This document shows, one piece after another, positions 1 through 64,000 of a stretch of 64,000 nt of DNA. The first letter of the stretch is position 1, and each line of letters begins with the position of its first letter. The notes beneath the pieces are model-generated. The model saw only the letters and a program-made list of their open reading frames with translations. It did not search any database and had not been told where the DNA came from. Source of the stretch: an uncultured Oscillospiraceae bacterium (lineage in GTDB: Bacteria; Bacillota; Clostridia; Oscillospirales; Acutalibacteraceae); contig URKX01000001.1 in assembly GCA_900548545.1 (NCBI GenBank), positions 9,985 to 73,984 of the forward strand, read 5' to 3'. Made by a program: the position numbers and the translations under genes.

Positions 1-202
1 CATCCAGGAAAACGCCCGCCAGGCCAAGGCCGTGACAAGGCGGATTTCCCCGCCCTATTTCCCCAAAAGCACTTTACAAAGCCCCCCTTCTATGATAAAA
101 TAATTAAGCTGCCCGTCCCTCGGATAGGGGAACCACCAACCCTTACCTGTGGGCCGGGTGAATCAATCAAGCGGCAATGGCCGCGGAAAAGGTGGAATAT
201 CC

Positions 203-466
203 ATGACTAAAACTGAAAAGACCGAAATCATTAAGAAGTATGCCCGCCACGAGGGCGACACTGGTTCCCCTGAGGTGCAGATCGCTGTGCTGACCAAGCG
301 CATCAACGACTTGACCGAGCACCTGCGCCAGAACAAAAAGGACCATCACTCCCGCCGGGGCCTGCTGAAGATGGTCGGCCAAAGACGGAACCTCCTCAAC
401 TACCTGACCAAGATCGACATCGAGCGTTACCGCTCCATCATTGCCGAGCTGGGCATCCGTAAGTAA
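203..466 (+). CDS. rpsO: 30S ribosomal protein S15
   Basis: 87-aa translation [31 protein letters not shown]...ELGIRK is typical S15; ATG at 203 is preceded by a GGTGGA RBS; the ORF-track start at 149 is an upstream in-frame extension. Confidence 0.95.
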
Positions 467-668
467 AAGAAAAGCAGCGGGCTGTGACTGTGGGCCTTTG
501 GGCCGGCGGCCACAGCCTTTCGCTCTTTTTTAGGGGCGGAACTGTTTACCAAGCAAACCAGCCGGAAACAATCCCGGCCGGCTTGTTTCCTTGTTAAACA
601 GGGCCGCCTTTCGAATAACCGCCCTGGCGGGCCGCTGTGGGGCTGCCGGGGAGAAAGGAACGTGTGTC

Positions 669-2876
669 ATGTTTGAGAATTTTAAAGTGTTCGAAACAGA
701 GCTGGCGGGCCGCCCCCTGGTGGTGGAAACCGGGAAAATGGCCCAGCTGGCCAACGGTGAGTGCTTGGTGCGCTATGGGGACACCGTTGTCCATGTGGCG
801 GTTACCGCCGCCGCGAAGCCCCGGGACGGCATCGATTTCTTCCCCCTCTCGGTGGACTACGAGGAAAAACTCTATTCCGTGGGCAAGATCCCCGGTTCTT
901 TCTTGAAGAGGGAGGGCCGCCCCAGTGAAAAGGCCACCCTCACCTGCCGGATGATCGACCGGCCTATCCGCCCCCTGTTCCCCAAGGATATGCGCAACGA
1001 TGTGTCCATCGTGTGCACCGTCATGTCCGTGGAGCAGGATAACTCCCCGGAGATCGCCGCCCTGATCGGCACCTCCATCGCCCTGTCCATCTCCGACGTG
1101 CCCTGGGACGGCCCCATTTCCGGCGTTTCCGTGGGCCTGGTGGACGGCGAGTTTGTCATCAACCCCACTTCCGCCCAGCGGAAGGTTTCCCAAATGGCCG
1201 TCACCGTGGCCTCCACCGACGAGCGCATTGCCATGATCGAGGCCGGCGCCAACGAGGTGTCCGACGAGGATATGTACAACGGCATCATGGCCGGCCACGA
1301 AGCCAACCAGAAGGTCATTGAGTTTATCAAGGGCATCCAGAAGGAGATCGGCAAGGAGAAGTTCTCCTACCCCTCCAACAAGCCCGAGCCCGGGATGTTC
1401 GAGGCCATCCGGGACTACGCCGAGGATGCTGTCCGGGCCGCCCTGGACACCGACGACAAGAACGTGCGGGACGAGCGCCTGAAGCCCGTGTATGAGGACG
1501 TCCATGAGCACTTCGCGGAGGAGTACCCCGACGCGGAAGCCAAGATCGACGAGTGCCTGTACCTGACCCAGAAGTACGTGGTGCGCCGCTGGCTGTTGGA
1601 CGAGCAGAAGCGTGTGGACGGCCGCGGTATGGACGAGATGCGCCCCCTGGCCGCGGAAGTGGGCCTGCTGCCCCGCGTCCACGGTTCCGGTATGTTCACC
1701 CGCGGCCAGACCCAGGTGCTCACGGTGGCCACTTTGGGCTCCATGCGGGACAACCAGCTGCTGGACGGCATTGACGAAGAGGAGAACAAGCGGTATATCC
1801 ACCACTACAACTTCCCCTCCTACTCCGTGGGCGAAACCAAGCCCAGCCGGGGCCCCGGCCGCCGGGAGATCGGCCACGGCGCTTTGGCCGAGCGCGCCCT
1901 GGTGCCTGTGATCCCCAGCGTGGAGGAGTTCCCCTACACCCTGCGGCTGGTCAGCGAAGTGCTGTCCTCCAACGGCTCCACCTCCCAGGCTTCCATCTGC
2001 GGCTCTACCCTGGCCCTGATGGACGCCGGTGTGCCCATCAAGGCCCCTGTGGCCGGCATCTCCTGCGGCCTGATCACCGAGGGCGACCGCTGGATGACCA
2101 TGGTGGACATCCAGGGCATTGAGGACTTCTTCGGCGACATGGACTTTAAGGTGGGCGGCACCAAGAAGGGTATCACCGCCATCCAGATGGACCTGAAGAT
2201 CCACGGCCTGACCCCCGCCATGGTGAAGGAGGCCCTGGAGAAGACCCACAAGGCCCGGAACTATATCATTGATGAAATCATTCTGAAGGCCATCCCCGAA
2301 GTGCGGCCTCAGCTTTCCAAGTACGCCCCCAAGATGCTGTCCACCGTGATCCCCGTGGACAAGATCCGGGAGGTCATCGGCAGCGGCGGCAAGGTGATCC
2401 AGAAGATCTGCGCCGAGTGCGAAGTGAAAATGGATGTGGAAGAGGACGGCCATGTGTTCATCTCCGGCCTGGATCTGGAGAAGTGCCAGCGGGCCTTGGA
2501 CATTGTGGACACCATTGTCAACGATCCCGAGCCCGGCTCTTACTACAACGGCCGTGTCACCCGGCTGATGGACTTTGGCGCCTTTGTGGAGATCGCCCCC
2601 GGCAAGGAAGGCCTGGTGCACATCTCCCGCCTGGACATCAAGCGCACCGAGAAGGTCACCGACGTGGTGAACGTGGGGGATATCGTCAAGGTGAAAGTGC
2701 TGGAGATCGACGACAAGGGCCGGCTGAACCTTTCCCGCCGGGACGCCCTCATCGACCTGGACGGCGCCGTGCCGGAGAACGACATCTCTTCCGAAAGCCG
2801 CCCGCCCCGCCGGGAGCATGGGGACCGTGACCGCAGCCGCGACCGCCGTCCCAGAAGGGACCATCACGAACACTGA
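669..2876 (+). CDS. pnp: polynucleotide phosphorylase (PNPase) with RNase PH, KH and S1 domains and an Arg/Asp-rich C-terminal tail
   Basis: MFENFKVFETELAGRPLVVETGKMA... matches the PNPase N-terminus; GGAGAAAGGAA RBS before ATG 669; conserved rpsO-pnp synteny; the antisense 811-aa ORF is a GC shadow. Confidence 0.95.
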   Translation: MFENFKVFETELAGRPLVVETGKMAQLANGECLVRYGDTVVHVAVTAAAKPRDGIDFFPLSVDYEEKLYSVGKIPGSFLKREGRPSEKATLTCRMIDRPIRPLFPKDMRNDVSIVCTVMSVEQDNSPEIAALIGTSIALSISDVPWDGPISGVSVGLVDGEFVINPTSAQRKVSQMAVTVASTDERIAMIEAGANEVSDEDMYNGIMAGHEANQKVIEFIKGIQKEIGKEKFSYPSNKPEPGMFEAIRDYAEDAVRAALDTDDKNVRDERLKPVYEDVHEHFAEEYPDAEAKIDECLYLTQKYVVRRWLLDEQKRVDGRGMDEMRPLAAEVGLLPRVHGSGMFTRGQTQVLTVATLGSMRDNQLLDGIDEEENKRYIHHYNFPSYSVGETKPSRGPGRREIGHGALAERALVPVIPSVEEFPYTLRLVSEVLSSNGSTSQASICGSTLALMDAGVPIKAPVAGISCGLITEGDRWMTMVDIQGIEDFFGDMDFKVGGTKKGITAIQMDLKIHGLTPAMVKEALEKTHKARNYIIDEIILKAIPEVRPQLSKYAPKMLSTVIPVDKIREVIGSGGKVIQKICAECEVKMDVEEDGHVFISGLDLEKCQRALDIVDTIVNDPEPGSYYNGRVTRLMDFGAFVEIAPGKEGLVHISRLDIKRTEKVTDVVNVGDIVKVKVLEIDDKGRLNLSRRDALIDLDGAVPENDISSESRPPRREHGDRDRSRDRRPRRDHHEH

Positions 2877-2908
2877 TCCCCTGGTTTCAGGGTTGGAAAC
2901 ATGACAAA

Positions 2909-2965
2909 AGGGCCAGCGGTGGCTCCAGCGGAAAAGCTGGGCCCCGCTGGCCCTGGCTGGTTTTG
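2909..2965 (+). terminator. rho-independent terminator-like hairpin after pnp
   Basis: AGGGCCAGCGG...CCGCTGGCCCT 11-bp perfect stem followed by GGCTGGTTTTGTG. Confidence 0.5.
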
Positions 2966-3094
2966 TGGGCCGCTGGGGGCCACGAAACTTTCCCAGGGGA
3001 CCGGCTCTTTTTCTGTGCAACCTTTCCATTGCTTTTTACCAGTTTACTGTGGTAACATACAAATTACATGAACCCTTTTGAAAGGAGCGTTTCC

Positions 3095-4264
3095 ATGACC
3101 ATTCAAGCGGGCTCCCAGCAGGCGGAAGATCCAAGGGGCTTTCAGGCTGGGAGTGTTTCCCACGCCCCGGCCCAGCGGAAAGCCATCATCGCCATGAGCG
3201 GCGGGGTGGATTCCTCTGTGGCGGCCCTGCTGTGCCAGCGGCAGGGGTTCGACTGTATGGGCGTCACTTTAAAACTGTATGACAACCAGGACGCGGGCCT
3301 GGGGGAGGCGTCCTTCCCTGGGGAGAAGACCTGCTGCTCGGTGGACGACGTGGCCGACGCCCGCAGCGTGGCCTTCCGGCTGGGGATGCCCTTTTATGTG
3401 TTCAACTTCAAGGAGGCTTTCCGCCGGGAGGTGATGGACCGGTTTGCCGCCGCCTACCAGCATGGGGAAACCCCCAACCCCTGTGTGGACTGCAACCGGT
3501 ATATCAAGTTTGAGAAGCTCATGCGCCGGGGGGAGGAGATCGGCTATCCCTATGTGGCCACAGGCCACTACGCCCGGGTGGAACAGGACGAGGCCACGGG
3601 CCGCTGGCTGCTGAAAAAGGGCCTGGACGAGAACAAGGACCAGAGCTATATGCTCTACTCCCTGACCCAGTGGGAGCTTTCCCGGCTGCTGCTGCCCCTG
3701 GGGGGGCTGACCAAAGACCAGACCCGGGCCTTGGCCGAGGAGAACGGCTTTATCAACGCCCGCAAGCGGGACAGCCAGGACATCTGCTTTGTGCCCGACG
3801 GGGACTACGCTGCCTTTATCCGCCGCTGGACCGGCCAGGAGTTCCCTCCCGGGGAGTTCGTGGGCACCCACGGGGAGGTGTATGGCACCCATAAGGGGAT
3901 CATCCACTACACCGTGGGCCAGCGCAAGGGCCTGGGGCTTTCCTTCCCCCAGCCCATGTTCGTCAAGGAGATCGACACGGAAAAGAACCAGGTGGTGCTG
4001 GCCAAAGCCGAGGAGCTGTTCTCCCAGGAGGTCACCGCCCGGGACATCAACTTGATCTCCGTGGGGAGCATCCCCCAGCCCATGGAGGTGAAAGCCCGGG
4101 TGCGCTACCGCCAGAAGGAGCAGCCTGCCACCGTGGTGCAGACAGGCCCCGACGAGCTGAAAGTGGTGTTCCACCAGCCCCAGCGGGCCATCACCCCCGG
4201 CCAGGCCCTGGTGCTCTACCAGGGGGACACCGTGGTGGGCGGCGGAAAGATTGTGGGAAATTAA
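3095..4264 (+). CDS. mnmA: tRNA-specific 2-thiouridylase MnmA
   Basis: PP-loop motif AMSGGVDSSVAALL, CxxC and C-terminal MnmA signature; AAAGGAG RBS 7 nt upstream of ATG 3095. Confidence 0.9.
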   Translation: MTIQAGSQQAEDPRGFQAGSVSHAPAQRKAIIAMSGGVDSSVAALLCQRQGFDCMGVTLKLYDNQDAGLGEASFPGEKTCCSVDDVADARSVAFRLGMPFYVFNFKEAFRREVMDRFAAAYQHGETPNPCVDCNRYIKFEKLMRRGEEIGYPYVATGHYARVEQDEATGRWLLKKGLDENKDQSYMLYSLTQWELSRLLLPLGGLTKDQTRALAEENGFINARKRDSQDICFVPDGDYAAFIRRWTGQEFPPGEFVGTHGEVYGTHKGIIHYTVGQRKGLGLSFPQPMFVKEIDTEKNQVVLAKAEELFSQEVTARDINLISVGSIPQPMEVKARVRYRQKEQPATVVQTGPDELKVVFHQPQRAITPGQALVLYQGDTVVGGGKIVGN

Positions 4265-4298
4265 AGAGAAAGGGACGGGGCCGGGCCCCGAGGTCACT

Positions 4299-5087
4299 AT
4301 GGAACTGAAAGATGCAGAGATCCTTGTGGTGAAGGTGGGAACCTCCACCCTCACCTATGAAAACGGGAAAGTCAACCTGCGGCGGCTGGAAGAGCTGTGC
4401 CGCACCCTGGCGGATTTGCAGAACGCCGGGCGCAAGCTGGTGCTGGTTTCCTCCGGCGCCATCGGCGTGGGCATGGGCAAGCTGGGGCTTCCCAGCCGCC
4501 CGGAGGAAACAGAGAAAAAGCAGGCGCTGGCAGCCATTGGCCAGTGCGAGCTGATGTTTTTATACGACAAGTTTTTTGGGGAGTACAACCACACCGTGGC
4601 CCAGGTGCTGCTCACCGCAGACGTGGTGGACTTCCCCCGGGGACGGGAAAACGTCCAGAACACCTTCCGGGAGCTGCTGTCCATGGGGGTCATCCCGGTG
4701 GTCAACGAAAACGACACTGTGGAAACCCAGGAGCTGGAAGGCAAGAACTTCGGCGATAACGACACCTTGTCCGCGGTGGTGGCAGGGCTGTGCGGCGCCC
4801 AGGGGTTGGTGATCCTCACCGACATCGACGGCCTGTACACCGGCGACCCCCGGAAAGATCCCAGCGCCCGGCGCATCCCCCGGGTGGAGGAGATCACCCA
4901 GGAGGTGGAGGCATTGGCCGGCGGGGCTGGCTCCAACCGGGGCACCGGGGGCATGGCCACCAAGCTGAAGGCCGCCAAACTGGCTACAAGCCAGGGTATC
5001 TCCATGGCCATCCTCTCCGGCAGCGACCTGCCCGGCCTCTACCGCCTGATGGAGGGGGAGAGCGTGGGCACTCTGTTCCCGGCATGA
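4299..5087 (+). CDS. proB: glutamate 5-kinase (short form without PUA domain)
   Basis: MELKDAEILVVKVGTSTLT...VLVSSGAIGVG amino-acid kinase motifs; proB-proA adjacency. Confidence 0.9.
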   Translation: MELKDAEILVVKVGTSTLTYENGKVNLRRLEELCRTLADLQNAGRKLVLVSSGAIGVGMGKLGLPSRPEETEKKQALAAIGQCELMFLYDKFFGEYNHTVAQVLLTADVVDFPRGRENVQNTFRELLSMGVIPVVNENDTVETQELEGKNFGDNDTLSAVVAGLCGAQGLVILTDIDGLYTGDPRKDPSARRIPRVEEITQEVEALAGGAGSNRGTGGMATKLKAAKLATSQGISMAILSGSDLPGLYRLMEGESVGTLFPA

Positions 5088-5134
5088 CTCCCTGCCGGAT
5101 AGCCAACCATTCTGTTGAAAAAGGAGGAATCCCT

Positions 5135-6373
5135 ATGACCATCACCGAAATGGGCGCACGGGCCAAAGAGGCCGCCCGGGTCCTTGCCACCGCAGGGGCC
5201 TTGAAAGAGGCCGCCTTGCTCCACGCTGCCCACGCCCTTTGGAGCCGCCGGGAGGAGATCCTGGCAGCCAATGCCCAAGATCTGGAAGCCGGGAAAGGGG
5301 CAGGCTTGTCCCAGGCGCTGTTAGACCGGCTGGCCCTGACGGAGGGCCGCATCCAGGACATGAAGACCGCCGTGGAGGAAGTGGCCAAAGCCGCTGACCC
5401 GGTGGGCCGCGCCCTGTCCGGGGAAACCCGCCCCAACGGCCTGCGGATCGAAAAGGTCGCCGTGCCCCTGGGGGTCATCGGCATCATCTACGAGGCCCGG
5501 CCCAACGTCACCAGCGACGCCGCCGCCCTGTGCTTGAAGGCGGGCAACGCGGTGATCCTCCGGGGCGGGAAAGAGGCCATCCGCTCCAACAAGGCCGTGG
5601 CCGGGGTGCTGCGGGACGCCTTGGAGGAGGCGGGCCTGCCTGCGGACTGCGTCCAGCTGGTGGAGGATACCAGCCGCCAGTCTGCCCAGGAGCTGATGGG
5701 CCTGACCCAGTACCTGGATGTGCTCATCCCCCGGGGCGGTGCCGGGCTGATCCGCTCGGTGAAGGAGAACGCCCGGGTGCCGGTGATCGAAACCGGGGTG
5801 GGCAACTGCCACGTGTATGTGGACGCTTCCGCGGACCTGGACATGGCCGCGGAGATCATCTACAACGCCAAGTGTTCCCGGCCCTCGGTGTGCAACGCCA
5901 TTGAAACCATTTTGGTGCACCAGGACGCGGCGAAGGCGGCCCTGCCCAAGATCAAGGCCCGGCTGGACGAAAAGCAGGTGGAACTGCGGGGCTGTGACCG
6001 GGCAAGGGCCATCCTGCCGGGGATCACCCCCGCTGTGGAAGAGGACTGGGCCACCGAGTACCTGGACTACATCCTGGCGGTGAAGGTGGTGGGCTCCCTG
6101 GAGGAGGCCCTGGGCCACATCGCCCGGTATTCCACCGGCCACAGCGAGTGCATCGTCACCCAGGACTACACCGCTGCCCAGCGGTTTTTAAATGAGGTGG
6201 ACGCCGCCGCCGTGTATGTAAATGCCTCCACCCGGTTTACAGATGGAGGCCAGTTTGGCTTGGGCGCGGAGATCGGCATCTCCACCCAGAAGCTTCACGC
6301 CCGGGGCCCCATGGGCCTGGAGCAGCTGGTGAGCTATAAATTCCTCATCCGGGGCAGCGGCCAGGTGCGGTAA
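5135..6373 (+). CDS. proA: gamma-glutamyl phosphate reductase
   Basis: MTITEMGARAKEAARVL... aldehyde-dehydrogenase-fold ProA; AAGGAGGAA RBS; immediately after proB. Confidence 0.9.
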   Translation: MTITEMGARAKEAARVLATAGALKEAALLHAAHALWSRREEILAANAQDLEAGKGAGLSQALLDRLALTEGRIQDMKTAVEEVAKAADPVGRALSGETRPNGLRIEKVAVPLGVIGIIYEARPNVTSDAAALCLKAGNAVILRGGKEAIRSNKAVAGVLRDALEEAGLPADCVQLVEDTSRQSAQELMGLTQYLDVLIPRGGAGLIRSVKENARVPVIETGVGNCHVYVDASADLDMAAEIIYNAKCSRPSVCNAIETILVHQDAAKAALPKIKARLDEKQVELRGCDRARAILPGITPAVEEDWATEYLDYILAVKVVGSLEEALGHIARYSTGHSECIVTQDYTAAQRFLNEVDAAAVYVNASTRFTDGGQFGLGAEIGISTQKLHARGPMGLEQLVSYKFLIRGSGQVR

Positions 6374-6398
6374 ACCGTGATGTTCGGCCGGTTTGTGC

Positions 6399-6731
6399 CT
6401 AAAGCAGCAAAAACATCAGGGCAAACAGCAGCTCGTTGTTTTTTTCGTCCCCGCTGAGCAGGAGCAGCAGCGCCAAAATGATGGTGCGCTCCTTGTCTTT
6501 GAAAAAGGCGTTCAGCAGGCTGCCCTCCTCCTGGGGGGCAGGGGCTTGTGAAGGCTGCCCCTGGGAAGGCTGCACCGGCACCTGGTTTTGGGGCTGGGGA
6601 ACCTGCTTTGGCTGGGGAGGCGGGTCGACCTGCTGTTTCCGGGGCTGGGGGATGTGGGCCCGGGCCTGCATTTCCCGGGCCCTGCGGGCGGCTTCCTCCC
6701 GCAGCTTGTTCATGTCCAAGTCTTGTGCCAT
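6399..6731 (-). CDS. hypothetical small protein with a Pro/Gln-rich middle and a hydrophobic Leu-rich C-terminus
   Basis: GGGAGGTG RBS 6 nt upstream; low-complexity PQPKQVPQPQNQVPVQPSQGQPSQAPAPQ tract; C-terminal TIILALLLLLSG...LLFALMFLLL. Confidence 0.55.
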   Translation of the reverse strand: MAQDLDMNKLREEAARRAREMQARAHIPQPRKQQVDPPPQPKQVPQPQNQVPVQPSQGQPSQAPAPQEEGSLLNAFFKDKERTIILALLLLLSGDEKNNELLFALMFLLL

Positions 6732-6743
6732 GGGGGCACCTCC

Positions 6744-7181
6744 CTACAGCAGCCCGGACAACAGCCCGGAAAATACGCCGCTCTCTTTCAGCAAGGGGAG
6801 CAGCCGCAGCATTTGCAAGATCTGGATGGCTTCGTCCACCTTTTTCTGCCGGGACTCCCCCAAAAGGGGGCGCAGGGCCCGCAGCAGCCGGGTGGCGTCA
6901 TCCTCCCGGTTGGCCTGGGAGAGCAGCGGCCCCAGCCGGGTCATCAGGGAGAGGGCCTGGGGGGTGATGCCCCCCAAAGAAGGCCCGGTTTCCTGGGGGG
7001 CGTTCCCCCCGGAAAGCGCCCCCAGCAGGGAGCTGAGATCCGGGGTGGAAGGGGCTGGGGGGGCCGCTTTTTGGGCAGGCTCCTCCTGGCCGCTGCCCAG
7101 GGATTGGAGCATCCCTTGGATCTGCCCCATGGCCTGGGGGTCTGACAGGATCTTTTGGAGCTGCTGGCTCAAGTCGTCCAT
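6744..7181 (-). CDS. hypothetical low-complexity protein, paralog of the upstream small protein
   Basis: shares LQK(I/V)LSDP and TPQAL motifs with ORF 7207..7458; AAAGGGG RBS upstream. Confidence 0.55.
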   Translation of the reverse strand: MDDLSQQLQKILSDPQAMGQIQGMLQSLGSGQEEPAQKAAPPAPSTPDLSSLLGALSGGNAPQETGPSLGGITPQALSLMTRLGPLLSQANREDDATRLLRALRPLLGESRQKKVDEAIQILQMLRLLPLLKESGVFSGLLSGLL

Positions 7182-7206
7182 GGGGTCCGCCCCTTTCTAC
7201 AAAGGT

Positions 7207-7458
7207 TTATTTGCCCTGGTTCCCAAACATCTGGAACAGCTTTTGGGCCTGGGGCGTGGACAGCAGCTTTTTGGCCGCTTCCGGGTCAGAGAGCACTTTT
7301 TGCAGGGCAGCGGCGTCTTGGCCGCTGGAGCCCGCCGCCAGGGAGGAGAGGTCCCCCCGCTGGGCGGCGGCTTTCAAGGCCTGGGGCGTGGTGCCCATGC
7401 GCTGGGCCGCCACTTTTAACAGGGATTCCAACTGGTTTTGGTTGGGTGCTTGACTCAT
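7207..7458 (-). CDS. hypothetical small Ala/Gln-rich protein (83 aa)
   Basis: internal ATG (MSQAPNQNQLESLL...) preceded by AAGGGGG RBS; the longer 188-aa ORF-track version has no RBS and its N-terminus looks like non-coding translation. Confidence 0.55.
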   Translation of the reverse strand: MSQAPNQNQLESLLKVAAQRMGTTPQALKAAAQRGDLSSLAAGSSGQDAAALQKVLSDPEAAKKLLSTPQAQKLFQMFGNQGK

Positions 7459-7594
7459 GATTTGCGTACCCCCTTTCGCGGTGGGATGGCCAGTCACAGG
7501 ACCGGCTCTATTCCCATAGTATGCGGCAAAGGGGAAAAAATGCCCCGGACAGCGGGGCGGGGAGATGTATTTTGGAAAGGAAGGATCTGATACA

Positions 7595-8062
7595 ATGCGA
7601 ATTTTAGTGGTATCCGATTCCCACGGCAACGATGCCAACCTGTGCCGGGCCATTTTGGCCCAGCCCACAGCGGAAGTGGTCGTCCACCTGGGGGATGGGG
7701 AAGAGGAGTTGCAGCGGGCCAAGCGCTCGTTCCCGGAGAAGATGTTTTTGGCGGTGCGGGGCAACTGCGACATGGCCTCGTCCCTGCCGCCGGTGGGGGA
7801 ATATGAGGCCCAGGGGGTGCGGATCTTCTACACCCACGGCCATTTGTACGGGGTGAAGTCGGGGCAGTATACCATTGTGTGCGCTGCCCGGGAAAAGAAG
7901 GCCCAAGTGCTTTTGTACGGCCACACCCACCAGGCTTTCACCGGCTATGAGGACGGGCTTTACATGATGAACCCCGGCTCTTTGAACAGCTGGGAGCCCA
8001 CCTACGGCACTTTGGATATCACCCCCCAAGGGATTGTGACCAATGTGGTAAAACTGCCTTGA
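7595..8062 (+). CDS. YfcE/MJ0936-family metallophosphoesterase
   Basis: MRILVVSDSHGN...GDGEEE...GNCD...YGHTH metallophosphoesterase motifs; GGAAAGGAAGGA RBS. Confidence 0.85.
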   Translation: MRILVVSDSHGNDANLCRAILAQPTAEVVVHLGDGEEELQRAKRSFPEKMFLAVRGNCDMASSLPPVGEYEAQGVRIFYTHGHLYGVKSGQYTIVCAAREKKAQVLLYGHTHQAFTGYEDGLYMMNPGSLNSWEPTYGTLDITPQGIVTNVVKLP

Positions 8063-8183
8063 GGCCCCTTGTTTCGAGTTGACAGGGCAACCCAAAAATG
8101 GTAATCTTACAGATAGAAAACCTACAAAAAAATGGGCGCCCCCATGCTGCTTCGGCGCTCTCAACAGAAGGGAAGGTTTCCAT

Positions 8184-9881
8184 ATGACGGAATACGAAAG
8201 ATGGCTGCAACAGCCTTTGGATGACCCCGACCTCACGGAAGAGCTGCGCTCCATCCAGGGCAACGAGGAAGAGATCAACGACCGCTTTTACATGGACCTG
8301 GAGTTCGGCACCGCAGGCCTGCGCGGCGTGATCGGCGCGGGGATCAATCGGATGAACGTGTACACCGTGCGCAAGGCGACCCAGGGCCTTTCCAACTACC
8401 TGTTAAAACACGCCCAGGGCAAGCCCCAATCTGTGGCCATTGCCTACGACAGCCGCAACAAAGGCGTGCTGTTCTCCCAGCAGTCGGCGGCTGTGTTGGC
8501 TGCCAACGGCATCAAAGCCTATCTCTATCCCCAGCTGATGCCCACCCCCTCCCTGTCTTACGCGGTGCGGCACCTGCATTGCGACGCGGGCATCTGCGTC
8601 ACCGCCAGCCACAACCCCGCCAAGTACAACGGCTACAAGGCTTACGGCAGCGACGGCTGCCAGGTCACCGCGGAAATGGCCGACGGCATCACCCAGGAGA
8701 TCAAGTCCCTGGACATTTTCACCGATGTGAAGAAGATGGACTTTGAAGAGGGCATCCAGCAGGGGCTGATCGAGTATATCGGCGAGGAAACAGTGGACGC
8801 CTTCCTGGACGATGTGTACAAGGTGAGCCTCATCGACGACGCCAGCAACCTGAAGCTGGTGTACACCCCCTTAAACGGCGCCGGGAAGATGTGTGTCACC
8901 CGCATCTTGGAACGCGTTGGCATCCAGGACGTCACCGTAGTGCCCGAGCAGGCCGAGCCTGACGGCAACTTCCCCACCTGCCCCTATCCCAACCCCGAGT
9001 TCCGGGAGGCCCTGCAAAAGGGCCTGGAGCTGTGCGAGAAGGTCCAGCCCGACCTGCTGCTGGCCACCGACCCCGACAGCGACCGTGTGGGCATTGCCGT
9101 GAACCAGAATGGGGAGTTTGTGCTGATGAGCGGCAACGAAGTGGGTGTGCTGCTGCTGAACTTCATTGCCAAGGTGAAGCAGGAGCAGGGCAAGCTGCCC
9201 GCCCATCCTGTGGCGGTGACCACCATTGTTTCCACGGATATGGTGGATCCTGTGGCCCAGCATTACGGCGTGGAGCTGCGCCGCTGCCTGACGGGCTTTA
9301 AGTACATCGGTGATATCATTGCCGACCTGGAGCAGAAAGAGGGCAGCGACGAGAGCTTCCTGCTGGGCTTTGAAGAGAGCTATGGCTACCTGCCCGGGGG
9401 CTATGTCCGGGACAAAGACGCCGTGGCCGCCAGTATGCTCATCTGCCAGATGGCTTCTTACTACAAGCGCCAGGGCAAGACCCTGGTGGACGTGATGAAC
9501 GACCTGTATGAGGACTATGGTTACTATCAGAACGTCACCTTGAACTTTGCCTTCGAGGGGGAGGACGGCATGAAGACCATGGCCCGGATCATGACCACCC
9601 TGCGGGAGCAGCCCCCTGCGGAGATCGCAGGCACCAAGGTCATCGGCCGCAGCGACTACCTGCTGTCCCGTTCCTATGGGGACAAGGAGGGCGTCATCGA
9701 CCTGCCCAAGTCTAACGTGCTGGAGTACCGTTTGGGGAATGGCTGCAAGTTCATTGTCCGTCCCTCCGGCACCGAGCCCAAGATCAAGATCTACCTCTCC
9801 GGTAAGGGTGCCACCAAGGAAGAGTCCCTCCGGGAGATCGAAAAGATGAAGGCCGCCGTCCCCGGTGTTTTGGGGATGTAA
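8184..9881 (+). CDS. pgm: phosphoglucomutase/phosphomannomutase family protein
   Basis: GTAGLRG, TASHNP(A) phosphoserine loop, GDxDxDR-like motifs; ATG 8184 after GAAGGGAAGG. Confidence 0.9.
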   Translation: MTEYERWLQQPLDDPDLTEELRSIQGNEEEINDRFYMDLEFGTAGLRGVIGAGINRMNVYTVRKATQGLSNYLLKHAQGKPQSVAIAYDSRNKGVLFSQQSAAVLAANGIKAYLYPQLMPTPSLSYAVRHLHCDAGICVTASHNPAKYNGYKAYGSDGCQVTAEMADGITQEIKSLDIFTDVKKMDFEEGIQQGLIEYIGEETVDAFLDDVYKVSLIDDASNLKLVYTPLNGAGKMCVTRILERVGIQDVTVVPEQAEPDGNFPTCPYPNPEFREALQKGLELCEKVQPDLLLATDPDSDRVGIAVNQNGEFVLMSGNEVGVLLLNFIAKVKQEQGKLPAHPVAVTTIVSTDMVDPVAQHYGVELRRCLTGFKYIGDIIADLEQKEGSDESFLLGFEESYGYLPGGYVRDKDAVAASMLICQMASYYKRQGKTLVDVMNDLYEDYGYYQNVTLNFAFEGEDGMKTMARIMTTLREQPPAEIAGTKVIGRSDYLLSRSYGDKEGVIDLPKSNVLEYRLGNGCKFIVRPSGTEPKIKIYLSGKGATKEESLREIEKMKAAVPGVLGM

Positions 9882-9908
9882 GGGCAGCGCCTTCGCCATA
9901 CAGCACAG

Positions 9909-9949
9909 CAAAAAAGGACATCCATGGTTTCCCCTTGGGTGTCCTTTTT
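9909..9949. terminator. bidirectional rho-independent terminator between convergent pgm and MATE genes
   Basis: AAAAAAGGACATCC-loop-GGGTGTCCTTTTT, A-run and T-run flanking the hairpin. Confidence 0.7.
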
Positions 9950-10034
9950 GTGTGGAAAAAGTGGGGTTGCGGGGCCCTTTGAGGCCCGTGCGCCGGCCTT
10001 GCGATACCGTAGAAGGCCGGGGGGAAGAAGGGCG

Positions 10035-11372
10035 TTACCGGCCATTTTGGCGGGCGTCGCGGACCACTTTCCGGTAGGCGGGGATCAGGAAGCAGTCAGC
10101 CAGGATCCAGGCGGCGGGGCTGGCAAAGCAGGCCATGAGGAAACCGAAGCGGGGCACCAGAAACAGGCCGAACGTGCCCCGGGCAACCATTTCAAAGACC
10201 CCGGCAAACACCGCCACCTTGCTGTAGCCCATGCCCTGGATCAGCAGGCGGAATACGTTCACCCCGGCCAGGGGGATGAAAAACGCCGCCTGGATAACGA
10301 TGAATTGATAGGCCTGGTCGATGATGAGGGTTTCGCTGCTGTCCACAAAGAGCAGGGTCAAGGGGCGGCCGAAGAGGGCCAGCACCGCCAGGGCCAGCAG
10401 GGAGTAGACGCTGCCAATGGTCATGCCGGCCCGCAGCCCGGGGAAGATCCGGTCCACCCGGCGGGCGCCGACGTTCTGGCCCCCGTAGGTGGACATGGCG
10501 GCGCCCAGGGCGTCAAAGACGCTGCCGAACAGCTGGTACAGCTTGTTTGCGGCGGTGACAGCCGCCACTACCGCGGACCCCAGCCCGTTGACGGAGGCCT
10601 GCAGCAAGATGCTGCCAATGGCGGTGATGGAAAATTGCAGCCCCATGGGCAGGCCCATGGACAGCAGCCGCCGGGCGTATTCCGGGCGGAAGTGAAGGTC
10701 GTCCCGGGTGACATGGAGAAGGGGGAACTTCTTGCAGATGAAGGCCAGGCAGGCAAGGCCGGAGATCCCCTGGGAGATCACCGTGGCCCAGGCGGCTCCC
10801 GCCACCCCCATGGGGATGACCAGGATCAAAAAGAGGTCCAGGCCGATGTTCAGCAGGGAGGAGAGCACCAAAAACACCACCGGGGTGCGGCTGTCCCCCA
10901 GGGCCCGCAAAAGGCTGGCCAGGATGTTGTACAGCACAACGGTGGGAATGCCCAAAAAGATCACCACAATGTAGTGGTAGGCGTCGTCAATGATGTCGGC
11001 GGGGGTGTCCATCCATTCCAAGATGGGGCGGCACAGGGCCACCGTCAGCAGGGTGACCAGCAGGGTAAAGCCCACCGCCAGCCACAGGATGTTCCCCACA
11101 AAGCGGCGCAGGTCCTTGTAGTCTTTGGCGCCGTAGCTTTGGGACACGGGGATGGAGAACCCGGAGCAGATCCCCAGGCAGAAGCCAAGGATCAAAAAGT
11201 TGATGGAGCCGGTGGAGCCCACGGCGGCCAGGGGCCCTGTGCCCAAAAAGCGGCCCACGATGATGGTGTCCACCATGGAGTAGAATTGCTGAAACAGGTT
11301 GCCGAACATCAGGGGCACGGCAAAGCCTAAAACCAGCTTCATAGGGGAGCCGGCGGTCATGTCTTTGGTCAT
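10035..11372 (-). CDS. MATE family efflux transporter
   Basis: 12-TM MATE-like sequence (MTKDMTAGSPMKLVLGFAVPLMFGNLFQQFYSMVDTIIVGRFLG); AAGGAGGG RBS before ATG 11372. Confidence 0.85.
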   Translation of the reverse strand: MTKDMTAGSPMKLVLGFAVPLMFGNLFQQFYSMVDTIIVGRFLGTGPLAAVGSTGSINFLILGFCLGICSGFSIPVSQSYGAKDYKDLRRFVGNILWLAVGFTLLVTLLTVALCRPILEWMDTPADIIDDAYHYIVVIFLGIPTVVLYNILASLLRALGDSRTPVVFLVLSSLLNIGLDLFLILVIPMGVAGAAWATVISQGISGLACLAFICKKFPLLHVTRDDLHFRPEYARRLLSMGLPMGLQFSITAIGSILLQASVNGLGSAVVAAVTAANKLYQLFGSVFDALGAAMSTYGGQNVGARRVDRIFPGLRAGMTIGSVYSLLALAVLALFGRPLTLLFVDSSETLIIDQAYQFIVIQAAFFIPLAGVNVFRLLIQGMGYSKVAVFAGVFEMVARGTFGLFLVPRFGFLMACFASPAAWILADCFLIPAYRKVVRDARQNGR

Positions 11373-11578
11373 GGGAACACCCTCCTTGGGAGATGGAAAA
11401 TGAGGAACGTAACGCATCTTACACCATGGCTTCCCAAAGCGCAATGGGATTTTCCCAATTTGCGGGGCATTTTAAAAATTTCAGCGTTTTTCGCAAAACC
11501 AGGGGGGCGTTCCCGCCGCTTTTTCAGAAAAGAAAACCGTGCCCCGGTTTCCCGGGACACGGTGGTTAGGCTGCTTGT

Positions 11579-12904
11579 TTATTTTTCCAGCTTGTACACG
11601 GCAGAACCGTGGGGCGGCAGCACTGCGGCCACACGGCCTTCCAGAACGCCGGCGTCCTGGCTGGCCCACAGGTCCCGGGCGGCATGGGGGCCGGAGAGCC
11701 CCAGTTCCTCCCAGCAGGCGGACACCTCCCGCTGCTGATCGCTCAAATTGAACAGCGCTACATAGGTCCCGCCGTCCCGGGTGTCCGCACTGCGCCAGGC
11801 GCAGGTTTCCCCGGTGCGGTATACCTGGTGGGCGCCCTCCCCGAACCGGTGCATTCCCAGGATCTCCCGGTTGGTGAGCAGCTTCAGGGTGAACTGGTCG
11901 TTGTCCCGCATCTCGCTGCTGATCATCAGCGGCGACCGGAAGATGCACCACAGGCTCATCATGGTGACCTGCTCTGTTTCCGTCAGCTGGGTCCAGTCGC
12001 TGACCTCCTCAAATTTCCGCTTGTTCAGCCGCAGCCGCCCCAGGGGCAGCATATCGCAGTCCGGCCAGCAGCCGGGGGACACCTGCCGCTCCCACACCTC
12101 GCAGCGCTCGAACATGGGCAGCAGCAGCTCCCAGCGGTCCCAGAAGTCATCGGTTACCCGCCACATATTGGCGTTTTGCCGCAGGTGCCAGGCCTTTTCA
12201 ATCACCGCCGGCCCCGGGGACAGGCTGAGCACCATGTCACGGCCGCAGTGGTCGATGGCCTTGCGGATCAGCTCGATCTCCTTCTCCGCGGAGTAGGGGT
12301 TGTCCGGGTAGGCGTTGGTGTTGCAGATGTCGTCCACCTTGACAAAGTCCACCCCCCAGGAGGCGTACAGCTCAAAAATGGAGTCGTAATAGGCTTGGGC
12401 GCCCTCCCGGGCGGCGTCTACCCCGTACATATCCGTGTTCCACCAGCAGATGGACCGGTTGGAAGCGATTTTGTCGCAGGTGGTGTTGGCGCCCTTCACC
12501 GGCAGGTGCTGGTGCACCGCCAGCCGGGGCACGCCCCGCATGATGTGGATGCCGAACTTCAGCCCCATGCTGTGGATCTTCTCCGCAATGGGGCCAAAGC
12601 CCTTGCCCCCCGCTGCCGAGGGGAACCGCTCCGCCGCAGGGAGCTGCCGGCCGTATTCGTCCATGGTGATCCAGGCAAAGGGCACGTAGTCCGAGGGGAC
12701 ATAGTCCAGCAGCGGCTGCTGCCCGGCGTTGGGCTCGCTCCACTGGATGTCGCACACCACGTACTCCCAGCCAAATTCCTTCAAATGGTCCGCCATATAG
12801 CGGGCGTTGCCCAACAGCTGTTCCTCGTTCACCGAGGGCCCGTAGACATCCCAGCTGTTCCACCCCATGGGCGGGGTGAGGGCCACTGCGTTTTTATCTT
12901 TCAT
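11579..12904 (-). CDS. alpha-galactosidase, GH27 family (intracellular, no signal peptide)
   Basis: TPPMGWNSWD hallmark GH27 motif near the N-terminus; GGAGG RBS before ATG 12904. Confidence 0.8.
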   Translation of the reverse strand: MKDKNAVALTPPMGWNSWDVYGPSVNEEQLLGNARYMADHLKEFGWEYVVCDIQWSEPNAGQQPLLDYVPSDYVPFAWITMDEYGRQLPAAERFPSAAGGKGFGPIAEKIHSMGLKFGIHIMRGVPRLAVHQHLPVKGANTTCDKIASNRSICWWNTDMYGVDAAREGAQAYYDSIFELYASWGVDFVKVDDICNTNAYPDNPYSAEKEIELIRKAIDHCGRDMVLSLSPGPAVIEKAWHLRQNANMWRVTDDFWDRWELLLPMFERCEVWERQVSPGCWPDCDMLPLGRLRLNKRKFEEVSDWTQLTETEQVTMMSLWCIFRSPLMISSEMRDNDQFTLKLLTNREILGMHRFGEGAHQVYRTGETCAWRSADTRDGGTYVALFNLSDQQREVSACWEELGLSGPHAARDLWASQDAGVLEGRVAAVLPPHGSAVYKLEK

Positions 12905-12953
12905 GGGAAATACCTCCAAATAATAAGAATGATCCATGGGGGAAGGCCGTGCC

Positions 12954-14024
12954 TTACACAGACTCCCGTTCCACAAGGCCCCAGCTGAGCACCGCACTCT
13001 GTTCCTCCCGGCCCTCCATCATGCCGATGAGCTTCCGGGCGGCGCAGGCCCCCAGGCTCTCTTTGGGGTGGTCGAAGGAAGTCAGCCCCACGCTGGCAAG
13101 CTCCCCCAGCTGGCTGTTGTCAAAGCTGATCAGGGCCACGTCCTGGGGCACCCGGATCCCCCGGGAGAGCAGGGCCTTTTCCAGTTTCACCGCCACCTCG
13201 TCGTTGTAGCACACCACGGCGGTGCAGGAGGACAGCTGGTCCAGCACCAGGGAGATGCCGTATTGGTCGGTGAGCAGCGTGTCCCGGCTTTCCGAGGTGA
13301 ACCACACCACCCACTGGTCCTGGAGGGGCAGCCCGTGGGCAAGCAGGCCCCGGGTGTAGCCGTCGTACCGGCCCAGGCCCTGCATATCATCGCCTTTAAA
13401 GATGCCGCCGATCTTCCAGTGGCCCCGGGCCGCCAGGTACTCCACGGCCTCAAAGCCCCCTTGCCGGTCGTCCATGGTCACGGATACGCTTCCCGGCAGG
13501 GCAGGGTAATACCCGTTGAAAAACACCACCGGGATGTCCATTTCCCGCAGCTTTTCATACAGGGGCAAATTGGGGTTGGGCAGGGCGCTTTTGGTGCCTT
13601 CCACAATGAGGCCGTCCACTTTTTTGCTGAGGTACTCCTCCAACAGGCGGCGTTCGTTGTCCACCCGGTTCTTGGTGGCGGAAAGCAGGGGGAAGAACCC
13701 CTCCTCGGAAAGTTCCCCTTCAATGCCCCGGAGGATGGAGGGGAAGATGTACTCGCTGATGTAAGTTGCGATCACGCCCACGTTCCAGCTGCGTTTGGGC
13801 CGCGGCACAGGCCGGTGGACGTAGGTGCCGCTGCCCTGCCGCCGCTGGATCAGGTGCTCCTGCTCCAGCAGGGCCAGGGCTTGGCGGACCGTTTGGCGGC
13901 TCATGGAGAATTCCTGGGCCATTTCGTTTTCCCCGGGAAGGCGCTGGCCGTTTTGGTAGACCCCTTGGAAAATATCTTTTTTCAGCTGTTCAAACAGCTG
14001 GTAATACTTAGCCTTTTCTTTCAT
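12954..14024 (-). CDS. AraR-type transcriptional regulator (GntR-family wHTH N-terminus fused to a LacI/PBP-like sugar-binding domain)
   Basis: N-terminal YQLFEQLKKDIFQG...EMAQEFSMSRQTVRQAL GntR HTH, C-terminal periplasmic-binding-like domain; located immediately upstream of the alpha-galactosidase. Confidence 0.75.
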   Translation of the reverse strand: MKEKAKYYQLFEQLKKDIFQGVYQNGQRLPGENEMAQEFSMSRQTVRQALALLEQEHLIQRRQGSGTYVHRPVPRPKRSWNVGVIATYISEYIFPSILRGIEGELSEEGFFPLLSATKNRVDNERRLLEEYLSKKVDGLIVEGTKSALPNPNLPLYEKLREMDIPVVFFNGYYPALPGSVSVTMDDRQGGFEAVEYLAARGHWKIGGIFKGDDMQGLGRYDGYTRGLLAHGLPLQDQWVVWFTSESRDTLLTDQYGISLVLDQLSSCTAVVCYNDEVAVKLEKALLSRGIRVPQDVALISFDNSQLGELASVGLTSFDHPKESLGACAARKLIGMMEGREEQSAVLSWGLVERESV

Positions 14025-14106
14025 GGACGATCCTCTCCTCTCAGAAGCGGAGAACCCCCGCTCCCTTTGGCGGGAATTGACGGTATTCTTTCCAAATTGC
14101 ATTTAC

Positions 14107-14135
14107 ATTTTAAGAAAGATTTATAAAAATGTCAA
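14107..14135 (-). promoter_or_regulatory. sigma-A type promoter for the araR-like/alpha-galactosidase unit
   Basis: minus-strand TTGACA, 17 nt spacer, TAAAAT about 80 nt upstream of the regulator start. Confidence 0.5.
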
Positions 14136-14185
14136 GGCGAATGAGGGCAGGCGGCGCCAGGATTTCCTGTGAAAAATTGGATAGT

Positions 14186-14617
14186 TTAACGAACGGCCCC
14201 TTCCCACAGGGTTTCCAAGATCTTTTGGTGGAAGCCCGGGCAGGCTTTTTTCAGGGAAACCGGCCGCCCGCTGGGGCCGATGAAGCAGTGCTGGGTGCGG
14301 CCCGCGCAGCGGAGCGCCCCCGTGGCCTTGTCCCGCACTTGGTAGGAAAAGGCGATCCGGGTGCCGGTGTAGTCCTCAATGGCGGTTTCGATCTCCACCG
14401 TTTCCCCAAAGCGGGTCATGGAGCGGTATTCCGCCTGGACGTTCAGCACCGGGCTCATTACCCCCAGGGCCTCCATCTGGGCGTAGCCAAAGCCAAAACA
14501 GTCCATCAGGAAGGTGCGGGCCTCTTCAAACCAGCAGATGTAGTTGGAGTGATGGACACAGTCCATTTTGTCGGTTTCATAGTAATGCACAGTGTGGGTG
14601 TAGAACACAGGCTCCAT
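14186..14617 (-). CDS. acyl-CoA thioesterase, YbgC/4HBT hotdog family
   Basis: MEPVFYTHTVHYYETDKMDCVHHSNYICWFEEART... hotdog thioesterase signature; the internal ATG with RBS was chosen over the longer ORF-track start. Confidence 0.75.
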   Translation of the reverse strand: MEPVFYTHTVHYYETDKMDCVHHSNYICWFEEARTFLMDCFGFGYAQMEALGVMSPVLNVQAEYRSMTRFGETVEIETAIEDYTGTRIAFSYQVRDKATGALRCAGRTQHCFIGPSGRPVSLKKACPGFHQKILETLWEGAVR

Positions 14618-14952
14618 AAAATGGTCTTCCCTTCGGTGTTTTTGTCCATTATAGCACAGCCGGGGAAAAACGGAAGCCGCTGGGGAAGATTTCCCCGCCA
14701 GGCGGGTTTTTCCAAAGGTTTGGGATGGGATGAATGTTGATTTTTTTGACGAAAAATGATAGTATGATTTTATACAGCCCCTCAAGAATCGGATCGCGAT
14801 ACAAAGATAAGAAAAGTTCTTAAAAATTGAAAGGGATTTTAGAAGTTTCTAGGATTTTTGATAAAGGCGCCCCAGAAAGGGCAGGGAATAGCCCCTTTTT
14901 GGCCGGGAAAAATCCCTTTGTTCCCCCAGACGGAAAGGATGAGCGAACACAT

Positions 14953-17877
14953 ATGAAAATTGGCTTGGACGTAGGCTCTACCACCCTGAAGTGCATGGTT
15001 TACGACCGGCACGGCCGGCCGGTGTATCAGGAGTACGAGCGGCACTATTCCCAAATCGCTGAAAAAGCTTCGGGGATGCTTGCCCGCATCCAGGAGAAGT
15101 TCCCCCAGGAAAAACGGGCCAGCCTGTGCGTGTCGGGTTCGGCGGGCATGGGCCTGGCGGAAGATCTGGACATCCCCTTTGTCCAGGAGGTGTACGCCAC
15201 CCGGACAGCCGTGAAGAAGTACATACCCGACGCCGATGTGGTCATCGAGCTGGGCGGCGAGGACGCCAAGATCCTGTTCCTCACCGGCTCTATGGAAGTG
15301 CGGATGAACGGCTCCTGCGCCGGCGGCACCGGGGCCTTCATCGACCAGATGGCCACCCTGCTGTCCATTACCCCTACCGAATTAAACGACATTGCCGGGC
15401 AGAGCCAGCGGTCTTACAGCATCGCCTCCCGGTGCGGCGTGTTTGCCAAGAGCGATATCCAGGCCCTTTTGAACCAGGGCGCCCAAAAGGATGACATTGC
15501 CGCCAGCATCCTCACCGCCGTGGTGAACCAGACCATCGCCGGCCTGGCCCAGGGCCGGGAGATCGAGGGCAAGGTGGTGTACCTGGGCGGCCCGCTGACC
15601 TTCTTCTCCCAGCTGCGGGCCGCCTTTGACCGGATCTTGGGCGTGGAGGGCGTGTGCCCGGAAAACTCCCTGTACTATGTGGCCGCGGGCGCGGCCCTGG
15701 CCGGCACTGGGGAGGAGTTCGGCTTGGCTGAGATCACCCAGCGCATTGCCAACTACAGCTCCAGCCACCATTACCAGAGCAGCGCGGCCCTGTTCTACGA
15801 CCAGGAGGAGTACCAGGAGTTTGTGGAGCGCCACCAGAAGGATTCCATCCCCACCGACGCCCCCTTGGGGGAGGACAAGGCAGCCTACGTGGGCATCGAC
15901 GCCGGCTCCACCACCGTGAAGGCCGTGGCCATCAACTCCCAGGAGGAGATCATCTACTCCCGGTATTTGCCCAACTCCGGCAACCCGGTGCCCCTGGCCC
16001 GGGATTTCCTCACGGACCTGTACGAGAAGTTCCCCGGCATCCAGATCCGCTCCTCCGCCTCCACCGGCTACGGCGAGGAGATCATCAAAAACGCCTTTGG
16101 CCTGGATATGGGCGTGGTGGAAACCATTGCCCACTTCACCGCTGCCAAGAAGTTCGAGCCCCAGGTGGACTTCATCATCGACATCGGCGGCCAGGACATC
16201 AAGTGCTTTAAAATCAAAAACGGCACCATCGACAACATCTTCTTGAACGAGGCTTGTTCCTCCGGCTGCGGCAGCTTTTTGCAGACCTTCGCCGGGGCTT
16301 TGGGCTACCAGATGGCGGACTTCGCCAAGCTGGGCCTCTTTGCCGACAGCCCCGTGGACCTGGGTTCCCGGTGCACCGTGTTTATGAATTCCTCTGTCAA
16401 GCAGGCCCAGAAGGACGGCGCCTCCATCGAGAACATTTCCGCGGGCCTGTCCATGAGCGTGGTGAAAAACGCCCTGTACAAGGTCATCCGCGTCACCGAC
16501 GCCAAAAGCCTGGGGGACCATATTGTGGTCCAGGGCGGCACTTTCTTGAACGACGCGGTGCTGCGGGCCTTTGAGAAGGAGATCGGCAAGAACGTGACCC
16601 GGCCTTCCGTGTCCGGCCTGATGGGCGCCTATGGCGCCGCCCTGTACGCCAAGGAAAAAGGCCGGGGGGAGAGCTCCATCATCGGGCTGGAAGGGCTGAA
16701 AAACTTCACCCACGAGGTGAAGGCCATCACCTGCAACGGCTGCGAGAACCACTGCCGCCTGACGGTGAACACCTTCGCAAACGGCGCCCGGTACATCGCC
16801 GGCAACCGCTGCGACAAGCCCTTGAAAAAGAGCGCTCCCACTGCCCAGTACAACTTGTACGACTACAAGAAGCAGCTTCTGGAATCCTACCAGCCCTGCG
16901 AAGGCCCCCGGGGCACCATCGGCATCCCCATGGGCCTGAATATGTTCGAGCTGTACCCCTTCTGGTACACCTTCTTCCGGAAGCTGGGCTTTGGAGTGGT
17001 CCATTCCCCGGCCTCCGACCGGAAACTGTACTTTAAGGGCCAACACACCATCCCCTCGGATACGGTGTGCTACCCCGCCAAGCTGATGCACGGCCACATT
17101 GAGGCCCTGTTGGAGAGGAAGCCCGACGCCATCTTCTACCCCTGCATGAGCTACAACCTGGATGAGCACCTGGGCGACAACCATTACAACTGCCCGGTGG
17201 TGGCCTATTACCCCGAGGTGTTGGACGCCAACATCACCGCCTTGGAGGACACCACCTTTATCTACGACTACGTGGGCCTGCACCGGCGGAAGGACTTCCC
17301 CGGGAAGATGACCAACATCCTGGCCCGTTACTTTGACCCCATCCCGGAGAAGGAAGTGAAAGCCGCTTCCGACGCCGCCTATGAGGAATATTACGCCCAC
17401 ATGGAGCGTATCCACAAAAAGGGGCAGGAGTACCTGGCCCTGGCCAAGGAAAAGGACTTGCCGGTGATCGTGCTGTCCGGCCGTCCCTACCATCTGGACC
17501 CGGAGATCAACCACGGTATTGACAAGCTGATCTGCGAGTGCGGCGCCGTGGTGGTGACCGAGGACTCCGTCAGCGAGCTGGAACACAAATTCCCCACCCA
17601 TGTGCTGAACCAGTGGACTTACCACGCCCGGCTGTACGCCGCCGCCAAATTTGTGGCGGACTCCGGCGACAAGCGGATCAACCTGGTGCAGATGGTGTCC
17701 TTCGGCTGCGGCGTGGACGCCATCACCGGCGACGAGGTCCGCTCCATTCTGGAGGAGGGCGACCGGATCTACACCCAGATCAAGATCGACGAGATCACCA
17801 ACCTGGGCGCGGTGCGCATCCGTTTGCGCAGCCTTTTTGCCGCCCTGGGCTTGGGCAGCGAGGCAACGCCCAACTGA
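14953..17877 (+). CDS. CoA-substrate-specific enzyme activase with two BadF/BadG/BcrA/BcrD-type ATPase domains and a C-terminal extension (2-hydroxyacyl-CoA dehydratase activase-like)
   Basis: two repeats of MKIGLDVGSTTLK / YVGIDAGSTTVKAV acetate/sugar kinase-fold ATPase N-termini; about 975 aa as in clostridial fused activases. Confidence 0.8.
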   Translation: MKIGLDVGSTTLKCMVYDRHGRPVYQEYERHYSQIAEKASGMLARIQEKFPQEKRASLCVSGSAGMGLAEDLDIPFVQEVYATRTAVKKYIPDADVVIELGGEDAKILFLTGSMEVRMNGSCAGGTGAFIDQMATLLSITPTELNDIAGQSQRSYSIASRCGVFAKSDIQALLNQGAQKDDIAASILTAVVNQTIAGLAQGREIEGKVVYLGGPLTFFSQLRAAFDRILGVEGVCPENSLYYVAAGAALAGTGEEFGLAEITQRIANYSSSHHYQSSAALFYDQEEYQEFVERHQKDSIPTDAPLGEDKAAYVGIDAGSTTVKAVAINSQEEIIYSRYLPNSGNPVPLARDFLTDLYEKFPGIQIRSSASTGYGEEIIKNAFGLDMGVVETIAHFTAAKKFEPQVDFIIDIGGQDIKCFKIKNGTIDNIFLNEACSSGCGSFLQTFAGALGYQMADFAKLGLFADSPVDLGSRCTVFMNSSVKQAQKDGASIENISAGLSMSVVKNALYKVIRVTDAKSLGDHIVVQGGTFLNDAVLRAFEKEIGKNVTRPSVSGLMGAYGAALYAKEKGRGESSIIGLEGLKNFTHEVKAITCNGCENHCRLTVNTFANGARYIAGNRCDKPLKKSAPTAQYNLYDYKKQLLESYQPCEGPRGTIGIPMGLNMFELYPFWYTFFRKLGFGVVHSPASDRKLYFKGQHTIPSDTVCYPAKLMHGHIEALLERKPDAIFYPCMSYNLDEHLGDNHYNCPVVAYYPEVLDANITALEDTTFIYDYVGLHRRKDFPGKMTNILARYFDPIPEKEVKAASDAAYEEYYAHMERIHKKGQEYLALAKEKDLPVIVLSGRPYHLDPEINHGIDKLICECGAVVVTEDSVSELEHKFPTHVLNQWTYHARLYAAAKFVADSGDKRINLVQMVSFGCGVDAITGDEVRSILEEGDRIYTQIKIDEITNLGAVRIRLRSLFAALGLGSEATPN

Positions 17878-17900
17878 GCCGCAGAAAGGAGACTCTCCCT

Positions 17901-19208
17901 ATGTCAGACAACCAGAACCGGGTGGAATTTACCCGGGAAATGAAAAAAGATTACACTATCCTCACGCCCAATATGGCGCCCATCCACTTTGAGCTGGTGA
18001 AAAACGTGCTGGAGAGCTTTGGGTTCCACGTGGAGCTGCTGCGCACCACCGGCCGGGAGATCGTGGACGAGGGCCTGAAATATGTCCATAACGACACTTG
18101 CTATCCGGCGCTGCTCTCCATTGGGCAGCTGATGCACGCCCTGCACAGCGGCAAGTACGACCTGCACAAGGTGGCCCTCATCATGACCCAGACCGGCGGC
18201 GGGTGCCGGGCCTCCAACTACATCCACCTGCTGCGGAAGGCCCTGAAAAAGGACGGCCTGGAGTTTATCCCCGTGATCTCCGTGAACTTGTCGGGGTTGG
18301 AGTCCAACCCCGGGTTCAAGATCACCTTGCCCATGATCCGCCGGGCCATTGCCGCCCTGACCTACGGCGACCTGTTGATGCTTCTCAAAAACCAGACCAA
18401 GCCCTACGAGGCCACCCCCGGGGAGAGCGACGCCCTGGTGGACAGCTGGATCCGGAAGCTCACCAAACTGTTTGAGGAGGGCAAGGCCTTCTCCCAGCGG
18501 GAAGTGCGGGAATATTTCGACCAGATCGCCCAGTCCTTTGCGGACATCCAGCGCCGGGACGCGGAGAAGATCAAAGTGGGCGTGGTGGGCGAGATCTATG
18601 TGAAATACTCCCCTCTGGCCAACAACGGCCTGGAGCAGTTCCTGTTTGAGCAGGGCTGCGAGGTGATGGTGCCGGGCATCCTGGCCTTTATGATCTTCAA
18701 GGTGGATAACCGGCTGGAGGACATCCAGCTTTACGGCGGGAGCCAGGCCAAGCGCCAGGTGTGCACCTTGCTGAAATGGTATTTCACCAAATATGAGACC
18801 GACCTGATCGCCGCCGTGAAGAAGTTCCCCCAGTTCACCGCGCCTTCCCCCTATTCCCACTTGAAAGCCCTGGCCGGGAAGGTTATCGGCTACGGCTGTA
18901 AAATGGGCGAGGGGTGGCTGCTCACCGCCGAAGCCATGGAGCTGGTGGAAAGCGGTTATGGCAACGTGGTGTGCGCCCAGCCCTTCGGCTGCCTGCCCAA
19001 CCACATTGTGGGCAAGGGCATGATCCGCAAGGTGAAGCGGCTCTATCCCCAGGCCAATATTGTCCCCATCGACTATGACCCTTCGGCTACCCAGGTGAAC
19101 CAGGAAAACCGCATCAAGCTGATGCTGGCTGTGGCCAAAGAGCAGCAGCGGGACCGGGAAGAAGCGGCTCAGGCTGGTTCCTCAGCCCCGGCGCCGGCCA
19201 AGGCGTAA
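17901..19208 (+). CDS. 2-hydroxyglutaryl-CoA dehydratase D-component-like protein (DUF2229-like, YjiM-like)
   Basis: follows the activase with a 23-nt gap; AAAGGAGA RBS; family partner of BadF-type activases. Confidence 0.75.
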   Translation: MSDNQNRVEFTREMKKDYTILTPNMAPIHFELVKNVLESFGFHVELLRTTGREIVDEGLKYVHNDTCYPALLSIGQLMHALHSGKYDLHKVALIMTQTGGGCRASNYIHLLRKALKKDGLEFIPVISVNLSGLESNPGFKITLPMIRRAIAALTYGDLLMLLKNQTKPYEATPGESDALVDSWIRKLTKLFEEGKAFSQREVREYFDQIAQSFADIQRRDAEKIKVGVVGEIYVKYSPLANNGLEQFLFEQGCEVMVPGILAFMIFKVDNRLEDIQLYGGSQAKRQVCTLLKWYFTKYETDLIAAVKKFPQFTAPSPYSHLKALAGKVIGYGCKMGEGWLLTAEAMELVESGYGNVVCAQPFGCLPNHIVGKGMIRKVKRLYPQANIVPIDYDPSATQVNQENRIKLMLAVAKEQQRDREEAAQAGSSAPAPAKA

Positions 19209-19324
19209 GGCCAGCCGGCAGGAAAGAGCCCCAGCAGGGGCGCCCCTGCGCCGGACGCCGGCAGCGGGGGGAGAAACTATCTTTTGGGAAGCCCCCTTTG
19301 GGGGAAAAGGAGAGGAAGTCAGAA

Positions 19325-20185
19325 ATGGCACAGCGGAAAGTGATTTTAAGCGCCGACAGCACCTGCGATTTGGGCGAGGAGCTGAAGGCACGGTACGACG
19401 TACAGTATTACCCTTTCCACATCATTCTGGAAGGGAAACAGTACCAGGACAACGTGGACATCCATGTCCAGGAAATCTACCAAGCCTATTACGACCGGAA
19501 GGCCCTGCCCGCCACGGCGGCCATCAATGTGGCAGAGTATGTGGAGTATTTCAAGCCCTGGGTGGACCAGGGGTACGATGTGATCCACTTCTGTTTGGGT
19601 GGGGCGCTTTCCAGTTCCTACCGCAACAGCGTGTTGGCTGCCCGGGAGCTGGGGGGCCATGTGTTCCCCATTGACAGCTGCAACCTGTCCACCGGCATTG
19701 CCCTGCAGATCATCGAGGCTGGGGAGCGCATCCAAGCCGGGATGCCCGCGGCGGAGATCGCGAAGGCTATGGAGGGGATCATCCCCCACTGCCACGCGAG
19801 CTTCATCCTGGACACCCTGGAGTTTATGAAGGCCGGCGGCCGGTGCTCCGCGGTGGTGGCTTTTGGCGCCAATTTGCTGTCTTTAAAGCCCTGCATCGAG
19901 GTGGACAACGCCGACGGTTCCATGCACGTGGGGAAAAAATACCGGGGCACCCTGAAAAAAGTGCTTCCCCAGTATGTGAAGGACAAGCTTTCCCAGTACC
20001 CCCGCATCAAGCGGGACCACCTGTTTATCACCTATTCCACCATCGACCCCTCTTATGTGGAGCTGGTGCGCAAAGCCGTGGAGCAGGAAATGGACTTCCG
20101 GGAGATCCATGTGACCACCGCCAGCTGCACCATCGCCAGCCACTGCGGGCCCAACACCCTGGGCATCCTGTTTGAAACGGAATAA
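19325..20185 (+). CDS. DegV family fatty-acid-binding protein
   Basis: KVILSADSTCDLGEELKARYDVQYYPFHIILEGKQYQD DegV N-terminal pattern; AAAGGAGAGGAAG RBS. Confidence 0.85.
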   Translation: MAQRKVILSADSTCDLGEELKARYDVQYYPFHIILEGKQYQDNVDIHVQEIYQAYYDRKALPATAAINVAEYVEYFKPWVDQGYDVIHFCLGGALSSSYRNSVLAARELGGHVFPIDSCNLSTGIALQIIEAGERIQAGMPAAEIAKAMEGIIPHCHASFILDTLEFMKAGGRCSAVVAFGANLLSLKPCIEVDNADGSMHVGKKYRGTLKKVLPQYVKDKLSQYPRIKRDHLFITYSTIDPSYVELVRKAVEQEMDFREIHVTTASCTIASHCGPNTLGILFETE

Positions 20186-20196
20186 TCCCATGAAAA

Positions 20197-20236
20197 ACCG
20201 CCCTCCCTTTTTGGGAGAGCGGTCCTTTTTTGAATT
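20197..20236. terminator. bidirectional terminator between convergent degV and glucokinase genes
   Basis: AAAAACCGCCCTCCC-TTTTT-GGGAGAGCGGTCCTTTTTTT hairpin flanked by A and T runs. Confidence 0.6.
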
Positions 20237-20250
20237 TGGAAAAAATAAAG

Positions 20251-21198
20251 TCAGAATAACAGTTCCGCCGCGCCTAAAATGCCCGCGTCCTGCCCACACT
20301 GGGCAAAGAGGAACTCCACCGGTTCCTCCGTGTGGCAGAAGGAGTGAAACGCTTTGCGCACCCGGTCAAACAGCAGGGGGCCCATCTTTGTCAGCCCGCC
20401 TCCAAACACAAAGCAGTCGATGTTCAGGGTCATATACAGGTTGAACACCCACACCCCCAGGTAGAGGCCCATCTGGTCCAGGGCGCGCAGGGCCATGGGA
20501 TCCCCGGCCCGGGCGGCCTGCTCGATGTGCCGGGCGTCAATTTTCTCGGGGGAGCCGGCCAGGTCCACCATTAAGGTGGGTTCCCCCTGGGCAATCCACT
20601 GGCGGATGTGCTGGACGATCATCCCGCCGGAGGAGTAGGACTGGGCGCAGCCCTGGTTGCCGCAGCCGCAGGGAAGCCCCTGTCCCGGGGTGAGGACGGT
20701 GTGGCCGCTCTCGCCGGCAAAGCCGTTGCTGCCCCGGAACAGCTGGCCGTGAATGATGATGGCTGAGGAAAGGCCGGTGCTCACCGGGCAGTAGAGCATA
20801 TGGGGCCGGCCCACCCCGGCCCCCTGGCGGGATTCCGCCAAGGCCGCGCAGTGGGCGTCGTTGTCCACTTCCACAGCCACCCCGGGGAGGAGCTGCTGCA
20901 AAAAGGCTTTCACCCCAAAGCCGTTGAGGTTGGGCAGGGCGGCGCACAGCACCACAGACCCTTCCGGGTACCGCACCAAAGAGGGCACCCCCACCCCCAC
21001 GCCTTTCAGGTTTTCCCAGGGAAGGGAAAGTCCCTCCATCAGCTGCCGCAGGGTATCTACCGTTTGCCGGAAAAAGTCCTGGGCAGACAGGGCGGGGTCC
21101 GAAGGGTATTTCGCCTTCCCCAGCAGGGTTTTGTCTTCGCCGAAAACGCCCAGGGCCACCTTGGTCCCTCCAACATCAATGCCAGCGGTGTAGTCCAT
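20251..21198 (-). CDS. glcK: ROK family glucokinase
   Basis: MDYTAGIDVGGTKVALGVF ROK N-terminus plus CxCGxxGCxE zinc motif (CGCGNQGCAQ); start chosen at the ATG with GGTGGA RBS, an alternative ATG lies 15 nt upstream. Confidence 0.85.
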   Translation of the reverse strand: MDYTAGIDVGGTKVALGVFGEDKTLLGKAKYPSDPALSAQDFFRQTVDTLRQLMEGLSLPWENLKGVGVGVPSLVRYPEGSVVLCAALPNLNGFGVKAFLQQLLPGVAVEVDNDAHCAALAESRQGAGVGRPHMLYCPVSTGLSSAIIIHGQLFRGSNGFAGESGHTVLTPGQGLPCGCGNQGCAQSYSSGGMIVQHIRQWIAQGEPTLMVDLAGSPEKIDARHIEQAARAGDPMALRALDQMGLYLGVWVFNLYMTLNIDCFVFGGGLTKMGPLLFDRVRKAFHSFCHTEEPVEFLFAQCGQDAGILGAAELLF

Positions 21199-21441
21199 GG
21201 TTTTGTCCACCATCCTTCCTTTTGTCTTATGATACGGGCTTTTGCGGGAAAATACAACCCCCAGGCCGGCTTTTTTCCAAAAGGGAATGGAAAAGGGCGT
21301 GTATTCCGGTTTAGGGGACTGTCCCATTGACGGGCGCCGGGGGAAAATGGTATCATTACTTTTCGTAAATGGTTCAAAATAAAATCATTTTTCCGTTGTT
21401 TTCTTTGGAAAAGGGAAACGCCGGAAGAGGAGGTGCCGCGG

Positions 21442-22323
21442 ATGGAAGTTTGGATATTGGCGAATACCCGGGCGGGGAAACACAAGGCCCGGCAGGAGGG
21501 GGAAAGCGTCCGGCGGGTGTTCGCCTTGGGAGGCGCCCGTGTGCGGATGGCCTATACCGGCTCGCTGGAGGAGGCGGAGGGCTTTTTGCGGCGGGCGGCG
21601 GCCCAAAAGCCGGACTTGCTGGTGTGCTGCGGCGGGGACGGCACCTTGAGCCACGCCGTGGGCTTTTTGGGGGAGCTGGGCGCCCCCATGCCCCTGGGGT
21701 TTGTGCCTATGGGCACCACCAACGACTTTGCCAATTCCCTGGGGATGCCCAAGGAGCCTGCCCGGGCAGCGGAGCAGATCCTCCACGGGGAAAGCCACCG
21801 GCTGGACCTGGGCAGCTTTGAGGGGCGGCGGTTTTTGTATGTGGCCTCCTTTGGGGCCTTTACCCAGTCCTCTTACAAGGCGCCCCCCCAGGTGAAGGCC
21901 ACCCTGGGCCACCTGGCCTATGTGTTGGAAGGCGCCAGGGAATTGCCTTTTTTGCAAGCCATCCCCCTGGAGGCAGAGGTAGATGGGGACCTGGTCCAAG
22001 GGGAGTTCCTCTTTGGGGCGGTGAGCAACGCCACCTCTCTGGGCGGGGTGATGAAGCTTTCCCCGGAACAGGTCCAGCTGGACGACGGCTTTTTAGAGCT
22101 GACCTTGATCCGCAAGCCCCAAACCCCTGTGGAACTGGGGCAGATTGTCCAACTGCTGCGCCATGGAAGCCAGGACGGCTCCCTGGTGATACGCCGGCCC
22201 GTGACCCGGTGCGTGTTCCGCGGCCAGGAAAGCTTTGACTGGTCCCTGGATGGGGAATGCGTCCCCGGGGGCGGCCAGGTGGGCATGGAGGTCCTGCCCC
22301 AGGCGTTGGAGCTGGTGTACTGA
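21442..22323 (+). CDS. diacylglycerol kinase-family lipid kinase (YegS/DagK-like)
   Basis: LLVCCGGDGTLSHAVGFL DAGK catalytic-domain motif; GGAAGAGGAGG RBS. Confidence 0.85.
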   Translation: MEVWILANTRAGKHKARQEGESVRRVFALGGARVRMAYTGSLEEAEGFLRRAAAQKPDLLVCCGGDGTLSHAVGFLGELGAPMPLGFVPMGTTNDFANSLGMPKEPARAAEQILHGESHRLDLGSFEGRRFLYVASFGAFTQSSYKAPPQVKATLGHLAYVLEGARELPFLQAIPLEAEVDGDLVQGEFLFGAVSNATSLGGVMKLSPEQVQLDDGFLELTLIRKPQTPVELGQIVQLLRHGSQDGSLVIRRPVTRCVFRGQESFDWSLDGECVPGGGQVGMEVLPQALELVY

Positions 22324-22403
22324 GCCCGGGGGAGCCGCGCCCTTTCCCCAGCAAAAAACCGGGCCTGCCGCAACAGGCAGCAGGCCCGGTTTCCCAGGAG
22401 GCT

Positions 22404-23900
22404 TTAAGCCTCCTTTTTTTGGTAGAAGGCCAGGTTGCTTTGGCCGGAGGGCCATCCCAGCTTCCTGGCCAGGTGGGAAACCAGCCCGCACAGCAGGAAG
22501 GATACCCCCATGGCCAGGCAGGCGTACAGGGGTCCGTTGGGGGTGGTGAACCCGGATGCCGCCGCGGGCAGGAAGGCGGTGAGGAAGCCCCCCAGCATCC
22601 CGGCCCAGGCCCCGGCCCGGTTCAGCTTCTTCCAATAGAGGGTCAGCACATAGGGCGCCAGGAAGGAGCCGGACAGGATCCCCCAGGAGTAGGACATCAT
22701 CTCCAAGATGGGGGTGGGGTAGTTGGCGATGAGGTAGCTCAAGACCACAAAGGCCAGGCATAAAAACCGGGTGACCGTGGCCAGGGTCCGCTCCCCCAGG
22801 CCCTTGAGCCAGCTGGCCTTGATGAGGTCCATGGACACGGTGGAGCAGGCGGTGAGGGTAATGCTGGACAGGGTGGACACCGAGGCGGAGATCAGCAGCA
22901 CCAGGATGACGCCGATGAGCAGGTTGGGCAGCCCGGCGGTGTTGAGCATGATGGGCACCAGGAAGTCGGTGCCGCCCTCCGGCATGGTTTCCCCGAAAAA
23001 CAGGTGGGAGAAGGAGCCGATGAAATAGCCGCCGCCCGCCACCAGCAGGGAGAAGAAGGTGGAGATGACCACACCCCGGCGGACTTCCCGCTTGTCCCGG
23101 ATGCCGTAGTATTTGTGCACCATCTGGGGCAGGCCCCAGGTGCCAAAGCTGGTCATCAGGATGGTGGAGACCAGCGCCACCGCCGAGGAACCGGACAGGG
23201 GCATCATCTCGTGGGCTTTCATATAGTCCGCCATCCGGGAGAGGCCGGTGGTGAGGCCCCCCACCTGGGAGGAACGCACCACCAGCACGATCAGCGCTGC
23301 CACACCCACCATCATCACAAAGCCCTGGACAAAATCGGCCTTCAGGGTGGCCATATAGCCCCCCAGCACCAGCACCAGGGCCGAGGCAATGGCGATGATG
23401 ATCATGCAGACCTGCTCGTCGATGTTCAAGATCACCGAGCACACGCTGGTCAGCCCCTTGTACACCGAGGCGGAGTAGGGGATGAGGAACAGGAAGATCA
23501 CCACCGTGGCAAACAGCCGCATCCCCGGGCTTTGGAAACGCTTCTCAAACAGCTGGGGCATGGATTTGATGTCGTGGCGGCGGGTCAGGTCCCGGGTGCG
23601 GTTGGCCAGCACCAGCCAGGCCAGCAGCGTGCCGAACACCGCGTTGCCCAGGCCCACCAGGCCGCTCCACAGGCCGTAGTTCCAGCCGGAGCCGCCGGAA
23701 TAGCCGATGAACATCACCGCGGAAAAGTACGCTGTGCCGTAAGAGAGGGCCGAGATCCAAGCCCCGGCGCTGCGTCCGCCTACGGTGAAGCCCGCCATGT
23801 CTGTGCCTTTGCGGGAATACCAAATGCCGATCCCCAGCATAAACAGGGCGTATACCCCAATGACTACCCAAATGGTCGCTTCCTTGCTCAATGCTGCCAC
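22404..23900 (-). CDS. sodium:solute symporter (SSS) family transporter
   Basis: multi-TM protein with SSS-like N-terminus (GFTVGGRSAGAWISALSYGTAYFSAVMFIGYSG); apparent GTG start after an AAAGGA RBS. Confidence 0.8.
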   Translation of the reverse strand: MAALSKEATIWVVIGVYALFMLGIGIWYSRKGTDMAGFTVGGRSAGAWISALSYGTAYFSAVMFIGYSGGSGWNYGLWSGLVGLGNAVFGTLLAWLVLANRTRDLTRRHDIKSMPQLFEKRFQSPGMRLFATVVIFLFLIPYSASVYKGLTSVCSVILNIDEQVCMIIIAIASALVLVLGGYMATLKADFVQGFVMMVGVAALIVLVVRSSQVGGLTTGLSRMADYMKAHEMMPLSGSSAVALVSTILMTSFGTWGLPQMVHKYYGIRDKREVRRGVVISTFFSLLVAGGGYFIGSFSHLFFGETMPEGGTDFLVPIMLNTAGLPNLLIGVILVLLISASVSTLSSITLTACSTVSMDLIKASWLKGLGERTLATVTRFLCLAFVVLSYLIANYPTPILEMMSYSWGILSGSFLAPYVLTLYWKKLNRAGAWAGMLGGFLTAFLPAAASGFTTPNGPLYACLAMGVSFLLCGLVSHLARKLGWPSGQSNLAFYQKKEA

Positions 23901-24180
23901 ATCCTTTAGCTGTCGCTTTTTTTATCACTTATACGCTTTAAAGTTGACACGCTTTAAAGTGATGAAATTTTAACACAAAAGCGGGAAAAAGGCAAGCCTG
24001 AATCCGCGAAAATTCCCCCGGTTTACAGCGTTTTCCCTCCCAGGGCGGCCGGCAGGCGCACCTTCATAGAATATTCACCTCTTTTTCTTGCTTTTGCCAC
24101 AGTTAGCGGGTACAATAAAATTACATTGGGGGAAAGCACCCAGGGAGAGAGAACTTTCGGAAAAAGGGAGGGCCTGTTTT

Positions 24181-24876
24181 ATGGCGTCTGGAAAGATCCT
24201 GATTGTGGACGACGATACCAATATTTGCGAGCTGCTGCGGCTCTATATAGAAAAGGAAGGCTTTGAAGCATCTATTGCCAACGATGGGGAAGCCGGTTTG
24301 AGGATGTTCGATACCGTAAACCCTGACTTGATCCTGCTGGACATCATGCTTCCCGGTTTGGACGGATGGCAGGTGTGCCGGGAGATCCGGAAAAAATCCG
24401 ATTGCCCCATCATCATGCTCACCGCCAAGGGCGAGGTGTTCGACAAGGTGCTGGGATTGGAACTGGGGGCCGACGACTATGTGGTGAAGCCCTTTGAAAC
24501 AAAAGAGGTGGTCGCCCGGATCAACGCCGTGCTGCGCCGCAGCGGCAAGCACAGCGAGGACAAGGGCGAAAACAAGGTGGTTACCTATGAAAACCTGTCC
24601 ATCAACCTGACTAACTACGAGCTGAAGGTAAATGGCGTCCAGGTGGACACGCCCCCCAAGGAGATGGAGCTGATCTATCACCTGGCGTCCAACCCCAACC
24701 GGGTGTTCACCCGGGACCAGCTGCTGGACGAGGTGTGGGGCTTTGACTACTACGGCGACAGCCGCACGGTGGATGTCCACGTAAAGCGGCTGCGGGAAAA
24801 GCTGGAAGGCGCGTCGGACAAGTGGGCCCTGAAGACCGTGTGGGGCGTGGGATATAAATTTGAGGTAAAAGAATGA
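24181..24876 (+). CDS. OmpR-family two-component response regulator
   Basis: KILIVDDDTNICELL...DLILLDIMLPGLDGW receiver domain plus winged-helix output domain. Confidence 0.9.
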   Translation: MASGKILIVDDDTNICELLRLYIEKEGFEASIANDGEAGLRMFDTVNPDLILLDIMLPGLDGWQVCREIRKKSDCPIIMLTAKGEVFDKVLGLELGADDYVVKPFETKEVVARINAVLRRSGKHSEDKGENKVVTYENLSINLTNYELKVNGVQVDTPPKEMELIYHLASNPNRVFTRDQLLDEVWGFDYYGDSRTVDVHVKRLREKLEGASDKWALKTVWGVGYKFEVKE

Positions 24877-24906
24877 GCAGCTTTTAGTGGCTGAGAAAGG
24901 CGAGCC

Positions 24907-26478
24907 ATGCAAAAGAGTATTTTTACAAGGGTGTTGAGCCTGACCATGGGGATCGTGGTGCTCAGCTTTATCCTGCTGGGCGGGGTGATGATGGCCTTTT
25001 TCGGCCAGTATTGGCAGACGGAAAAGAAAGAGCTGCTCACCCAAAACGCCAACTCCATTTCCAAGATGTCCAGCGTGTTCCTGGCCCGTTCCGGCGAGGG
25101 CAACTACACCCTGGAAACTTCGGTGCTCAAGGGGTTTATCGACGCCTATTCCGCCAGCATTGACGCGGATATCTTCATCACTGACCTGGAGGGGAACGTC
25201 CTGCTGGGAAACTATCCCAACAGCAACCTGTCCGCCCCCCAGGCGGTGCCCCGGCAGATTGTCACGCAAGCCTCCCAGGGGCAGTATGAAGGCCGGGGCA
25301 CCTTTGGCGGGCTGTACCAAAAACAGTTTTACATCATCGGCGTGCCCATGTATGCCGGCAGCGAAAAAGAGGTTTGTGTGGGGGTGGTGTTCGCCTCCAC
25401 CAGCGTCAGCTCGGTAAACGCCTTCCAGGGGGAGGCGCTGCAGATGTTCCTGGTGGCTGCCGCCGCGGCCCTGGGTGTCACCTTCTGTGTGGTGGGCGCC
25501 TTTGCTTACCGGCTGGTGAAGCCTATGCGGCAGATGTCCGCCGCGGCCCGCAGCTTTGGCGGCGGGGACTTTTCCGTGCGGGTGCCGGTGACCAGCGCCG
25601 ATGAGCTGGGCCAGCTGGCCATCTCCTTTAACAACATGGCCAATTCCCTGTCCAACTCCGAGGGGACCCGCAGGAGCTTTATCGCCAACGTGTCCCACGA
25701 GCTGAAGACCCCCATGACCACCATTGCCGGGTTTGTCGACGGCATTTTAGACGGCACCATCCCCCCCGAGCAGCAGGGAAAATACCTGCACATCGTGTCT
25801 GACGAGGTGAAACGCCTGTCGAGGCTTGTGAAGTCCATGCTGGACCTGTCCCGGATCGACAGCGGGGAGATGAAGCTGCACCCCACCCAGTTTGACATCA
25901 CCCAGACCTTGGTGACCACCCTGCTGACCTTCGAGCAGAAGATCGACGAGAAAGGGATCGAGATCCGGGGGCTGGAGGAAACCTCCCCGCAAATGGTGCT
26001 GGGCGACCAGGACCTGCTGCACCAGGTGGTGTATAACCTCATTGAAAACGCGGTAAAATTTACAAATCAGGATGGCTACATCAAGGTTCAGGTCACAGAC
26101 GGCATCGACCGCACCACCGTGGTGATTGAGAACAGTGGCCCCGGCATCGCCCCGGAGGAACTGCCCATGATCTTTGAGCGGTTCTACAAAACGGACAAGT
26201 CCCGCAGCCGGGATAAGAACGGCATGGGCCTGGGGCTGTACATTGTGCGGACTATCTTGAAACTACACGGGGGGGATATCAGCGTTTCGTCGGTGATGGG
26301 GGAATTCTGCCGGTTCGAGTTTACCATCCCGAAACCCCAGGAGGCCCCTAAGCTGAAGGACACGGGCTCTTTTAAGCTGAAAGAAGCTCCCTCCCGTGGG
26401 AAAGAGAAGAAAGAGCTGCGCCACGAGATGGCGGAGCCTGAAAGGAGCAAGGACGATGACAGACCACCAGAAGAATGA
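24907..26478 (+). CDS. sensor histidine kinase (2 TM, HAMP, HisKA, HATPase_c)
   Basis: SHELKTPMT H-box and GGDISVSS/GLGL ATP-lid motifs; immediately downstream of the response regulator. Confidence 0.9.
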   Translation: MQKSIFTRVLSLTMGIVVLSFILLGGVMMAFFGQYWQTEKKELLTQNANSISKMSSVFLARSGEGNYTLETSVLKGFIDAYSASIDADIFITDLEGNVLLGNYPNSNLSAPQAVPRQIVTQASQGQYEGRGTFGGLYQKQFYIIGVPMYAGSEKEVCVGVVFASTSVSSVNAFQGEALQMFLVAAAAALGVTFCVVGAFAYRLVKPMRQMSAAARSFGGGDFSVRVPVTSADELGQLAISFNNMANSLSNSEGTRRSFIANVSHELKTPMTTIAGFVDGILDGTIPPEQQGKYLHIVSDEVKRLSRLVKSMLDLSRIDSGEMKLHPTQFDITQTLVTTLLTFEQKIDEKGIEIRGLEETSPQMVLGDQDLLHQVVYNLIENAVKFTNQDGYIKVQVTDGIDRTTVVIENSGPGIAPEELPMIFERFYKTDKSRSRDKNGMGLGLYIVRTILKLHGGDISVSSVMGEFCRFEFTIPKPQEAPKLKDTGSFKLKEAPSRGKEKKELRHEMAEPERSKDDDRPPEE

Positions 26479-28081
26479 CTTTCCAGGGGCCCAGGCGCCC
26501 GCGGGGGAAACGCCCTCTCAGCCTGCGATAGAAGAGGCCCGGGAGATGTCCCCTGGACAGGGTGCCCCGGAGGCGGCCGGGGAAGAAGCCTTGCCCTCCC
26601 AGCAGGCGGAAGCGGCGCCCCAAGGGGAGCCCTCCCAACCGGCAGAACCCCCGGTGCCCGACACGGCCGAGCCGGAATACCCCCGGCAGGAGGCTTCCCA
26701 GCCGGCGCCCCCGCCCCAGCAGCCTTGGCCGGGGGGCTTCCCCGGCTATGGAGGGGCCTATCCGCCGCCCCAAGGGCAGTGGGCCCAAGGGTACTATCCC
26801 CAGCAGCCTTGGTATGGGCCGGCTTATGGACAGGCGCCCGCCCCCTATGGGCCGGTGCGGCCGCCCCGGAAAAAGATGTCCCGGGGGCTGAAGGTGTTTT
26901 TGTGGATTGCCTCTGCCCTGACTGCCGGGGCGATCCTGGGCTTTGCTGGCTTTGTGGTGAGCTGGGCTGTGGCGGGACCCCAGATCCAGGCGCCGGTGGT
27001 GGACACCTTGCCCGACGAGGGCCGGCAAGATGAGCCTGAGGCTCCCATCCAGGAGGAAGAACCTCAGCTAGACCTGCCGGATGTGGATGTGACCCCCAAT
27101 GAGGAGGGTGTTGTCATCCACCAAAAGCCCCAGGGGGACGCCCTGGACGCCCAAGCAGTGTATGACAAGGTGGTGAAATCCACCGTGGCTATCACCGTGT
27201 CCTACACAGGGGAGGGCACGGACAGTTCCGGCACGGGGATCATCGCCACCTCGGATGGGTACATCATCACCAACGCCCATGTGGTGCTGAATACCAAAAG
27301 CGTGCTGGTGACGGTGACCACCTATGACGGCCAGCAGTACGACGCGGTGGTGGTGGGCATGGACCGCACCACGGACCTGGCCGTCATTAAGACAAACGAT
27401 TATGGCTTTGCCCCGGCGGAATTTGGCGACGCGGGGGAGCTTTCTATCGGGGAATGGGTGCTGGCCATCGGGAACCCCGGAGGCGAGCGGTTTGCCAGTT
27501 CCCTGACCCGGGGCATTGTTTCCGGCCTGGACCGCGCTGTGGAACGTTACAGTGAAAACGGCATGACTTTCATCCAGACCGATGCAGCCATCAACCCGGG
27601 CAACTCCGGCGGGCCGCTGGTGAATCTGTACGGCCAGGTGGTGGGGATCAACTCCTCGAAGATTGTCACCGATGGCTACGAGGGCATGGGGTTTGCCATC
27701 CCGGTGAGCAAGGCCAAGGACATCATCGACCAGCTGCTTTCCGGCGGCTATGTGGAGGGCCGTGTGCGCTTGGGCATCAGCGGCTATGACCTGGGGGACG
27801 AGGCCGCCTTCTATGGGCTGCCCAGAGGCTTTATGATCGCATCCATCGACGAGGACAGCTCTTTTGCCGGCACCGAGGCCCAGGTGGAGGACATCATCAT
27901 CGCCATTGACGGGGAAACCGTGGAAGAGCTGCAGGATATCTCCAACCTGCTGCTGCGGTACAGCCCCGGCGACCAGGTGACCGTCACCTTGTACCGGCGC
28001 TCTGCCCATGACTTCAGCGAAGGGGAGGAGATCGAAGTGACGATTACCCTGCTGGAAGACAAGGGGGAAACACAGAAGTAA
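26456..28081 (+). CDS. htrA: HtrA/DegP-family serine protease with PDZ domain, an N-terminal Pro/Gln/Tyr-rich cytoplasmic region and a single TM
   Basis: GNSGGPLVN catalytic-serine motif, TDLAVIK, PDZ domain; ATG 26456 with AAGGAG RBS overlaps the HK 3' end by 23 nt. Confidence 0.85.
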   Translation: MTDHQKNDFPGAQAPAGETPSQPAIEEAREMSPGQGAPEAAGEEALPSQQAEAAPQGEPSQPAEPPVPDTAEPEYPRQEASQPAPPPQQPWPGGFPGYGGAYPPPQGQWAQGYYPQQPWYGPAYGQAPAPYGPVRPPRKKMSRGLKVFLWIASALTAGAILGFAGFVVSWAVAGPQIQAPVVDTLPDEGRQDEPEAPIQEEEPQLDLPDVDVTPNEEGVVIHQKPQGDALDAQAVYDKVVKSTVAITVSYTGEGTDSSGTGIIATSDGYIITNAHVVLNTKSVLVTVTTYDGQQYDAVVVGMDRTTDLAVIKTNDYGFAPAEFGDAGELSIGEWVLAIGNPGGERFASSLTRGIVSGLDRAVERYSENGMTFIQTDAAINPGNSGGPLVNLYGQVVGINSSKIVTDGYEGMGFAIPVSKAKDIIDQLLSGGYVEGRVRLGISGYDLGDEAAFYGLPRGFMIASIDEDSSFAGTEAQVEDIIIAIDGETVEELQDISNLLLRYSPGDQVTVTLYRRSAHDFSEGEEIEVTITLLEDKGETQK

Positions 28082-28569
28082 TGGCAAAGGACAAACTGGA
28101 AAAGACAAACGCCCTGCGGCTGTTGGACCGGATGAGGATCCCTTACGAGGCCTATACCTATCCTTGCGAGGAGTTTACCGACGGCCTGGAGGTGGCCCGG
28201 CAGTTGGGTTTGAACCCGGCGGATGTGTGCAAAACCCTGGTCACCGTGGGGAAAAACGGCGGCCACTATGTGTTTGTGTTGCCGGTAAACCAGGAGCTGG
28301 ACCGGAAAAAAGCCGCCTCCCTGGTGGGGGAGAAATCCCTGGAAATGCTCCCTGTGAAAGGTTTGCTTTCTGCCACCGGGTATATCCGGGGCGGCTGCAC
28401 GGCCTTGGGGATGAAAAAACGGTTCCCTACAGTGGTGGACCAGAGCGTCCGGGAGAAGGAGGCCATCTATGTAAGCGGCGGCAAGCGGGGCTTGCAGCTG
28501 AAGCTGGCCCCGGCGGACTTGGTGAAAGCGGCCAGCGCCATGTGGGGCGACGTGATCGTGAAAGGCTGA
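28081..28569 (+). CDS. ybaK: Cys-tRNA(Pro)/Cys-tRNA(Cys) deacylase YbaK
   Basis: MAKDKLEKTNALRLLD...YPCEEFTDGLEVA YbaK/ProX-type family; start overlaps the htrA stop (TAATG). Confidence 0.8.
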   Translation: MAKDKLEKTNALRLLDRMRIPYEAYTYPCEEFTDGLEVARQLGLNPADVCKTLVTVGKNGGHYVFVLPVNQELDRKKAASLVGEKSLEMLPVKGLLSATGYIRGGCTALGMKKRFPTVVDQSVREKEAIYVSGGKRGLQLKLAPADLVKAASAMWGDVIVKG

Positions 28570-28623
28570 ACGCCAGAGGGCCCAGGCAGGGGAAGGGGCC
28601 CTTCCAAATGGCATGGAAAAAGG

Positions 28624-28658
28624 ACACCCGGGCGGGAAAGCTCAGGTGCCCTTTTTTT
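28624..28658. terminator. terminator-like hairpin flanked by an A-run and a T-run between convergent ybaK and the EF-G-like gene
   Basis: AAAAAGGACACCCGGGCGGGAAAGCTCAGGTGCCCTTTTTTT; the stem has one mismatch. Confidence 0.45.
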
Positions 28659-28719
28659 AGCTGCGAAGAAAGGGCGCCCCGGTTTGGCCGGGGCGCCCTG
28701 TTGGTTTTATGAAGAAGGT

Positions 28720-30789
28720 TTATTCGGCGTTTTCCGCCTTGGATTCCTCGATCACCTTCTGCGCCACGTTCTGAGGGGCTTCCTCATAGCGCTCGAACTC
28801 AAAGGTGAAGCTGCCGCGGCCCTGGGTGACCTGGCGGATGAAGGTGGTGAAGTCGTGCATCTCGGCCATGGGGACTTCTGCCTCCACGGTCTGGCGGCCC
28901 TCGCCTGCGGGCTCCATGCCCAGCACGCGGCCGCGGCGCTTGTTCACCTCGCCCATCACGTCGCCCATGTTGCCGTCGGGCACCGTGGCCTTCAGGTGGC
29001 CAATGGGCTCCAAAAGCACGGGGTTCGCCTGGGGCATACCGGCCTTGTAGGCCAGGGTGGCTGCCATCTTAAAGGACATTTCCGAGGAGTCCACCGGGTG
29101 GTAGCTGCCGTCGTACAGCACAGCGGACAGGCCCACTACAGGATACCCGGCCAGGGGCCCCTTCAGGATGCACTCCCGCAGGCCCTTTTCCACCGCGGGG
29201 AAGAAGCCCTTGGGCACGGAGCCGCCCACCACGCGCTCGCCAAACTCCAGGCCGTCGCTGTCGCAGGGGGAGAACTCGATCCACACGTCGCCGAACTGGC
29301 CGTGGCCGCCGGTCTGCTTCTTGTGACGGCCCTGGACCTGCACGGTTTTGCGGATGGTTTCACGGTAGGGCACCTTGGGCTTTTTCAAGGTGATATCCAC
29401 GCCAAACTTGCTCTTCAGCTTGGAAACAGCCACATCCAGGTGCTGCTCGCCCAAGCCGCTGATGATCATTTCGTGGGTTTCGTTGTTGGTGGAGAACCGC
29501 AGGGTGGGGTCCTCTTCGGAGAGCCGCATCATGCCCTGGGCGATCTTGTCTTCCTCGCCCTTCTTGGCGGGGACAATGGCCATGCTCAAAGTGGGGTTGG
29601 GATACTCCACGCCTTCCAGGGTGACTTTCCGGGTGGGGGAGCACAGGGTGTCGCCGGTGTTGGTGGCGGACAGCTTGGGAATGGCGCCAATGTCGCCGGC
29701 CCCGATGTATTTCACATCCACCTGCTTCTTGCCCACCATCATCACGGTCTTGCCGATGCGCTCGGTGGCGCCGGTGCGCATATTCACCAGCTGGGAGTCG
29801 GTGGACAGCTTGCCGGAAACCACTTTCACATAGGACAGCTTGCCGATGAAGGGGTCTGCCACAGTCTTGAAGACGATGGCCGCTGCTGCGCCGTCCTCGT
29901 TGACAGCCAGCTCTGCCGGGTTGCCGTCCACGTCCAGGCCCACTTCGGCGGCCTTCTCCTCTGCGGAGGGGGCCAGCCAGCAGAGGCCGTCCAGGAACTG
30001 CTCCATGCCCCGCATCAGCAGCGCATCGCCGCAGAACACCGGGGTGATGGTGCCGGCCTTCACGCCTTTGCTCACGCCCACGATGACTTCCTCAGGGGTG
30101 AAGGGCTCGCCGGCAAAATATTTCTCAAAGAGCTCGTCGTCGGTTTCGGCAACGGCTTCGTAAATAGCGGTGCGCAGGCCTTCCAGACGGTCGCCCATGT
30201 CCGGCATGGGGACAGCCACCGGTTTGCCGCCGGAGTAATCGTAGGCCTTGTACTCCAACAGGTTGATGTAGATGTTTGCCTGGCCGTCCTGGATGAAGGG
30301 CACCACCACAGGGCACACCGAGGGGCCAAAACTGGCTTTCAGGTCTTCAAACACCCGATAGAACCGGGCGCTCTCGTCGCACAGGCCGTTGACAAAGAAG
30401 ATCTTGGCAAGGCCCTGGCGCTCGGCGGCCGCAAAAGCCTTTTCCGTGCCCACGGCTACGCCGTCCCGGCCGGAAACCACCACCAGAACCGTGTCCGCGG
30501 CCCGCATGGCTTCGCAGGTGCCGCCCTCAAAGTCGAACAGTCCGGGGGCGTCCAGCAGGTTGATCTTTTTATTTTTCCATTCCAGAGGGGCCACCGCCGC
30601 GGAAATGGAAGCCTTCCGGCGGATCTCCTCGGGATCGTAGTCGCACACAGTGTTGCCGTCGCCCACTTTGCCCCGGCGGTCAGAAACCCCAGAGAGGTAC
30701 AGCATGGCCTCCGCCAAGGAGGTCTTGCCCGCGCCGCCATGGCCGGTCACCGCCAGGTTGATGATATTTTTAGCCTGATATTGGTTCAT
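28720..30789 (-). CDS. elongation factor G-like GTPase paralog with degenerate G motifs
   Basis: full five-domain EF-G architecture (G, II, III, IV, V) that aligns to fusA throughout; P-loop GHGGAGKTS retained but DTPGH->DAPGL and NKxD->NGLCD; GGAAGGAG RBS before ATG 30789. Confidence 0.85.
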   Translation of the reverse strand: MNQYQAKNIINLAVTGHGGAGKTSLAEAMLYLSGVSDRRGKVGDGNTVCDYDPEEIRRKASISAAVAPLEWKNKKINLLDAPGLFDFEGGTCEAMRAADTVLVVVSGRDGVAVGTEKAFAAAERQGLAKIFFVNGLCDESARFYRVFEDLKASFGPSVCPVVVPFIQDGQANIYINLLEYKAYDYSGGKPVAVPMPDMGDRLEGLRTAIYEAVAETDDELFEKYFAGEPFTPEEVIVGVSKGVKAGTITPVFCGDALLMRGMEQFLDGLCWLAPSAEEKAAEVGLDVDGNPAELAVNEDGAAAAIVFKTVADPFIGKLSYVKVVSGKLSTDSQLVNMRTGATERIGKTVMMVGKKQVDVKYIGAGDIGAIPKLSATNTGDTLCSPTRKVTLEGVEYPNPTLSMAIVPAKKGEEDKIAQGMMRLSEEDPTLRFSTNNETHEMIISGLGEQHLDVAVSKLKSKFGVDITLKKPKVPYRETIRKTVQVQGRHKKQTGGHGQFGDVWIEFSPCDSDGLEFGERVVGGSVPKGFFPAVEKGLRECILKGPLAGYPVVGLSAVLYDGSYHPVDSSEMSFKMAATLAYKAGMPQANPVLLEPIGHLKATVPDGNMGDVMGEVNKRRGRVLGMEPAGEGRQTVEAEVPMAEMHDFTTFIRQVTQGRGSFTFEFERYEEAPQNVAQKVIEESKAENAE

Positions 30790-31098
30790 AACAAACGAAG
30801 CTCCTTCCACTGCAAAAATAGCGGCCTTTACCGCGTTGCCTAGCAATTCCCTGTTTTGTACAAGTTTTGTGTCACAAGGCATAGCTAATTATATATCAAT
30901 CTCCGAAAGAATACAATGGGAAATCAAAAATACTATGAATTAACCGTTATATGGGAAGCTTTTTTGTTAGAAGTGCCTAAAAGATACCGGGCTGTTCCCA
31001 GGTGGAAAAGGCTGTACCAAGTGGAAAAAAGGGGAAAAGAAACGGGCGCGGGGGATTCCCGCGCCCGGAAGATGGTTCAATGATATGAGAAAAGGTAT

Positions 31099-34000
31099 TT
31101 ACCTGCGCAGCTTGGGCAGCAGGAGGGTCACTGCCAGCCAGAACAGCTGGAACAGGAACAGCACCAGGGAAGAGAGCTGCCCCATGGCGCCGAAGCAGGC
31201 CAGGAAAGCCACCAGTACAAAGCAAAGCACCATGGCTGCGTTCTGGATGGCCACCACCAAGCCGATGGTGCGCTTTTCCTCCACACAGGCGGAGATGACG
31301 CTCATCATGGATTCCATGCGGCCCTTGGTGGCCACCAGGGCGTCGGCCCGGGGGATCTGGGATTTGACCAGCTTGCGGTACTCGTCGCCCAAGCGGCTGT
31401 CCAGCACGCCCACAGAGGCGGCGTCGATGCCAAACAGCCGGTTGACCAGCTGGGGCGTCACGTTGGGGTCGGTGGTGCGCACGATGATGCTGATGCCGCT
31501 GTCCTCCAGCCGCTGCAGCTCGTTTTTCCGGCGGCGGTCGGCGGTGTAGGTCAGAACCAGCAGGGCAGCCACTTCGCTGTCCACCCCAATGTACACCACT
31601 TGCTGGTTGCCGGAGGCGTACTGGGCTTCCTCTTCCCGGGGCGGCACTTGCAGCCTGTGATTGATCAGCAGCGAGCGGTCGCCGATGAGGATGGTTTTGC
31701 CGTCCACCTTGCCCACAATGCCGCCTCCGTCCTCATAGGAGAAGTCTTGCACCTGGGGCAGGGCGTCCTCGTTTTCGCTGATGACCTGGTCGAACACGCC
31801 GGACAGGGGGCCGCCCACCTCGTTCATTAGGGCGGAGGCGGCCATCACGGCGTCCTCGGCAGCGGCACGGCCGCCGAAGGTGCGGATGCCGTTGAGCACC
31901 ACGGTGCCCCGGGGGAACAGGTCCTCAGCGTCCACCATGACGGCGTTGACGTTGCCCAGCTGCTCCACGCCCTCATAGCCCACCACCATGGCGCCGGCGC
32001 GGCGGGCCGTGCGGCACAGGCGGCTGATGGGCAGGTTCACCGACAGCATATTGGATACCGCCACGCTGGCACAGCAAGCGGCTGCCAAGGCGCTGACAGC
32101 AGTGGGTACGCTCTTGGTGATCAGCAGGGAGGCGATGCACAGCACCAGGCTGGCGATCAGGCCGATGGGGGCCATCAGCTGGGAGGCAGACTCCGAGGGG
32201 TCGGGCTTGTAAGAGAGTTCCAAGAACCGCTTTAAGAACCCGGCGCGGCACTGGTAGGCGATCACGGGGGATTCGGAGACGCAGTCCTTGGCCATCTTCA
32301 AAGCGGTGTTGTGGTCCTCAAAGAGGCGCACGCTGTACTTTTCCTCCCGGGAGGTGACAAACCGGAAATTGGAGTGGATACGGCGGATCATGGTCAGCTT
32401 GCCTGCGGCGTTCAGGAACAGCGTGGCAGCCAGGATCACCGCGTACAGGTGAAGTTCCCCGTTGATCAGGTCGTCCTGGAAGAAGGCGGCAGCCACTGCC
32501 TGGACAGCCACCGCCACAGCCGCCACAGCCGCGGCGGAGTCGGAGCTGGCGTTAAAGGAGAGCAGGGCTTTCAAGCCGTTGATGATGGTGCGGTAACAGA
32601 TCCCCACTGCCACAGCCAGGAACACCAGGGTCAGCACCACGTACACTACCGGCAGGGAGCCGGGGTCGGCCACGCTGCCAAACTGGGCTCCAAAAATCAC
32701 GTTTACCAGGGCCAGCAGCACCGTGCACACGCCGGTGATCATCATCCGCAGGGTCAGCTCCCGCATTTCGCCCCGCAGCTCGTGGGAAATGGACTTGGCG
32801 TCCTCGGGGCCGGTGTAGTCGTCGATGGACTCCCCGGTGTCCGCATCGGGGATGGGGGGCTCCTCCGGGGCGGGATTTTCCAGTTTCTTGTTGCGCACCC
32901 GGCGTTTGGGGGCGTTTTTCCGCTCTTGGCGTTCAGCCGCCTGCCGCAGCTCCTCCGATTCAGAGAGCAGGGCGCTTTGCAGCACTTCCGCGTGGATGAT
33001 GTGGGTGGGCACGCTCCGGGGCCGGTACTGGTAAATGCTGGCCACCTGGGGAGGCTCTGCGACCGGCCGGTTGAGCACCACGGTCTTTTCCTCCGCAGGG
33101 GCCTGTGTGGGAGCCGGTGCGGCGGGCGCCTGGGGGATAGGCATGGCCTGGGTGGGGGCTTCTGCCGCAAGGGCGGCCGGGACAGGTGCTTCCGGAACGG
33201 GCGCCTGCTGGGCCATGGGCCCCTCTGCCGGGGCGGTCTCTTCCACAGGGGCTTGGGGGATGGTTTCTTCCGGTGTGCCGGGCGCCCGGGAGGCCAGGTC
33301 CTCAAAGGAAAGCTGCTGCTCCGCCGGCTGGGCATCCGGCGCCGGGGCGGCTTCCCGGGGCTGCCCTTTGGGCTGGTACAGCCGGATGGGCTCCTCCACA
33401 GCGGGCTCTTCCTGGGGCGGGAGTTCCTCCACAGGCTGGGGTGCCTCCGCTGGGGCGGGCGGTTCCACAGGGGCGGGGACCTCCGCCGGGGCCTCTTGGG
33501 GCGGAAGCTGTTCCACGGGTTCCAGGGGGGTGTCGGACCCCAACACCCGACGGATAGCCTCCTCGGAAACGGGGGGCTGCTGGCCCACCCGCTGGAGCTC
33601 CACTGTATCGTTGAGCACGTTCAGCTTGATCTCCATGGTCTGGTGGTCGGAGGATTCCAGCATGGCTTTTTGCAGGCCGGACACCTGCTTGTTGCCCTCC
33701 ACGCCAATGCCGTGCTGGCGGGCGTAGGGGTCGGCTGCAAAGGAGGTCACCGGCATGGGGGCCACCACGCCGAACTCGTCGGCGATCTGTTCCTCGTCCA
33801 CCCCGGCGGTCTGGACCGCTTCCGCCACCCGGCGTCGGCGTTCCTTCTGCAGCCGCTGGAAGTTCTGTTCCACCTCGTCGTCAATGGCCTTTTTGGAGTC
33901 ATCAAACAGGGCTTTATAGGTTTCTTCCTCGCTGGTCAGCTCCCCTGCCGGGTCGTAGCCCTTGCGGTACTCGTCGATGGGCTTCAGCTGGATGCCGTAA

Positions 34001-34431
34001 TACAGGTCGTCCTCGTTTTCGTCAAAGTCAGGCACCCGCTTTTTCCGGCCAAACAGCCCCCGGCGCTTCTTTTTCTTGTCCTTTTTACCGGAAGCCTCTT
34101 TCTCCACTTCCCGGCGGTCCTCCTCCCGCAGGGGGAGTTCCACCGTGCCCGTGGCATAGGCGTTCAGGTCGGCCTGGGCCTCTTGCCTGGGCTTTGCCGG
34201 CTGCTGCCCTTGAGGCTGGGCAGCCTGGGGCTGCTGCTTGGGAGGCTGCGCCTGTTGGGGTTGGGCGGGCTGGCCTGCCGGGCGCTGGGGGGGCCTTGCC
34301 CCGGGCTGGCGGGGCTGCCTTTCCTGCGCAAGGTCTTTCCGGGCGGCCTGCTGGGCGGCTTCCACCTCCCGTTTGGCCCGCTCTTCCGCCAGGATATCCT
34401 CCAGGGTAAATTCCTTGTTGTCCTGTGACAT
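31099..34431 (-). CDS. P1B-type P-type-ATPase homolog with degenerate catalytic motifs (probable pseudo-ATPase) and an approximately 560-aa disordered N-terminal extension
   Basis: the C-terminal 550 aa align to CopA/ZntA-like ATPases (TM helices, CPC position = CCA, DKTGT position = DAEDL, TGDN = TTDPN, GDGxND = AIQNAA); AAAGGAGGA RBS before ATG 34431; 18 nt downstream of rlmB. Confidence 0.8.
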   Translation of the reverse strand: MSQDNKEFTLEDILAEERAKREVEAAQQAARKDLAQERQPRQPGARPPQRPAGQPAQPQQAQPPKQQPQAAQPQGQQPAKPRQEAQADLNAYATGTVELPLREEDRREVEKEASGKKDKKKKRRGLFGRKKRVPDFDENEDDLYYGIQLKPIDEYRKGYDPAGELTSEEETYKALFDDSKKAIDDEVEQNFQRLQKERRRRVAEAVQTAGVDEEQIADEFGVVAPMPVTSFAADPYARQHGIGVEGNKQVSGLQKAMLESSDHQTMEIKLNVLNDTVELQRVGQQPPVSEEAIRRVLGSDTPLEPVEQLPPQEAPAEVPAPVEPPAPAEAPQPVEELPPQEEPAVEEPIRLYQPKGQPREAAPAPDAQPAEQQLSFEDLASRAPGTPEETIPQAPVEETAPAEGPMAQQAPVPEAPVPAALAAEAPTQAMPIPQAPAAPAPTQAPAEEKTVVLNRPVAEPPQVASIYQYRPRSVPTHIIHAEVLQSALLSESEELRQAAERQERKNAPKRRVRNKKLENPAPEEPPIPDADTGESIDDYTGPEDAKSISHELRGEMRELTLRMMITGVCTVLLALVNVIFGAQFGSVADPGSLPVVYVVLTLVFLAVAVGICYRTIINGLKALLSFNASSDSAAAVAAVAVAVQAVAAAFFQDDLINGELHLYAVILAATLFLNAAGKLTMIRRIHSNFRFVTSREEKYSVRLFEDHNTALKMAKDCVSESPVIAYQCRAGFLKRFLELSYKPDPSESASQLMAPIGLIASLVLCIASLLITKSVPTAVSALAAACCASVAVSNMLSVNLPISRLCRTARRAGAMVVGYEGVEQLGNVNAVMVDAEDLFPRGTVVLNGIRTFGGRAAAEDAVMAASALMNEVGGPLSGVFDQVISENEDALPQVQDFSYEDGGGIVGKVDGKTILIGDRSLLINHRLQVPPREEEAQYASGNQQVVYIGVDSEVAALLVLTYTADRRRKNELQRLEDSGISIIVRTTDPNVTPQLVNRLFGIDAASVGVLDSRLGDEYRKLVKSQIPRADALVATKGRMESMMSVISACVEEKRTIGLVVAIQNAAMVLCFVLVAFLACFGAMGQLSSLVLFLFQLFWLAVTLLLPKLRR

Positions 34432-34449
34432 AGGCTGAAAATCCTCCTT

Positions 34450-35238
34450 TTACGGATTGACCGCTTTCAAGCCGCTGCGCTGGCGGGAAACCTCATAGCA
34501 GAGGATGCCAGCCGCCACCGATGCGTTCAGCGAGTTTATGTTTCCTTTTAATGGCAGGGATACCACAAAGTCGGCCTTTTCCTTGACCAACCGGCCCACG
34601 CCCTTGCCTTCGGAGCCGATGACCAGGGCCACCGGGCCGGTGAAGTCCGTCTGGCACCAGGGGGCGCCGTCCATGTCGGCGGCGTAGACCCACAGGCCCC
34701 GCTGTTTTAGTTCCTCCAGCAGGGAGGCCAGGTTGTTTACACGGGCCACCGGCAGGTGTTCCACCGCTCCGGCGGAGGCTTTCCCCACCGCGTAGGTCAA
34801 GCCTACGCTGCGCCGTTTGGGGACGATCACCCCGTGGGCCCCGGCACATTCCGCCGTGCGGATCACCGCGCCCAGGTTGTGGGGGTCCTCCAGTTCGTCG
34901 CAGATGACAAAGAAGGGGGGCTCGCCCCGCTCCTGTGCCCGCTGGAACAGGTCTTCCACTGTGGCGTATTCCTTCACTGCGGCCACTGCCACCACCCCTT
35001 GGTGGTTGGCCCCGCCGCACAGGTGTTCCAATTTTTTGGGGTCCGCCTCTTTGATGGCGGCCCCGGCCTCTTTGGCTTTGGCGATCAGCGCCTGCAGCCC
35101 GCCGGGGCGTTCGCCCCGCTGGACGTAAAGGCTGTCAATGGCCCGTCCGGCTTTGAGCGCCTCGGTTACCGCGTTGCGTCCGGCGATGATGTCTGTGCCC
35201 CGGGGGGCTTCCCGGCGATTGTTTGGGTGTTTTTCCAT
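34450..35238 (-). CDS. rlmB: 23S rRNA (guanosine-2'-O)-methyltransferase RlmB (SpoU/TrmH family)
   Basis: SpoU methylase motifs (FFVICDELEDPHNLGAVIRTAECAGAHGVIV ... LVIGSEGKGV ... LNASVAAGI); AAAGAGGA RBS. Confidence 0.85.
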   Translation of the reverse strand: MEKHPNNRREAPRGTDIIAGRNAVTEALKAGRAIDSLYVQRGERPGGLQALIAKAKEAGAAIKEADPKKLEHLCGGANHQGVVAVAAVKEYATVEDLFQRAQERGEPPFFVICDELEDPHNLGAVIRTAECAGAHGVIVPKRRSVGLTYAVGKASAGAVEHLPVARVNNLASLLEELKQRGLWVYAADMDGAPWCQTDFTGPVALVIGSEGKGVGRLVKEKADFVVSLPLKGNINSLNASVAAGILCYEVSRQRSGLKAVNP

Positions 35239-35470
35239 GGTGAGTCCTCTTTCTGCGGCCCGGCCCACTGGCGGGGCCCCGGGTATTCTCCCGGCGATAG
35301 ACATACTTTGCTGACATTATAGCACAGTTCCTTGGAAATCTCAAATAAAAATGCGGGGAAAATGGGGCTTTTCCCAGGAGGGGCCGGCCCAGGAGGGGAG
35401 TCCTCTTTTTTCGGGAGGTTTTTCCAAACAATGCAAAAAAATTCTTTTTTGTATGCTTCCGCAAAGGCGT

Positions 35471-35889
35471 TTTTCCACAGGGCCGCCCGGTGTAACCTGT
35501 GTTTCCCACCGGGAATGTGGAAAACTCTGTGGAAACTGTGAAAAACTCTTGTCCCTATGCGGGTTTCAACTTTCCCCCGTTTCCACCAAGGAACTTTTTT
35601 ATGTAAACAAAAGGCTTTATTTTTCTTTTTTGAAACAAAAAACGTCATTTTTCAAGATTGGAAAATGCCCCAATATACAGAAAAAACGGGGAAGTTGTCT
35701 GCTCTATCTTGTGTCAAGTGGAAACGGGAAAAATCTTTTCCCACAAACTGTCCACAGGGATTTAACATACATTTCACCAAGGGAGGTTAGCTGGGCCTTT
35801 TCGGGCTTTCCACAAGAAAAGGCTATGCTTTTCCCCGGTTTTGTGGTATACTAGCGGCAAAACAAGGGGGATTCCGGCTTGTTTCCACA
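35471..35889. promoter_or_regulatory. cluster of DnaA-box-like 9-mers (TTTTCCACA/TGTGGAAAA family) in both orientations; oriC-like or DnaA-box-cluster element
   Basis: strong boxes at 35471-79, 35516-24, 35528-36, 35579-87, 35717-25, 35748-56, 35807-15, 35881-89, plus weaker variants; AT-rich block between them. Confidence 0.6.
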
Positions 35890-35982
35890 AAAAGCCCCTC
35901 CCATTGCAGGGGGTTTTTCAAAAAAACCCGGATGAATATTTATACGCGAAATTTGTCGAATAACCATTTTGGAGGTTTTAAT

Positions 35983-36696
35983 ATGCGGGAAGATATCTGT
36001 TCCATCCCTGTAAACGATGTATTTATGCCCAAAGACGGCTGCCCTTTCTGCCGGATGCGGGATATGCTGGAGGACCGGATGGCTACCTACATCACCGGCG
36101 CGGCCATGATGGAGCCTGACGTGCGGGTGGAGACCAACCGGCTGGGCTTTTGCACCGAGCACTTCAACCAGATCCTGGCCCGGGGCAGCCGGCTTTCGGT
36201 GGCGCTGATCTTAGAAAGCCTGCTGGCCACGGTGAAGGACGAAGTGTTCCCCCAGGGGAAGGCAGCACCCAAGAAGGTTGCGGCGGCGGTGAAGTCCCGG
36301 CAGCAGCACTGTTTTATCTGTGAGAACATTGAAAAAAACACCTCCCACCTGCTGGACAGCACCTTGAAGCTGTGGCAGGCAGACCCGGATTTCCGGGAGC
36401 TGTACAGCCAGCAGCCCTATATCTGCCTGCCCCACTACGGCCAGGTGATGGAAGCGGCCATGAAGATGCCCAAGAAGAATTTCCAGGTGTTCCAGCAGGA
36501 AACGGACCGGCTGGCCAAAAAGTACCTGGAAGAGTTAAACGGCGACGTGACCCACTTCTGCCGGATGTTCGACTACCGCAATGCCGGCGGGGACTGGGGC
36601 AACTCCAAAGATGCCATTGAGCGGGCCATCCAGTATCTCACCGCCCGGGTGCCGGAGGACCGCCAGAAGGCCGATGAAAAGAACCGTGCCTTTTAA
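35983..36696 (+). CDS. hypothetical Cys-rich protein (four CxxC/CxxH-type pairs), probable metal-binding protein of unknown function
   Basis: CPFC, CTEHF, CFIC, CLPHY motifs; GGAGG RBS before ATG 35983. Confidence 0.6.
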   Translation: MREDICSIPVNDVFMPKDGCPFCRMRDMLEDRMATYITGAAMMEPDVRVETNRLGFCTEHFNQILARGSRLSVALILESLLATVKDEVFPQGKAAPKKVAAAVKSRQQHCFICENIEKNTSHLLDSTLKLWQADPDFRELYSQQPYICLPHYGQVMEAAMKMPKKNFQVFQQETDRLAKKYLEELNGDVTHFCRMFDYRNAGGDWGNSKDAIERAIQYLTARVPEDRQKADEKNRAF

Positions 36697-36718
36697 CAGC
36701 CCCTTGGAAGGAGGGACC

Positions 36719-37546
36719 ATGGCTGGCGGCAGGCTGCCCTGCGCCGTCCCCTTTGATTTGGCCCAGACTTTGGATTGCGGACAGGCCTTCCGCTGGCGGG
36801 AGGTTTCCCCGGGACGGTGGGAAGGGGCGGCCTTTGGGAAGGTGCTTGCCCTGGAGCAGCAGGGGGAACAGGTTTGGTTCCTCTGCGCCCAGGAGGATTT
36901 AGAGGCCACCTGGCAGGCCTATTTCGACCTGGAGGCGGATTACGGCTCCAAGCGGGCGGCCCTTTCCCAAATGAGCCCGGCGCTGAAGGAGGCGGCGGAC
37001 TTTGCCCCGGGCATCCGCATTTTGCGCCAAGAGCCTTGGGAGGCTTTGTGCTCTTTCATCATTTCCCAGAACAACCACATCCCTCGGATCAAGGGGATCA
37101 TTGAGCGGCTGTGCGTCCAGCTGGGAGAGCCCATTCCCGGCACAGGGTGGGCGGCCTTCCCGGCCCCGGAGCGCCTGGCTGCCTGCACCCTGGAGGACCT
37201 GGCCCCGCTGCGGGCGGGGTTCCGGGCCAAGTACTTGCTGGATGCCGCCAGGAAGGTGGTTTCCGGAGAGGTGGACTTGGAGAAAGTGGCGGCTTCCCCT
37301 GTAGAGGAGGGGCGGCAAGAGCTGCAAAAGATCTTTGGGGTGGGGCCGAAAGTGGCGGAATGCGCGCTGCTGTACGGGTTCCATAAGACCCAGTGTTTCC
37401 CCCTGGACGTGTGGATGAAGCGGGCCATGGCCACCCTGCTGCCCGGCCGCAGCCCCCAGGAGTTTGGGGAAAACGCGGGCTTGGCCCAGCAGTACCTGTT
37501 CCACTACAGCCGTCTGCACCCGGAGCTGTTTGGGGAAAAAGGGTGA
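36719..37546 (+). CDS. ogg: 8-oxoguanine DNA glycosylase / DNA-(apurinic or apyrimidinic site) lyase (Ogg-type, HhH-GPD)
   Basis: HhH-GPD motif (KIFGVGPKVAECALLYGF...PLDVW) with catalytic Lys/Asp arrangement; GGAAGGAGGG RBS. Confidence 0.8.
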   Translation: MAGGRLPCAVPFDLAQTLDCGQAFRWREVSPGRWEGAAFGKVLALEQQGEQVWFLCAQEDLEATWQAYFDLEADYGSKRAALSQMSPALKEAADFAPGIRILRQEPWEALCSFIISQNNHIPRIKGIIERLCVQLGEPIPGTGWAAFPAPERLAACTLEDLAPLRAGFRAKYLLDAARKVVSGEVDLEKVAASPVEEGRQELQKIFGVGPKVAECALLYGFHKTQCFPLDVWMKRAMATLLPGRSPQEFGENAGLAQQYLFHYSRLHPELFGEKG

Positions 37547-37665
37547 CGGGTGGGCCCCAGGGGCAAGCTTCCCATGTGCCCCCAGGGCCCTAGGCCAAGG
37601 CCCGGATGGTTGCCCATAGCAAAAGGACATCCAAGCGCAGAGCTTGGATGTCCTTTTTTGTGTGT

Positions 37666-38775
37666 TTACAGTTCCTCTCCCAGAAGCCGCACCAGCAGGG
37701 CGTTGGAAACCAGGAACCCCTCCGGCGTGAAAGAGAGGCAGCCCTCCTCCTGCCGCAGCAGCTGGGACGGGCACCGCCGGGCGTTTCCCAGCACCTCTTC
37801 AAACAGGGACGTGCCTGCCAAACCAAAGCGGGCCAGGCAGTCCTGACGCCGCAAACCCCGGGTCAGCCGCAGGTTCAGCATGGCAAACTCCCCAAAGTCC
37901 CCGCCGGGGCCGTCGTCCACCGGGGCGTTCCCCTGGAGGAACCCTTCCAAATCCCGGGGGTAGTAGAAGCGCCGCCCCCCGAAAAAGGAGTGCGCCCCCG
38001 GCCCAAAGCCCAGGTACTCCTCCCCCCGCCAGTACAGCAGGTTGTGACGGCTTTCCCTTCCCGGTCGGGCGAAGTTGCTGATCTCATATTGGGCGTATCC
38101 CAGTTTGCCCAGCTCCTCCACCAGGAGCAGGTACTGCTGGGAGGTTTCCTCGTCATCCGGCAGCTGGACTCCCCGGGCGGCAAAGGGCGTGCCCGGCTCC
38201 ACTTTTAAGATGTAGGAGGAGATGTGCTCCACGCCCAGCCCCGCGGCAAAGGCGATGGAGCCTTTCAGCGTTTCCCAGGAGCCTCCCGGCAGGCCCAGCA
38301 TCAGGTCCAGGGAGATGTTTGCAAAGCCGGCAGCCCGGGCGTTTTCCACAGCCAGGGCGGCGTCCTGGGGGGAATGGGCACGGCCCAGCAGCCGCAGCTG
38401 GGCTGGGTCGGCGGATTGCAGCCCCATGGACAGCCGGTTGAACCCGGCTTCCCGCACCTCTTTAAAAAAGTCCCGATCCACGTGGGTGGGGTTGGCTTCC
38501 AGGGTGATCTCCGCTGTGGGGGACAGGGAAAAGCCCTCTTTCACCCCCTGGAGGAGGGCTCCCAGCCGGGCGGCCCCCAAAAGACTGGGGGTCCCCCCGC
38601 CAAAGTAGACCGTGGCAAGCTCCCGGTTCCTGAGCTTGTCCCGCCAGGGGGCCAGGGAGGTGAGAACAGCCTGTACATAGGCGTCCATATCCTCCTGGGA
38701 ATCGGGGAGGGAGTAGAAGTCACAGTAAGGGCATTTGCCGTGGCAGAAGGGGACATGGAAGTAAAAGCCAAGCAT
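37666..38775 (-). CDS. hemW: radical SAM heme chaperone HemW (coproporphyrinogen III oxidase-like)
   Basis: CHGKCPYCDF radical-SAM CxxxCxxC close to the N-terminus and a HemN C-terminal domain; lepA-hemW synteny as in Bacillus. Confidence 0.85.
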   Translation of the reverse strand: MLGFYFHVPFCHGKCPYCDFYSLPDSQEDMDAYVQAVLTSLAPWRDKLRNRELATVYFGGGTPSLLGAARLGALLQGVKEGFSLSPTAEITLEANPTHVDRDFFKEVREAGFNRLSMGLQSADPAQLRLLGRAHSPQDAALAVENARAAGFANISLDLMLGLPGGSWETLKGSIAFAAGLGVEHISSYILKVEPGTPFAARGVQLPDDEETSQQYLLLVEELGKLGYAQYEISNFARPGRESRHNLLYWRGEEYLGFGPGAHSFFGGRRFYYPRDLEGFLQGNAPVDDGPGGDFGEFAMLNLRLTRGLRRQDCLARFGLAGTSLFEEVLGNARRCPSQLLRQEEGCLSFTPEGFLVSNALLVRLLGEEL

Positions 38776-38831
38776 GGGATCACCACCAATGGATAAATAG
38801 GAAGCGCGGAGTGCGTCCAGGCGCAGCCTGG

Positions 38832-40643
38832 TCACTCATCCAGCTTCAGCACGGACATAAACGCCTCCTGGGGCACTTCCACCGAGCCCAGCTGGCGCAT
38901 CCGTTTTTTGCCTTCCTTTTGCTTTTCCAGCAGCTTCTTTTTCCGGGTGATGTCGCCGCCGTAGCACTTGGCCAGCACGTCCTTGCGCAGGGCTTTCACC
39001 GTTTCCCGGGCAATGATCTTCCCGCCGATGCAGGCCTGGATAGGTACCTCGAACAGCTGGCGGGGGATCTTCTCCTTGAGCTTTTCCGCCATCTTTCTGG
39101 CCCGGGGGTAGGCTTTGTCCGCGTGGATGATGAAGGAGAGGGCGTCCACGATCTCCCCGTTGAGCATGATATCCAGCTTTACCAGCTTGCTGGCCTGGTA
39201 GCCCATCAGCTCGTAGTCAAAAGAGGCGTAGCCCCGGGTGCGGGACTTCAGAGCGTCGAAAAAGTCATAGATGATCTCGTTTAAGGGCAGCTCGTAGTGG
39301 ATGTCCACCCGGTCGGTGTCCAGGTATTTCATGTCCTTGAACACCCCCCGGCGTTCCTGGCACAGCTCCATAATGTTCCCCACGTACTCCGAGGGGGAGT
39401 AGATGTGGGCGTTGCAGATGGGCTCCTCGGCGCTCTGAATCAAAGTGGGGTCCGGGTAGTTGGTGGGGTTGTCAATGGTGATGGTGCTGCCGTCAGTGAG
39501 ATGCAGCTTGTACACCACGCTGGGGGCGGTGGTGATCAGGTCCAGGTCGTACTCCCGCTCCAAACGCTCCTGGATGATCTCCATGTGCAGCAGCCCCAAG
39601 AAGCCGCACCGGAAGCCAAAGCCCAAGGCCACGGAGGTTTCCGGCTCGAAGGTGAGGGAGGCGTCGTTTAATTGCAATTTTTCCAGGGCGTCCCGCAGGT
39701 CGGTGTAATGGGCGCCGTCGGCGGGGTAGATGCCGCAGAACACCATGGGCTGCACCGCCCGGTACCCCTCCAGGGGCTCGGCGGCGGGGCGGTCCTTCAG
39801 GGTGACGGTGTCGCCCACCCGGGCCTGGCGCACGTCCTTGATAGAGGCGGCAATGTAGCCCACCTCCCCGGCGTACAGGGCGTCGGCGGGTTCCAGGGCA
39901 GTGGCCCGCAAAAAGCCGCACTCCACCACGGTGAATTCCCCGCCGGTGGCCATCATGCGGATGGTGTCCCCGGGACGCACGGTGCCGTCCTTGATCCGCA
40001 CGTACACGATAACGCCCCGGTAGGAGTCGTAGTAGGAGTCGAAAATCAGCGCCCGGAGGGGGTCGGCCTCGTTGCCAGCGGGGGCGGGGATGCCGGTGAC
40101 AATGCGTTCCAGCACCTCTTCCACGTTTTGGCCGGTCTTGGCGGAGATGCGGGGGGCGTCCATGGCGGGAATGCCGATCACGTCCTCGATCTCGTGGCAG
40201 ACCCGTTCCGGGTCGGCGCTGGGCAGGTCGATCTTGTTTACCACCGGGACGATCTCCAGCCCGGCGTCCACGGCCAGGTAGGTGTTGGCCAGGGTCTGGG
40301 CTTCGATGCCCTGGGAGGCGTCCACCACCAGCACCGCCCCCTCGCAGGCGGCCAGGGACCGGGAAACCTCGTAGTTAAAGTCCACGTGTCCGGGGGTGTC
40401 GATGAGGTTGAACACATAGTCCTGGCCGTCCGTGGCGGTGTAAACCAGGGTGACAGCATGGGCTTTGATGGTGATGCCCCGCTCCCGTTCCAGGTCCATG
40501 TTGTCCAAAAGCTGGTTTTCCATCTCCCGCAGGGGGACGGACTTGGTCAGTTCCAGGATGCGGTCGGCCAGGGTGGACTTGCCGTGGTCGATGTGGGCCA
40601 CAATGCAGAAATTGCGAATATTGCTTTTATCCATTCTATCCAT
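38832..40643 (-). CDS. lepA: translation elongation factor 4 (LepA)
   Basis: [32 protein letters not shown] canonical G motifs and the LepA C-terminal domain. Confidence 0.95.
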
Positions 40644-40782
40644 AAGGGGACTCTCCGTTACAAAAAGTATAAAAAGTATATCGCTTTATTATAGCAGAAA
40701 ATGGAGAAAAAGGAAACCGGGAAGGGGGGAAAAGTTTGCTGAAAACTTTTCGGCGGTTTTGGGGCGAAATTCCCCGTTTTTC

Positions 40783-40812
40783 TTGCAATCCCGCCCCGGC
40801 TTGTGCTACAAT
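40783..40812 (+). promoter_or_regulatory. sigma-A promoter for glyQS (TTGCAA, 18 nt spacer, TGcTACAAT extended -10)
   Basis: sequence pattern about 45 nt upstream of the glyQS start; no T-box leader is present between the promoter and the ATG. Confidence 0.5.
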
Positions 40813-40855
40813 AAACCCCAGTATGCGATGTGAAATCGAGAAAGGCGGGTACGCA

Positions 40856-42265
40856 ATGAAAGCTACCGAAAAAACCATGGATACCATCGTCAATCTCTGC
40901 AAGACCCGGGGTTTTATCTTCCCCGGCAGCGAGATCTACGGCGGCCTTTCCAACTCTTGGGACTACGGCCCCTTGGGCGTGGAATTTAAAAACAACGTGA
41001 AAAAAGCCTGGTGGAAGAAGTTCGTCCAGGAATCCCCCTACAATGTGGGCGTGGACGCCGCCATTTTGATGAACCCCCAGGTGTGGGTGGCCACCGGCCA
41101 TGTGGGCGGCTTCTCCGACCCCCTCATGGACTGCAAGGACTGCAAGACCCGCCACCGCGCCGACAAGCTCATTGAGGATTTCACCGGCGAGTCCGCCGAC
41201 GGCTGGGACAACCAGAAAATGACCGGCTTCATCCAGGAAAACCACATCAAGTGCCCCAACTGCGGCAGCGAGAACTTTACTGAGATCCGCCAGTTCAACC
41301 TGATGTTCAAAACCTTCCAGGGCGTTACCGAAGATGCCAAAAACGAGATCTACCTGCGCCCCGAAACTGCCCAGGGCATCTTTGTCAACTTCCCCAGCGT
41401 GCAGCGCACCACCCGGAAGAAGCTGCCCTTTGGCATTGCCCAGGTGGGCAAGAGCTTTAGAAACGAGATCACCCCCGGCAACTTCACCTTCCGCACCCGG
41501 GAGTTCGAGCAGATGGAGCTGGAGTTCTTCTGCAAGCCCGACACCGACCTGGAGTGGTTTGCCTATTGGAAGGAGTTCTGCCGCAACTGGCTTTATAGCC
41601 TGGGCATGACGGAAGAAAACCTGCGCTTTAGGGACCACCGCCCCGAGGAGCTGTCCTTCTACTCCAAGGCCACCACCGACGTGGAATACCTGTTCCCCTT
41701 TGGCTGGGGCGAGCTGTGGGGCATTGCCGACCGCACCGATTACGACCTGAAGCGCCATCAGGAGCATTCCGGCAAAGACCTGACCTACTTCGACCAGGAA
41801 ACCAACGAGCACTACGTCCCCTATGTGGTGGAGCCTTCCCTGGGCGCCGACCGCATGGCCCTAGCCTTCCTGTGCGACGCCTACGACGAGGAAGTGGTGG
41901 GCCAGGACAAGAACGGCAAGGACGACGTCCGTGTGGTGCTGCGGCTCCATCCCGCCCTGGCGCCCTTCAAGGCCGCGGTGCTGCCCCTGTCCAAAAAGCT
42001 GGGGCCCAAGGCCCAGGAAGTCCATCAGATGCTGTCCAAGTACTTTATGGTGGACTACGACGAGGCCGGCTCCATTGGCAAGCGGTACCGCCGCCAGGAC
42101 GAGATCGGCACGCCTCTGTGCGTCACCATCGATTTCGACACCGTGGGCGACGGGGAGAAAGAGCCCGACAACTGCGTCACCATCCGGGACCGGGACACCA
42201 TGGAACAGGTGCGCCTGCCCATCGACCAGCTGAAGGCCTACATCGAGGAGAAGATCGCTTTTTAA
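40856..42265 (+). CDS. glyQS: glycine--tRNA ligase (dimeric class II form)
   Basis: GyrS-type alpha2 GlyRS signature ([18 protein letters not shown] ... zinc-ribbon-like CPNCGSENF insertion ... [25 protein letters not shown]). Confidence 0.95.
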
Positions 42266-42292
42266 AGGCAAAAGGGAACAACTGTCTTGAAG

Positions 42293-42323
42293 AAGGGCGC
42301 GCCGGGATCCCGGCGCGCCCTTT
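42293..42323 (+). terminator. rho-independent terminator after glyQS
   Basis: AAGGGCGCGCCGGGATCCCGGCGCGCCCTTT, a perfect about 14-bp palindromic stem followed by TTTGG. Confidence 0.75.
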
Positions 42324-42444
42324 GGCGGTTTCTGGGGCGGCAAGGTTTTCCCGGGTTTGCGGGGAAACCCATTGAACAATGGGATGCTTTGTGCTACAAT
42401 TAACTGATATGAAACGCGATGATCCCACCAGCAGGAGGAAACAT

Positions 42445-43680
42445 ATGAAAGAAAAACGCCGTTTTGCGGCTTTGCTGGCAGCGGCGGCTTTGGCCGTCAA
42501 CCTGGCAGCTGTCCCTGTCCTGGCTACGGAGACTGCTGAACCGGGTTCCCCTTTGACAGGGGTGGTCCAGCCTGATCCCCCGGAGGAGAGCCTGCCCAAC
42601 CCCGACCCGCCTCCAGAGCAGTCTTCCAGCAGCCCTTCTTCAGAATCCAGCTCTTCTTCACAGCCCCCGGAAGAGAGTTCCAGCACCCCTTCCTCAGAGT
42701 CCAGCGCCTCTTCGGAGAGCCCCTCTTCGTCAGAGGGCTCTTCTTCCGAGGAGTCTTGGGGGAGCAGCCAGGAGCCGTCCTCGGAAGAGCCGGAAGACCC
42801 CAGCAGCTCCTGGGGAGAGCCTTCGGAGGAACCCTCTGGAACAGAGAGCCAGTGGGAAAGCCAGTCCTCCCAGCAGGACAGCGGCGTGCAGGCGCCCACC
42901 TATAACGAGCCGGAAACCATTGCCACCCCCAGGCCGGCAGTGGAACGCCCCTCGGTGTCCCTGAATACCGGCAGCTCCTCTTCCCAAGCGGAGGAGGACT
43001 CCGGCCCCAATTATGTCACCTTTGCCATGTTGAACGTCCGGGGCAACTCCATGGCGGCCACCCTGTTTTACAGCGGCTTAGGCTTTATTGCCGTGGGTGT
43101 CCTTGGCCTGGTGACGGTGCTTGTGCTGTATATCCGCGGCCGCCGCCGGTATGCTGCCACGGAGCAGATTTTGGAGGAAATCCACCAGGCGGAGACGCGC
43201 CAGCGGCCCGGCCCTGCAGCGGCTTCCCAAGAGTTTGACCGGCCCGCGGCTCCCATGGCGCCGCCTGCCCCCGCACCCTATGCATCTTCTCCCAACGCTC
43301 TGGTGCCGGAAGAGGCTTCCCTCTACACCGAGGAATTTGCCCTGCCGCCTCAGGACCGGGCCTATGACCCCTATGAGGACGGGGCGTACCAGGAGGAGGA
43401 CTACGGAGAATCCTATGGCCAGTCCTATGGGCAAGACGGCTATTACGACGATTACGAGGACTATGGCCCCTACCAGGAGGAAGGGTACCAGGAGGGCGAC
43501 GGCTACCAGGAGCCTTCCTATGAACCCCAGCCCCCCGCCCGGCAGGCAGCGCCCCCGCCGGTGGCCCCCGCGCCCGACTTGGGGGCTACCCGGCAGTTTG
43601 ACACCGAGGAGATCCTCCGGGAAGCCCTGCGCTACACCGATGAGGATTACCGGGAGGACAACTACGACAGCTACCAGTAA
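42445..43680 (+). CDS. hypothetical secreted single-pass membrane protein: signal peptide, Ser/Glu/Pro-rich ectodomain, one TM, Tyr/Asp/Glu-rich cytoplasmic tail
   Basis: MKEKRRFAALLAAAALAVNLAAVPVLA signal peptide; SSSSPSSESSSSSQPPEESSS tracts; TM FIAVGVLGLVTVLVLYIRGRRR; tail YDPYEDGAYQEEDYGESYGQSYGQDGYYDDYEDYGPYQEEGYQEGDGYQEP; AGGAGGAAA RBS. Confidence 0.65.
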   Translation: MKEKRRFAALLAAAALAVNLAAVPVLATETAEPGSPLTGVVQPDPPEESLPNPDPPPEQSSSSPSSESSSSSQPPEESSSTPSSESSASSESPSSSEGSSSEESWGSSQEPSSEEPEDPSSSWGEPSEEPSGTESQWESQSSQQDSGVQAPTYNEPETIATPRPAVERPSVSLNTGSSSSQAEEDSGPNYVTFAMLNVRGNSMAATLFYSGLGFIAVGVLGLVTVLVLYIRGRRRYAATEQILEEIHQAETRQRPGPAAASQEFDRPAAPMAPPAPAPYASSPNALVPEEASLYTEEFALPPQDRAYDPYEDGAYQEEDYGESYGQSYGQDGYYDDYEDYGPYQEEGYQEGDGYQEPSYEPQPPARQAAPPPVAPAPDLGATRQFDTEEILREALRYTDEDYREDNYDSYQ

Positions 43681-43810
43681 CTGGTGAGCAAGGGACCGCC
43701 GAAAACCCGTCAAGAACAGCGTTGGCTGTGCCCAGCAAAGCAGGACAGCGAAGAGGGTCTGTTGCAAATGCAGCAGACCCTCTTTTTTGCGCGCAAACGC
43801 GGGAAATGGG

Positions 43811-45649
43811 TTATGTGTTGAACACGGTTTCCGCGCTTTCCGTTTCAAACTGTTTGTTGTACAGGTCGGCGTAGTAGCCGCCCAGGGCCATCAGTTCCTG
43901 GTGGGTGCCCCGCTCGATGATCTTCCCGGCCCGGACCACCAGGATCAAGTCCGCTTTGCGGATGGTGGACAGCCGGTGGGCAATGAGGAAGGAGGTCCGC
44001 CCGGTGAGCAGGGTGGAGATGGCCTCCTGGACCAGGGCCTCGGTCTTGGTGTCGATGGAGGAGGTAGCTTCGTCCAGCACGAAGATCCGGGGGTTTGCCA
44101 GGATGGCCCGGGCAAAGGAGATCAGCTGCTTTTCACCGGTGGACAGCTGGCCGCCGCCTTCTCCCACGTCGCTGTCGTAGCCGTGCTCCATGTGGGTGAT
44201 AAAGTCGTGGGCGTTGACCATTTTGGCTGCCTCCACCACCTCTTCGTCGGTGGCGTCCAGCCTGCCGTAGCGGATGTTCTCCTTCACCGAGCCGGAGAAC
44301 AGGTGGGGCGTTTGCAGCACATAGCCGATGTTCGAGTGGAGCCAAAGCTGGCTGCGCTCCCGGTAGTCCTTGCCGTCAATGAGGATGCGGCCCTCTGTGG
44401 GCTCGAAGAACCGGCAGCAGAGGTTCACCAGGGTGGATTTCCCCGCGCCGGTTTCCCCCACGATGGCCACGGTGGTGCCTGCGGGCACGTCCAGGTTGAA
44501 GTGTTCCAGCACGTTTTCCGTGCCGTCGGGGTAGCGGAAGGTCACGTCGTCAAAGGTGATGTGGCCCACAAGGGGTTCCCAGTTCTCCCGTTTGGGGTCG
44601 AAAGCTGTGCCGTATTGGGCGATGACCTCCGGGGTGTCGGTGATTTCCGGCTGCAACTCCAGCAGGGCGGACACCCGCTCAATGTTGGCCTGGGTGGCGA
44701 TGAAGTTGGAGATGGTCCGGGCCAGGGTCTGCACGGGGTCGGCAATGCCCAGGGCGAAGTTTATGAAGATGGTCAATTCGCCGATGCCAATGGCGCCCCA
44801 CAGCACCATGTTGCCGCCGCCGGTGATGACAAAGGCCACGGCCAGGGCGGTCAAAAAGCCGATGATGGGCACATACACCGCGTTTAAGAGCACCGCCCGC
44901 ACGGTGGTGTTCTTCATCCGGGAGGTGACCTCCTGGAAAGCGGCCGTGTTCTTGTCCTCAATCACCAGGGTCTTGGAGGTCTTGGCGCCGGAGATGCCCT
45001 CGTTGTAGTGGCGGGTGATCTCGGCGTTGATCCGCCGGGCCTGGCGGTTGATCTTCAAGATCCGTTTTTGGAAGTACAGGGTCAGCAGTGCGATGAAGGG
45101 CACCACCACAATGACCAGCAGGGCCAGCTTCCAGTTGATGGAGAGCATCACCGCCATGGAGCCTATAACGTAGGCGGCGCTCCAGAAGATGTCCACCAGG
45201 CTCCAGGCAAACACCGAGCCGATCTTGTTGGTGTCGCTCATCACCCGGGCCATGATGGTGCCCACGGGGTTTACATTGTAATAGGAAAAGGACAGGGTTT
45301 GCAGGTGGACAAAGAGCTTCTTTTTCAAGTCCCGGCCCAGGTACATCTCCACTTTCAGGGCGATGCGGGCAAACACCATGGTAGAGATCATTTGGGCCAG
45401 CACCACGCCCAGGTACATCAGCGCGAACCGGGTGATGCCCTGGCTGGTGTGGGGGGTGACAAAGGCGTCCACCGCATAGCCGGAAAGCAGGGGGTAGGCG
45501 ATGTCGCATCCGGCGCCCACCAGCATGAAAAAGACCACCACGGCCATCTGTTTGGAATAGGGCTTTAAAAAGGGCAGAAGCTTGCCCCAAACTTTGAGAG
45601 AGGCAAACCTGCCTCGAGGGGTCTGTTGTTCCAGTTGTTCTAAATTCAT
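43811..45649 (-). CDS. ABC transporter ATP-binding/permease protein (type I exporter half-transporter, second gene of pair)
   Basis: 6-TM domain plus NBD with Walker A GETGAGKST, signature LSTGEKQ, Walker B FVLDEATS. Confidence 0.9.
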   Translation of the reverse strand: MNLEQLEQQTPRGRFASLKVWGKLLPFLKPYSKQMAVVVFFMLVGAGCDIAYPLLSGYAVDAFVTPHTSQGITRFALMYLGVVLAQMISTMVFARIALKVEMYLGRDLKKKLFVHLQTLSFSYYNVNPVGTIMARVMSDTNKIGSVFAWSLVDIFWSAAYVIGSMAVMLSINWKLALLVIVVVPFIALLTLYFQKRILKINRQARRINAEITRHYNEGISGAKTSKTLVIEDKNTAAFQEVTSRMKNTTVRAVLLNAVYVPIIGFLTALAVAFVITGGGNMVLWGAIGIGELTIFINFALGIADPVQTLARTISNFIATQANIERVSALLELQPEITDTPEVIAQYGTAFDPKRENWEPLVGHITFDDVTFRYPDGTENVLEHFNLDVPAGTTVAIVGETGAGKSTLVNLCCRFFEPTEGRILIDGKDYRERSQLWLHSNIGYVLQTPHLFSGSVKENIRYGRLDATDEEVVEAAKMVNAHDFITHMEHGYDSDVGEGGGQLSTGEKQLISFARAILANPRIFVLDEATSSIDTKTEALVQEAISTLLTGRTSFLIAHRLSTIRKADLILVVRAGKIIERGTHQELMALGGYYADLYNKQFETESAETVFNT

Positions 45650-45691
45650 AGGGATACCTCGCTGCGAAATAGGGCCGGGCGGGTCTTGGGC

Positions 45692-47506
45692 TTAAGTGGC
45701 CTCCCCGCCGGCGCTCTGCATATCGTAGATCTTTTTATAGATGCCCTCCTGGGCGATCAGCTCCTGGTGGGTGCCCATCTGGCTCACCCGCCCGTGGTCC
45801 AAAACCAAGATCTGGTCGGCGTTCATCAGGGTGGTGATCCGGTGGGCGATCAAAATGGTGGTGCCCTTCACATTTTTCCGGATGGACTGGCGGATCTTCT
45901 GGTCGGTTTCCATGTCCACGGCGGAGAGGGAGTCGTCAAACACCTTGATGGGGGTGTCCTGCATCAGCATCCGGGCGATGGCCACCCGCTGCTTCTGCCC
46001 GCCGGAAATGGTCACGCCCCGCTCGCCAATGGGGGTGTCGTACCCCTGGGAAAAGTTCACAATGGCGTCGTCGATCACCGCCAGCCGTGCAAAGTGCCGC
46101 ACGGTTTCCAGGTCGGTGCGGGCGGCGCCGTCGGCGATGCTCTCTTTAAAGCTCTTGGAGAAGAGGAAGGGCTCCTGCAGCACGATGCCGATGTTTTTCC
46201 GCAGGTAGGACAAGTCCATGTCCCGGATGTCCACCCCGCCGATGGTGATGGTGCCGTTTTCATGGGGCAGCTCGTAGAGCCGGTCCAGCAGGTACATCAA
46301 AGTGGATTTCCCCGAGCCGGTGGCCCCCAAAATGCCAAAGGTGGTGCCCGCCTTGATCACAAAGCTTACGTCGTGGAGCACGCCCCCTTCGCTTTGGCTG
46401 TAGCCAAAGTTCACGTGGTCGAACACAATGTCCCCGTCCATGGGGGGCTGCTGGGGATCAGGGCAGTTTTCCTCCTCTTTGGCGTCCAGGATGTCGAACA
46501 GCCGGGTGGAGCTGATGGAGGTCTTGCTCAGTTCCGCCAGCAGCCGCCCCAGGTTCCGGGAGGGCCACACCAGCATGGAGTTGTAGGCGGTAAAGGCCAG
46601 GAACTCCCCTTCGGTCAGGGCGCCGCGCTCCACAAAGAACACCCCGGCCACAATGATGACCAGCACTTGGAACCCGGCGAAAAAGTCCCCCAGGCCCCAG
46701 TTGAAGCCCATCACTTTGCCCAGGCGCACCCACAGGTTGGTGAATTCTTCATTTTTTTCGTTAAAGCGGTCGATCTCATAGCGCTCCCGGCCAAAGGCCC
46801 GCACCACCCGCACGCCGGTGAGGTTTTCCTGCACCAGGGCGGTGAGGCGGCCCTCGCTTTCGTCGGCGGCCTGGAACTTCTTCCCGGTGATGACGTAAAA
46901 GATCAGGGAGGAGGCCATGACCACCGGCACAAAGCAGCACACGATCAGGGAGAGCTCCACGTTCATGGTGAACATCAGCGCCAAAGACACCAAAATCAGC
47001 AGCACGGTGCGCACCACCTCCATCAGCTGGTCGCTGACAAAGTTGCGCACCAGGTCCACGTCCTGGGTGCAGCGCTGGATGATGTCGCCGGTCTGGTGGG
47101 AGTTGTGCCAGGCGTAGGGCAGGCGCTGGATGTGGTCGAACAGGGTGTCCCGCACCCGGGCCACCGTGCCCTCGCAGGCCCGGGCCAGGTTCATCCGGGA
47201 GGAATAGTTGGAAAGCCCGGCAATGGCCGCAAAGGCCAAGGACACCAAAGCGCAGAGCGCGATGTGCTGCCGCAGGGTTTCGCGGCCGCCCATGGCGTTG
47301 ATCCAATCTACCAGGAACCCGGGCAGGTTAAAGGGGTTGTCGTTGATCACCGAATCCACGGTGACCCGGATCACCTGGGGGGTCATGTAGTTTGCCACCA
47401 CCGCCAGGATCACCATCAAAAACGCCAGGACGAATTTTCCCCGGAACCCTTTGGTAAAGGGGAAAAATCGCAGGATGTTTGATTTTTTTGGGATTTGTTG
47501 CTCCAT
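45692..47506 (-). CDS. ABC transporter ATP-binding/permease protein (type I exporter half-transporter, first gene of pair; degenerate-site partner)
   Basis: TMD plus NBD with GATGSGKST, LSGGQKQR, FDDSLSAVD (Walker B with a non-consensus catalytic position), typical of BmrCD/LmrCD-like heterodimers; start chosen at MEQQIPKK after a GAGGTG RBS. Confidence 0.85.
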   Translation of the reverse strand: MEQQIPKKSNILRFFPFTKGFRGKFVLAFLMVILAVVANYMTPQVIRVTVDSVINDNPFNLPGFLVDWINAMGGRETLRQHIALCALVSLAFAAIAGLSNYSSRMNLARACEGTVARVRDTLFDHIQRLPYAWHNSHQTGDIIQRCTQDVDLVRNFVSDQLMEVVRTVLLILVSLALMFTMNVELSLIVCCFVPVVMASSLIFYVITGKKFQAADESEGRLTALVQENLTGVRVVRAFGRERYEIDRFNEKNEEFTNLWVRLGKVMGFNWGLGDFFAGFQVLVIIVAGVFFVERGALTEGEFLAFTAYNSMLVWPSRNLGRLLAELSKTSISSTRLFDILDAKEEENCPDPQQPPMDGDIVFDHVNFGYSQSEGGVLHDVSFVIKAGTTFGILGATGSGKSTLMYLLDRLYELPHENGTITIGGVDIRDMDLSYLRKNIGIVLQEPFLFSKSFKESIADGAARTDLETVRHFARLAVIDDAIVNFSQGYDTPIGERGVTISGGQKQRVAIARMLMQDTPIKVFDDSLSAVDMETDQKIRQSIRKNVKGTTILIAHRITTLMNADQILVLDHGRVSQMGTHQELIAQEGIYKKIYDMQSAGGEAT

Positions 47507-47572
47507 AATACACCTCATAGGGGCAAAGCCCCGCACAAAGAACTTTTTGGGCGCTGGGTTTTGGGGGAAAAC

Positions 47573-47609
47573 AAAAAAAGGGCGGCAAGCCCTCGAAAGC
47601 TTGCCGCCC
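47573..47609 (-). terminator. intrinsic terminator hairpin inside the 5' leader of the ABC exporter operon (attenuator candidate)
   Basis: minus strand reads GGGCGGCAAGC-TTTCGAGG-GCTTGCCGCCC followed by TTTTTTTGTTTT; sits about 65 nt upstream of the first ABC start and no other minus-strand gene lies upstream. Confidence 0.55.
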
Positions 47610-47820
47610 TTCGCAGGCCCAAAACGCCGGAGAGGGCCCCGGCTTGGTTTCCAAATTCACCAGAAAGGCCCAAAAGCGCTTCCGGCAGCGGGCACGCTTC
47701 ACGGCGGCGCGCCCTATGCAATGACGGTTATTATCACTCTACCACAGCAGCGAGGGGAAGTCAACCGGGATTTCCCAGGAAACTGGGAAAATCTTTCGAA
47801 AAATGTTTACAATTCACGCC

Positions 47821-47849
47821 TTGCAATTCTGAGAAACTGGGTTTATAAT
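47821..47849 (+). promoter_or_regulatory. sigma-A promoter upstream of the hemolysin-III gene
   Basis: TTGCAA, 17 nt spacer, TATAAT (perfect -10). Confidence 0.55.
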
Positions 47850-47917
47850 GCTTTTATACCTAGTTTTGAAAACCATATAAGGCCGGTTCCAGTTTCATAG
47901 AGAAAGGGGATCTCAAA

Positions 47918-48622
47918 ATGGAATGTACCATGGGCGCGCTGTCTGACCGGCAGCGTAAAAAAAATTTCCAAATGGAAAAGAGGCAGCGCCTGGGCCTGCC
48001 CCGCTACACCTTGGGGGAGGAGATCTTCTCTTCCGTCAGCCACGGGGTATCGGCGCTGTTCGCGGTGGCTGCACTGGTGTTCCTGCTGCTCACCTGCCAA
48101 AAAAGCCCCCTGAACCTGGTCAGCGGAGCGGTGTATGGGGGCACCATGGTGCTGCTGTACACTGTGTCCACCCTGTACCATGCCCTGGGGGTAAACCGGG
48201 CGAAAGTGGTGTTCCGCTCGCTGGACCACTGCACCATCTTCCTGCTGATCGCGGGTACCTACACCCCCATCACCCTGGTGTGTTTGGGCGGCTGGAAGGG
48301 CTGGGCCATGTTCGGTGTGGTGTGGGCTGCCGCAGTGGTGGGGGTTGTGCTCAACGCCATCAGCGTGGAACGTTTTAAAAAAATTTCCATGGCCTGCTAC
48401 CTGGCCATGGGCTGGGTGGTGGTGCTGGCCATGGGGGACTTCTACCGGGCCGCCAGCCCCCTGACTTTCTGGTGCCTGCTGGGAGGCGGCATCCTCTACA
48501 CCTTGGGCGCCGGGCTGTACGCCGTGGGGAAGAAGATCCCCTATATCCACTCGGTGTTCCACCTGTTCGTGCTGGGTGGCAGCGTGCTGCACACCGTCAG
48601 CGTGTGGGGGATCTTGCGGTAA
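47918..48622 (+). CDS. hemolysin III family (PAQR) membrane protein
   Basis: 7-TM PAQR pattern with conserved HxxS...D...H...HxxxH-type residues (SHGVSALF ... YHALG ... LDHCTIF ... HSVFHLFV). Confidence 0.85.
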   Translation: MECTMGALSDRQRKKNFQMEKRQRLGLPRYTLGEEIFSSVSHGVSALFAVAALVFLLLTCQKSPLNLVSGAVYGGTMVLLYTVSTLYHALGVNRAKVVFRSLDHCTIFLLIAGTYTPITLVCLGGWKGWAMFGVVWAAAVVGVVLNAISVERFKKISMACYLAMGWVVVLAMGDFYRAASPLTFWCLLGGGILYTLGAGLYAVGKKIPYIHSVFHLFVLGGSVLHTVSVWGILR

Positions 48623-48779
48623 AGCTTCCCCAAAAGAAAGGCCGTCCCTGGATCGGGGGCGGCTTTTTCCTGTTTTTAGCCTTCAAACAGGGCTTGGGGG
48701 GAGGTTTTTGCTGGAATGAACCGGTCCCTTTCCGACTATACTGTACCAAGGAATCCCGTCTGGAAAGGAGCGCGCTATC

Positions 48780-49271
48780 ATGCCAAGCATCTATCTCACC
48801 CTGGCCGGCCCCCAGCAGGCCCCTTACCCCAACGGCGGCGACGAGGCCTACTGGATGGGCCAGGTGGCCGGGGCCCTTGTGTCCCATTTGAACCATCGGG
48901 GGATCCCCCTGGCTTGGGGACGCCCGGAAAAGCCGGAGGCGCTTTGGCTGGCCTTGTCCTCCCAGGCGGCGCCCCCGGAGCAGGAGGGCCGGAAAAAAGG
49001 CCCCCTGGTGCTGTTCCAGGAGGGGGACCCCCAAAGCCAGCGGATGGCGGCCTGCCTGGCAGACCACTTGGCACAGGCCTATCCCCAGCCGGAGTTCCTT
49101 CTGCTGGAGGGCCGGCCCCGGATCCCGGAGCTGGAAGGCGCCCCTTGTCCTGGGGCGGCCCTGCGCCTGCTGTACCGGGACAATCCCCAGGACGAGGCAT
49201 GGATCGTCCGGAACACAGGCCCCGTGGGGAAGGCCCTGGCCCAGGGGCTGGAGGAAGCCTGCCGTGGTTGA
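48780..49271 (+). CDS. hypothetical protein with a degenerate Amidase_3 (MurNAc-L-Ala amidase)-like fold lacking the usual zinc-ligand His residues
   Basis: AAAGGAG RBS; C-terminal ALRLLYRDNPQDEAWI resembles the Amidase_3 V(L/I)VExGFxxNxxD motif, but the N-terminal xDxGHGG is replaced by TLAGPQQ. Confidence 0.45.
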   Translation: MPSIYLTLAGPQQAPYPNGGDEAYWMGQVAGALVSHLNHRGIPLAWGRPEKPEALWLALSSQAAPPEQEGRKKGPLVLFQEGDPQSQRMAACLADHLAQAYPQPEFLLLEGRPRIPELEGAPCPGAALRLLYRDNPQDEAWIVRNTGPVGKALAQGLEEACRG

Positions 49272-50583
49272 GGCTGTTTGCAGCCTGCTGTGGGGCTGGC
49301 ACGTGCTGGCGGCCATCCTGGCGGCGGGGGCGTTTTTCACCCTGGAAACGGGGTTTTACCAGCTCCGCTGCGCCGGGCGCTGGCTGAAAGCCGCCCTGTG
49401 CCGCCCTGCCGGGGAAACGGGGAAGCTCTCCTCCTTCCAGGCGCTGAGCACTGCCCTGGCTGGGTCCATCGGCACGGGGAATATTGTGGGGGTGGCGGCG
49501 GCCATCACCGTGGGAGGCCCCGGGGCACTGTTTTGGATGTGGGCTTCCGCCCTGTTGGGCATGATGACCATTTACGCGGAAAACGCCCTGGCCGCACGGT
49601 ACCGCACGCCGGGAGCTCCCGGGGCGCTGGGGTACATCCGCCGGGCGGGCAAGTGGGGGAAGCCCTTGGCTGCCCTGTACGCCGGGGGCTGCTGTATGGC
49701 CTCCTTGGGCATGGGGAATATGGCCCAGACCCACGCGGCGGCCGCGGCCCTAAACAGCCTGGGGGTGGCTCCCTGGGTGGCGGCTGTGTGCCTGGGGGTG
49801 TTTGTGTTTGTGGTGGCCCGGGGCGGCCTGACCGTGGGGGCAAAGATCGCCCAGGGCCTGGTGCCCGCCATGACCCTGCTGTTTTTCGGGGCGTCCCTGG
49901 GGGTGCTCTGGGTGTTCCGTGAAAACCTCCCGGCGGCCTTCGCCAGCATTTTCCAAGGGGCCTTTTCCTGGAAAGCCGGGGCCGGGGGCACTGCCGGTGC
50001 GCTGCTGGCCATGCGGGAAGGGGTTTCCCGAGGGGTGTTCACCAACGAGGCCGGTTTGGGCAGTTCGGCCTTTGCCTACGATGGGGTGGAAGGCCGATCC
50101 CCTGAGGAACTGGGCTGCCTGGGGATCTTCCAGGTATTTGCCGACACCATCGTCATGTGTACGGTCACGGGGCTGTGCATTTTGTGCTGCCGCTCCCCCA
50201 TGCTGGAGGGCGCCGCCCTGACCTTTTACGCCTATGAGGCTGCCTTGGGCCCCTGGGGCGGGAAGGCAGTGTCCCTGTGTACGGCGCTGTTTGCCCTGGC
50301 CACCCTCACCGCCTGGAGCTGCTATGGCCGGGAGGGGCTGTGTTACCTCACCGGGGGCAGAGGGAAGGGCGTTTACGCCTTGGCCGCGGCAGTGGCCGCC
50401 GGGCTGGGCTGCTTTTTGCCCTTGGGGACTGTATTCCAATTGGGCGACGCCATGAACGGATTGATGGCCCTGCCCAACCTGCTGGCACTGTTTTGCCTGG
50501 GGAGCCAGTTGTCTCACAGAGAAAGTTTTCCTCGGAAAATTCTGAAAACTGCTGGTATTTTTCGTGGTTTAATGATAAAATAG
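49264..50583 (+). CDS. alanine/glycine:cation symporter (AGCS) family transporter
   Basis: AGCS signature (SSFQALSTALAGSIGTGNIVGVAAAITVGGPGALFWMW); start uncertain, apparent GTG overlapping the upstream stop. Confidence 0.75.
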   Translation: MVEAVCSLLWGWHVLAAILAAGAFFTLETGFYQLRCAGRWLKAALCRPAGETGKLSSFQALSTALAGSIGTGNIVGVAAAITVGGPGALFWMWASALLGMMTIYAENALAARYRTPGAPGALGYIRRAGKWGKPLAALYAGGCCMASLGMGNMAQTHAAAAALNSLGVAPWVAAVCLGVFVFVVARGGLTVGAKIAQGLVPAMTLLFFGASLGVLWVFRENLPAAFASIFQGAFSWKAGAGGTAGALLAMREGVSRGVFTNEAGLGSSAFAYDGVEGRSPEELGCLGIFQVFADTIVMCTVTGLCILCCRSPMLEGAALTFYAYEAALGPWGGKAVSLCTALFALATLTAWSCYGREGLCYLTGGRGKGVYALAAAVAAGLGCFLPLGTVFQLGDAMNGLMALPNLLALFCLGSQLSHRESFPRKILKTAGIFRGLMIK

Positions 50584-50686
50584 CCCTAGCGGAACGCCAT
50601 GTTTCCCAATTGGAACGGGGACGCGGCAGATCTTGATTCGGCTGGGCGGGAAAACCGGCCTGGCCAGGAAAGGCAGGTACTTTTTT

Positions 50687-51010
50687 ATGAAACTGATCCT
50701 TGCAATTGTTAGCAATGACGACAGCGGCGCGGTTTCCTCCGCCATCACCCGCGAGGGTTTTTCTGTTACAAAATTGGCTACCACCGGCGGCTTTTTAATG
50801 GCTGGCAACACCACCTTCATCTCCGGCGTGGAAGATGACAAGGTGGATACCGTCATCGGCATCATCGCCAAGTATTCCAGCCGCCGCACCCAGATCGTCC
50901 CCAGCACCTCCACCATGGAAGTGGGGATGTACTCCTCCTTCCCCGTGGAAGTCACCGTGGGCGGTTCCACCATCTTTGTGCTGAACGTGGACCGTTTCGA
51001 GAAGGTGTGA
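50687..51010 (+). CDS. darA: cyclic-di-AMP receptor DarA (PII-like, YaaQ/PstA family)
   Basis: MKLILAIVSNDDSGAVSSAITREGFSVTKLATTGGFL... is very close to the B. subtilis YaaQ pattern; located upstream of holB as in Bacillus. Confidence 0.85.
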   Translation: MKLILAIVSNDDSGAVSSAITREGFSVTKLATTGGFLMAGNTTFISGVEDDKVDTVIGIIAKYSSRRTQIVPSTSTMEVGMYSSFPVEVTVGGSTIFVLNVDRFEKV

Positions 51011-51993
51011 TGGAATTTCCCGGATTTTTGGGCAACGCCCCGGTGAAAGAGGCCCTTTCCCAGGCTTTTTCCGCGGGGCGTTTTCCCCATGCCCTGCTGC
51101 TCCAGGGGGAGCCTGGGGTGGGGAAGCGCGCCTTTGCCCGGCTGCTGGCCCAGGCCCTGGTCTGCCGCCACAAGGACCGCGCCCCCTGTGGGGAGTGCCC
51201 CTCCTGTGTGCGGGCCAAAGCCGGTTCACATCCCGATATCCGAGTGTTGGAAGGGAGCGGGGCGACCCGCTCCCTTAGTGTTGAACAGGTCAAAGAGCTG
51301 ACCATGGACGCCTACCGGGCCCCGGAAGAGGCCCAGGTGAGCGTGTATATCCTGCTCATGGGCAGCCGGCCCCTGGAACCTGCCCAGAACAAGCTGTTAA
51401 AGCTCATTGAGGAGCCTCCTGCCCACGGGGTGTTCCTGTTGGTGTGCCCCTCCGCCGAGCTGCTTTTGCCCACCATCCGCAGCCGGGTGCAGAGCTTTTT
51501 GCTGCTGCCTCCCAGCGAAGAGGAAGCGGCAGCCTACGTGGCGGCCCGGGAGGGGGTGGATCCCCCGCGTGCCCGGGAGCTGGCCGCCCTGTGCCAGGGG
51601 AATATTGGCCGGATGCTCCAGGAGCTGGCCGGCGGGGAGGAGGCCCGGGCTTTTTCCATTGCCGCGGCGTTGGCCAAAGGGCTGTTGGAGCCCGGGGAAC
51701 ACGCCATGCTGCTGGCGGCGGCGCCCCTGCTGAAAAACCGGGAATTGTTCCGGGAGGCGCTCACACGGCTGTCCTTCATTTTCCGGGACGCCCTGGTGCT
51801 GCGGGCAGGAGGCAGCGCGGTGCTGGGGGGCGCGCCGGAACTGGCGGACAAGCTGGGGGACCTGCCCATGAAGCGGCTGGTACAGCTGCCGCCCTTGGTG
51901 GAAGATTGCCGCCAAAAGCTGGACCGAAACGCCAATATGGCGCTGTTGGCCACGGATTTCTGCGTGCGCCTGCGGGAAGCGGTGGGACGGTGA
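51010..51993 (+). CDS. holB: DNA polymerase III delta-prime subunit
   Basis: AAA+ clamp-loader motifs (HALLLQGEPGVGKRAFARLLA, zinc module CxxCxxC, SRVQ), followed by ricT as in Bacillus; ATG overlaps the darA stop (GTGATGG). Confidence 0.85.
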   Translation: MEFPGFLGNAPVKEALSQAFSAGRFPHALLLQGEPGVGKRAFARLLAQALVCRHKDRAPCGECPSCVRAKAGSHPDIRVLEGSGATRSLSVEQVKELTMDAYRAPEEAQVSVYILLMGSRPLEPAQNKLLKLIEEPPAHGVFLLVCPSAELLLPTIRSRVQSFLLLPPSEEEAAAYVAAREGVDPPRARELAALCQGNIGRMLQELAGGEEARAFSIAAALAKGLLEPGEHAMLLAAAPLLKNRELFREALTRLSFIFRDALVLRAGGSAVLGGAPELADKLGDLPMKRLVQLPPLVEDCRQKLDRNANMALLATDFCVRLREAVGR

Positions 51994-52012
51994 CAAGAAA
52001 GGAGGAATGCGC

Positions 52013-52882
52013 ATGGCTGAAGTGATCGGCGTGCGGTTTAAGAATACAGGAAAGGTCTATTACTTCGACCCTCAAGGCCAGACGGTGGAAAAAGGCGCCA
52101 TGGCCATTGTGGAAACGGCCAGGGGGATGGAGTGCGGCGAGGTGGCCCTGGAAAACCGGGAGGTGGCCGATAAAAGCATTGTGCAGCCCCTGCGGAAGCT
52201 GATCCGCCTGGCCACCAAAGAAGACCTGAAAAAAGTGGCGGAAAACCACATCAAAGAGAAAAAGGCGTTTAAAGCCTGTGAAAAGAAGATCGCCGAGCGG
52301 GGCTTGGAGATGAAGCTGGTGGACGTGGAGTACACCTTTGACAACTCCAAGATCCTGTTTTACTTCACCGCCGACGGCCGGGTGGATTTCCGGGAACTGG
52401 TGAAGGATTTGGCCGGGATGTTCCGCACCCGCATCGAGCTGCGGCAGATCGGCGTCCGGGACGAGGCCAAGATGCTGGGGGGCATGGGCATTTGCGGCCG
52501 GCCCTTCTGCTGCGGCACGTTCCTGGGGGGATTTACCCCGGTTTCTATTAAAATGGCCAAGGAGCAGGGGCTCTCCCTGAACCCGGTGAAGATCTCCGGC
52601 GCCTGCGGGCGGCTGATGTGCTGCCTGAAGTACGAGCAGGAAGCCTACCAGGACCTGCTGAAAAACACCCCCAAGGTGGGGGCTTTGGTGTCCACCCCCG
52701 ACGGCAAGGGCGTGGTCATCGAGCAGAACCTGTTGACCCGAAAGCTCACCATCCGGCTGGACAAGGACCCGGAAGGCGCCCCCAAGGTGTTCAAAGTGGG
52801 GGAGGTAAAGGTGCTGCGGGACGGGAAGATCAAGGTGGGCAAAAAGGAATTGGAAGAGCTGAAAAAGCTGGAGGAAACCTGA
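52013..52882 (+). CDS. ricT: PSP1-domain protein RicT (stage 0 sporulation protein YaaT)
   Basis: PSP1 C-terminal domain with CGRPFCCGTFL...CGRLMCCLKYE cysteine motifs; AGGAGGA RBS. Confidence 0.85.
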   Translation: MAEVIGVRFKNTGKVYYFDPQGQTVEKGAMAIVETARGMECGEVALENREVADKSIVQPLRKLIRLATKEDLKKVAENHIKEKKAFKACEKKIAERGLEMKLVDVEYTFDNSKILFYFTADGRVDFRELVKDLAGMFRTRIELRQIGVRDEAKMLGGMGICGRPFCCGTFLGGFTPVSIKMAKEQGLSLNPVKISGACGRLMCCLKYEQEAYQDLLKNTPKVGALVSTPDGKGVVIEQNLLTRKLTIRLDKDPEGAPKVFKVGEVKVLRDGKIKVGKKELEELKKLEET

Positions 52883-52980
52883 AAAGCCCACAGGAGCGGG
52901 CTTTTTGGAGGAATCTCCCTGCTGGTGGAAAAACACTTGCATTTTATGCGAAATGTGTTACAATGAGTGTGTAAATTTAA

Positions 52981-53166
<186 letters not shown>

Positions 53167-53253
53167 GTTTCGGGTCTGAAAAAATTTCAGAAAAGCAGAG
53201 CCCGGGGGGACAAGTTCCCTGCGGGCTCTTCTTTTTTGCCTTGGAGGGCGTTT

Positions 53254-54012
53254 ATGGAGGATTGGAACAGCACCACCCATTGGGAACCCCTCACCGGCGG
53301 GGCCCGGGTGCTGGTGAGCCGGGAACACACCTTTGGCACCGACGCGGTGCTGCTGGCGGACTTTTCCGCCCCCCGCCCCGGGGAGTTGTGGGCGGACCTG
53401 GGCACTGGCTGCGGGGTGATCCCCCTGCTGTGGCACACCCGCACCCAGGCCGGGCACATCACCGGGGTGGAGCTGCAGGAGAAGGCGGCCTGGCAGGCCC
53501 AGCGGTCGGTGGAGGGAAACGGCTTTTCCCAGCGGATCGCCATTGCCCGGCAGGACGCCAGGGACCTGTCAAGCCTGTTCCCGGCGGGGAGCCTCCACGG
53601 CATGGCCTGCAACCCGCCCTACACCGCGCCGGGGGCGGGCATTGCCAGCGCTGACAGCGCCCGGCGGGGTGCCCGCCAGGGGGACACCTTCACCCTGGAG
53701 GACCTGGCGCGGTCGGCCAAGTATGCCCTGCGGTATGGAGGGCGGCTGTGCATCTGCCTGCGGCCCCAGCGGCTGGGGGAGGCGGTGGAGGTGTTCCACA
53801 GCTTCCGGCTGGAGCCCAAACGGCTGCGGCTGTGCCAGCAGCGGCCGGGGAAGGCCCCTTTCCTGTTTTTGCTGGAGTGCCGGCTGGGGGGCAAGCCGGG
53901 GATGACCGTGGAGCCGGTGCTGTTGTTGGAAGGCCCGGACGGCAGCCCCAGCCAGGAGATCGAAGATATTTACGGCGACTACCGGGACAACCCCCGGCGC
54001 CGGAAACCATAG
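53254..54012 (+). CDS. tRNA1(Val) (adenine37-N6)-methyltransferase-like class I SAM methyltransferase (YfiC/YabB family)
   Basis: DLGTGCGVIPLL SAM motif I and NPPY motif IV; positional equivalent of B. subtilis yabB upstream of rsmI. Confidence 0.75.
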   Translation: MEDWNSTTHWEPLTGGARVLVSREHTFGTDAVLLADFSAPRPGELWADLGTGCGVIPLLWHTRTQAGHITGVELQEKAAWQAQRSVEGNGFSQRIAIARQDARDLSSLFPAGSLHGMACNPPYTAPGAGIASADSARRGARQGDTFTLEDLARSAKYALRYGGRLCICLRPQRLGEAVEVFHSFRLEPKRLRLCQQRPGKAPFLFLLECRLGGKPGMTVEPVLLLEGPDGSPSQEIEDIYGDYRDNPRRRKP

Positions 54013-54021
54013 GGAGGACAC

Positions 54022-54879
54022 ATGGAATACACCTTGGAACGGGGCGCCCTGTACGTGGTGGGCACGCCCATTGGGAATTTGGGGGATTTTTCCCCCCGCG
54101 CCCGGGAAACCTTAGAACAGGCGGACTTTGTGGCCGCAGAGGACACCCGGGTGACCTTGAAGCTGCTGAACCATTTTGGCATCAAAAAGCCGTTGGTCTC
54201 TTACTTTGAACATAACAAGCTGGAACACGGGCCGTTGATCGTGGCCCGCTTGCAGCAGGGGGAAACCTGCGCCCTGGTCAGTGACGCGGGGATGCCCGCC
54301 ATCTCCGACCCGGGGGAAACCCTGGTGGCTGCCTGCGCCCAGGCGGGGGTTCCCGTGTATGTGGTGCCCGGGCCTACGGCGGCCCTGTCGGCCCTGGCCA
54401 TCAGCGGGCTGCCCACCGGGCGGTTCACTTTTGAGGGATTTGTCAGCGTGAACAAGCGCAGCCGCAGGGAGCACCTGGACGCTTTGGAAGGGGAGCAGCG
54501 CACCATGATCTTTTACGAGGCGCCCCACAAGCTGCGGAAGACTTTGTCGGACTTTGCCAAGCTCTTTGGCCCGGACCGGCGGATCGCCCTGTGCCGGGAG
54601 CTGACGAAAGTCCACGAGGAGGTGTGGCGCACCACCGTGGGGGAGGCCGCCGCCCACTACCGGGAGAACGAGCCCCGGGGGGAGTTTGTGCTGGTGGTGG
54701 AAGGGGCCCAGGCCCCCGCCGCCCCAGATCAGGAGTACACCCTGGAGGACGCGGTGGAAATGGCCCGGTCCTTGGCAGCGGGAGGGCTTTCCGCCAGCGA
54801 GGCCGCCAAAGAGGCCGCCAAGGAAACCGGCTTTAAAAAAGGGGAGATCTACCGCCGCATGGGCCAGGCCGGGAACTAG
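54022..54879 (+). CDS. rsmI: 16S rRNA (cytidine1402-2'-O)-methyltransferase RsmI
   Basis: tetrapyrrole-methylase fold motifs (LYVVGTPIGNLGD, SDAGMPAISDPG, FYEAPHKL). Confidence 0.9.
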   Translation: MEYTLERGALYVVGTPIGNLGDFSPRARETLEQADFVAAEDTRVTLKLLNHFGIKKPLVSYFEHNKLEHGPLIVARLQQGETCALVSDAGMPAISDPGETLVAACAQAGVPVYVVPGPTAALSALAISGLPTGRFTFEGFVSVNKRSRREHLDALEGEQRTMIFYEAPHKLRKTLSDFAKLFGPDRRIALCRELTKVHEEVWRTTVGEAAAHYRENEPRGEFVLVVEGAQAPAAPDQEYTLEDAVEMARSLAAGGLSASEAAKEAAKETGFKKGEIYRRMGQAGN

Positions 54880-55134
54880 GCGTGAGAAAGGTGTTTGTTA
54901 AATTTTAAACATAGGCGCATTTTGCCGTGGACGGTCAGGGGCATCTATGGTATAATAACCGCAGAAAAGACGAACGCGGGCCGCCCCAAGGGGGAGGATC
55001 CCCGCCCAGCCCGGCGGTTTCGGCCGCCTGCGCGATGTGCCCGCCGCAGGCGTGGTATAATAGCCGCAAGAAAAACTTGCACCATTTCCCGGGGGTGATT
55101 CCCTGGAACCCCATATCCGGAAAGGATGGATACT

Positions 55135-56880
55135 ATGCTGAGAAAAACCAAGATCATCTGTACGCTGGGCCCTGCCACCGAGGACGAAAGCGTCCTGCGC
55201 CGGTTGATGCAGGGAGGTATGAACGCAGCCCGCTTCAACTTTTCCCACTGTACTCATGAGGACGCTTCCAAGAAGCTGGAGGCTGTCACCCGCCTGCGGG
55301 AAGAACTGGGCCTTCCCATCGCCACGATCCTGGACACCAAGGGCCCGGAGATCCGGGTGAAGACCTTCCAAAACGGGCCGGTCCAGCTGCGGGCCGGCGA
55401 CACGTTCACCCTCACCACCCGGGAGGTGGAGGGGGACGAGAAAATGGTTTCCATCACCTATCAGGACTTGACCAAAGACCTGAAAGCCGGCGCCCGGGTG
55501 CTCATCGACGACGGCCTGGTGGAACTGCGGGCCGAGGAAGTGACCGATACCGACATCGTATGTACGGTGATCAACGGGGGCCAGGTTTCCAACCACAAGG
55601 GCATCAACGTGCCGGGCACCCAGCTTTCCATGCCCTTCATCAGCGAACAGGACCGGGCTGACATCATTTTCGGCATTGAACACGGCTTCGATTACATTGC
55701 CGCCTCCTTTACCCGCAGCGCCAAGGACATCCTGGCCATCCGGAGCATTTTGAAGGAGTATGACTGCCACTCCATCAACATCATTGCCAAAATCGAGAAC
55801 ATGGAGGGCGTGGACAACATTGACGAGATCCTCCGTGTGGTGGACGGCATCATGGTGGCCCGGGGCGACATGGGCGTGGAGATCCCCCTGGAGGACGTGC
55901 CCGTGCTGCAAAAGCAGCTGATCCAGAAGTCCTATTTAGCGGGCAAGCAGGTGGTCACCGCCACCCAGATGCTGGATTCCATGATCAAGAACCCCCGGCC
56001 CACCCGGGCGGAGTCCACCGACGTGGCCAACGCCATTTACGACGGCACCAGCTGCATTATGCTCTCCGGGGAAACCGCCGCGGGCAAATACCCGGTGGAG
56101 GCTTTGGAAACCATGGTGCGCATCGCGGAAAAGGCGGAGGAGAGCATCAACTATATCAAACGGTTCAACTCCCGGGACAACAGCGACGTGGCCTTTGACG
56201 TGACCAACGCCATCTCCCATGCCACCTGCACCACCGCCCATGACTTGGGGGCCAAGGCCATTGTCACCGTGACCAAGGGGGGCGGCACAGCCCGGCAGCT
56301 CTCCAAATTCCGGCCCCTGTACCCCATTGTGGGGTGCACCACCCAGGAGCACGTGTGGCGCCAGCTGAACCTCTCTTGGGGCGTGGTGCCCATGCTCATC
56401 GACGAGGTGGAGGATACGGACGTGCTCTTCGACCGGGCAGTGGACGCCGCCGAGCGCACCGGCCTGGTCCACAGCGGCGACCTGGTGGTGATCACCGCCG
56501 GCGTGCCCCTGGGCATTTCCGGCACCACCAACATGATGAAAGTCCACGTGGTGGGCCATGTGCTGCTCACCGGGGATGGGGTCACCCAGCGGAGCGTTTC
56601 CGCCCGGCTGTGCGTGTGCAAGCGGCTTTCCGATATCCCGGGGCGCTTCCGGGATGGGGACATCCTGGTGGTGCCTGAAACCAATAACACCATTGTGGAG
56701 TACCTGCGGCGCTGCTCGGGGATCATCACCGAGGAGGGAGGGGCCAACACCCACGCCGCCATTGTGGGCCTGGCCATGGACAAGCCGGTGCTCACCGGTG
56801 CCCAGCACGCCACTGAGCTGCTGAAAAGCGGTGCGGTGGTCTGCCTGGACGCCAAAGCCGGCCGGGTTACCGCTTGCTAA
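55135..56880 (+). CDS. pyk: pyruvate kinase with C-terminal PEP-utilizing (PTS EI-like) domain
   Basis: KTKIICTLGPA, MVARGDMGVEIP, MLSGETA motifs plus about 100-aa C-terminal swivelling domain as in Bacillus/Geobacillus PykA. Confidence 0.95.
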   Translation: MLRKTKIICTLGPATEDESVLRRLMQGGMNAARFNFSHCTHEDASKKLEAVTRLREELGLPIATILDTKGPEIRVKTFQNGPVQLRAGDTFTLTTREVEGDEKMVSITYQDLTKDLKAGARVLIDDGLVELRAEEVTDTDIVCTVINGGQVSNHKGINVPGTQLSMPFISEQDRADIIFGIEHGFDYIAASFTRSAKDILAIRSILKEYDCHSINIIAKIENMEGVDNIDEILRVVDGIMVARGDMGVEIPLEDVPVLQKQLIQKSYLAGKQVVTATQMLDSMIKNPRPTRAESTDVANAIYDGTSCIMLSGETAAGKYPVEALETMVRIAEKAEESINYIKRFNSRDNSDVAFDVTNAISHATCTTAHDLGAKAIVTVTKGGGTARQLSKFRPLYPIVGCTTQEHVWRQLNLSWGVVPMLIDEVEDTDVLFDRAVDAAERTGLVHSGDLVVITAGVPLGISGTTNMMKVHVVGHVLLTGDGVTQRSVSARLCVCKRLSDIPGRFRDGDILVVPETNNTIVEYLRRCSGIITEEGGANTHAAIVGLAMDKPVLTGAQHATELLKSGAVVCLDAKAGRVTAC

Positions 56881-56936
56881 TGGGCGGGACAGAAACGGGA
56901 AAAAGGGCCTGCTGCCTGGTGCAGCGGGCCCTTTTG

Positions 56937-57635
56937 TCATACCTTTGTCTTAAAATCCTCCAGCCGTTTTTCGTAAGCGGCTTGGACTTCCTTCTCAAAG
57001 GCCAGGGTGGGGTTCTCCACCCCCAGCCGGGAGAGCAGGTACTTGGTGAACGGAGGGTTGTTGATCAGCAGCGGCCCCAAGAGATAGGTGCCGAAGAAAT
57101 TGCGGAAGCGCACCCCTTCAAAGGGGCACTTTTTGTTGAGGCCCATGCCCTTTTCCACCCCAAACAGCTTCAGTTCCCCAGAGCTGGTCTTGGCGGTGGT
57201 GAACTGGGACTTGAACCCTGTCACAGGGCCTGCTTCAAAGCTGCCCAAAAACACGCTGTTGTGGCGGTGCATCATGTCCCGCTGGGCGGTGAGGGGGAAC
57301 AGCCCCAGGCAGGGGATGCGGCTGCCGTCCTCTTTGAGGATGGCCTCCCCGAAAAGCTCCAAAGCGTTGCCTGTGCACAGGAACACCACGTCCTGCTTCA
57401 CCAGTTCCACGATCCGTTCCGTCCAGGAGGCCAGCTGCTCCAGGACTTGCTCCTGGGCCTGCTCGGTCATGGGCCCCAAGTAAACCATGTCCACCTTTTC
57501 CCGGGCAAATTGGGGCGTTTCTCCCAGGGGCGTTTCCGCAAATTCCGCCTGGGGCAGGCATTTGCGCAGGTAATCCATATTGGCCAGGTCGCCGTACAGG
57601 TTGCACCGCTCGGGGTATAAGATCTCAATTTTCAT
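56937..57635 (-). CDS. gatD: lipid II isoglutaminyl synthase glutaminase subunit GatD (CobB/CobQ-like GATase)
   Basis: MKIEILYPERCNLYGDLANMDYL... GATase-3 Cys/His; overlaps the murT 3' end by 11 nt (murT-gatD operon). Confidence 0.85.
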   Translation of the reverse strand: MKIEILYPERCNLYGDLANMDYLRKCLPQAEFAETPLGETPQFAREKVDMVYLGPMTEQAQEQVLEQLASWTERIVELVKQDVVFLCTGNALELFGEAILKEDGSRIPCLGLFPLTAQRDMMHRHNSVFLGSFEAGPVTGFKSQFTTAKTSSGELKLFGVEKGMGLNKKCPFEGVRFRNFFGTYLLGPLLINNPPFTKYLLSRLGVENPTLAFEKEVQAAYEKRLEDFKTKV

Positions 57636-59043
57636 GGCTGGGCTCCTCCTTTCCCTCGGTTGTTTCCACAGGGGGAAGGGCCGCCATACGTTCTGCCAGC
57701 TGGTCTTTCACCTGGTGGGCCAGGGCCACCGCGTACAGGTCGTAGAGCACAAACACTGTGTCCGGCGAGGCCACGTCCATTTGGGCGGCAGCCTGCCCGG
57801 GGTCTTCCTGGTGTAAGAGCTTCTCCGGGGGCAGGCCCGCCATCAGCAGCCGCACGGCGGTGTCCCAGTGACGTGGGCCGGCGGCGGCCACCTGGAGGAT
57901 GTCCGGGTCGTTTAAAAACTCAAAGTCCGTGTCGTAAAGCCAGGCGTTGTTTTCCACGGAATGGGCGTTGTCGTGGGCGTCGTCCAGCAGCAGGAGCACC
58001 GTCTTTTTCCCGGGGGCCTTTTTCACGTTGGCACAGGCCTGGGAACAGGCAATGGGGTTTTGCCCCTTGGCAAGATGGAGCACCAGCCGGCGCCCCCCCA
58101 CGTTCTCTTCCCAGTAACGGCTTTCCACAATGGAAATGTTCCCCATGCATTGGGCAATGCGCTCTTTCGAAAGGCCGAACTCCCCCAGCAGGGCCACGGC
58201 GGAAAGGGCGTTGTACACGTTGATGATGCTGGTGTTGGGGATGGGGAAATCCTGGCCGCTGTCCCGGCCGGAAACCGTCATTTGGTGATGGCGGGCGTCC
58301 AGGGCGGTCACCTGGTAGTTGGCTGTGGGGGAGGCAAACCCGCACCGGGGGCAGTGGGCCTGTCCAATGTGGTGATACCGCAGGTAATCCCACTCTAAGG
58401 GCGCGCCGCACTGGGGGCAGGAACGCACGTCCCGCACAATGTTGGGGGGCTCTTGCTCCTCCCCGGGCAGGGGGGCAATGCCAAAGAACACCCGGCGGTT
58501 TTCCGGTTTCAGGCTGGAGCACAGCAGGTCGTCGGCGTTCAACACCAGCTTGGTGCTGTCGGGGATATAGGTGTTCAAAATGTCCAGGATGAACTCCACG
58601 TGGGCGTTGCGCTTGTAAGAGTCCCGGAAGATGTTGGTGCAAAGCAGCAGGTCTGGCTTGATAAAGGGCAAAATCCGGGGGGCGCTGCGCTCGTCCAGCT
58701 CAAACACGGCCAAGTCGTTTTTTGGCTTGCCCAACAGGGTGGAGTTGGCGATGAGGCTGGAGGCCACGCCGGTGGCCACATTGGAGCCGGAACGGTTGCA
58801 GGTGAACTCGTACCCGCACTGGGTGAGGATGTCCTCCACCAGGTTGGACACGGTGGTTTTCCCGTTGGTGCCGGTAATGCCGATGATGGTTTTGGGGCGG
58901 GGCATACGGCCCAGGAAATCCGGGCATAAAATAATGGCCCAGCTCCCGGGCATGGAGGTGCCCTTGCGGCCAATCAGCTTCATCACCCGGGCGGTTGCCT
59001 TTGCAAACAACAGCGCGAAGTAGAAGCGGGGGCTTCGTTTCAT
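57625..59043 (-). CDS. murT: lipid II isoglutaminyl synthase MurT (Mur ligase family with C-terminal DUF1727)
   Basis: GITGTNGKTTVSNL Mur-ligase P-loop, CPQCGAPL...CPRCGF zinc ribbon; GGAAGGAAGAGGAGA RBS before ATG 59043. Confidence 0.85.
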   Translation of the reverse strand: MKRSPRFYFALLFAKATARVMKLIGRKGTSMPGSWAIILCPDFLGRMPRPKTIIGITGTNGKTTVSNLVEDILTQCGYEFTCNRSGSNVATGVASSLIANSTLLGKPKNDLAVFELDERSAPRILPFIKPDLLLCTNIFRDSYKRNAHVEFILDILNTYIPDSTKLVLNADDLLCSSLKPENRRVFFGIAPLPGEEQEPPNIVRDVRSCPQCGAPLEWDYLRYHHIGQAHCPRCGFASPTANYQVTALDARHHQMTVSGRDSGQDFPIPNTSIINVYNALSAVALLGEFGLSKERIAQCMGNISIVESRYWEENVGGRRLVLHLAKGQNPIACSQACANVKKAPGKKTVLLLLDDAHDNAHSVENNAWLYDTDFEFLNDPDILQVAAAGPRHWDTAVRLLMAGLPPEKLLHQEDPGQAAAQMDVASPDTVFVLYDLYAVALAHQVKDQLAERMAALPPVETTEGKEEPSHEN

Positions 59044-59255
59044 AGATCTCCTCTTCCTTCCTGGGGCAGGGTCCCGGCAGATAGCCTGCACCCATTTGTC
59101 ATTTAGAAAATTGTAAATAGTATGTAATAATCTATGCATACTCTAACATAACCTCCCCTTTTTTTCAACCCTTCCCTTGACCTTTCTGCGGGATTGGGAT
59201 ATGATGGACACAGACGATGTGGCATCGTTTTATCAATGATTAGGAGGAGTACCCC

Positions 59256-60077
59256 ATGAAAACTTTGCCTGTTGCCGTGCAAGTTTATTCTGTCCGTGAA
59301 GACGCGGAAAAAGACTTCGCCGGCACTATGAAAAAAATTAAAGAGATCGGCTACGATGGCGTGGAGCTGGCCGGGCTGTATGGCCTGACCCCCCAAGAGG
59401 TGAAAGCCGCCATTGAGGACGCGGGCCTGGTGGCCCTGTCTGCCCATGTCCCCTTCCAGGATCTGGTGGCGGATATGGAGGGCACCATCCAGCAGTATGT
59501 GGAGATCGGCGTGAAATACATTGCCATCCCCTACCTGATGGAAGAGGACCGTCCCGGCACCCCCAAGTTTGAGGGCAACGTGAAGCTGTTTGAAGAGATC
59601 GGCAAGGCCTGCAAAGCCCACGGCATCCAGACCCTGTATCACAACCACGACTTCGAGTTTGCGAAAATGCCCGACGGCCGCTACGCCCTGGATTACATTT
59701 ACGACACCATCCCCGCGGACCTGCTGCAAACCGAGCTGGACACCTGCTGGGTGAAAGTGGCCGGGGAAGACCCCGCCGCCTATGTGCGCAAGTACACCGG
59801 ACGTTCCCCCCTGGTCCACCTGAAGGACTTCCACAAGGAGGGCAAGCCCGCCAATATGTACAAGCTTATCGGCACCGACGTGAAGGAAGAGGAGAGCCAC
59901 GGCGTGTTCGAGTTCCGTCCCGTGGGCCACGGCGACCAGGACTTCGGCCCCATTCTGGAGGCTTCCATTGACGCCGGTTCCCAGTGGGTGGTGGTGGAGC
60001 AGGACGAGTCCAACGGCCGTCCCCGCATGGAGGCCATCACCCTCAGCCGTGAGTATCTGAAGTCCCAGGGCTGGTAA
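59256..60077 (+). CDS. sugar phosphate isomerase/epimerase (xylose-isomerase-like TIM barrel)
   Basis: AP-endonuclease-2/xylose-isomerase-like barrel pattern (GYDGVEL, H...D...E metal ligands). Confidence 0.75.
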   Translation: MKTLPVAVQVYSVREDAEKDFAGTMKKIKEIGYDGVELAGLYGLTPQEVKAAIEDAGLVALSAHVPFQDLVADMEGTIQQYVEIGVKYIAIPYLMEEDRPGTPKFEGNVKLFEEIGKACKAHGIQTLYHNHDFEFAKMPDGRYALDYIYDTIPADLLQTELDTCWVKVAGEDPAAYVRKYTGRSPLVHLKDFHKEGKPANMYKLIGTDVKEEESHGVFEFRPVGHGDQDFGPILEASIDAGSQWVVVEQDESNGRPRMEAITLSREYLKSQGW

Positions 60078-60693
60078 GCAGCGTGACGCTGCACCCGGGT
60101 CGCGATTTCGTGCGCTGCGCTTACTTCCATTGCTTGGAACAGTCAGGTTGCTGTCCGCGGTTTGACCCATTCTGGGTACCGCAAATACCCTCCGCTCTAA
60201 AACACAACATGGTGGCTTAGAGCAGAGAATCCCGTTCCTGCGCAGCAGGATGCTGGCCTCTCGGGCCTGCAAGGGATTCTCCCAGAGCCCTGCGTAGCAG
60301 GGTTCGGTCCGCGGTTTGGAGCTGGACAGGGTGAGGCTGTGCCCGCACGGGGCAAGCTGCCCGCTGGGTAATATCGTAGGTCAAAAGGCGTGCCCATAGC
60401 AGGTGCGCCTTTTTCCACGTAGAAAAAGGAAGAGGGGCGGGAGTTCTCCCGCCCCCATGCTTCTCTGCCAGCAAGCCCGGCTTTATCCTTTTTCATGCCC
60501 ATTAGACGAAAGGGGTCCGGGTTTGGTTACAGGGATCTGGTGTTTTTATTTTTAAATCAACGCGACATTTTCCAGCATGTTCCCATAACTTCCCGAAAGC
60601 CGGTGATGCCCGATTCCAAGGGCGTTCCCGGCTTTTTTGCCTTTTGGGGAAGTTCCCGTATCTTGATGAATCCCGGCGCATCTTGATGGCCGT

Positions 60694-60730
60694 GAGTAGT
60701 AAAACGAGTAGTAAAACGCGTTTTTACTAC
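60694..60730. repeat. integrase/excisionase arm-type site candidates: two direct GAGTAGTAAAACG repeats plus an inverted copy CGTTTTTACTAC overlapping the int 3' end
   Basis: direct repeats at 60694-60706 and 60707-60718, inverted copy at 60719-60730; additional ATCTTGATG direct repeats at 60660-68 and 60680-88. Confidence 0.5.
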
Positions 60731-61920
60731 ACCGCGACGCGTCGCATCTCCTCCGCAGCCGTGCAGCCGTCCATATGGGCGTAGTACCCGAGCGTCATCT
60801 TGATGTCCTTGTGGCCCATGATGTATTGCAGCGCCTTCGGGTTCATGCCCGCTTTCGCCATCTCCGTGCAGAACGTGTGGCGCAGCGTGTGCGGTGTCAT
60901 GTCCTCGGGAAGCGGCGCTCCCCCGCCCTTCGCGTACTTGCGCCTCAGCCCCCTGAACACCCGGTCGTAATCGCCGCCGACCCTCGGCAGCCCGTCCCTG
61001 TTGAGGAAGATGAAGCCCGTTCGCCCATCGACGCTCATGGGCTTCGCCTTCGGCCTCGATGCCACGACATGCTCGAACGCGGCCATCACCTCGTCGGTCA
61101 TGTAGATGTAGCGCTTGCCGCTCTCCGTCTTAGGCTCATCGACCCGGTATCCCCCGCCGACTGCGCGGGCGAGCTGGTGGTCCACGAAAATCACCCTGTT
61201 CGTCAGGTCGATGTCCGCCTCGGTCAGCCCGCACATCTCCGATATGCGCAGCCCCGTCCCGAGGAGGATGACCACCTCGTCGATGTACCTGTGGTAGACG
61301 GCATCCGACCGCATGAAACCGAGCAGCGCGTCCACCTGTTCCCGACTCAGCGGCTCCCTCTCCGTCACGTCCCTCTTGATGACGGTCGCGAGCTTGAAAT
61401 CGAACGGGTTCTTGCGTATGCAGTCATCGGCTATCGCCAAGTAGAACGCCGCCTTGAGCGAACGCTTGTGGTTGGAGATGGTGGAGTAGGCGAAGCCCTT
61501 GGACTTCATGCGCTGCGCCCATTCCTTCGCGTCGGACAGCTTCACGCCGCCTATCTCCCGCGAGCCTATCGCATCCTCGAAGAGGAGTCGCTTGAGCTGC
61601 GCCCTCGACCTCTCCGTCCCCTCGCGCACGTCGAGGCGGCATCTCGTGAACTTCGCGTAGAGCTGGCTGACCGTCATCTTCTTGCCGATGGGGTCTATCC
61701 CGTCCTCAAGGTCACGGCGTATCTCGTGCTCCTTCTCGCGCAGCGGCTTGCACGGCCTCTTACCGGCAGGGAGCCTGTCGGTCTCCACCAGCCGCCATGA
61801 GTAGACGAACTTCGGTTTTTTGTCCCTGTCGATGTATTTGAAGACGTAGAGTCCGTTGGTCCTCTGGCTCTCGCCGGTGTTCAGTACCCTATTCCTGTTG
61901 TCCCGTCTTTTCTGTGACAT
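60727..61920 (-). CDS. int: tyrosine-type site-specific recombinase/integrase (Tn916 Int-like)
   Basis: C-terminal catalytic RHTFCT...HxxxxMTLGYY (R-H-R-Y) motifs, N-terminal arm-binding domain; GGAAGGAGCG RBS. Confidence 0.9.
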   Translation of the reverse strand: MSQKRRDNRNRVLNTGESQRTNGLYVFKYIDRDKKPKFVYSWRLVETDRLPAGKRPCKPLREKEHEIRRDLEDGIDPIGKKMTVSQLYAKFTRCRLDVREGTERSRAQLKRLLFEDAIGSREIGGVKLSDAKEWAQRMKSKGFAYSTISNHKRSLKAAFYLAIADDCIRKNPFDFKLATVIKRDVTEREPLSREQVDALLGFMRSDAVYHRYIDEVVILLGTGLRISEMCGLTEADIDLTNRVIFVDHQLARAVGGGYRVDEPKTESGKRYIYMTDEVMAAFEHVVASRPKAKPMSVDGRTGFIFLNRDGLPRVGGDYDRVFRGLRRKYAKGGGAPLPEDMTPHTLRHTFCTEMAKAGMNPKALQYIMGHKDIKMTLGYYAHMDGCTAAEEMRRVAV

Positions 61921-62000
61921 CCATATATCGCTCCTTCCATATGGAAAGAGCCTTGGTATGCTACTTCCATTATAGCATATCCAAGGCTCTTTTTCATCCT

Positions 62001-62204
62001 CTAAATCACGTCCGTCGAGTCGATGAACCGCTCGAACGCCTTGCGTTTGACCTGAACGCGATTGCCGTTCATCACCACCCAGTCAGGCGTCGGCAACTCC
62101 GAGGCAAGGCGGCGCAGCTTGCCCTCGCCTATGCGGAAGTACCGGGCCGCTTCCTCGATGGTGAGCGTGTACTTCTCCCATACGGGTATGTCCTTCGCGC
62201 CCAT
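62001..62204 (-). CDS. xis: excisionase family DNA-binding protein (Xis, Tn916-like)
   Basis: 67 aa, [25 protein letters not shown]; immediately upstream of int; GAGGAGGTGG RBS. Confidence 0.8.
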
Positions 62205-62219
62205 GCGCCCACCTCCTCA

Positions 62220-62429
62220 TCACGGCTCGAACCGCAGCATCGCGGCGAGCAGCTTTCCTTGGAGCTGCGTCTTTCTCAGGGTATCGACCCCGTACTCGAC
62301 GCGCCCGGACTCATCGAGGAAGGCGTGCGTGCAGAGCTGGTCCATGTAACCGTCGAAGTAGGCGAGGACCTTCTGCATGGCAACGGGGTCGCCTGAGACC
62401 GCCGCGACCATCACCTCATAGCTCATCAT
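62220..62429 (-). CDS. small hypothetical protein (Tn916 Orf8 position)
   Basis: 69 aa; GAGGAGGTGA RBS; overlaps the upstream sigma-like gene stop. Confidence 0.55.
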   Translation of the reverse strand: MMSYEVMVAAVSGDPVAMQKVLAYFDGYMDQLCTHAFLDESGRVEYGVDTLRKTQLQGKLLAAMLRFEP

Positions 62430-62850
62430 CGCCAATCACCTCCTCTAAACGCGTCCTCAGCGCGAGGAGCGCCTTCGAGCGCCTGAATTGGACCGTGGAG
62501 CGAGGGCACCCAAGCTCCTCGGCGATGCGCCTGTCCGTCCACTCCGCGAAGTAGTAGAGCAGGACGATGGCTTGGTCGCCTTTGGAGAGGCCATGGATGG
62601 CATCGGCGAGAACGGTGTCCATCACCACGACCTCCCGACCAACCACCTCGAACACGACCTCCTCCGATATGAGGGCATCGGGTGAGGCCAGCCTGTTCAG
62701 CTCGCTCTCGTGCATGTCGGAGAACACGGTCTCCCATCGCGCCTCCCGCGCCTGCTTGCGAATGATGTCCGTCCTCGCGTTGCGAAGCGTCTTCCTGCAA
62801 TAGGCGCAGAACATCTTGACTACCGCCAGTTTCTCTTCTTCTGAAATCAT
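62416..62850 (-). CDS. sigma-70 region-4-containing protein (Tn916 Orf7-like putative sigma factor/regulator)
   Basis: LSKGDQAIVLLYYFAEWTDRRIAEELGCPRSTVQFRRSKAL = sigma70_r4 HTH; AAAGGAGGAA RBS. Confidence 0.7.
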   Translation of the reverse strand: MISEEEKLAVVKMFCAYCRKTLRNARTDIIRKQAREARWETVFSDMHESELNRLASPDALISEEVVFEVVGREVVVMDTVLADAIHGLSKGDQAIVLLYYFAEWTDRRIAEELGCPRSTVQFRRSKALLALRTRLEEVIGDDEL

Positions 62851-63541
62851 CGTGATTCCTCCTTTCCACAAGGAACACGATACGCCGCCGGTCGTTTGCC
62901 GGGGAAAAAGGTTCTAAGAAGGAGAGATGTGTAGAAGACGTGGAGATGCTTTACTTTCAAGCACCGTACTGGACTGAAAAAAATGAGCGATGATTACCGT
63001 AGATTACCTCTGATGGCGTTAGATGACATCAGATGCACACCATCTGCCCTCTTCCACCTTCCACATTGGCAACCCTCCGCCCCGTCTGCGTGTATGGGAT
63101 GTGGGGCACCGACGTGGTGCTCGGATATAATGCGGCGAAAGGGGTGTCGGGACATCCGTCCCCCGATGCGTCCACGAGTAGAAAGGAAGAAGACCATGGC
63201 GCAAGATTTTGGAGACGACGTAGGCGAGATGCTGCTTCGCAGCATCTCAAGATACGGCGAAAAAGCAATCGGCTTAAATAATTAAATGGGTGTGTGAAGG
63301 ATACGTGGAGAGCGATATGTCATATTGCAAGCATTGTAGGATGCTATCTTACTACAAATGTGGTGGAAATATGGAACCGCCGCGTCATGTGCATCCCATC
63401 GCCGAATGGTGTATCCTCGGTATCGAGGTTTATTGCGGAACCGGACAACTTAGCTTTCTCAGCCCTCGTGGCGGGAAATATATAGAAATACCCCGTGGTG
63501 TCCGCAATCGCCACGGGGTATTGTCGTTTGGAGGCACTTAC

Positions 63542-63859
63542 ATGGAGGTCAGTTTCGATGCTGACGTGGCGGCGGAGCACGGCGTCCGCGCCGCAGTCGT
63601 GCTCAATCATATCGCGCACCTGATGCGGTTCCCAGATGGGTCGCAGGCCGGTCATTTCAAGACGTGCGGTCGCGCTTACGTGCATGTGTCGCCCGAGTAC
63701 CTTTGGAAATTGTTCCCCTTCATGAGCCTCCGTCAGGCGACAGAGGCCTTGAGGGAGCTTCGCGAAGGCGGTCTCATCGCCGAGCGCGAATATGGCGGTC
63801 TCGACCCCGATTACCGCAACTGGTACACGTTGACAGAGACGGGAAACGCCGTCGCATGA
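63542..63859 (+). CDS. hypothetical winged-helix DNA-binding protein (ICE cargo/regulatory)
   Basis: GGAGGCAC RBS before internal ATG; LRQATEALRELREGGLIAE wHTH-like; the longer ORF-track N-terminus lacks an RBS. Confidence 0.5.
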   Translation: MEVSFDADVAAEHGVRAAVVLNHIAHLMRFPDGSQAGHFKTCGRAYVHVSPEYLWKLFPFMSLRQATEALRELREGGLIAEREYGGLDPDYRNWYTLTETGNAVA

Positions 63860-63898
63860 CGGCTCCCATCAAGGCACCCGCAAGGAAGGAAAACATCT

Positions 63899-64000
63899 AT
63901 GGCGGTTCTTCGTAAAGCACACAAGAGCAATTTCACGGTCATCGACAACCAAGTGTTCAAGAGCAACCTGTCGCTCAAAGCGCGGGGACTCCTGAGCACC
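63899..64000 (+). CDS. ICE helix-turn-helix/replication-initiator-like protein, N-terminal fragment (continues past the window)
   Basis: MAVLRKAHKSNFTVIDNQVFKSNLSLKARGLLS matches the common N-terminus of ICE/phage replication-organizer HTH proteins; AAGGAAGGAAAA RBS. Confidence 0.55.
   Translation, partial: MAVLRKAHKSNFTVIDNQVFKSNLSLKARGLLST

Follow-up and report, generated by a model that had tools for sequence, protein, structure and literature searches.

The window analysed here, a 64,000-nucleotide stretch of DNA from an uncultured Oscillospiraceae bacterium, carries on its minus strand, at positions 28720..30789, the gene of an EF-G paralog of the EF-G2 type (EFG II), which encodes 689 amino acids arranged in domains G/G′, II, III, IV, and V. 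The coding sequence is contained in a longer minus-strand ORF (30882..28720). Its true start is the ATG at 30789, which lies 11 nt downstream of the ribosome-binding site GGAAGGAG (30801..30808, minus strand), with AAGGAG invariant or nearly so in nine loci. The upstream ATG at 30882 is not kept in the orthologous loci and coincides with the predicted transcription start; the 720-residue public gene calls that begin there are probably 31 residues too long.

A candidate σ70-type promoter, TTGTAT–17 nt–TATAAT (30888..30916, minus strand), was read from the sequence, and both its hexamers are kept in nine orthologous upstream regions; this site was not reported by the consensus promoter scan. The 5′-UTR motif AACTTGTACAAA (30855..30866, minus strand) forms a conserved block in nine loci and is possibly an operator; it was rejected as a regulon signal, its single occurrence in the window being equal to the chance expectation. 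When the 5′ UTR was searched against Rfam (E ≤ 1) for known RNA leaders and riboswitches, all matches were below threshold and attributable to chance.

Two further genes, rlmB (35304..34450) and the gene of a 1110-residue P-type-ATPase-like membrane protein (34431..31099), are found on the minus strand, in agreement with the co-orientation noticed in the original prediction. The link to these upstream genes that it implied is weak: a strong intrinsic-terminator-like hairpin with 10 G–C pairs and a T-run (31043..31067, minus strand) lies 3′ of the membrane-protein gene, the EF-G2 gene has a conserved promoter of its own, and synteny is seen in about 17–20 of 80 loci, that is, in about a quarter. 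On the other side, 21 nt past the EF-G2 stop codon, there is a 13-bp G+C-rich hairpin (28671..28699), which probably serves as a bidirectional terminator for this gene and for the convergent genes on the HtrA side. Thus, given its own conserved promoter and the flanking terminators, the EF-G2 gene is an independent transcription unit and does not share an operon with the P-type-ATPase-like gene and rlmB. The gene is located outside the str operon: next to it are rlmB, the gene of the membrane protein, the HtrA gene, and the genes of a two-component system, and neither tuf nor any ribosomal-protein gene (rpsL, rpsG) adjoins it; the search of the 64-kb window for a second EF-G found only LepA. 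Alternative conserved neighbors in other loci, among them an ABC ATPase, a pseudouridine synthase, DUF4830, a dihydroxy-acid dehydratase, a PucR-type regulator, an FBP aldolase, and OGG, were rejected, as they have housekeeping roles unrelated to EF-G2 and none of them accompanies the gene consistently.

Fold and selective constraint

All five domains are recognized by Pfam (GTP_EFTU, EF-G_D2, EFG_III, EFG_IV, and EFG_C), and the AF2 model of the protein has pLDDT 92.9 and pTM 0.86. According to Foldseek, the model superposes best on ribosome-bound EF-G and EF-G2 (TM 0.88–0.94), namely, EF-G 7n2v (0.94), EF-G2 from Mycobacterium smegmatis (9k0z, 0.90), and EF-G2 from Bacteroides thetaiotaomicron (8dmf, 0.88), followed by free EF-G-2 from Thermus thermophilus (1wdt, 0.83); most crystal structures of canonical EF-G off the ribosome give a TM of 0.63–0.75. 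The full-length homology to EF-G claimed earlier is therefore borne out, and the RETI…VQG and SEMSFK/GRVLGMEP segments, listed in its support, are both present in the protein.

Conservation was assessed on a set of 80 species-level orthologs with 63–95% identity from Acutalibacteraceae and relatives. The ORF is intact in all 80 genomes, and dN/dS is 0.05–0.11 overall and 0.04–0.09 in the G domain. Domain IV is the most conserved one, with 50% invariant columns in the 80 orthologs. Its loop I, QTGGHGQFGD (29287..29316, minus strand), is nearly invariant in these orthologs and aligns to QTGGRGQYGH of T. thermophilus EF-G; in EF-G, this loop is the tip that reaches the decoding center. Loop II, GSYHPVDSS (29083..29109, minus strand), which includes the conserved tip histidine, is invariant in the orthologs, and residues His564, Val566, and Asp567 are constant across 50 diverse family members. 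Purifying selection, the conservation of domain IV, and the AF2 fold show that the gene is functional.

These data bear directly on the possibility that the gene is a fusA copy in decay or mutated in this strain alone, on its way to becoming a pseudogene. The degeneration of several canonical G motifs, considered below, would be expected of such a copy; however, the ORF is preserved with low dN/dS over the whole range of identities, the derived motifs themselves are nearly invariant, and the promoter and the ribosome-binding site are conserved. The probability of decay is close to nil, and the ortholog data refute it.

G-domain motifs and the guanine pocket

The motifs were placed by HMMER alignment (E about 1e-154) to T. 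thermophilus EF-G (2j7k/2bm1), and their coordinates were confirmed by translation. The P-loop (G1) GHGGAGKTS (30718..30744, minus strand) aligns on AHIDAGKTT, and the original assessment of it as acceptable agrees with the intact GK[TS] core, Gly21, Lys22, and Thr23 being constant in 80 out of 80 orthologs, as are Gly16, His17, and, further on, Arg58. The Ile–Asp pair of the trGTPase motif AHIDAGKT is replaced here by Gly–Gly: position 19, Asp in EF-G and Gly in this protein, is occupied by Gly, Ser, or Asn in all 80 orthologs, and Asp is found in only six of 147 cluster representatives of EFG II/EF-G2. In switch I (G2), RRKASI (30604..30621, minus strand) is an "RxxSI" variant of RGITI, RKASI aligning on the latter, with the Mg-coordinating Thr replaced by Ser; this position (61) is Ser in 71 and Thr in nine of the 80 orthologs.

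Switch II (G3) reads DAPGLFDF (30529..30552, minus strand), and since it aligns on D(T/A)PGHVDF, Leu84 (30540..30538) falls on the catalytic histidine, whereas Asp80, Pro82, and Gly83 are constant among the orthologs. The replacement of His by Leu, reported in the original prediction, is thus confirmed, and neither of the two explanations that might have undone it holds. The HMMER alignment excludes an alignment error, and the loss is not strain-specific, because none of the 80 orthologs carries His (79 Leu and one Phe). On the other hand, it does not make the protein unusual, as had been suggested. Among the 147 cluster representatives, the position is occupied by Tyr (70), Phe (34), Asp (12), Leu (7), Asn (5), Ala (5), His (4), Ser (4), and Thr (3), so that 143 lack the histidine and its loss is the rule across EFG II/EF-G2. 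It is also absent in all three EF-G2 proteins with solved structures, replaced by Tyr in T. thermophilus (DAPGYGDF) and M. smegmatis (DTPGYADF) and by Ser in B. thetaiotaomicron (DCPGSDDF, 7uvp). Members of EF-G2/EFG II normally lack the histidine, and as this family-wide trait has already been described, the finding is real but mostly ordinary. A specialist would hardly be surprised by it, as experiments on the Bacteroides and mycobacterial proteins have linked the loss to a function independent of GTPase activity; the present data add that the Asp of the P-loop and the residues of the gate have disappeared from the family as well.

The clade-specific new detail is the change in G4, that is, in a rebuilt guanine-binding pocket. 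The absence of NKxD, noted originally, is real: NGLCD (30376..30390, minus strand), of which NGLC(D) aligns on NKMD of T. thermophilus EF-G, has Gly in place of Lys and Cys in place of the specificity Asp, with a constant Asp at +1. The change is kept in orthologs; the pattern [G/A]x[C/S/A]D is found in a monophyletic group of 73 sequences, and NK[LM]D is retained in the eight most distant orthologs. In G5, GDA (30022..30030, minus strand) replaces GSA, and the two changes are perfectly coupled in 81 sequences, the substitution of the G4 Asp by Cys, Ser, or Ala always occurring together with that of the G5 Ser by Asp; the same coupling is observed in at least four other EFG II lineages (Fisher p = 2.8e-6). 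The nearest outgroup orthologs (63–68% identity) carry NKxD and GSA, and hence NGLCD and GDA are derived within the subfamily and give no ground for excluding the protein from it.

The original prediction allowed that guanine nucleotides may not be bound specifically. This is doubtful, as the phosphate- and Mg-binding residues are constant and the G domain is strongly constrained; moreover, the loss of the G4 Asp coupled to a new Asp in G5 looks like remodeling, not decay. The recurrence of this coupling elsewhere in the family suggests that the Asp that reads guanine has changed its place and that the pocket has not been lost.

Place within the EFG II subfamily

By its domains and sequence motifs, the protein is assigned to the EFG II/EF-G2 subfamily, Clostridia subgroup, and hence is not new as a kind. 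The survey that catalogued the subfamily in 2011 (Margus, Remm and Tenson; PMC3150367) characterizes it by G1 GhxxxGKT beginning with Gly (AHIDAGKT in EFG I) and a relaxed G2 xxxSx, which is RxxSI in Clostridia; GHGGAGKTS and RKASI fit these patterns. It lists DxPG (G3), NKxD (G4), and SAx (G5) among the conserved motifs of EFG II, of which DxPG fits and NGLCD and GDA deviate. It also states that a genome with an EFG II gene invariably has a further EF-G, in most cases EFG I; the catalytic histidine is not mentioned in the text searched (PMC3150367). The protein shares with the Clostridia subgroup its five domains, GHxxxGKT, RxxSI, location outside the str operon, and conservation that is higher in domains IV–V than in I–III; the difference is in G4 and G5, reported there as conserved, whereas a clade of no fewer than 72 species has NGLCD and GDA here. 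As the subgroup is placed near the EFG II root in the survey (PMC3150367), it is still close to canonical EF-G.

In an NJ tree of 148 sequences from the top 150 matches to the query, with the single clearly canonical representative as the root, the protein is found among proteins lacking the histidine and having relaxed G2. It scores 583.9 bits with TIGR00484, the model of canonical EF-G, below the cut-off of 659.4 (1148.8 for the canonical representative P0216); 542.7 bits against a cut-off of 1000 with NF058620 (Bacteroidetes EF-G2), the match being broken at residue 509; and 549.3 bits against 890 with NF009377, the "EF-G2" equivalog (PRK12740.1-1). NF009381 was rejected as a family marker, as canonical EF-G passes it too. 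The family profile did not rank the solved EF-G2 structures first in PDB, as it scored canonical EF-G higher (888 bits vs 765 for M. smegmatis EF-G2); the motifs of the T. thermophilus and M. smegmatis EF-G2 proteins were retrieved from PDB with a G-domain query.

Canonical EF-G (FusA, TIGR00484) has 35–38% full-length identity to the protein, with conserved domain IV tip loops and domain V and TM up to 0.94, but differs by having the histidine, the P-loop Ile–Asp, RGITI, and NKxD/SAx. T. thermophilus EF-G-2 (PDB 1WDT/2DY1) has a similar P-loop, GHAGSGKTT, also lacks the histidine, and shares the fold; it differs in Tyr instead of Leu, G4 TKLD, length (665 amino acids), and the reported ribosome-dependent GTPase and translocation activities. 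M. smegmatis EF-G2 (PDB 9K0Z/9K10) likewise has the histidine replaced and P-loop, G2, G4, and G5 degenerate, but is about 35% identical, retains the specificity Asp in TKLD, is 709 amino acids long, and has other indels. [quoted passage not shown]

EF-G2 (FusA2) from B. thetaiotaomicron (PDB 7UVP, 8DMF) is also an EF-G paralog of a gut anaerobe, with the histidine lost, G4 altered (NQLD), and a monocistronic, separately regulated gene. The differences are the identity of about 35% (8dmf), G2 (YGYSV there and RKASI here), the residue at the His position (Ser there and Leu here), the G4 Asp, additionally lost here, and a Bacteroidetes-specific domain IV insertion of ~26 residues in 7uvp (EPYKEGMPVPDTYKFNGQEFKITVRGTEEIPLEWGGKLVFIN), absent here (FSPCDSDGLEFGERVVGG). 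The B. thetaiotaomicron protein is reported to lack GTPase activity and yet to support slow translocation, and its insertion is reportedly needed for factor release (Han et al., EMBO J, 2023). This counts against a hydrolysis-less factor in the present clade, as such a factor would have to leave the ribosome without the insertion. Carbon limitation raises the expression of the B. thetaiotaomicron fusA2 gene more than 200-fold, and the gene is required for gut colonization (Townsend et al., 2020, PMC6989115). At the EF-G2 gene of the window, no site of the Cur/BT4338 type was identified, and literature searches found no biochemical or expression data for any Clostridial EF-G2 member.

Mode of action on the ribosome

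The sequence features, their conservation, purifying selection, the fold, and the independent transcription unit are shown by the present data; from them we infer that the protein binds a nucleotide and the ribosome and does not hydrolyze GTP, and we infer its physiological role. The EF-G body is retained whole, including the tip of domain IV, which enters the ribosomal A site, and the surface of G′ that serves L7/L12; the residues that bind the phosphates and Mg2+ of a nucleotide, that is, GK[TS] in the P-loop, Ser/Thr in switch I, and DxxG in switch II, are retained as well. Lost are the three elements through which the ribosome triggers GTP hydrolysis in translational GTPases, namely, the histidine of switch II (here Leu84), the Asp of the P-loop, and the Ile residues of the hydrophobic gate. 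Such a protein would bind the ribosome in a nucleotide-bound "on" conformation and work without hydrolyzing GTP. It may drive translocation slowly and at a saving of energy when energy or canonical EF-G is in short supply, similarly to what is reported for Bacteroides EF-G2, or may be a stress-specific regulator occupying the factor site, as proposed for mycobacterial EF-G2. In the Acutalibacteraceae clade, where G4 Lys is replaced by Gly, G4 Asp by a small residue, and G5 Ser by Asp, the base-reading carboxylate has probably been relocated. Taken as a whole, the reading of the protein as an EF-G2-type (EFG II, Clostridia subgroup) paralog that would bind the ribosome nucleotide-bound, act without GTP hydrolysis, and have a rebuilt guanine pocket is probable, although well short of certain.

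The original expectation of ribosome binding without normal GTP hydrolysis fits the published data on M. smegmatis and B. thetaiotaomicron EF-G2; its second half is weakened by T. thermophilus EF-G-2, which lacks the histidine and is nevertheless reported to hydrolyze GTP on the ribosome, so that motif loss is no proof of inactivity. A GTPase or NTPase that still works, with another residue or a ribosomal group replacing the histidine and, maybe, even a shifted base specificity, would agree with the intrinsic and ribosome-dependent GTPase and the translocation reported for that Thermus protein, and with the constancy of all phosphate- and Mg-binding residues in a strongly constrained G domain. 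However, we consider it quite unlikely: Leu84 has no functional group with which a water molecule could be positioned or activated, the Asp of the P-loop and the Ile of the gate are lost as well, the H88Y substitution in M. smegmatis EF-G1 nearly abolishes GTPase activity, and the B. thetaiotaomicron and M. smegmatis EF-G2 proteins are reported to be inactive as GTPases.

Another alternative is a stress- or stationary-phase regulator that occupies the ribosome and is not a translocase, binding non-rotated 70S or 50S and modulating or silencing translation. Such a role is proposed for M. smegmatis EF-G2 (Tyr at the His position, TKLD): it associates with 50S and with 70S in the non-ratcheted state, shows minimal GTPase activity, does not support recycling, and is described as stress-specific; the superposition of the AF2 model on 9k0z (TM 0.90) and the view that translocation is unlikely as the main role of EFG II (Atkinson, 2015) point the same way. 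But the domain IV tip loops, which serve translocation and contact the decoding center, are the most conserved and fit a role in the A site or translocation at least equally well, and the family profile is nearer to canonical EF-G than to M. smegmatis EF-G2. The regulator is a possible, if not likely, alternative. Ribosomal protection or antibiotic resistance, as in Tet(M)/Tet(O) or fusidic-acid bypass, is extremely unlikely. The protein is homologous to ribosomal protection proteins (a tet_protect match), and B. thetaiotaomicron EF-G2 was labeled "TetQ" by the PDB depositors; however, the match to the tetracycline ribosomal protection model NF012153 reaches 285.2 bits against a cut-off of 775 and every Tet-specific model stays far under its threshold, the length and the domain IV loops are EF-G-like, and the gene is chromosomal and vertically inherited in at least 80 species with partly conserved synteny, no mobile-element context being seen.

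As for the guanine pocket, G4 and G5 are much less conserved in the family than described in the 2011 survey (PMC3150367), and the recurrent combination of a lost G4 Asp with a G5 Ser-to-Asp change is a concrete testable hypothesis for the rewiring of G-protein pockets. In its boldest form, which we rate as unlikely, EF-G2 in a large clade of gut and rumen Clostridia would have lost not only the GTPase chemistry but would also have re-engineered base recognition by moving the Asp from G4 to G5 and removing the G4 Lys, a solution that would have evolved repeatedly. If the rebuilt pocket alters nucleotide affinity or specificity, e.g., towards weak binding of GTP, or towards GDP, (p)ppGpp, or ATP, the protein could be a sensor of the nucleotide state, which would switch ribosomes to slow, hydrolysis-free translocation under energy limitation. 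Many abundant Oscillospirales of the gut and rumen have kept the EF-G2 gene, and, if this reading is true, "GTPase-less translation elongation" would be widespread in gut anaerobes, not peculiar to Bacteroides.

Catalytic residues and their conservation

The correspondence of motifs between the EF-G2 protein (689 aa; gene at 28720–30789, minus strand) and T. thermophilus EF-G was taken from a HMMER alignment (E ~1e-154, residues 3–681), and the motif coordinates in the gene were checked by translation. The P-loop (G1) reads GHGGAGKTS (AHIDAGKTT in T. thermophilus), G2 of switch I RKASI (RGITI), G3 of switch II DAPGLFDF (D(T/A)PGHVDF), G4 NGLC(D) (NKMD), and G5 GDA (GSA). Leu84 occupies the position of the catalytic His, and Lys and Asp of G4 are replaced by Gly and Cys, respectively, so that the original prediction was correct in stating that the catalytic His and the NKxD motif are absent.

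When a single genome from each GTDB species was scanned, at least 584 relatives emerged, and the 80 best matches (63–95% identity to the query) served as orthologs; their sources are Acutalibacter, Neglectibacter, Faecalispora, Caproiciproducens, 'Clostridium' minihomine, and numerous MAGs from gut and rumen. Position 84 is Leu in 79 of these and Phe in one, never His. The phosphate and Mg ligands and the switch glycine are intact: Gly21, Lys22, and Thr23 of the P-loop and Asp80, Pro82, and Gly83 are invariant, and the Mg ligand of switch I is Ser or Thr in all 80 orthologs. The best-conserved portion of the protein is domain IV, with 50% invariant columns; these include the two loops at its tip, QTGGHGQFGD and GSYHPVDSS, whose EF-G counterparts extend to the decoding centre.

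Family placement and recurrent motif changes

Searching 1.84 billion cluster representatives in full with HMMER gave 31,457 relatives; motifs were counted in the 147 usable among the best 150 (35–60% identity). Their catalytic position holds Tyr (70), Phe (34), Asp (12), Leu (7), Asn (5), Ala (5), Ser (4), Thr (3), and His in only four, one of which is plainly a canonical EF-G. The representatives have in common a G1 of the form GHxxxGKT and a G2 that is relaxed and contains Ser. Together with the mostly missing P-loop Asp, these signatures are, as judged from the alignments, those of the EFG II subfamily, for whose Clostridia sub-subgroup the defining paper gives the G2 motif RxxSI, matched here by RKASI (Margus et al., 2011; PMC3150367). 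The query scores 584 bits against the NCBIfam canonical EF-G model (cut-off 659; a canonical representative, 1149) and well below the cut-offs of the EF-G2 equivalogs of other phyla; model NF009381, which it passes, was rejected as a discriminating marker because canonical EF-G passes as well. We are highly confident that the protein is of the EF-G2/EFG II kind. The His is also missing from all three EF-G2 proteins with solved structures, from T. thermophilus (switch II DAPGYGDF, G4 TKLD), M. smegmatis (DTPGYADF, TKLD), and B. thetaiotaomicron (DCPGSDDF, NQLD).

In the P-loop of translational GTPases, the Ile–Asp pair comprises a gate residue and a cation-binding Asp. Both are lost here (30718–30744, minus strand), small residues replacing the pair of AHIDAGKT in 80/80 orthologs, and the Asp survives in only six of the 147 representatives; this is a second family-wide catalytic loss. 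Corresponding substitutions are noted for M. smegmatis EF-G2 in a preprint on that protein (2026), and the family-wide extent appears to be unreported.

The changes in G4 and G5 (30376–30390 and 30022–30030) are perfectly coupled across the 80 orthologs and the query. In an NJ tree, 73 of these 81 sequences form one monophyletic group with G4 N-[G/A]-x-[C/S/A]-D and G5 G-D-A, and the eight most distant orthologs (63–68% identity) have canonical NK[LM]D and G-[S/A]-[AS]. Among the 147 representatives the G4 Asp position is usually kept (Asp in 128, Glu in 10), and Asp at the G5 Ser position is found in six out of nine representatives without the G4 acid vs. only five out of 138 with it (odds ratio 53, Fisher p = 2.8e-6). 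The six (P0173, P0189, P0211, P0233, P0246, P0266) fall in at least four separate places of an NJ tree of the wider family, their closest relatives being canonical at both motifs; with the lineage studied here, the coupling of G4 Asp loss to G5 Ser-to-Asp replacement has occurred in at least five separate EFG II lineages. In the G domains of Ras-like proteins, the hydroxyl of the G5 Ser touches the G4 Asp, the reader of guanine N1/N2. The simplest reading suggests that the guanine-reading carboxylate moved from G4 to G5, and hence that the pocket was rebuilt under selection, not abandoned; the invariant Asp at G4+1 in the Acutalibacteraceae clade is a second candidate for this role. So read, the coupled change speaks against the suggestion in the original prediction that guanine nucleotide may not be bound specifically. 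This recurrent rewiring appears to be undescribed.

Reading frame, fold, and transcription unit

With G+C of ~60% in the window, long ORFs occur on both strands across 28.7–30.9 kb, and the protein-like frame is on the minus strand only. The actual start codon, the ATG at 30789, follows the RBS GGAAGGAG (30808..30801). Many database entries are 720 aa long, starting at the ATG at 30882; as this codon lacks an RBS, coincides with the predicted transcription start, and is unconserved in orthologous loci, the 31-residue extension (30790–30882, minus strand) is probably an annotation artefact. The protein has the complete Pfam domain set of EF-G (GTP_EFTU, EF-G_D2, EFG_III, EFG_IV, EFG_C) and its fold: the confident AlphaFold2 model (50-sequence alignment, pLDDT 92.9, pTM 0.86) superposes best on ribosome-bound EF-G (TM 0.94 for 7n2v, 0.93 for 7pjv) and ribosome-bound EF-G2s (0.90 for 9k0z, 0.88 for 8dmf), with lower values for free T. 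thermophilus EF-G-2 (0.83, 1wdt) and most free canonical EF-G crystal forms (0.63–0.75).

As originally noted, rlmB (35304..34450; TIGR00186, 241 bits), the gene of a 1110-aa membrane protein (34431..31099), and the EF-G2 gene are co-oriented, all on the minus strand. The EF-G2 gene is nevertheless an independent transcription unit, and most likely monocistronic, because the membrane-protein gene is followed by a hairpin of 10 G–C pairs with a T-run (31067..31043, minus strand), the 309-nt spacer contains a candidate promoter of its own (TTGTAT-17-TATAAT, 30916..30888, minus strand), whose hexamers are conserved, like the RBS and start codon, in nine loci, some without upstream synteny, and a 13-bp G+C hairpin (28671–28699) follows the stop codon. 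The three-gene order occurs in ~17 of the 80 loci and is absent from the majority, a membrane-protein homolog being nearby in 20, in 14 of which it lies directly upstream in the same orientation; the arrangement looks ancestral, since the distant NKxD-type outgroup shares it. The remaining neighbours across loci are unrelated housekeeping genes.

The leader yielded no element in an Rfam search. Just downstream of the promoter lies a conserved 5'-UTR motif, AACTTGT[GA]CAAA (30855–30866, minus strand), aligned in eight orthologous loci (L001, L003, L004, L005, L006, L012, L020, L072), without an Rfam match and occurring once in the window; it could be an operator. The gap of 19 nt between rlmB and the membrane-protein gene makes these two probably an operon. 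The membrane protein has a Pro/Gln/Ala-rich, probably disordered N-terminal half, ~8 hydrophobic segments (residues 558–683, 748–801, 1054–1109), and a cytoplasmic region resembling P/N domains of P1B-type ATPases (Legionella CopA 3rfu, E=3.5e-15); DKTGT, GDGxNDxP, and CPC motifs are absent, and there is no Pfam match even at E<=5. On the plus strand, a block of genes running towards the EF-G2 gene (24088–28081) codes for an OmpR-type response regulator, a HAMP histidine kinase, and an HtrA-like Trypsin_2+PDZ protease, and has the hairpin at 28671–28699 in common with it. Synteny of this block is limited to L001 and L003, the closest relatives, and L049. Besides EF-G2, the 64-kb window encodes a single translational GTPase, a canonical LepA/EF4 (38832–40643, minus strand; TIGR01393, 1001 bits), 8 kb away, and contains no canonical fusA.

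Possible mode of action

By analogy with characterised EF-G2s, the factor would associate with the ribosome while carrying nucleotide and act without ribosome-triggered hydrolysis. Its role would be either slow translocation that saves energy, as in the Bacteroides model, or occupation of the factor site in the stress phase, as in the mycobacterial model; we consider such a hydrolysis-independent mechanism somewhat probable. A translocase is favoured over a pure regulator because domain IV is conserved. The protein differs from Bacteroides EF-G2 in lacking a domain IV insertion of ~26 residues, which Han et al. reportedly found to be needed for factor release. In B. thetaiotaomicron, fusA2 is induced >200-fold under carbon limitation and gut colonisation depends on it (PMC6989115). 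M. smegmatis EF-G2, with Tyr98 at the catalytic-His site, is described in a preprint as a stress-specific factor without ribosome-dependent GTPase or recycling activity, and H88Y in EF-G1 almost abolishes GTPase activity (bioRxiv 10.64898/2026.05.25.727771).

The missing His is suggestive of a non-hydrolysing factor, not conclusive, because T. thermophilus EF-G-2, also His-less, reportedly keeps GTPase and translocation activity. A GTPase with alternative catalysis, for which that protein could be a precedent, is unlikely for the factor studied here, from which the P-loop Asp and gate Ile are lost too. Nor is a resistance factor likely, the query scoring below the cut-offs of the NCBIfam Tet protection models. 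A pseudogene is an unlikely reading as well: the gene is under purifying selection (pairwise dN/dS of the query with eight orthologs 0.05–0.11 for the whole gene, 0.04–0.09 for the G domain), alignment error and a strain-specific mutated copy, which the original prediction gave as refuting outcomes, are both excluded by the alignment and the ortholog conservation, and the His loss is a conserved state, not a lesion.

The original interpretation was largely right, although the loss itself is a hallmark of the subfamily known since 2007–2011 and biochemically dissected in 2023–2026; what remains new is an uncharacterised Clostridial clade and the coupled G4/G5 rewiring.

What the first reader, a model, noticed from the sequence alone, without database searches (positions are those of the whole stretch)
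35419..35890. Dense cluster of DnaA-box-like 9-mers in a 600-bp intergenic region: candidate oriC or DnaA-box cluster
Between rlmB and a Cys-rich hypothetical gene there is an unusually long non-coding stretch carrying at least 8 close matches to the DnaA box (TTATCCACA consensus; here TTTTCCACA, GTTTCCACA, CTTTCCACA, CTGTCCACA and reverse complements TGTGGAAAA, TGTGGAAAC, AGTGGAAAC) plus about 5 weaker variants, in both orientations and partly in head-to-tail pairs 3 nt apart (35516-35536). No ordinary promoter needs this many copies of one 9-mer. In Firmicutes such clusters occur at oriC (flanking dnaA) and at a handful of origin-proximal DnaA-box clusters that titrate or regulate DnaA. The ori-proximal Bacillus genes darA-holB-yaaT-yabB-rsmI lie 15 kb away in this window, consistent with proximity to the origin. 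dnaA itself is not in the window, so this is either a secondary DnaA-box cluster or part of a bipartite/relocated oriC.
Basis: partly seen in the sequence, partly recalled or inferred. Interest (0 to 1): 0.72.

Follow-up and report, generated by a model that had tools for sequence, protein, structure and literature searches.

The report
Conserved DnaA-box cluster, not the origin
The 744-bp gap between an rRNA methyltransferase gene and a DUF6062 gene holds a real, evolutionarily conserved cluster of binding sites for the replication initiator DnaA, and it looks like a secondary DnaA-binding control region between two diverging operons rather than the chromosome's replication origin.

Summary
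All the named 9-mers are at the stated coordinates. The 744-bp intergenic region has 8 DnaA boxes at one mismatch or fewer, against 0.86 expected (0 of 3000 simulations).

The core is three head-to-tail boxes on the minus strand (35545 to 35516: TTTTTCACA GTTTCCACA gag TTTTCCACA). This triple is kept in 37 of 74 sources, the window plus 73 related Acutalibacteraceae/Oscillospirales loci. Some relatives carry perfect TTATCCACA boxes. The same box-CTC-box pair abuts dnaA genes in at least 14 metagenome contigs, so these are genuine DnaA sites.

The origin reading is poorly supported:
- There is no dnaA in the window or within 10 kb in any of the 73 related loci.
- There is no DnaA-trio run.
- Strand-corrected GC3 skew has the same sign on both sides of the module in 18 of 21 loci; only 1 looks origin-like.
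- In Acutalibacter muris the module shrinks to three boxes in a 167-bp gap.
- The module and its neighbouring genes have moved between lineages.

In the ancestral layout the boxes sit between diverging operons: DUF6062-ogg on one side, and a small membrane protein, rlmB and a ~1100-aa protein on the other. They lie just upstream of a weak promoter.

Best reading: a non-oriC DnaA-box cluster, comparable to the B. subtilis DBCs or datA, acting as an operator and DnaA sink. It is a new member of a known kind, of modest interest.

The parts
35239..35982 (.). Non-coding intergenic region between the diverging rlmB-like gene (34450-35238, minus) and the DUF6062 gene (35983-36696, plus). GC is 0.45 against about 0.61 for the window.
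   Evidence: Pfam; composition; the 167-aa ORF called here is spurious
35516..35545 (-). Core module: three head-to-tail DnaA boxes. The minus strand reads TTTTTCACA|GTTTCCACA|gag|TTTTCCACA, with spacers of 0 and 3 nt. The boxes point towards the rlmB operon.
   Evidence: 24 of the 62 invariant alignment columns across 16 species lie in 35517-35564. The module is found in 37 of 74 sources. Orthologous modules have perfect TTATCCACA boxes (L037; L183).
35471..35479 (+). Consensus-class DnaA box TTTTCCACA, facing the triple across a variable 36-bp spacer.
   Evidence: conserved in the close relatives
35420..35428 (+). Weak DnaA-box variant TTTTCCAAA
35570..35587 (+). Two abutting degenerate boxes, CTTTCCCCC and GTTTCCACC, at the edge of the AT-rich stretch.
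   Evidence: conserved in the close relatives as GTTTTCACM/GTTTCCACC
35595..35650 (.). AT-rich stretch (about 80% AT) made of an imperfect 28-bp tandem repeat. It contains the conserved block TTATGTAAAC (35599-35608), which reads GTTTACATAA on the strand that reads the boxes.
   Evidence: The same block flanks the box triple in L032, L033, L037, L051 and L213-215.
35705..35718 (.). Deeply conserved block TATCTTGTGTCAAG, function unknown.
   Evidence: Invariant TGTG at 35710-35713 across 16 species
35717..35725 (-). DnaA-box variant (plus strand AGTGGAAAC, read as GTTTCCACT on the minus strand); specific to this lineage.
35737..35756 (+). Box pair TTTCCCACA (35737-35745) and CTGTCCACA (35748-35756). 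Relatives have TTGTCCACA at the second position.
35806..35814 (+). DnaA box CTTTCCACA, about 50 nt upstream of the predicted DUF6062 transcription start; specific to this lineage.
35844..35852 (+). Predicted DUF6062-ogg promoter, an extended -10 element TGgTATACT. It overlaps a 2-mismatch box (TATACCACA on the minus strand).
   Evidence: Invariant TG/TATACT columns; present about 140 nt upstream of the ATG in 13 relatives
35881..35889 (+). DnaA box GTTTCCACA at about +22 of the DUF6062 leader. It is conserved as TGTTTYCACAAA, and the leader shows no conserved RNA structure.
35316..35344 (-). Strong sigma-A-type promoter for the rlmB operon: TTGAGA-17-TGcTATAAT.
   Evidence: Promoter scan 11/12 with TG; invariant columns; the same TGTGCTATAAT lies upstream of rlmB in L214
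35356..35375 (-). Terminator-like hairpin just upstream of the rlmB promoter, possibly a remnant of the terminator of the lost small gene.
   Evidence: the link to the lost gene is inferred from the ancestral layout
35952..35960 (+). Spo0A-box-like TTTGTCGAA about 25 nt upstream of the DUF6062 ribosome-binding site.
   Evidence: conserved in 9 relatives; the match to the 0A box rests on my own knowledge

Best explanation
This is a secondary, non-oriC DnaA-box cluster that serves as a conserved DnaA operator in a divergent promoter region.

Proposed mechanism (inferred, not shown): ATP-DnaA binds cooperatively to the three head-to-tail boxes at 35516-35545. From there it oligomerises or loops to the accessory boxes at 35471, 35579, 35737/35748, 35806, 35843 and 35881.

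In the ancestral layout the triple lies 0-35 bp upstream of a weak promoter (TAAACA-17-TATAAC). That promoter drives a small membrane-protein gene followed by rlmB and a ~1100-aa protein gene. DUF6062-ogg is transcribed the other way.

In the window's lineage the small gene is gone, which explains the unusually long gap. Extra boxes have accumulated around the DUF6062 promoter at about -50, over the -10 and at +22. The boxes still point at the rlmB operon.

The expected effect is that expression of the flanking operons follows the level of active DnaA, that is, replication status. As a by-product the cluster sequesters DnaA, as the B. subtilis DBCs and E. coli datA do.

What is shown: the sequence, its statistical excess, its conservation, the architecture, and the lack of origin signatures. 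What is inferred: DnaA binding, the direction of regulation, and any titration effect.
For: Identity of the sites. Statistical excess. Orthologous modules carry perfect TTATCCACA TTATCCACA gag TTTTCCACC (L037). The same box-CTC-box pair abuts dnaA genes in at least 14 metagenomic loci.

Conservation. The triple and 20 bp beside it hold 24 of the 62 invariant columns of a 16-species alignment. It is found in 37 of 74 sources.

Operator architecture. In 10 of 10 loci that have both features, the boxes point at a small gene 90-180 bp downstream. Three more loci, found independently through that protein, show ogg<-DUF6062<-[boxes]->small gene->rlmB->large protein, with a TAAACA-17-TATAAC promoter right after the boxes. 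Conserved promoters flank the cluster in the window. The leader box at +22 is conserved as DNA without any RNA structure. The same triple also sits in promoter regions of gyrB/parE-like genes elsewhere, as expected for a regulon element.

Precedent. B. subtilis has six intergenic DBCs outside oriC that regulate neighbouring genes and restrain initiation (PMC3245932). The essential datA boxes all share one orientation (PMC5742627).
Against: No binding or expression data exist. The direction of regulation is unknown. In the window the triple lies about 170 bp from the rlmB -35 and about 330 bp from the DUF6062 -10, further than in relatives. In L037 and L051 the module is no longer upstream of DUF6062 and yet is well kept, so a purely gene-specific operator role is not enough and a DnaA-sink role may matter more. 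An AT-rich 56-bp tandem flanked by boxes resembles an unwinding element. The whole-genome position of dnaA and of the skew minimum could not be obtained.
Confidence: 0.7

Rival explanations
1. It is the chromosomal replication origin, or one half of a bipartite or relocated oriC, in this clade. DnaA bound to the boxes would melt the AT-rich 35595-35650 stretch.
For: There are 8-13 boxes in both orientations around an ~80% AT, 56-bp tandem repeat. Spacing between conserved blocks is kept among close relatives. Tandem boxes with a spacer of 3 bp or less are the arrangement found at unwinding systems (PMC8287927). One Hi-C study of gut strains, which included A. muris, notes that ori does not always coincide with dnaA (PMC10197239).
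Against: No dnaA in the 64-kb window or within 10 kb in 73 related loci. No run of 3 or more DnaA-trio units within 16 bp of a box. All-site GC skew is positive on both sides. Strand-corrected GC3 skew has the same sign on both sides in 18 of 21 loci and is origin-like in only 1; the signal is real, because two collinear genomes at 88% identity show opposite signs. Flanking genes do not diverge in L019/L194, L068 or L037. The highly expressed rpsO-pnp genes point towards the module in both the window and A. muris. The A. muris orthologue is 3 boxes in 167 bp that also holds a promoter and ribosome-binding site. The module is tandemly duplicated in L051. No parS site in the window or in L194.
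Confidence: 0.05
2. It is purely a datA-like initiation-timing element. The cluster would exist to titrate or inactivate DnaA after initiation, and any effect on neighbouring promoters would be incidental.
For: The module persists when its neighbours change or invert (L032, L037, L051, A. muris). All three core boxes share one orientation, as the essential datA boxes do, unlike DARS, where box I is inverted (PMC5742627). B. subtilis DBCs restrain initiation even when moved (PMC3245932).
Against: The boxes keep a fixed orientation and distance to a promoter and small gene in 13 loci, which points to transcriptional coupling. In A. muris only 3 boxes remain, a small sink. No IHF-type site can be recognised, and Firmicutes lack IHF (my own knowledge).
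Confidence: 0.15
3. The repeats are bound by some factor other than DnaA (for example Spo0A or another regulator), or they are promoter-related sequence with no DnaA role.
For: Most copies here are the TTTTCCACA/GTTTCCACA variant rather than TTATCCACA. A Spo0A-box-like TTTGTCGAA lies nearby. Further conserved blocks of unknown function (TTATGTAAAC, TTGTGTCAAG, an AT palindrome at 35431-35450) show that other factors act in this region.
Against: Orthologous modules contain perfect TTATCCACA boxes. The identical box-CTC-box arrangement lies directly beside dnaA in at least 14 contigs from diverse taxa. The G at the position that separates TGTGGAA (DnaA) from TGTCGAA (Spo0A) is invariant.
Confidence: 0.07

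Closest known systems
[quoted passage not shown]
   Same: Both are intergenic clusters of DnaA boxes in a Firmicute, located in promoter regions. In B. subtilis, DnaA regulates downstream genes (it activates sda and represses ywlC and yydA) and the clusters jointly restrain initiation. The neighbouring genes differ between species while the clusters persist (PMC3245932).
   Different: The taxon differs (Oscillospirales) and so do the flanking genes (rlmB operon, DUF6062-ogg, a small uncharacterised membrane protein). The core here is a strictly conserved head-to-tail triple with spacers of 0 and 3 bp. DnaA binding and origin proximity have not been shown.
Escherichia coli datA
   Same: It is a non-coding DnaA-box cluster whose essential boxes share one orientation. 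It assembles ATP-DnaA oligomers and lowers initiation potential (PMC5742627).
   Different: datA needs an IHF site between its boxes and promotes ATP hydrolysis. No such site can be recognised here, and no hydrolysis function can be inferred. datA is not a promoter operator.
oriC basal unwinding system (tandem DnaA boxes + DnaA-trios + AT-rich element) of B. subtilis and Clostridioides difficile
   Same: Tandem boxes with a spacer of 3 bp or less, and an AT-rich stretch within 50 bp. The same box-CTC-box pair occurs at genuine dnaA-linked origins.
   Different: No DnaA-trio run, no linkage to dnaA or dnaN, no skew switch, and the full architecture is not kept in orthologous loci.
E. coli DARS1/DARS2 core
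   Same: Three closely spaced DnaA boxes with fixed spacing.
   Different: In DARS, box I is inverted relative to boxes II and III, giving head-to-head contacts (PMC5742627). Here all three boxes are head-to-tail.

Membership tests
Chromosomal origin oriC (Firmicute type) | Cluster of DnaA boxes (at least 3 boxes, mean spacing under 100 bp) | tested here: met
   8 boxes at <=1 mismatch in about 470 bp; criterion as quoted in PMC7561715
Chromosomal origin oriC (Firmicute type) | DnaA-trio run (three or more 3'-[G/A]A[T/A]-5' units) within about 16 bp of a box, followed by an AT-rich unwinding element | tested here: not met
   Only two 3-unit runs occur in the region (at 35622 and 35351), and neither adjoins a box. 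An AT-rich 56-bp stretch does exist.
Chromosomal origin oriC (Firmicute type) | Linkage to dnaA/dnaN | tested here: not met
The same query readily finds dnaA in 14 metagenome loci.
Chromosomal origin oriC (Firmicute type) | Switch of replication-associated strand skew, or of gene orientation, at the site | tested here: not met
   Same sign on both sides in 18 of 21 loci, origin-like in 1. For the window alone the test is weak: L +0.006 and R +0.038, with both confidence intervals spanning 0.
Chromosomal origin oriC (Firmicute type) | Supports initiation (marker-frequency peak, autonomous replication) | not testable with these tools
   Needs sequencing coverage of growing cells or a plasmid assay
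Non-oriC DnaA-box cluster (DBC / datA-like) | Intergenic cluster of consensus-class DnaA boxes away from dnaA | tested here: met
Non-oriC DnaA-box cluster (DBC / datA-like) | Conserved among related genomes beyond the neutral background | tested here: met
Non-oriC DnaA-box cluster (DBC / datA-like) | Stable DnaA occupancy in vivo, and an effect on initiation timing | not testable with these tools
   Needs ChIP, deletion and flow cytometry
Non-oriC DnaA-box cluster (DBC / datA-like) | Origin-proximal position (typical of the family, not obligatory) | tested here: inconclusive
   The A. muris orthologue lies at 63 kb in CP021422.1, but the record's start could not be verified. The same gene is the 2053rd of 4271 in CP065321.
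DnaA-regulated promoter (DnaA as transcription factor) | Boxes positioned at or next to a promoter in a fixed orientation | tested here: met
   The triple lies 0-35 bp upstream of TAAACA-17-TATAAC in L032, L033, L037, L051 and L213-215. In the window, boxes lie at about -50, over the -10 and at +22 of the DUF6062 promoter.
DnaA-regulated promoter (DnaA as transcription factor) | Transcription responds to DnaA activity | not testable with these tools
   Needs reporter fusions or RNA-seq under DnaA perturbation
DARS-type reactivating sequence | Three-box core with box I inverted relative to boxes II and III | tested here: not met
   All three core boxes share one orientation; definition from PMC5742627

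The most novel reading that the evidence does not exclude
The head-to-tail box triple may be the hub of an undescribed clostridial circuit that senses replication status. In this reading DnaA occupancy would drive an uncharacterised ~87-aa membrane-anchored protein (MIKGVNRQIIEV...; no family in Pfam or NCBIfam). That protein would be a functional analogue of the DnaA-activated checkpoint protein Sda, which Clostridia lack. The same occupancy would drive DUF6062-Ogg, and the cluster would also time initiation as datA does. The window's lineage would be a derived state that lost the small gene but expanded the box cluster. A still more radical reading, a dormant or secondary origin, is not strictly excluded, but the skew data in 18 of 21 loci argue against it.
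Probability: 0.15. Interest if true: 0.6.

Novelty: new member of a known kind. Interest (0 to 1): 0.35.

Why it matters
DnaA-box clusters outside oriC are well studied only in B. subtilis, E. coli and Streptomyces. This is a family-wide conserved example in gut Oscillospirales, a group with almost no replication genetics.

It gives a concrete, testable DnaA operator: one 30-bp triple with defined neighbours. It also links DnaA to an rRNA methyltransferase operon, an 8-oxoguanine glycosylase operon, and, in relatives, an unknown small membrane protein.

It carries a practical warning as well. Origin predictors based on box density could mistake this locus for oriC in metagenome-assembled genomes, and public gene callers already place a spurious 167-aa ORF across it.

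Tried and rejected
RNA features. Rfam finds nothing at gathering thresholds over the whole window, and nothing meaningful at E<=10 over the region. There are no tRNAs. The DUF6062 leader has no conserved structure.

Coding potential. The 167-aa ORF is rejected. The small membrane protein found next to the module in relatives is absent from the window and from the close relatives (six-frame HMM search).

parS sites. None in the window or in L194.

Locating dnaA and ori.
- The contig longer than 1 Mb that carries the window's DUF6062 protein was not returned.
- The Hi-C paper gives no per-strain ori coordinates in its text or supplement.
- The 2016 genome paper is not held.
- Two proteins near the window's left end are not on record. 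A protein near its right end turned out to be a promiscuous Tn916-type integrase.

GC skew. Simple all-site GC skew is confounded by gene orientation. I replaced it with a strand-corrected GC3 regression.

Other conserved blocks. I tried to read TTATGTAAAC, GTTGACATAA and the block upstream of the DUF6062 start as sigma-F/G/E/K or sigma-H promoters, or as a BirA operator. By eye none fit consistently. Only the weak sigma-A reading TAAACA-17-TATAAC held across loci.

DUF6062 function. There is no relative of solved structure by sequence. I did not attempt structure prediction.

Full report
WHAT IS THERE. The window is a high-GC (about 61%) Firmicute of the Acutalibacteraceae. Its closest public locus, at 98% protein identity, is an "uncultured Neglecta sp." chicken-gut MAG. 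The finding lies in a 744-bp non-coding gap (35239-35982). On one side is a minus-strand SpoU/RlmB-type methyltransferase gene (34450-35238). On the other is a plus-strand DUF6062 gene (35983-36696) followed by an Ogg-type glycosylase gene (Pfam). Public gene callers place a 167-aa ORF across the gap. Its GC3 is 0.43 against about 0.8 for real genes, and no frame is conserved in relatives, so the region is non-coding. Rfam and tRNA scans find nothing.

Against TTWTCCACA with at most one mismatch, the gap holds 8 sites. Order-1 Markov simulations of the same region give 0.86 +/- 0.93, and 0 of 3000 reach 8. At two mismatches or fewer the gap holds 20 sites against 7.75, again 0 of 3000. All other intergenic DNA of the window carries 1.07 sites per kb against 10.8 per kb here.

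ANATOMY. Reading left to right on the plus strand:
- a strong minus-strand promoter for rlmB (TTGAGA-17-TGcTATAAT, 35344 to 35316);
- a terminator-like hairpin (35356-35375);
- an AT palindrome (35431-35450);
- a plus-strand box (35471);
- after a variable 36-bp spacer, three head-to-tail minus-strand boxes with spacers of 3 and 0 nt (35516-35545);
- two degenerate boxes (35570-35587);
- an ~80% AT stretch made of an imperfect 28-bp tandem repeat (35595-35650), which contains a conserved TTATGTAAAC;
- a conserved TTGTGTCAAG block;
- further boxes at 35717, 35737, 35748 and 35806;
- a conserved extended -10 element (TGgTATACT, 35844-35852), taken as the DUF6062 promoter and overlapped by a weak box;
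- a box at about +22 (35881);
- a weak hairpin with a T-run (35895-35912);
- a Spo0A-box-like TTTGTCGAA (35952-35960).

THESE ARE GENUINE DnaA BOXES, AND THE CORE IS DEEPLY CONSERVED. I fetched 73 related loci through DUF6062. The gap between rlmB and DUF6062 is long and box-rich in all syntenic relatives, at 4-13 boxes per kb against 0.3-1.3 per kb in the flanks. In a 16-species alignment, 24 of the 62 invariant columns fall in 35517-35564, which is the box triple plus about 20 bp. Most of the remaining invariant columns mark the two promoters. A loose pattern for the triple finds it in 37 of 74 sources. Some relatives carry textbook boxes: L037 reads TTATCCACA TTATCCACA gag TTTTCCACC. A metagenome scan for the box-CTC-box pair returned 120 contigs. 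In at least 14 of them the pair lies directly beside a dnaA gene, either upstream of it or in the gap after it. This settles the identity of the motif and rules out an unrelated regulator.

IS IT THE ORIGIN? Several independent lines say no.
1. No dnaA lies in the 64-kb window or within 10 kb of the module in any of the 73 loci. The same query easily detects dnaA elsewhere.
2. No run of three or more DnaA-trio units adjoins a box (definitions from PMC8287927 and PMC7561715).
3. Plain GC skew is positive on both sides, but it is confounded by gene orientation. I therefore separated a coding-strand term from a replication term using third-codon positions. For the window alone the result is uninformative: left +0.006 and right +0.038, with both confidence intervals spanning zero.
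4. Across 21 loci with enough genes on both sides, the replication term has the same sign left and right of the module in 18. It is origin-like in 1 and terminus-like in 2.
5. That signal is real. A. muris KB18 and a MAG that is collinear with it at 88% identity show opposite signs, gene by gene. For uvrA the values are -0.075 and +0.184. The locus therefore sits inside a replichore and has been inverted relative to replication in some lineages.
6. The architecture is not kept. In A. muris the orthologous element is three strong boxes in a 167-bp gap between co-directional pgsA and DUF6062, and that gap also holds a promoter and ribosome-binding site.
7. In L051 the module is tandemly duplicated. 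In L037 and L051 it lies downstream of DUF6062.
8. The module-DUF6062-ogg unit has moved. In the window rpsO-pnp-mnmA...PGM lie 25-35 kb to the left of the module. In A. muris they flank it directly. In both genomes the highly expressed rpsO-pnp genes point towards the module, the opposite of what is expected beside an origin.
9. No parS site occurs in the window or in the A. muris locus.

What remains in favour of an origin is the AT-rich tandem flanked by boxes. There is also a published remark that in the OMM12 strains, which include A. muris, ori does not always coincide with dnaA (PMC10197239). I put the origin reading at about 5%.

WHAT IT LOOKS LIKE INSTEAD. In ten loci the triple is followed, 90-180 bp downstream and always in the direction the boxes point, by a small gene. 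It encodes an ~87-aa protein with a C-terminal membrane anchor (MIKGVNRQIIEV..YFERA..PEY..LEREARK), and it has no Pfam or NCBIfam family.

I retrieved three more loci independently through homologues of that protein. All three show the same layout: ogg <- DUF6062 <- [GTTGACATAA ... 3-4 boxes ... ATTATGTAAAC-N17-TATAAC] -> small gene -> rlmB -> ~1100-aa protein. The block after the boxes reads as a sigma-A promoter with a weak -35 (TAAACA-17-TATAAC). That puts the boxes where a class-I activator or a repressor would bind.

The window's lineage lacks the small gene, which explains the unusually long gap. It retains the triple pointing at the rlmB operon, which has its own strong promoter. The same TGTGCTATAAT promoter lies upstream of rlmB in L214. 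The window's lineage has also gained accessory boxes around the DUF6062 promoter. The first 38 nt of the DUF6062 leader, including the box-like TGTTTYCACAAA, are conserved although the leader has no conserved RNA structure, which points to a DNA-level site.

The same triple, next to a TTGACATAAC block, also sits in the promoter regions of gyrB/parE-like genes in other high-GC contigs. Still denser clusters of 10-14 boxes lie beside rhomboid, birA and mgtE genes, with co-directional flanking genes. These bacteria therefore seem to carry several DnaA-box clusters, as B. subtilis does.

MECHANISM (inferred). ATP-DnaA binds the head-to-tail triple cooperatively and extends or loops to the accessory boxes. 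Occupancy tracks the pool of active DnaA, so it couples transcription of the two diverging operons to replication status and at the same time sequesters DnaA. This matches the six B. subtilis DBCs, which are intergenic, regulate neighbours such as sda, ywlC and yydA, and jointly restrain initiation (PMC3245932). It also matches datA in that its essential boxes share one orientation. It does not match the DARS core, where box I is inverted (PMC5742627). Whether DnaA activates or represses here cannot be told from sequence. The boxes over the -10 and at +22 of the DUF6062 promoter suggest repression there. The position upstream of a weak -35 suggests activation of the small-gene promoter in relatives.

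OPEN POINTS. I could not establish the distance to the real origin. The A. muris orthologue lies at about 63 kb in CP021422.1. I could not verify that this record starts at dnaA. In the second deposit of the same strain (CP065321) the gene is the 2053rd of 4271. The functions of the TTATGTAAAC/GTTTACATAA pair, the TTGTGTCAAG block and the AT palindrome are unexplained.

VERDICT. It is of modest interest, chiefly as a defined entry point into DnaA regulation in gut Oscillospirales and as a caution for origin prediction in MAGs.

Noticed in passing
L037:10991-11287, L033:9353-9616(-), L032:4644-4916, L213:4001-4264, L214:4001-4267, L215:4001-4264 and others: An uncharacterised ~87-aa protein family with a C-terminal membrane anchor (MIKGVNRQIIEV..YFERA..PEY..LEREARK). 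It has no Pfam or NCBIfam family, and about 40 homologues are all annotated as hypothetical. Its gene lies 90-180 bp downstream of a head-to-tail DnaA-box triple, in the direction the boxes point, in 13 loci. It is absent from the window's lineage.
   Followed up: partly
window 60727-62871 and rightwards: A Tn916-family integrative conjugative element begins here. It has an integrase (60727-61920, minus) followed by Xis/HTH/sigma-like genes. The identical integrase sits next to type-IV-secretion genes on many unrelated contigs.
   Followed up: partly
L101:4299-4860, L159:6357-6691, L087:3068-3376: Very dense DnaA-box clusters, 10-14 boxes at <=1 mismatch in 0.3-0.6 kb, lie beside rhomboid, birA and mgtE genes in other high-GC gut contigs. 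No dnaA lies on the stretches fetched around the match (3-9 kb to either side), and the flanking genes are co-directional.
   Followed up: partly
L124:4438-4480, L183:5675-5717, L187:7681-7723, L116:1762-1803: The same three-box module, abutting a TTGACATAAC block, sits in the short promoter region of gyrB/parE-like topoisomerase genes. This suggests a wider DnaA regulon in these bacteria.
   Followed up: partly
window 35952-35960: A Spo0A-box-like TTTGTCGAA lies about 25 nt upstream of the DUF6062 ribosome-binding site and is conserved in 9 relatives. It is preceded by a conserved ATGAATATTTATAC block. This hints at sporulation-linked control of DUF6062-ogg.
   Followed up: no
L033:8500-9350(-), L213:4300-4600: Between the small gene and rlmB there are two or three tandem copies of a ~110-nt unit. 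Each starts at a TGnTATAAT promoter and contains ..CCTCACGGC..hairpin..GCCTGAGAGAACATTG.. followed by a terminator-like hairpin. There is no Rfam match. It could be an undescribed leader or riboswitch-like element for the rlmB operon. It is not present in the window.
   Followed up: partly
window 31099-34431 (-): The 1110-aa protein encoded downstream of rlmB has no Pfam domain. It shows only weak C-terminal similarity to P-type ATPases in NCBIfam (E about 5e-15, far below the family cut-offs). It is conserved next to rlmB across the clade.
   Followed up: no
L194 (A. muris KB18, CP021422.1 52997-73704) versus L019: Two genomes that are collinear at about 88% identity over 20 kb have opposite third-codon-position GC skew gene by gene; uvrA is -0.075 against +0.184. 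This implies that the region is replicated in opposite directions in the two genomes.
   Followed up: partly
L051:10849-10891 and 11181-11223: The DnaA-box module together with its flanking GTTGACATAA and ATTATGTAAAG...CGTATAAT blocks is tandemly duplicated 330 bp apart. A T-box leader and an aminoacyl-tRNA synthetase gene follow.
   Followed up: no
window 35351-35854 (+): Public assemblies annotate a 167-aa hypothetical protein across the intergenic region. Its composition (GC3 0.43) and its lack of frame conservation show that it is an artefact.
   Followed up: yes
window 31001-31028: Two more one-mismatch boxes (TTTTCCACC and TTTTCCACT, minus strand), 19 bp apart start to start, lie in the 216-bp AT-rich gap between the EF-G paralogue and the 1110-aa protein gene of the same operon.
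   Followed up: no
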